This document shows positions 1-64,000 of a DNA stretch of 64,000 nucleotides, one piece after another (position 1 is the stretch's first letter; every line of letters starts with the position of its first letter). This DNA is from Schmidtea polychroa. Its lineage: Eukaryota. The stretch is taken from positions 21,826,001-21,890,000 of the forward strand of contig CM097885.1 in the NCBI GenBank assembly GCA_044892525.1, in the 5' to 3' direction. The notes under the pieces were generated by a model that ran no database searches, had not been told where the DNA came from, and saw only the letters and a list, made by a program, of their open reading frames with translations. The position numbers and the translations under genes are program-made.

Positions 1-1702
1 GCTGTCCCATCACAACCTATTGCTTTTATGCCACTCGTGTCAACATTTCTTTTATTCAAATATGCAATCAACTCAGCCGTGATAACTTTGCTTGACCCTG
101 CAGTTGGTGTAATGTGACCGAAATATGTAGCTCCTGGTTCGGCTATAATCGATATATGTTCTTCAGTTATTATTTTCCGATGAAATTTACCATCGCATTC
201 TTTAATTTGGGTCATTGTATTGTCTTTTCTGCCGTCAAAATATAACCCAGTGATTGTGTTACTGACTTCGGCACATAATGCGCCACGCTTATTACAACGT
301 TCTCGACGCACTTTACTTCTGTCAATCACTTTAGAAACATCATGTTCGTGGATTATTCCAACATCTTGAAGAACAGCACTGGCGATTCCTGCTGCCGCCC
401 TGTCGGATACGCCATGTCGATCACACGCTAAAGCCAACGACGGTAGCTTAACTCTCATCTGCTTGTCATTCAATTTTCGCTGTTGTTTAATTTGGCTTAT
501 ACAATCGTCATCAGAGTCATCATCGCCGGTATCCATTTCCTCTTCCATTCCAGAAATCTCGTCACAGACATCCGACTGTTTATCACCGATGTCATCAATG
601 GCAGATTTGGTACACATCTGCCTCTGTGTCGACTCTTTACGGATATACCGCTTTTGTAATCTACTGGATTCAACCTCATCAACTCCAGCTATGATCATAC
701 TGCGTGAACCCCGCTGATCTTCTAGAAAGTCACGTTCAATTGTGGGTATCTTTCTTGACTTCTCACAGTGACACTGAGACATACAAGAGCACTTGCAGGA
801 GCAAATGTCAAAGAGTTTAATCGATTCATCTTTAAACTGCGATATTTTCTCTCTGTATGGTTCTGAGTCCTTCCTAGATTTATACGGCTTCAGCAATTTC
901 ATGAACGTCTTGTGGTACACGTTCAACATTTCATGAACACGGCGGTAGCTTACATGTGGTATGGAAGCTTTGTCCCATATTTGTTCTACTTTCATTGACA
1001 CTGTTTCTGCCACGTTGCGATGTGAAGGATCTTTATTGTTCAATTCGCATTTCAGTCTCTGCTTTGTCAGGTTGTAGAATTTCATAACATCTGCATAAGT
1101 CGGTAGTTGATTGTCGGGCATCTCGGATGGACCACCAAAGATGACACAAGACACTTTCTTTCTGGTTACAGCCATTGCAACTCTAAAAAGGAAAACCAGA
1201 GGCATTTTAAATCCATATTATTTAAATGCCATCAATGACTTCAATAATATGTTATAATATTACCTCTTATAATGAAGTATCGTAGTGGAGTAATTATTTA
1301 TCACTAACAATACTACATACAGCGATTCAAAAAAAATACAATGTTATGCAATATGTATGCAATAATCCGTCTGAATTGACTCTAGAAACAGGAAGTGCAG
1401 CGTGTGAATGCGTAGAAAAGTGAACTAATAATGATCTTTTAGTTAACAGTAAGTAACGATAACGTATTAGTGGAAGCAAAAAGTTGCCAATTCCTTGTAA
1501 TGAAAAGAACACCGGATAGCAAATACATTATCGTTTTCTTATCAATGGTTACATTTTAAAGTTGGTTGTGGAACCTCAAGACATTATTTAAATTATTGTT
1601 TTTCTTTACAGAGTACTTCATTTGACCTCATAGCAAGTTTTTATAACTATCCAAAGTCTACTAAGTCAAAAAATTTTTTTTCGGTCATTTTCACTCCACC
1701 CT
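1..1702 (-). mobile_element. DNA transposon, probably hAT/hATm-like; 5' part, transposase runs off the window start
   Basis: A minus-strand frame from ~1180 towards position 1 reads QLPTYADVMKF...IWDKASIP...LFDICSCKC...FLEDQRGSR...GLYFDGRKD...EEHI...AIGCDG. A putative terminus TAGGGTGGAGTG (reverse complement) lies at ~1702. The family assignment is from motif recall only. Confidence 0.6.
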
Positions 1703-3949
1703 ATTAATCTAGGTCACATCGTTATCTAGTGATATATGTGAAGCGATAGCCTGAGTACAATCGTCTCAGACCAGTTGCTATCCATTCGTCATTATCTCAT
1801 AGAGAGGAAAGATTATTATCAATATGGCATATTGTCGAGTATGTCGCTGAAGATATTTACCTGAGGATTTACTCATGCCTCTCATGTGAATGTTCTCCAT
1901 GCCGGGGTGTTATATGTATGCGTTATGTGAACTCTCGTATGTTTGCCGTATCAATGTGAATTTGCGTGTGGTTGTTTATCACTTGAAATGAATTTTGGAT
2001 TTTATCGCACTTGCTGCTAATTCCATCAACATCCCGCTACTCATATGTTATCCGATACTCATTGTGCGGTGGATTATGTAGATTTCCTCTTGCTACTGCT
2101 GATGTTTCTCAATATGAAGTTAAACTCAAAAATTGGACTTTTAGTGGAATTCCCGACGATCAATAAGAAGATAATGAAGAAAACTACATTCGACCCCTCT
2201 CGGTACTACACTGAAAATTTGGATTTTACTCATTGGATTCGTGAATTTCGCAATTAGGTCTTAGACATCGTCTGCTCGATCTATGGGAAAGGTATGGCCT
2301 TGAACTAGTTTTCTGTTTGTAATAAATAAATTTTTGTTGAATTGAATTTAGAAATACTTCGTAATTTTGTAATTTTTTGGAATTATTTAATTCTTGGGAT
2401 TCACTACCATATATACTCTCGACCGATTTATCAAAATTAATTGTGTGCGAAAAAATACGATAGACTACATTCATAGAATTCTAGAAGTTGAAAGTCGCAG
2501 GACCCATTTTCCATAACCCATGCATTCAGGTGATGTAGGTTATAAAATGACACCAATTTTTTGACGAATTTACTGAATAAATGTGTGACGTTTTTCTGAT
2601 AACTAAGATGTTATAAGGTTCAAGAAAACGAGCCGATGAGCTAATAGGGTGACATCCTCAATCACTGTGCGAATTGTCAAAACTGCATTCATTTATACAT
2701 CTGTCCTTTCAATCACTGTCTGACTACGGTTTTCCTAGAGCAATTTTTCCATAGAATTTAGTCGCACCTTCAGCGATTGGACCCGTGAAGAAGCCTTCAC
2801 ATTTCGGCCCAATCTAGCTGCGTGATTGAAATACTCCAGGTCCACCGGCTGAGCTCCCGAAGGCACCTCATACCATGACATGGAGTATCTCAACTCCACG
2901 TTTCTCGAAAATATTTAGATTCATAACCTCATCGCTCATAAAATATTTGTTCATAATAAAGAAAAACGTAAAAACTTCTAAATAAATTCGTTTATTTCTG
3001 CCATTAAAATTACCATCAAAGTTACTAAATATTAATACGGCAATCAAATGAAGAGAGTAAAAATCATATCAAGGTTTTTAATTAATATAATTCATTCTAA
3101 TTTCTTTTAACTTAAAAATAGATATAATAAAAATAGAGAACTCCTTACTCTTGTGATCGAGGTTGAGGCTGAGTCAAAATTGCGTTGATTTTAGCTTTCA
3201 AACTAGTCCGTCTAAATTGGTTGTGAAATTTAGTTATCCTTGTTTTGCTGTGTCCTCGAATAGTTGAATTAATTTGCTGAAGTGTTCTGGCTCTTGAATA
3301 TGTTTACCTATAACAGTTGTTGAATGAATGGTCATCTTAAAAATTTCACTTACCTATAACAGTTGTTGAATGAATGGTAATCTTAATGATTTTTGTACTG
3401 GTTTATATAGTGATTTTTTATTTACGCGGACCAATCAGAATTGAGTACCGCCTTATTTTATTAATTTAATTTATTTTTCTTGTTTTTGAGTTATTTTTTC
3501 CTTATTTTTCTTTATTTTTAATATGTTTTCCATTTATTTCCTTAATTTCCTTATTATTTCTTGAATTCCTCTTTATTTGTTTGTCACTTGTTGTTCTATT
3601 TTAATCTTTTCTTAGTTTTATTTTTTGTTTTAATTCTTATGTCTTAATTGTTATTTTCCTTATATCTTATTCTATTTTATTTCTGATTTTATTTATTTTA
3701 TTTTTATTTTTCTTAATGTTCTACTTCCCTATTTTTTGACGATTAAATTTTCGACTCAGCCCAACATTATTTACCATTTATTATTTATTTACCTATTCCT
3801 TATTTATTGCTATTTATAATTAATACTTATTTTAATTAATATTCAATTACTAATTATGGATATGCTCTATTTATAGTGTTTATTTTTATACAGTTGTTAT
3901 GCTATTATTATTGTATGCCTTTGCACGCCCCAAACGAGCCCAGACCCAA

Positions 3950-5170
3950 CCCTAACAACATGTGATAAACTTGAATACACACTGATTATAAAAATATTAT
4001 CGCGATTAAAAATTTCGAAACTCCAAAATGTGTTAAAAAATGACAAAGTTTCCTTGGATTAACCAATTATAATCGTCGATTTATAAAAAATTATATTATG
4101 TATTCAAAATCCCTTGAAAAGTTGATCGGTGTAAATCAGACAAAATTTATGTGGACAAATGAATGCGAAGAGGCCTTTCAAGAAAAAAACGAAAGCATTA
4201 GTAAAAGCTCCCATTCTTGTATTCCCTGACTTTTCAAAGGAATTTATTTTGGACACCGATGCCAGTTTCGATAGAATTGGAGCAGAAAATAGCAAAGAAA
4301 GAGTAAAAGCATATGGTTTGCCCGTAATGACCAACACAAGGAAGACTTTTTTATCACTTGAAAAGAATTTTTAGTCGTAATTTATTTTACTGAACATTTC
4401 AAACATTATTTATATGATCAAAGATTTAAACTGAGGACAGTTCTTAAGGCAATAACTTTTATTTTGAAGACCAAGAAGCCAAACACACCTTCTTTTCAAA
4501 CATGGATCAACCAATTAAGTGGTCTGAACACTGAAATAAAATACCGTTACAATATGAAATGCATTCTAATACAGAAACGCTATTGAGAACTGGATGCGAT
4601 ACGCGCATACAATGTCAACCGATTCACTAGGAACCATAAACAGGAAAAATAAAAACACAAATTCTAGCAATTAATTGTCAAGAAGATGGAAATCTGTGTT
4701 AACAAGATTCTAACGAAATAGTAAATAATAAAAGAAGGATAGAAACAAAATTTATTAAAAAGTAATGGCATTATTCATTCAAGTAAAGGTACAATATGGA
4801 TTTCAGACGAAAGAAAAAAAGAATTTGTTTTGTACATAAATTTGTGTCATGCTGAAGTAAATAAAGTCCATGAAGTAGTCGGGTCGTGCGAAAATTGTCA
4901 AAAAAGAAAGGTTATGATTACATAAACAGCAAAGAAACCTGCTAGGAATGGAAAGAAGTATATTTTGACAATTATAGACCAATTTAGTAATTATATTTCT
5001 TTATGTGCAGTTTCTAAGCAAGATGAAAAGACAGTTGCAGCAATGATTAAAGAAAATGGATTTGGAAATTTGGTACTCCGATTTGGTACTCATTGTGATA
5101 GAGAAAAGCATTCAAGTCATCTTTATTAAAAGAATTTGTAGAGTAGCATTTGCTTATAGTGAATAAATAT
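3950..5170 (+). pseudogene. Degenerate Ty3/Gypsy pol remnant (RT connection/RNase H, integrase fragments)
   Basis: ORF 4159-4374 has ALVKAPILVFPDFSKEFILDTDAS. Downstream fragments (KKYILTIIDQFS, KWIWKFGTP) are broken by stops and frameshifts. Confidence 0.75.
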
Positions 5171-5176
5171 TTTATT

Positions 5177-5440
5177 GAATTACATATTGTCAATTCATTT
5201 CCAATACCCTTTTCGCCATCCTTTTGGTAGTACCATGATTCCACGCTCATAAAATTTTGTTCTTTACTGGTAACAAACTGATCCAGGTGATTTTTGACCT
5301 CATTTGAAGTCAAGGTTTTACAGTCTAAAATATTTTGTAGGACCGGAACAAATAATAATCAAAAGGTAATAGGTCTGGAGAATATGGTGGGTGTGGCAGT
5401 ATCATCCATCCAAGCTGTAAAAGCTTTTGGTGAGTTACCA
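5177..5440 (-). pseudogene. Mariner transposase C-terminal remnant
   Basis: LLQLGWMILPHPPYSPDLLPFDYYLFRS contains the mariner YSPDL motif; the frame shifts afterwards. Confidence 0.8.
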
Positions 5441-5667
5441 AACTTGTATGAGGTCTCGAATTGCCTTTGTGGAACACTTCACTTTCTCTATTGATCGATT
5501 CTGGGCTTTTTTGTTTAAGTGAATCAATTATTTTGTCGAGCTGATGACAGTACACTTCAGGTGTTTTCCGGTAGAAGCAAAAAAATGATTCCTTTGAAAT
5601 CCCACCATACAAATTGAATCTTGTTTTCAAAAAGAATGGAAAATCTAATTATATGTTTAACCATTTA

Positions 5668-7792
5668 CCGTAATTTCCGGGTAATAAGTCGCTCCTGTGT
5701 ATAAGTCGCAATTGTAAAAAATGGCAAAAATTTTGGAAAAATTAATATATAAGTCGCTCCGTTATTTAAGTCGCACTTATACAGTAATAAGCATGCCTCT
5801 GCGGAAATGTTTACTTTGTTCGGTGGTGGTCGCCAAGTTTAATTAAAGACACTAAAGAGAAGAGGTGAGAACAAAAATCATTTAGCGCAACTATTTAATA
5901 ACGTGGAATATTTCTTTTTAATTTATAGAGAAATTATTTATATCAATAAAACGAAATGCCTAAGTTATAAATGTCGATTAATGAAGTTAAATTTATCAAT
6001 AAAAATCAGAGTCTGTAAATCCATTTAATCCATTAAAGCCTTCATCTTCAGTATCGCTTTCAAATAATTGAGCAATTTCATCTGGTACAGTCAGTTCATA
6101 GTTGTCATCATCATCATCGCTATCAGAGTCGTCGTTGTCATCATTGTCTGCCAGTAAGATTTCCGCTTTCTTGAATCCACTGGTGATAATCGTCGGATTC
6201 AATTTATCCCATGCCTCGACCACCCATTTGGCCACTTCCGCAAATTTGGCATGACGCATGCGACCTGTTGCCGTAAAGCTATGTTCACCGCTGGTCATCC
6301 ATCTTTCCCACAAACGACGCAGATGGACCTTGAAACTTCGGTTGACAGAAATATCCAGAGGCTGTAGCACCTTCGTCAGACCACCTGGTATAATGACAGG
6401 AATCGAGTTGTTGCCTTTAACTTTCGTTTTTATGTTCTCTGTGATGTGAGCTCGCATACTGTCCATTACGATCAATGCCTTTTTAGTTTTGAAGAATCCG
6501 TCAGGCCTCTTTTTGAAACATCTCTCCAACCATATGTTCATCATTTTTTCATCCATCCATCCCTTTGCGTTGGTTTGAATGATCACGTTGTTGGGAAATG
6601 CCTCTTTTGGCATGGTTTTCCTTTTGAAGATTATCATTGGAGGAAGCTTCCTTCCATCACCACAGCATGACAGCACGACCGTAAAGTGCGATTTCTCGTG
6701 GCCAGTTGTTCTTATGTTGATTGTTTTCTCACCTTTGTTATTGAGAGTTCGGCCCAGAGGAATATCGAAGGTGAGTGGAACTTCATCCATGTTGATAATA
6801 TGATCTGGAATGATTTCATATTTCGCGACTTTTGAATAAATGAATTCACGAAAATTCCGGATTTTTTCGATGTAGTCAGCAGGCAGTTGTTGACACATGG
6901 TCGTTCTTGATCTGATGCAGAGCTGCTGGCGCTTTATGAAACGAAAACACCAAGATGGTCCACCAATGAATTCAGCAATTCCCAGATCATTCGCTATTTC
7001 TTTGGCCTTAAGACGAACTTGGACGGTTGATATTCCGCGACCTTGAGCTCGCTGCTCCACAATAAACTTAGAAAGCTGATTTTCCAGTCCTGGCCATCTT
7101 GCTTTATGACCTCGATTCGCCCGCTTGGTTCTTTTTGTCAGCAACAGCGCATCTTTTGATTTTCGCCAGTCTCGAACTAGTTTTTCACTAATATTAAATC
7201 GCCGCTCAGTCGCTCGATTGCCGTTTTCCTCAGAAAATTTGATAGTTTGCAGCTTAAACTCGGCAGTGTACGATTTCCTTGTTTTGTTGGAACTCATTTT
7301 GCACTAAACTTTCGGTATATTTTAATTTGAAAAATTAAATTGTTTTGACAGGAAATCTATTACAGCGGTCTTATATACACTGCCATCTGGTGATTAAAGA
7401 TGACATTTGTTTGATGGGCTCTCAAATTTCGGATCCAGGGTCCGAAATGACCAATCAGATCGGCAGTTAAACTGACACGCCAACATGGCGGCAGTTCGCC
7501 TAGCCTAGACATCCTGTAAGCTTGGTTTACGAAATAGGCTATATGGCGTCTTAGATATATTATAATGATGGTGATGGTTTGTGATTGTATCATATTACAA
7601 AAAGGGCCTTTGATAACCACGGCATCAATTATCAGTTCATCAAAGACAGAACAGTCACAAATTGTTGATTACATTTAGATTTATTATAGAAACGGCACGT
7701 GATTAAACTTATTATATAAGTCGCTCTTTTATTTAAGTCGCAGCACCGTCAGCGTCTGAAAAAAACCGCGACTTATAGACCGTAAATTACGG
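5668..7792 (-). mobile_element. Full-length pogo-superfamily DNA transposon
   Basis: Imperfect TIRs CCGTAATTTCCGGGTAATAAGTCGC (5668) and GCGACTTATAGACCGTAAATTACGG (ends 7792), TA on both sides, and subterminal TAAGTCGC repeats. Confidence 0.9.
5996..7297 (-). CDS. pogo transposase, 433 aa, intact (Brinker-like HTH, CENP-B-type HTH, DDE_1 domain, acidic tail)
   Basis: RKSYTAEFKL N-terminus, SWCFRFIKR, and catalytic motifs NMDEVP, VMDS, LQPLD. Confidence 0.92.
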   Translation of the reverse strand: MSSNKTRKSYTAEFKLQTIKFSEENGNRATERRFNISEKLVRDWRKSKDALLLTKRTKRANRGHKARWPGLENQLSKFIVEQRAQGRGISTVQVRLKAKEIANDLGIAEFIGGPSWCFRFIKRQQLCIRSRTTMCQQLPADYIEKIRNFREFIYSKVAKYEIIPDHIINMDEVPLTFDIPLGRTLNNKGEKTINIRTTGHEKSHFTVVLSCCGDGRKLPPMIIFKRKTMPKEAFPNNVIIQTNAKGWMDEKMMNIWLERCFKKRPDGFFKTKKALIVMDSMRAHITENIKTKVKGNNSIPVIIPGGLTKVLQPLDISVNRSFKVHLRRLWERWMTSGEHSFTATGRMRHAKFAEVAKWVVEAWDKLNPTIITSGFKKAEILLADNDDNDDSDSDDDDDNYELTVPDEIAQLFESDTEDEGFNGLNGFTDSDFY

Positions 7793-8059
7793 TATATATA
7801 TTTCTAATGTCTATCAATCATGATTTGATCTTTTTACTAATAGCATCTCGATTTTCTATTGAAAAAAAACTTAATTTTACTGCATCATCTTTCTTAATTT
7901 CACCTTAGTCAAACTGTGAATTTATTCTCAAAATCATGATGATTAATTACGTAAACTTATTTTAATTAATTTTCTATTTACCTCTTGAGTTTCTTTGTTG
8001 ATATATTGATTTTTACATTCACAATTCATTTAATAAAATTTTAATTAATTATTACAATC

Positions 8060-8252
8060 TTATCCGTTTGTGGACGGTAGGCCAGCACTGCTGGCCAAGA
8101 ATTTTGTTCCAGACGTTCTACAATGTTTAATGTTCAGTTGTGCTGGCCAAACTTTAAAAAAATCATACCACGATATCGGGCATTCGTATAGTAAAAAATT
8201 ATGCTAAAATATATACTACTTAGTAGAATTAATTCCGTCCGCAAACGGTTAA
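8060..8252. mobile_element. Short MITE with TTAA-like flanks; a related copy lies at ~51252-51386 in the opposite orientation
   Basis: Inverted termini CCGTTTGTGGACGG and CCGTCCGCAAACGG followed by TTAA; internal sequence is shared with the 51.3-kb copy. Confidence 0.6.
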
Positions 8253-8512
8253 CAGGAGTTCAGGAAAATCTTCAGTTTTTCCTCTGACAGTTCTGAACTC
8301 ACTGCAATAGAAAACACTCGAAAATTTATAAGAAAATACAAACGCAAATAAAAACCATATTTTCAAAAATATAAATTTCAAATAAAAAAATAAGTGTACA
8401 GATCAAAGCAATTATACTGCAAACATAATTGATAAAAACAATAAAAATTCGTCTGCTTAATATTCAATTTAAACATAGTGAAAAAGAATGTATGGGAAAA
8501 GAAGTGAATGAA

Positions 8513-11500
8513 TTAAAAACTTGTTTCACCTTCTTCAGTTTCTAAATCTGAATCGACAGAGGCGTTTATTCCCGCTTTACCCATTTGAAGTCTCTGATAA
8601 TCTTCAATTATATTTAAAATATTTATTTCCGCTTCATGAAATTCATCTTCTTCCATTCCTTCTTCTAAAAACCAATGCAAATATGCTCGTCTTTTATACA
8701 TGTAAGAAAAGTCTTCTTGGATTTTCACGAAACTGTTATGAATTGCCGTGGTATTGCCAACAAATGTGATGGCTTTTCTAAACCCTGCGGGGGGAATGTC
8801 GCATAAAATTGTTTTCATATTATTCGGAACCCATTCAGCAAAATATGCACTGTTTTTATTTTGAAACTGTACCACTTCACCGTCAATATCTCGAATTGAA
8901 AATTTGCCTCGGAATATTGCTGCAGCTGTTAAAAATCGCCCTCTTCTTGGGTCGCAAACTGTCATTTGATTCTGGCAATTAAAAGCATCCTCGACGATTT
9001 CATGAATTGAATATGTTTTGTAAGTTTTATTAAATCGTGAACAGAGTGGAGCATGTGAAGTAACGAAGAAATGGAATCTGGGAAATGGAACAAGATTTGT
9101 CGCTAATTTTCTTAAATCGGCATTCAATTGGCCGGTAAATCGAATGCTTGTTGTAACTCCCGACATTGCATTACTTATTAAATGATTATAATCCGCATAT
9201 AAAGGATGCTCAAGCTTCAAGATCTTATCACAAATGTTATACAATGCTTCGTTGTCCATTATGTAAGTTCCGTGGCACATAGATATTAAATTATTGCAGG
9301 TCAAAAGTGTATTATAAGGTTCAACAACTGCATCAGATATCTTAAATTAAAATTAGAAGTGGAAATATTTATATTTTAATTATAATTAAATTATTAATAT
9401 TGAAAACTAATTAATTATAATTGACGCGGTAACCAATGCCAGATTTAGTTATAGGCGACATAGGTGGTTGCTTAGAGCAGCAAGTAGGTAGTTAGTAGCC
9501 CCGGCAGCATCACTATCTGGGGTACCCCTAAAAAATTTTTTTGATTGCTGCCGAGGCTACACTATATTTTTTCACACTATAGTGAGGGTCTCTTTGACCG
9601 TATAGATTTTTGTAAGGTCCCAGGAATTTTTTTTACAATATCCGACTGTCACTAAAAAGCCAAGATTTTTTTAAGGTATATATAATTAAAGTCTATAACA
9701 CATATATATAACATATATAACACATATTTTTCTATAGAATATTTTTAAAATGCGCAAATCTAAATTAAAATCAATCAGTCTTTGAATAAACTTTTTAAAC
9801 TGGTTAATCAATTTGTCAAGACTTAAAATAAATTAATATATTAGATTTAGAATACACTTGTTAGTACTTTGAATAAATGTTCAGATCATTAAGACACATT
9901 AAATAAAATGAATAAAATTATAAGAACATTTTTTCTAATTTCACTACTGATTTTTTTCTATTAAGTATTTATTACAAAGATATTTATTATCGATGTTCTT
10001 GATGTATTTAATGATTTATAGTCTTCAAGCTTTTTGTAATAAAAAAAATGTTATTTTTGAAATAAAACTGTCGTATAAAATGATCCTTAACTACTTAACC
10101 ACTTAACTAAATATTCAATCATAATACTAAGATAATGAATTTACAATTCTTGAATCTGATACTTCAGATCATCTTCTTGTACGGATTTCTTGCAACCCAA
10201 CAAGGCACCAACAAATTTACGTAAAATAAAAATTTATCTTAAATAAAAATTAATATCAAAAAACGAAAATTTGAAAATGAAGAGTTTTGAAACTTCAGTG
10301 AAATTAAATATTATCAATTTTATATCTGACTCAAAAGTGTGCATTCTTTAATAAGAATAATGAGCTCTAGGAAATAAACTTTATTGATTAACACAGTTGA
10401 TTACCAATTTACAGCGACACGAAGAATTATCTGTTATACCGACAAATTATTACAACCCTTCTTGAGAAATGTTTTTGGTTTCAATAATCAGTAGATTTTA
10501 TCTAGTTGATTTCTTGGCTTTAACTTGAATTTATACGATAACTTTAACTTCTTAAATCGCTTTTCTTAATAACTTAATAATTCATGTTGAGTTTCGCTTT
10601 AATTTTATTTCTTCATTCTCTACAATTTCGGTTTTCTTCACTTTTCAAATTCTGTATTGTTTTCGTTTCTCTCAACTTCTTACTTCAATTTTCAACTCTG
10701 TTTTAATTCTAGCCATGTTTCCTTTTATATTTTACAATCCAGTGGCACTTATTGATATTGACTTCAATTTCAATATCTCTGCCCTCGTATTTCGTTTTGT
10801 CCTCTCCACTTCTTCTAATATCTCTTATAACTGTCGAGTTATGTAATATTTAAAAAATGCCATCTCCCAGCTTCCCCGATTATATCTTTACCTTATTCCA
10901 ACTTGGCCATCGAGATATACCATATAAATTTTGTTTTCGTTTTATTTCTAATTGTTTACTTTGTACTTTTTGATTAAAAATGACTTCGACTTATTTCATT
11001 ATTTGATTGTTTGACTTTTTCTCATTCTTTGCTACTTTTCTTGTTTTTTCTTTTCTTCTACTCGCTCCTACTTTCCAAAATTGCAAAGCAACGCACCTTT
11101 TCCATCAATCATTTTATTAATTTGATGTCCTCAACATTATTATCCAATATAAATTTAATTAACATTTTGAAAGGCCTTAAGTTACACCCCATTTGCCTGT
11201 AATATGCGATATATTCGTATCGTGCTGTATTGGCTAATCTAATTAAGTCGTATTATATAGAAATCGTGTTATAGAATGGCTGCCGCAATTTTGCACCGCT
11301 TGTTAATATCAAGAAATAATTTATTAATTTATTATTAGGCACTTTAAAGCGTTGTTCAATTCTAACTAACTTTTGGGGATGGAAAAATTGAAAACGTATT
11401 TCTAATTCTGTCTGTATATTCATCAAGTATTTTGTATAAAACCAGAGATCCTAAACCTGAACCAGTTCCACCCCCAACAGCGTGAAGAACTTGAAAACCT

Positions 11501-12008
11501 TGAATACTGTCACAATTTTCGACTTCTTTCCTTATCGCTTCCATTGCACTGTCCAATAAATCTGCACCATCTGTGTAAAATCCACGCGCAAAATTATTTG
11601 AAGCTCCACTGAAACCATTAATAAAATTATCAGGACGAAAAATACTGCCTAAGCTGCTATTGCGTATTTTCTCAAGGACGCTCGGTTCCAAATCTATCAA
11701 AATAGCTCTTGGAACAAATTTGCAGCCTTGACAGGTAATGCTAATTTAATGTTTATTTTCTATAAAAATTAAATTAACATATTGATTCAGAAAAGTTAAC
11801 TGGAATTCCACGAATCTGGAGGTCAGAGTCACCGCGAAAAAACCCTTCATTCGTTAATCCATGCTCACTGGCAATGATCTCCCAGTACTTCCAGCACAAT
11901 TTTCAGTAAATACATTAAAATCGTAATCATTAGTTTAGAAAGAAAATCTACTTTTATTCCCAATTGATTTCCTCCTTGCCCAATTTGGATATGAATAATT
12001 TCTCTCAT
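8513..12008 (-). CDS. TUBB: Divergent beta-tubulin, 4 exons (12008-11952, 11887-11779, 11726-11371, 9340-8513), ~449 aa
   Basis: [11 protein letters not shown] start, [52 protein letters not shown] and an acidic tail. All GT-AG junctions keep frame (1350 nt total). Confidence 0.9.
9483..9680 (+). mobile_element. Terminal fragment related to the Polinton-like element at 57191, inside tubulin intron 3
   Basis: Starts AGTAGGTAGTTAGTAGCCC and contains CACACTATAGTGAGGG and TCCGACT..CACTAAAAAGCCAAG, as in 57191-57860. Confidence 0.65.
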
Positions 12009-12269
12009 TTAAAAATAATTAAAATAAATTTGTTGAGAATAATTTTTAAATCAAATAATACTTTCAAAATTATTGATTGTAAGTAATATAATTTCTAAAA
12101 TACTAAAATGTTGTATTTCAAATTAATTTAAACCGCTTTAATTGTGTCCAGCCCCCGAGTTCAAATAATTTATTGAAATAGGAAATTTTCTGCATAATTA
12201 ATTGAATCTCTTCGTATATAATTTGTACCGAGGTTAAAAGGCTGTTCGCGCAATAATAATCACCTTATA

Positions 12270-12946
12270 CAGGGCCGGATTTACCTATAGGATATCTAGG
12301 CTTCAGTCTGGGGTCTGAAGATCAAGAGGGGATTATATTTAAATTGTAATTAAAATTAAAATTACACTTCTAAAAACAGTGAACACTGAAACACTGGACC
12401 TAAAATAAGGAGAAATTCTACGTATATGACCAATAAATAAACATAAAAATGTATATGTTAAGATCAACGAGTTCGGTTCGTTGATGGCCCGATGTTCATT
12501 TATATTCGTGTTATTTCGGTAATATGAAACATGTGTTAATAAAAAAGATTTTCATTTTAGGATTGAGTACACGATATTTTCATTCTCGCCTTTTGAGTTC
12601 AGTAGTTTCAATACTTTCGTGAAGTGTTTATAAACTATTGAAATGTAACTTACGAACTTAAAAATTGGATGCAAAAGGGCCTCATAAGTGGAATAGTTTA
12701 GGGTAGTATTTCCCAATCGGTGTGTCGCCAGACTAGCAGCTATAGTATTATATTACGGATATTACGCAAAACAGCTTGATTTTATATCTTAATCTAAATG
12801 CGAAAGTATAAAATTTAAATATTCGAAAGTAAACTACATAATTTTTTGTTTAGGGGTGCCATGGAAAAAATTTATTTTTTGGTGTCGTGGGCTAGAAAAG
12901 GTTGGGAATTACTGGCCTAGGGTCTCTTCGTCTAAATCCGGTCCTG
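12270..12946. mobile_element. Non-autonomous hAT-type element with a nested second hAT MITE (~12703-12914)
   Basis: TIRs CAGGGCCGGATTTA and TAAATCCGGTCCTG; 8-bp TSD ACCTTATA at 12262-12269 and 12947-12954. The nested element has TAGTATTTCCCAA...TTGGGAATTACTG ends. Confidence 0.8.
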
Positions 12947-13578
12947 ACCTTATATAAAAATATTTTACTCATTTTTGCTATTAAATTTTCTTGAAAACTA
13001 ATCTCTATTTTCTTCATCCCTCAGCAAATTGAAGCTTCCGATTGGGATATTCCTTTTATACTTCACGCAACTGTTTAATAATTGGCCTGCTATATGAGCA
13101 GGCCCTAGGAGAGGCGGGTCAAAGGGGCCACTGGCCCCAAATCTTCAAAATTTTATTTGAAGAAATTTTTGTGGAAACAAAAATTAATTTTTAAAAATTC
13201 AACAATTTGAAAATGGACTAATGATATAACTTCTTTGCTCTTATATATCAATCTAACATGTTTTAAATAAATGAGATTGATCTAAGATTAGGAATTCGTC
13301 ATTTAAAATTGCTTGATTGCTATTAAAATCCACGAATAAGAGATTTTTAAAAATATTTTTAAAAATATAAGTTTATTAATGATATGATATTGGGGCCCCT
13401 AATTTAAACCCAACTAGCGTGGAATTCGAAAGAATATTTTAAATTTCATTAAAATTTCTCTACTAAAAAAATGAAATGAAACGGCTTGAAATATTTCGAA
13501 TAGCATTGATGAAGACATATTGCAAAATCAGTGCGACAAGATTAAAATTAAATTTTCGGATGACATTTCAACAGACCA

Positions 13579-14365
13579 GAATAAATAGAATATATATTGA
13601 ATAAATAAATTATATATTGAATAAATAAATTATATATTGAATAAATAAATAGATTATATATTGAATAAATAGATTATATAGTGAATAAGTAAATTATATA
13701 TTGAATAAATAGATTATATATTGAATAAGTAAATTATATATTGAATAAATAAATAGATTATATATTGAATAAATAGATTAGATATTGAATAAATATATTA
13801 TATATTGAATAAATAAATTATATATTGAATAAATAAATAGATTATATATTGAATAAATAGATTAGATATTGAATAAATAAATAGATTAGATATTGAATAA
13901 ATAAATAGATTATATATTGAATAAATAGATTATATATTGAATAAATAGATTATATATTGAATAAGTAAATTATATATTGAATAAATAGATTATATATTGA
14001 ATAAGTAAATTATATATTGAATAAGTAAATTATATATTGAATAAATAGATTATATATTGAATAAATAGATTATATATTGAATAAATAAATTATATATTGA
14101 ATAGATAAATTATATATTGAATAAATAAATTATATATTGAATAAATAAATTAGATGTTGAATAAATAGATTATATATTGAATAATTAGATTATATATTGA
14201 ATAAATAGATTATATATTGAATAAATAAATCATACAATGAATAAATAGAATATATATTGAATAATTAGATTATATATTGAATAAATATATTATATATATT
14301 AAATAAATAAATCATACAATGAATAAATAGAATATATATTGAATAAATAGTATATTGAATACATT
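13579..14365. repeat. ~20-bp AT-rich minisatellite (GAATAAATAGATTATATATT)
   Basis: Dozens of tandem copies with small variants are directly visible. Confidence 0.95.
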
Positions 14366-14735
14366 ATATTAATTAAAATTATATTAAAACGAAAAGATAT
14401 AAAGATATCTTTAGACTAAAATTCATAGAAACCCAAATTATTTTATTATTATTGTAAAACAAATATAGAGGTTACTTTAAACCGCATTTAATAGTATGTT
14501 TAGACAAAGATAAATTTCGAGTAGACGGATTGAGGAATATATTTTTAAATATTGAAAAAAATCAAGATCAAGGAATAAGTCATTCGGTACCATGACGCCC
14601 CAGAAGTAGGTTAATTTTTTTATTGGGAAAAGGTGGGGTGGGGCGGGTGGGACTACAGATTACACTAAATATTCTAAAAATTGAAAAATAATAAACAACA
14701 AAAGTATTTTATTTCAATTATAATCGAAAGTAACA

Positions 14736-50561
<35,826 letters not shown>

Positions 50562-52039
50562 TTGAATAAAAACTATAACATATAGATAAAATGTTTAGAA
50601 ATATTATAATAAAAAAATAATCATTAAAATAATCGGTGAATCATTTATTTAATACATTTATTTTAAGTAGATAACTGTTATTAATTTATTTTCATAAAAA
50701 ATTAATTCGTTTAAAGATTTTAAATTATTTGACTTTGAGAATATTTAAACGCGAACTAAATCTAATATAAAGTGAAATACATCAGTATAGACCAAATTTT
50801 TACAATTAAAAAAGTTTGGTTGTAAGTATTGAAATAATTACATTTATTTGATGAAAATCTTGAATTTTGGAAATGTACTTTATCCGAATATTTTTAATAT
50901 TTTCCCGAAAAAAATGGTACAAATATTAATGTATATTTAAAGAAAAATTTATTCTATTTGTTGTCATAGAATATTAGACTTTTTCAGAGATGAAAATTTT
51001 AAGAGGTCACTAGAATTGCACTTGTGCGGCTACATAACGTCGAGTTAACTTTATACTATCGGTTAATTTAACTTTTGTTTGACTAAAACTTAGAAAATAG
51101 ATACATACCGCCATACCAAATCGATTTCAAATATACAATAATACATTAAATAAAACAAAGTATACTGAAACACTTAGAGGTTCAATGAAAACGAAAAAAA
51201 TCAATTATGAATTAGGATAATGCAAACACCAATATAACCATTATGAAAAGTTTATCAGTTTTCGGACGGAATTAATTTATTTTTTAGCAAAAAAAGATTT
51301 TTTAATATACGGATGCCCGATATCATGGTATGATTTTTTTTTAATTTCATGGCCAGCAAAGTTGGCCTACCTTCCGCAAACGGTTAAGATTATTTAAACA
51401 CGAAATAAATCTGGTTCAAAGTAAAATACATTAATGTATAGACCAAATTAAATAGTGTTTTGTAATTTTTATAGTTCAAAAAGTTTTGCTTACGTTTTGA
51501 AATAATTTCATAATTTGATAAATATCCACAATAGAAACGGTCGTACAAAGCCGGCACCAGTCCTTAACCTCCAAGTTGTGTATATATAGGAATATGTCTT
51601 CGCTAATGGTGAGTATGTGAGTATTACAGCGCATGTGAATGTGGATATATGTTTAAATTTGCTCCAATACAATGACACCGGCCATTTAAATGATTTTATA
51701 TTTTCTGTTTGGTGCCCTATTATCAAGAACGACTATGGGACTGTTTCCAAGATGCTATAGAATTCTTGAGAGTCAAATATGATGACTTGAAAGAATGTCA
51801 TCTGAAAATGGAAGGTATCTGGTTCCGATCGGACAGGAAAAAGAAGGCTAAACCAACGATCGAGAGACTGAAGCGGAGGATCGATATCCAGGACATAAAG
51901 CTCGGAAGGGTGAGCTTGGCTAATTGACGTCTGACCGAGAACTTGACCAAGTACTCTCTCAGGGTGAATATAGCTAATGAAATCTGTCCGGGAAAATTTT
52001 CGGCCTCTCGCGGGTCCGGCAACCATTATTAACATCGGC

Positions 52040-53410
52040 GAAATCCAACTTCCTCCATCACTGGTACTTTACCCACGCCATTGCTCCATTTATTTTGACT
52101 ATTACCTATGTCAATATTTCCTGGAATGTACTTGGTGCTGCAGCAAATACGAAAGGCATTCTATTGAAGCAGTATTGCCCTTTCTTTGTTGAAAGGGCTA
52201 TTTTCTCTTGTGGTTCCGACTGTATCTGTTTCCTGTCGGTCTTCGTTTCTCTATCGTTTGCTGTAACTCGACTTTGTATAACATTCTTCAGATCTATGAC
52301 CATTTCTGTTCCATCTTTTATACTGTGTTTCTTAACATAATCTTCTTATATGACCTTCTTTCCCACAACCAAAACATCTTGGCACTTTTTTATCTGGACA
52401 ATCTCTACTTATATGTTCGCTTCTGTGACTTCTTACTGTACAGTCTATTTTCGTGTGGCCTATTTTGTGGCATAGCCAGAACATTGGTTCTTCTCGTCGC
52501 CTGCCTTTGACTCTTTCATCTTTCTGCTTGTACTGTCTTATGCTCTGTGGATCCTGATAAACCACTCTTGTGTCACTTTTCATAGCGTTTATCTGATCAC
52601 TTTGTTTCTTCACCTTATCCATGAGAATTAATGTTTATTTTTCTCCTCTGTGCTTTTTATCTTTTGCAATATTACTTCTTTCTCAAATTCTTTATTCTCA
52701 GCACATACTATCAACGTCTTTGTCGTTAATTTCGTTTTGGTGAATTCTTTATTCTCGAACAACCTGTCGAAAAGTTCCTCCACTTTTTAAAAATATGTTT
52801 CAATCTCTTCGCCTCTTCTTTTATAATTCAATAAACTTTCCATATCCCTTACTAATCAAATGCCGTTCGTAACCTAGCTTGAAATCCTTCTGCTTTTTTA
52901 AGTGTTTTTGCATATTTCTCCAATAGATCCTCGTTGATCATACATGCAGTTAATCTTTCCAGTTATTTTTTATTTAGCATCGAAATAAATCTCGCATCTT
53001 CTAATGAACTTTTCCAAGTCATCACCTTGACAAAACACCTTTGACAACAATCTTTCCGTGATGGCGTCGGTGTTCACCGCTGCCACCATATTAGGATTCT
53101 CATTCGTTAACACATTAATATCTGTCTGCAAATCACTTAATAATTCCATAAATTTTATTTAATAAATTATACACTCAAAACTTATCTTCTCTTTTGTTTC
53201 TTATTTAAACAAATTTCAATCTTTCTTTTAAAATATTCTTCGATAAAAATATTTTTAAAATTTAACAAAATTTCTAATTAAAACTTTTAGAATCTTTCAT
53301 CTTCATAACTTCTATCGATACAAACATGACCATACTTCTTCTGTTGTGCTATTAGAACTCAAAGATTCTCCACTGCCTTTATCATCAAGAGACAAATTCT
53401 GATACCATAA
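52040..53410 (-). mobile_element. Gypsy LTR retrotransposon remnant (probable LTR, PBS, gag zinc knuckles, RT fragment)
   Basis: CHKIGHTKIDC and CFGCGKEGHIRRLC knuckles, GQYCFNRMPF...APSTFQ RT fragment, and PBS-like TGGTGGCAGCGGT (reverse complement at ~53076-53088). Confidence 0.8.
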
Positions 53411-53499
53411 AGTAGGACATCCATTTTTGTTGACGAGCTAAACTTGTTATAAATTTTTATGACTATTGAGTCAATATCAATTTTCAGTTGAGTTGCGGC

Positions 53500-54300
53500 T
53501 TCTTTCGCCGTGTTGTTTAAAATATGACTATTATATCAAATCGGAATAATTTCAGAATTAGCATTTTTTAATTCCGTAAAAACACTGATTTCCCCCGAAA
53601 TTCACAGCTTCATTGTCCGCATATTTAAATTGTTGCATTCCAATTTATTATTTATAGAATTTGCAATGTCAACTGAATAACACCAACTATATAGTGAATA
53701 AAAAGACAGCAGAAAATTTTGTATACCTTTTCTTTGGTAAAATATCGCAAGACACTAAGAAAATTTTTAACATTTCTTTTATTCGAAGCATCGGTACACA
53801 CAAAAATGGAATATCACCTTTCAACGGTTCTAAAATTCGTTTATTCAATTCCGGGGCCAAAAAATTACAAACAATTTTGGATATTTTGGTTCTTGCACAA
53901 TTGTACTTTTTTGCTATATTCGAATCAGAAAACAACCCCGAAAATATTGAACCAGCAGAATCGCTGGATAAAAAGCTGTGTGTATGCATGATCCTATGGC
54001 AAGTTCTTCTTTGCTGCAATTTTTACAATATAACGTAGTCAATTTTTTGAATTTCCCAATGCGGCTATATTGAATTGATGACCTATCGTTTTAATGTGCC
54101 TTTAAATGTCATTTTCACAACCACGTTATATAGAATTTTTTTAATTAGTACACAATGAACCAAAATTGTGATGATTACCACATTGCCAAATCCCTTTATA
54201 TGATTTTGTCCTTTTCTGATTGAATTTTACTGTATACTTCACCTTTTTTCATATCTCCTCTGTGTTCGTCAATATCAAATCGGAATCAGACATTTTTGTT
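53500..54300 (-). pseudogene. Decayed hAT-like transposase fragment
   Basis: HSFLSSDS...LFSDSNIAKKYNCARTKISKIVCNFLAP. Confidence 0.6.
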
Positions 54301-55913
54301 GTATAATTAGTACGTTTTATTAAAAAACGAAAATCATTACTAAATTCAATATTAATATATTAAGGTTTTGTAGCTTATGCTTACTTTATATATGATGTAG
54401 TTTTTATTTATATTAATTGACGATATTATATATTGAGCTTCTAATTGTATCACTTTATTTATTTAATATTTTGTTACTTTGCGACCATTTTAATTGATTT
54501 AGCTTCTTGGAATACATCAGTAGGTAAATTTAGAAGTCGGAACAATACGTATAGGCAAAACACAATGCGCAAAATGTTAAGTGATGCCAATTGCTGGAAA
54601 AACTTTAGAAAACGAGAGGAGTGGCAATTCTGTATTAGCAAGGGCCAGGGACTTATTGGGACTTGAAATAAATCTTCAACATTTCAATAACGGGATGTTA
54701 ATTATGAAGATTAACTGACGCCAGAGACAGTGTTATCATGGGAAATCGTGCCTACTGATAAACGAACGCTTAGGAAAATATATGCTGATCAAAAACTCCA
54801 GCTTACTAAAGCGTAATCTCGCGCGGACACACCATTTACAAGTAACGAACGATCTGAAACCGATAATACGTTTATCAACGAAAGGCAGTAAAAAAAACTC
54901 AGTAAAAGAAGGCGACAATAGATGGAATTAATCAACGATGCATGAACATCTTTATAAATTAGTGATTTTTAGACACTAATTTTAGTAAATAGTTCGTGTT
55001 ATGGAGTCAATTCAGGCCTTTACTTTGTCTAATGTAATATAGTAATGAATAAATGTATTTTATACTGTGATTGGTCTATGTATCTGTTAAATAGAGTTTT
55101 GTGACAGTGAAATGGATTTTGAAAGTAAATGATTTCTCGGCTTCATAATTAGATAGTAAGTGCATATATTCGATAATTCGAGCTACTCGTGTTGGGCCAG
55201 AAGACCGATAATTAAAAATAATTAAATTAATTAAAGGAAATTGAGAAATCTCTGTTATAGTAGTTACAGAACCTTAAACGTAAGAAGTTAATCAAAAATA
55301 ACTAACCAAACATTAAATAAACCAAATAAAAAACAAAATACTTATTGCAAAAAGTAAAAGTAAAGTATTATAGTCAAATAGAATTATCGGGCGATTTATT
55401 TTTCACCTAGAAATGCTAGAATGTATTAAAAACATGAAAAAATCAAAAAAAAATTTGTCGATAATATTTACAAATTTTTTCTCTTTAAAAGAATTCTATA
55501 TTCATAGAAAAAGTTGTTTGAAAATTTTAAATCCTTTGACCTTTTACATGAATTGGCAATTCCCATTTGAGTAATTCAGCTTTTATTTCCTTTTTTCCAC
55601 TCCGAGAAATCGACTGAAATAATTAATTAATCATTTTGTTATTGATTTTCTTTCCATTAATTTATACGATAATTTCTTGATAGCAACAAAAATTAAATTT
55701 TAAATAATCAATAGATTATAAAATAAGTTTAAGTTTTATTATATGAGAATTTTCGATTATGAATTAATCCTTTTTAATATATGACTGGAATGCTCGTTCT
55801 AATAATTTACCTTTATTATAAAATTCCAAAATTCCATGTTTATTTTTATTCTTTTTATTTTGATTTCTAATTGGTTTAATTCAAAAAATAGAGTAAATCA
55901 TTATTTTAATTTA

Positions 55914-55955
<42 letters not shown>

Positions 55956-55981
55956 GGTAGTTAGTAGCCCGCTGCAACAAT

Positions 55982-56042
<61 letters not shown>

Positions 56043-56150
56043 TAATAATAATAATAATAATAATAAAATAATTAATAAATAATAATAATAACTAATAAAT
56101 AAAATAATAATTATAATAATATAATTAATAAATAAAATAATAATAATAAC

Positions 56151-56199
<49 letters not shown>

Positions 56200-56269
56200 T
56201 TAGTAATAATAAATAATATTAAATAATAATATAATTAATAAATAAAATAATAATAACAATAATAATAAC

Positions 56270-56315
<46 letters not shown>

Positions 56316-57112
56316 TAATTAAAAAATAAAATAGTAGATATAAATATTGACATTTCCTTACTGCATGCGAATAATGCTTCCTCACTGAACAATACTTGGT
56401 TGTCTAACTTGTCTTTTTCCTTTTTTTAAATTGTGTCTCTTAATCCAAGTTGTTTTTCACTTTTATAGCCTGCAATCTAATGTCACTTACAGATAATTTT
56501 TTCTTCCGCCAGCATATTCTCTTCAATATTCCCACTTCTTCTATTGTCTTTGAAAGATGTCGAGATATGCAATTTTAAGATGTGTTATTTTCCGCCTTTT
56601 TCGGTGATCCATTTTTTTATTTCAGTTAATTTGTTTTTCCTTCCTCGATTTGTGGTATTTCATTGTTTGGTTTTATTGATTTTTTGGAATTTATCCATTT
56701 ATTCCACCCTTTACTCCTGTTTCATAGAATTCTAGAACAATATAATCTCTTTTTATACATTTTTCCTCCACTCCTTTTGCTCACGTTAGTAATTATTCAA
56801 TTTTATCACTTAGATATACTCAACAAAAGCATATTCTATTGCCTCGTATTTTTACTTAGAAATTCTTGAAGCTTTAGTGCATTTTCTTCTGACATGGTTA
56901 TTCTTCTTACATATGCGCTTATTTAGATTTATTTCGACAAGATTTCTTTTTCCTTAACCATAACGACACACACACAGTTAGAACCATAAGACAACTGAAA
57001 AGTTTAAGACAAATTTTAAATTAAAATTATTAATTTTTTGACGAAATAATTTCAAAAATAGAATAAAAAATATTTGAATTCAAAAAATAGAATGAAATGT
57101 TGATGTTATATA

Positions 57113-57194
<82 letters not shown>

Positions 57195-57314
57195 GGTAGT
57201 TAGTAGCCCGCTGCAACAATTACCCCCGCCGGGGGGGGGGGGGGGGGGGGTTGTTGCACGATTTTTTTTGTTGCGCGATTTTTTTTTGTTGCAACTTTTT
57301 ATTACGCAATTGTT

Positions 57315-57860
57315 CCACACTATAGTGAGGGGGTCTCGATGGTCCTGGGATTTTCAATACAAATAAAATTTTTTCAATACAAAAACGATGGTCCTGGGAT
57401 TTTCAATACAAAAAAAAATTTTCAATACAAAAACGATGGTCCTGGGATTTTCAATACAAAAAATTTTTTTCTATACAAAAATCCGACTACCAATAAAAAA
57501 GCATGGAATTTTCACACTATAGTGAGGGGGTCTCGATGGTCCTGGGATTTTCAATACAAAAATCCGACTACCACTAAAAAAGCATGGAATTTTCACACTA
57601 TAGTGAGGGGGTCTCGATGGTCCTGGGATTTTCAATACAAAAAAAAATTTTCAATACAAAAACGATGGTCCTGGGATTTTCAATACAAAAAATTTTTTTC
57701 TATACAAAAATCCGACTACCAATAAAAAAGCATGGAATTTTCACACTATAGTGAGGGGGTCTCGATGGTCCTGGGATTTTCAATACAAAAAAAATTTTTC
57801 AATACAAAAATCCGACTACCACTAAAAAAGCCAAGGATTTTTCAGACTATAGTGAGGTGA
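57315..57860. repeat. Complex tandem array (CACACTATAGTGAGGGGGTCTCGATGGTCCTGGGATTTTCAATACAAAAA subunits)
   Basis: Directly visible higher-order repeat. Confidence 0.9.
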
Positions 57861-57904
57861 GTCTCCTTGGTCCTGAGAAATAGGTGGTCTACACTAAAAA
57901 CGTG

Positions 57905-59639
57905 GTAAATTTTTCAATTAAAGTAAATTATGGTCCTAAAAAATTAAATTACAGTAAATTATGGTCAAAATTTTTGAATTACAGTAAATTATGGGTCAAA
58001 AAATTAAATTAAAGTAAATAATGGTCCAAATTTTTCAATTAAAGTAAATAATGGTTCTAAAAAATTAAATTAAAGTAAATAAAGGTCAAAAATTTTGAAT
58101 TAGAGTAAATTATGGTCCAAATTTTTCAATTACAGTAAATAATGGTTCTAAAAATTAAATTACAGTAAATTATGGTTCTAAAAATTAAATTAAAGTAAAT
58201 TATGGTTCTAAAAATTAAATTAAAGTTAATTAAGGTCCAAATTTTAAAATTAAGTAATCAATGGTAAAAAATTTTAAATAAGTAAATTAAAGTAAGAATT
58301 TTTAAATTAAGTAATCAATGGTAAAAAATTTTAAATAAGTAAATTAAAGTAAATTAAAGTAAGATTTTAAAATTTATTAACAAAAGTTGAAATAATAGAA
58401 GGTGTTTGAGAATTGAAATTTTTTAATGAAAATTTTTATGAAATAATTTTTAAGTAATTTTTAATAGAAATTTTAATGAAATATTTTTCAATGGTAATTT
58501 TTAATGGAAATTTTTATGGAATAATTTTTTAAGTAATTTTTAATGGAAATTTTTATGAAATATTTTTCAATGATAATTTTAGATGGAAATTTTTAAGATA
58601 ATTTTTAATGAAAATTTTTATGAAATATTTTTCAAAGACAAATTTTAATAATAATTCAACAACAAACCAACAACTTAGTACCAACAACCAGTAACTTACG
58701 AACATGTATTAACAACCAGATACCTACAACTAGTTACTAACAACTAGTTACATGATACTAAGTAAATACAACCACCTAACAAGTACTAACAACCAAAAAC
58801 AAGCAACCAACCAGGTACCAGTTACCAACTACTAAGTACCTACAACCAACTAGTTACCTGATACCAAGTACTTACAACTAAATACTAACAACCAGTTACC
58901 TGATACCAAGTACATACAACCAACATCAACCAGGTACTAAGCATTAATTACCAACTACTAAGTACCTACAACCTACAACTAGATACCAAGTACTATCAAC
59001 CAAAAACAACCAACCAACTAGGTACTAGATACCAAGTACTAACAACCAACAACAACCAGGTACTAAGCATTATCAACCAACTAGGTACCAGATACCAAGT
59101 ACTAACAACCGCCAACAACCAGATACCTACAACTAGTTACTAACAACTAACTACCACCTACCAAGTACTAACAACCAGTTACCAACTACTAAGCATTAAT
59201 TATCTATAACTAGTTACTTACAACATGATACCAAGTACATACAACCAACATCAACCAGGTACTAAGCATTATCAACCAAGTACTAACAACCAAGTACAAG
59301 ATACCTAGTACTGTCAACTAGATACCAAACACTTACAACCAGATGACCACATGAAATTATTGGTTAAATATGAAAATAAGGGTTATAATTAGTTGTTTAG
59401 TAAATTATGGTGTAAAATTAAGAAATAAAGAATAATTAGGTAAATTAAAGTTAAAAATTTTAAATAAGTAAATTAAGGTTCAAAATTTAAAATTAAGTAT
59501 CCAATGGTTCAAATTTTAAATTAAAGCTAAATGAGTAAATTAAAGTAAGATTTTTAAATTTATTATCAAAAGATTGAATAACCACCAACTTTTTTGAGAA
59601 ATGTAATTTATAATGAAAATTTAAATGGAAATTTTAATG

Positions 59640-59640
<1 letters not shown>
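57905..59640. repeat. Successive minisatellites (~30-bp AGTAAATTATGGT unit; TTTTTAATGGAAA unit; A/C-rich ACCAAGTACTAACAACC unit)
   Basis: Directly visible degenerate tandem arrays. Confidence 0.85.
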
Positions 59641-59716
<76 letters not shown>

Positions 59717-62700
59717 TTAATAATAATTATAATAATAATTAAACAGTTACCAACAATCGGTTACTGATTATTTTTAACTAGGTGCTAACAAATACTTTCA
59801 ACATGATACCACGTACTAACTAACTCTCAAACAACCACATACTTACAACTAACTACTTACACTCAACTAAATATTCTTCATTGTACTTTATGAAATGCTT
59901 TTTAAATTAATTTTTTATCTATCTTCAAAAATATATTTAATTACAATCAGTAGAAAAACCTTTTCAAATTTAACAAAAAATGTTGATTTTCATCAAAAAA
60001 CCACAACTCAACCACTTTAAAACACCACGTGAAATTCAAAATAATTTAAATTACAATGAAAGACTAATGAATTCTAATTTACAAAACATTCTTCTTTTAA
60101 TTGATTACTACTGACTTATTATTGCAAAGTAAAAATCGCATTCAATAAATATTTATTGTTGATCAGTTTTATTATATATACTCTTAGTCTATCCGACAGG
60201 ATGTTTTGACCCCCTAAGGGTACAGGTCGTAAGGGTACTGGTCGTATGGGTATTAGTCGTAAGGGTACTGGTCGTAAGGGTACTGGTCGTAAAGGTACTA
60301 GTCGTAGGGGTATTGGTAACACTCAACCACAACCTACCCATTAACTAGCTACTAAGTACTAACCACTAGGTTTCAAACAACAACTACTAACAACCACCAT
60401 CAAAACCCATCGAGAAATTAACAAATATCAACCTAAAACTATATAACAACAATCAGTAAACAACACTGTACCAACTACCAAATACAAAATATTCTTCATC
60501 GCATACACTATTTTCTTATCAAAATCTAAAAAGTCAACCAACTACTTACAACCAACAACTATGTACTAACAAATTGATCTTTAAAAGCAAATACTCTTCA
60601 CTTGAAAAATTGGATGAAAAATTATTTGAACTCAAGGCATCAATAACTAGGTAAAAATTGATTAAATTATTGTAAAAAATATAAATTATTCGAAATAAAT
60701 ATCATAAAAATTTAATTAATGGACAAGAAAAAAAATTCTAATCATCCAGTAAATAAAATAAAATACTGATCATTCAAGTTGAATCAACTAAGTTAATAAA
60801 TTAATAAGATAAAATCTAGTAGATAATTGATTTAGATTGAATAAATTAATTGAAATAAAATTAATTTTAATTATTTTTGTAAAAGTAATATATGTACTCA
60901 AATTGATTGACTGATTTCTCAATATATTCAAAAAATCAGTATAAATTCATTACAAATATTGGATGAAAAATTAATTGAACTCAAGACATCAATAACTTGG
61001 TAAAAATTGATTAAATAATTGTAAAAATTTAAAATTTTCAAAATAAATGTCATAAAAATGTAATTAATGGACAAGAAAGAACTTTAAATTCTAGTCATTG
61101 ATCATTCAAGTTAATATGAATCAACTAAGATAATAAATTAATTGAAATAAAATTAATTTTAATTATTTTTTTAAAAGTAATACATGTACTCAAATTGATT
61201 GACTGATTTCTCAATATATTCAAAAAATCAGTATAAATTCATTACAATTATCAAAGTCAGCAATCTACAATAAAAAAAACTTTTAAAACAAATGCGGGGA
61301 TGTTTTAAGTGAATAATTAATCAAAATCGGTGGAATATAAGTAGAAAATCGGGGGGTGAGGGTTATAAGTGAATAACTAATGGAAAATCGGTGGAAAATA
61401 TAGGGATTAAATAGTGGAGAATAATAGTGAATATAAGTGAGGAGGATATATAATTTAAGCTAGTATATTACATAACAAGCCGTGACTAGTTTATTACATA
61501 ACAAGCCGCGACTATTTTATTACATAACAAGCTGTGATTGGTATTTTACCAACATTTTACTATTACTATTACTAGGTAAAATTTTTTTTTCAATAATTTT
61601 CTAAGAATATTTACTCATTGATGAACTTTTAAAACCTAAGCTAAGAAACCAACTTTATCAATGACTTTAAATTTACTTGATAATTATTGTAGGATATACA
61701 GAAATTTAGTTTGCTGTTATTGCTTGAAAATGATTGGCTGAATCGATGAAGAATTATGATCAACCAATATATATCATCTCTAGTATTTGATGGTAAATAT
61801 TTGTAGAAAATATTGGTTTTTGATCTTTTAGTGAACTCTTACTACATAGCTACTAAATTATTTCAATGGAAGAATATTTGGTGTCTATAACAATTAAGTC
61901 ATATTTTTGAAGTTCTTTAAAGATTTTAAGACTGAATTGAATTAAAGGAGGATTCAAGTGGGTAGAATTGAAGGATATATTCGGTTAGATGTTTAAAGGG
62001 GTAGAAATATTTGGTGAGAGATCGGTTAAGATGGGATATTGTTGGTTAAATTTAATGAGGGATGGGTTAAGATGGGAATATATGATCTTTTGAGGGGATA
62101 TAGTCGGTTAGATTTAATGAGAGATCGGATAAGGTAGGAATATATCATTGTAAGGGAGATATAGTCGATTGAATTTAATGAAGGATGGGTTAAGATGGGA
62201 ATATAGTCGGTTAAATTTAATGAGACATGGGTTAAGATGGGAATATATGATTTTTTTAATGGTGATGTTGGTAAAATATCATTGTTTTAAGGGAAATGTC
62301 AATTAGTCAGTTATGTATCAATAATAATTATATTGTTTTATTAGGTTGTGATTAATTCATTGTATATTAATTTAGATTTATGTTTTAGAACAATGTTCTA
62401 TTAAGTAGGGATAATGATCGATTTACTTGGTTTTGACGATGAAAACTTTACAGATAAATGGGATTGATATCAACTTTAAATTATTTTTATCTTTATTTAG
62501 ACGGACAACGACAAAAGTTGAGAAATATGGACTTAAAACATTGACTAAATAAAATTGATCTTTATTGGAAGAAATCTTGATTTTAATTAGTAATTAAATC
62601 GGTTGAATATTGGTAAAAATGATCATTTGAAGAAATATATTTTATTGAATGGATAAATTTAATCTTTCAATGGGACCTAGTCAGTTATGTTGTAGTAATA

Positions 62701-64000
62701 TTTATTTAAAATATCGAGTACAGTGATTAACAAAAAATTAATTATAACCAGTTTTATCATTAGATTTTATAAATTATTTAGGGTTAATGATTTTACATGT
62801 TTTATAGGGAAATATTCGTGATAATACGAATTAAAGTTAGAATTATAGTCATTTAAAGGGGATTTTAAGGAATCTTATTAGTCTGAGGGGAATATATGAT
62901 CCTTTACGGGTACTTATCATTAAAATATCAATCTTTAAATATTGATATATTTAGGGGAAATGATGCTTTTTAGATGATTTTAATGAATTATTTGTAATAA
63001 TATGAATTAAGGGTTGAAATATAGTCATTTAAGGGATTTTAAGGAATCTTATTAGTTTGAGGAGAATATATGATCTTTAACACGTATTTATCATTAAAAT
63101 ACCAATCTTTAAATATTGATATATTTAGGGGGAAAATGATGCTTTTTAGATGATTTTATTGGAGAATTCACTTGGATATACCAATTATTGTCATTTGAAT
63201 GAATTTACTGGTTTGTTAGATGTTATCATTAGTTATCTAGTCTCTTTTGGAATTTAATGATAAATATTTTTATTGTAGATTGCTGACTTTGATAATTGTA
63301 ATGAATTTATACTGATTTTTTGAATATATTGAGAAATCAGTCAATCAATTTGAGTACATGTATTACTTTTACAAAAATAATTAAAATTAATTTTATTTCA
63401 ATTAATTTATTCAATCTAAATCAATTATCTACTAGATTTTATCTTATTAATTTATTAACTTAGTTGATTCAACTTGAATGATCAGTATTTTATTTTATTT
63501 ACTGGATGATTAGAATTTTTTTTCTTGTCCATTAATTAAATTTTTATGATATTTATTTCGAATAATTTATATTTTTTACAATAATTTAATCAATTTTTAC
63601 CTAGTTATTGATGCCTTGAGTTCAAATAATTTTTCATCCAATTTTTCAAGTGAAGAGTATTTGCTTTTAAAGATCAATTTGTTAGTACATAGTTGTTGGT
63701 TGTAAGTAGTTGGTTGACTTTTTAGATTTTGATAAGAAAATAGTGTATGCGATGAAGAATATTTTGTATTTGGTAGTTGGTACAGTGTTGTTTACTGATT
63801 GTTGTTATATAGTTTTAGGTTGATATTTGTTAATTTCTCGATGGGTTTTGATGGTGGTTGTTAGTAGTTGTTGTTTGAAACCTAGTGGTTAGTACTTAGT
63901 AGCTAGTTAATGGGTAGGTTGTGGTTGAGTGTTACCAATACCCCTACGACTAGTACCTTTACGACCAGTACCCTTACGACCAGTACCCTTACGACTAATA

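What the first reader, a model, noticed from the sequence alone, without database searches (positions are those of the whole stretch)
60190..60320. Cis-motif conserved between two otherwise dissimilar Polinton-type TIRs
Seen: TATCCGACAGGATGTTTTGACCCCCTAAGGGTA (60190-60222) matches TATCCGACAAAATATTTTGTCCCCCTATGGGTA (18452-18484; inverted copy in the right TIR) at 28 of 33 positions. Both lie beside AAGGGTACTGGTC repeats in the inner part of the TIR. The first element's version contains the perfect palindrome GACAAAATATTTTGTC. Inference: a selected packaging, replication or promoter signal, or a small RNA, that would let the non-coding element use a helper.
Basis: partly seen in the sequence, partly recalled or inferred. 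Interest (0 to 1): 0.7.

Follow-up and report, generated by a model that had tools for sequence, protein, structure and literature searches.

The report
Shared repeat module in Polinton arms
A gene-carrying virus-like transposon and a gene-less mirror-image element share one short GC-rich DNA module in the inner part of their end repeats; it may be a protein-binding signal, but neither a function nor selection on it is shown.

Summary
The match is real (28 of 33) and larger than reported. It is a module made of a 33-bp core, a variable number of 15-bp GGGTA units (2 in the autonomous Polinton E1, 7 in the gene-less element E2) and a short cap, 57 of 74 identical in register. The rest of the two arms aligns no better than shuffles. 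In the window it occurs only in these arms, facing the same way, 2-3 kb from the ends. Sequencing-run contigs show it inside diverged E2-type arms, in a second species label, and with a third, E1-like continuation. The palindrome is not what is conserved: it holds 4 of the 5 differences. RNA structure, Rfam and protein searches gave no support. A weak codon-like pattern (P 0.02-0.07) remains unexplained. Differences are spread evenly along the module, so selection is not shown. Best reading: a DNA protein-binding array shared among co-resident Polinton-type families (0.42). Main rival: a neutral inherited or swapped relic (0.33). No genome-wide test was possible. The scan earlier noted gene-less palindromic Polinton derivatives in this genome, but not this module.

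The parts
16492..36440 (.). E1: autonomous Polinton/Maverick with about 2.1-2.3-kb TIRs, AGTAGA ends and a 6-bp target-site duplication ATTATC
18443..18516 (+). Shared module, left TIR of E1: core 18452-18484, two 15-bp GGGTA units (18480, 18495), cap ending TCAACAA
18419..18449 (+). Upstream duplicate of the two 15-bp units in E1 (24 bp repeated at 60-bp distance), next to a (TTA)n tract
18456..18471 (.). Perfect 16-bp palindrome in E1; not kept in E2 (12 of 16 letters, 4 of 8 pairs)
34203..34299 (-). Inverted copy of the module and its duplicate in the right TIR of E1; begins about 45 bp after the stop of the 166-aa ORF 33658-34158
18708..18723 (+). Extra copy of the module cap just inside the left TIR, after the second (TTA)n tract
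57191..64000 (.). E2: gene-less element starting AGTAGG in a (TA)n tract; left arm 57191-61276 built of tandem arrays, centre 61277-63266, right arm from 63267 running off the window
60181..60329 (+). Shared module in E2's left arm: core 60190-60222, seven 15-bp units (60218-60322), cap
63922..64000 (-). Inverted copy of the cap and 15-bp units in E2's right arm; the core would lie about 60 bp beyond the window end (inferred)
60119..60322 (-). 67-codon stop-to-stop frame without ATG across the E2 module; the E1/E2 core differences are synonymous or conservative in it; no protein relatives found

Best explanation
The motif is the fixed head of a GC-rich DNA module (core, n x 15-bp GGGTA units, cap) that is a standing part of the inner TIR in several Polinton-type families of this genome. 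Shown: anatomy, homology, same orientation, variable unit number, presence in diverged arms. Inferred: it acts as double-stranded DNA, as an array of sites for one protein, with GGGTA as anchor and the 15-bp register kept while the spacers drift, much as foldback transposon ends use a short motif plus 12-15-bp repeats. Each element holds two inward-facing copies, so the gene-less E2 would recruit the same host or helper-made factor as E1. If it is functional, my split of roles is about 40% replication or mobilisation aid, 40% transcription boundary or promoter element (in E1 it follows the stops of both outward-read terminal genes), 20% packaging.
For: A single sharp island in otherwise unalignable arms (score 147 vs null max 63.8). 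GC 0.48-0.50 against 0.14-0.30 in the flanking stretches measured. All 13 GGGTA-N10-GGGTA matches in the window lie in these modules, 0.98 expected. GGGTA positions differ from the majority in 1 of 50 cells, spacer positions in 23 of 100 (partly circular, since units are phased on GGGTA and are not independent). Unit number varies (2 vs 7) while head and cap (18 of 22) persist. A contig 16% diverged runs without gaps across flank and core (X8 record 26, 60112-60258). A contig of a second species label covers the module (X10 record 12, 60162-60282). Three X8 contigs leave E2 at 60222 and go on with E1-like spacers, a third variant. One copy in each arm, same way round, and none in the other 55 kb has at most P 0.0007 under a simple scattered-insertion model (post hoc).
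Against: No binding, expression or genome-wide data. E1/E2 differences are evenly spread (29 runs, P 0.79), and columns with G/C are less conserved than A/T-only columns (28 of 42 vs 29 of 32), as neutral decay would give. One X1 contig (depth 1070, against millions summed in those bins) skips 60148-60215, so copies lacking most of the core may exist. Only 40 of 374 variant rows were shown; none falls in the 58-mer, but 0.74 were expected, so this says nothing. Three distant pPolB loci (34-36% identity) lack the motif (best 19-20 of 33; no unit pair in 4 of 4 loci). The ATAAAC box seen before several E1 genes occurs in E1's core but is changed in E2's.
Confidence: 0.42

Rival explanations
1. 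Neutral homologous relic or swapped patch. E1 and E2 arms share ancestry or exchanged this stretch by recombination or template switching. The surrounding tandem arrays turned over faster, and copying between the two arms keeps the patch mirrored without any function.
For: Even spread of differences and no better conservation of G/C columns. The arms are mosaics of fast-changing tandem arrays. In E1 the module is bounded by (TTA)n tracts and locally duplicated. A third variant exists. A rare contig lacks the core.
Against: It is the only island in 2.5 x 4.1 kb of arm and sits in the same region and orientation in both. The GGGTA anchors and 15-bp register persist across different spacers.
Confidence: 0.33
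2. Captured end of a Mutator/foldback-type DNA transposon (short terminal motif plus 15-bp subterminal repeats) that entered an ancestral arm and was carried along.
For: The layout resembles Muta1/Muta5 (9 copies of 12- or 15-bp repeats behind a terminal motif, with variable number in derivatives) and Tm1 (13-15-bp repeats). A 7-mer equal to Tm1 motif A2 lies at 60333 in E2.
Against: No 8-9-bp target-site duplication around the E2 module, and only repeat- or microsatellite-derived ones around E1's. No free copy in the window. The A2-like 7-mer is absent from E1's module. No long ORF between E2's two copies.
Confidence: 0.1
3. A short coding exon or its remnant. On the outward strand both copies read P(I/L)GGQNILSD(K/R), preceded by proline-rich 5-residue repeats.
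For: 4 of 6 changed codons in the 37-bp core are synonymous and the other two are I/L and K/R. Best-of-six-frame P is 0.068 (synonymous count) and 0.018 (BLOSUM62); for the 58-mer it is 0.14 and 0.040. Of three listed family variants inside the frame, two are synonymous and one is I/L. E1's pPolB ends in ILSD and shares a 12-mer with the core.
Against: No ATG. E1 has an in-frame stop just upstream, and by my reading the X8 variant has stops in its units. Only 3 of 12 changes among E2's units are at third positions. No relatives: searches found none, and none of the 150 listed hits (of 163) carries the core peptide.
Confidence: 0.08
4. A small structured RNA or hairpin signal built on the palindrome.
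For: Three of the four palindrome changes would leave G-U pairs on the + strand.
Against: Folding z-scores -0.71 to +2.46 for 8 of 8 folds. No two-sided change in either strand's consensus fold of the two sequences. No Rfam match at gathering score, and only far sub-threshold hits at relaxed E-values.
Confidence: 0.04
5. An independent small repeat scattered through the genome that hit both arms separately.
For: It could not be excluded genome-wide. In runs X7 and X8 the bin over the module has the highest summed depth (inflated by the internal repeats, and not a copy number).
Against: No copy in about 55 kb outside the arms; P at most 0.0007. No TSD or subterminal inverted repeats. No loose end at the module's start among the 24 shown (1873 not shown).
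Confidence: 0.03

Closest known systems
Polinton/Maverick TIRs and their gene-less derivatives
   Same: E1 has the core genes, long TIRs, AG-starting ends and a 6-bp TSD (criteria from PMC8097293 and PMC10748475). E2 has a similar end and long arms.
   Different: The passages read describe conserved 6-bp end motifs and, within nematodes, conserved TIRs, but no inner-TIR module shared between families with unalignable arms. TIRs here (over 2 and 4 kb) exceed the 46-1447 and 100-1500 bp ranges given there.
Type-2 foldback Mutator ends (Aedes Muta1/Muta5, Meloidogyne Tm1)
   Same: A short unique motif next to a variable number of 12-15-bp tandem units. In Muta1 the units bind transposase, and more units raise excision (PMC5499845 passages).
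   Different: Here the array is 2-3 kb from the element's end, has no 8-9-bp TSD, and its palindrome is not kept.
Adenovirus packaging domain
   Same: A cis region near the genome end of a related virus group, usable by gene-less helper-dependent genomes (PMC3097180).
   Different: Viability drops severely when it lies 655 nt or more from the ITR; this module lies 1961-3000 bp in.
rDNA terminator arrays (Sal box / TTF1, Reb1 family)
   Same: Repeated, orientation-dependent protein sites that stop transcription and replication forks (PMC11358750). The outward strand of E2's units shares CGACCAG with the Sal box as printed there.
   Different: A 7-letter likeness only, absent from most E1 units. 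No evidence of Pol I or of such a factor in this host.

Membership tests
Polinton/Maverick (E1) | Protein-primed family-B polymerase | tested here: inconclusive
   1368-aa ORF with family-B motifs recognised from own knowledge. Pfam gave only a weak endonuclease VII hit. Three unnamed viral-contig relatives at 34-36%.
Polinton/Maverick (E1) | Retroviral-type integrase | tested here: met
   rve E 1.4e-5 (below the curated cut-off) plus a chromodomain hit; the ORF holds a microsatellite tract.
Polinton/Maverick (E1) | Packaging ATPase, adenain-like protease, capsid protein | tested here: met
   Pox_A32 E 3.6e-7 and Peptidase_C5 E 3.2e-6, both above cut-off. The 407-aa ORF scores 0.98 to clusters in which 15-24% of members carry DJR-like_dom (a lead).
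Polinton/Maverick (E1) | TIRs, AG-type end motif and 6-bp TSD | tested here: met
   Ends at 16492 and 36440 with ATTATC on both sides. The ends read AGTAGA, a variant of the (AGT)2 and (AG)3 motifs.
Non-autonomous Polinton (E2) | AG-type end and long inverted arms without genes | tested here: met
   End at 57191; arms 99.7% alike over 709 bp; no long ORF and no tblastn hit to 13 E1 proteins.
Non-autonomous Polinton (E2) | 6-bp TSD and a matching right end | not testable with these tools
   The right end lies beyond the window, and no genome is held.
Type-2 foldback Mutator end | Short motif plus variable number of 12-15-bp subterminal repeats | tested here: met
   2 vs 7 units of 15 bp behind a fixed core.
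Type-2 foldback Mutator end | 8-9-bp TSD at the element boundary | tested here: not met
   None around the E2 module; only repeat- or microsatellite-derived matches around E1's.
Helentron-type non-autonomous element (HINE/DINE-1) | 12-15-bp subterminal inverted repeats at both ends | tested here: not met
   No inverted 10-12-mer pair across either module; criteria from PMC4067079.
Helentron-type non-autonomous element (HINE/DINE-1) | Palindrome near the 3' end | tested here: inconclusive
   Perfect in E1, half broken in E2.
Adenovirus-type packaging domain | Lies within about 650 nt of the genome end | tested here: not met
   1961, 2174 and 3000 bp from the ends.
Adenovirus-type packaging domain | Bound by the viral packaging proteins | not testable with these tools
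   Needs binding assays.
Structured non-coding RNA | Stable fold with compensatory changes, or an Rfam match | tested here: not met
   only two sequences were available for covariation.

The most novel reading that the evidence does not exclude
The module is a family-wide cis signal of this Polinton group, read by one factor, that lets gene-less palindromic elements be copied or packaged by autonomous Polintons. That would be a satellite-helper system and an internal Polinton cis element beyond the terminal bases.
Probability: 0.2. Interest if true: 0.75.

Novelty: new variant of a known kind. Interest (0 to 1): 0.38.

Why it matters
The Polinton passages I read describe the genes and the terminal bases and name no internal cis signal. 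A short island kept between an autonomous element and a very abundant gene-less element with unrelated arms is where such a signal would show. It gives a 75-150-bp target for footprinting and for a comparative test. If it proves neutral, it still records sequence exchange or common descent between co-resident families.

Tried and rejected
No whole genome is held, so no genome-wide motif search. Motif and unit patterns: viral contigs 0 hits; prokaryote genomes 0; metagenomes 1 hit, at the end of a 501-aa ORF in a bacterial-looking contig (transposase-like by recall, not tested), without the units, taken as chance. A codon-degenerate pattern gave 14 viral loci, which are 2 distinct sequences without module context. 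Capsid queries found no relatives in viral contigs; the polymerase query gave 3 distant loci without the motif. Sequencing runs: no RNA holder listed; X8 is only guessed to be RNA, so expression is untested. Run X10 had no depth in 4 of 30 bins, all in E2's centre; this is not used as evidence. Protein searches for the outward frame were empty or hit only low-complexity 5-residue repeats. The cluster look-up returned no accessions. The bacterial promoter scan is not relevant to this host. A likeness to a yeast Reb1 site was a recalled lead that I could not confirm in print, so it is dropped. The ATAAAC box as the shared signal was rejected because E2 changes it. Literature: 10 searches. No listing or passage seen describes this module. 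The library lacks most subscription papers and Repbase, and I opened no supplements, where TIR sequences of Muta5, Tm1 or Polintons could bear on the comparison.

Full report
Observation. The two 33-mers match at 28 positions, an inverted copy lies at 34267, and nothing else in the window reaches 22 of 33. A degenerate pattern finds these three places and none in 100 shuffles. The ungapped match extends to 58 bp at 82.8%, E 1.3e-10. With microsatellites masked, the two arms align at this place with score 147 against a null maximum of 63.8; the best alignment outside the module scores 52.8. The claim of one shared block in otherwise dissimilar arms therefore holds.

Hosts of the motif. E1 (16492-36440) is a Polinton: AGTAGA ends, a 6-bp duplication, protease, ATPase, integrase and TBP-like hits, a probable capsid protein and a long polymerase ORF. 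E2 starts at 57191 with AGTAGG in a (TA)n tract. Its left arm reaches 61276 and pairs with a right arm from 63267; it is built of tandem arrays and has no long ORF or hit to E1 proteins. Its right end is outside the window. Earlier notes of the scan describe many gene-less palindromic Polinton derivatives in this genome (AI notes, used as leads). None of the look-ups returned this module (searches were empty; the notes listed in 34, 37 and 40 concern other features). One note hints at a planarian host; I did not test it.

Anatomy. The shared unit is larger than the 33-mer: a core, then 15-bp units beginning GGGTA (two in E1, seven in E2), then a cap that matches at 18 of 22 when E1's second unit is set against E2's last. 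In this register 57 of 74 positions agree. E1 also has a duplicate of its two units just upstream. All 13 GGGTA-N10-GGGTA matches in the window belong to these modules. The module is about 50% GC among flanks of 14-30%. It faces inward in every arm and lies 1961, 2174 and 3000 bp from the ends. In E1 it follows the stops of both outward-read terminal genes.

The palindrome is the least conserved part: 12 of 16 letters, holding four of the five differences, with only 4 of 8 Watson-Crick pairs left in E2. Folding energies are no better than shuffles in 8 of 8 folds, consensus folds of the two sequences show no two-sided change, and Rfam gives nothing credible.

Evidence from outside the window. 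No genome is held. Collection scans found no true copy. Twenty of 24 listed runs hold some of E2's 59770-62900; I laid 4 of them. In X1, 80,482 contigs lie on the stretch, so the family is very abundant and varied. A contig with 23 differences in 147 bases crosses flank and core without gaps. A contig from a second species label covers 60162-60282. Three X8 contigs leave E2 at 60222 and continue with E1-like spacers, a third variant. One X1 contig skips 60148-60215. Only 40 of 374 variant rows and 24 of 1897 loose ends were shown, so conservation within the family could not be measured (0.74 rows expected in the 58-mer).

Is it selected? GGGTA positions are steadier than spacers across ten units (1 of 50 vs 23 of 100), but that comparison is partly circular. 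The E1/E2 differences are not clustered (P 0.79), and G/C columns are not better kept. Independent insertion of a scattered repeat into both arms, same way round, with none in the other 55 kb, has P at most 0.0007 under a simple model, and there is no TSD or subterminal inverted repeat. So the module belongs to the arms, by descent or exchange; whether it is kept by selection is open.

An unexplained pattern. On the outward strand both copies read P(I/L)GGQNILSD(K/R). Four of six changed codons are synonymous and two conservative (best-of-six P 0.068 and 0.018; 0.14 and 0.040 for the 58-mer), and two of three listed family variants in the frame are synonymous. Against coding: no ATG, an in-frame stop just upstream in E1, only 3 of 12 third-position changes among E2's units, and no protein relatives. 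I give it 0.08.

Mechanism. I commit to a double-stranded DNA binding array (0.42): one factor would bind the GGGTA anchors, with the core as a neighbouring site, and the gene-less element would keep the module because it needs the same factor as the helper. Only the anatomy is shown; binding and role are inferred. The nearest worked-out analogue is the foldback Mutator end, where 12-bp units behind a short motif bind transposase and more units raise excision (PMC5499845 and PMC5225508, passages; Tm1, PMC3169594, passages and one section), but the TSD test fails, so I do not file it there. An adenovirus-type packaging role fits poorly by distance (PMC3097180, passages). A terminator or boundary role like the Sal box (PMC11358750, passages) fits E1's gene layout but rests on a 7-letter likeness. 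The neutral relic or swapped patch (0.33) is nearly as likely.

Papers seen: passages of 10.1101/2025.02.07.637071, PMC12366685, PMC4067079, PMC8502044, PMC10748475, and passages plus one section of PMC8097293, besides those above; other papers only as search listings. No supplements were opened. None of the ten searches showed a description of such a module, within a library that lacks most subscription papers.

Verdict. New variant of a known kind; interest 0.38.

Noticed in passing
window 30792-31229 (+): E1 encodes a 145-aa TBP-like protein (Pfam TBP E 7.6e-14), head to head with the ATPase. TATAAAC or ATAAAC lies before several E1 genes. Earlier notes of the scan report both on other copies.
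   Followed up: partly
window 18968-18985: The pPolB ORF ends in DIDDIILSD, which resembles a SUMO-interaction motif (recalled, not tested). Its last codons share an exact 12-mer with E1's core.
   Followed up: partly
window 16598-18082 and 34620-36340: E1's arms carry many TCAAGGTCA / TGAAGGCCA words in the terminal part and in the 212/234-bp repeats; they resemble nuclear-receptor half sites (recalled).
   Followed up: no
window 9483-9700: A third AGTAGG end, related to E2's first 650 bp (19 identical terminal bases; 73% over 110 bp), lies between two exon-like pieces of a divergent tubulin gene; no right end was found.
   Followed up: partly
window 55952-57190: A second copy of E2's first 31 bases followed by (AAT)n. 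Both ends follow a similar flank plus (TA)n, and 56532-56578 resembles 10806-10853.
   Followed up: partly
window 28368-29459 (-): E1's integrase ORF contains an (AAT)n tract near 29020-29070 that reads as poly-isoleucine, either an intron or an insertion.
   Followed up: no
window 23228-24150: Inside E1, upstream of pPolB: three copies of a ~50-bp unit separated by (TTA)n, and a 21-bp tandem array of about 22 copies.
   Followed up: no
window 61277-63266: E2's centre is strongly G-skewed, with 26-, 42/62- and 174-bp repeats and no long ORF.
   Followed up: no
window 42329-43282 (+) and 5996-7297 (-): A Penelope-like RT/GIY-YIG fragment between (AAT)n tracts, and a pogo-type DDE_1 transposase ORF.
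   Followed up: no
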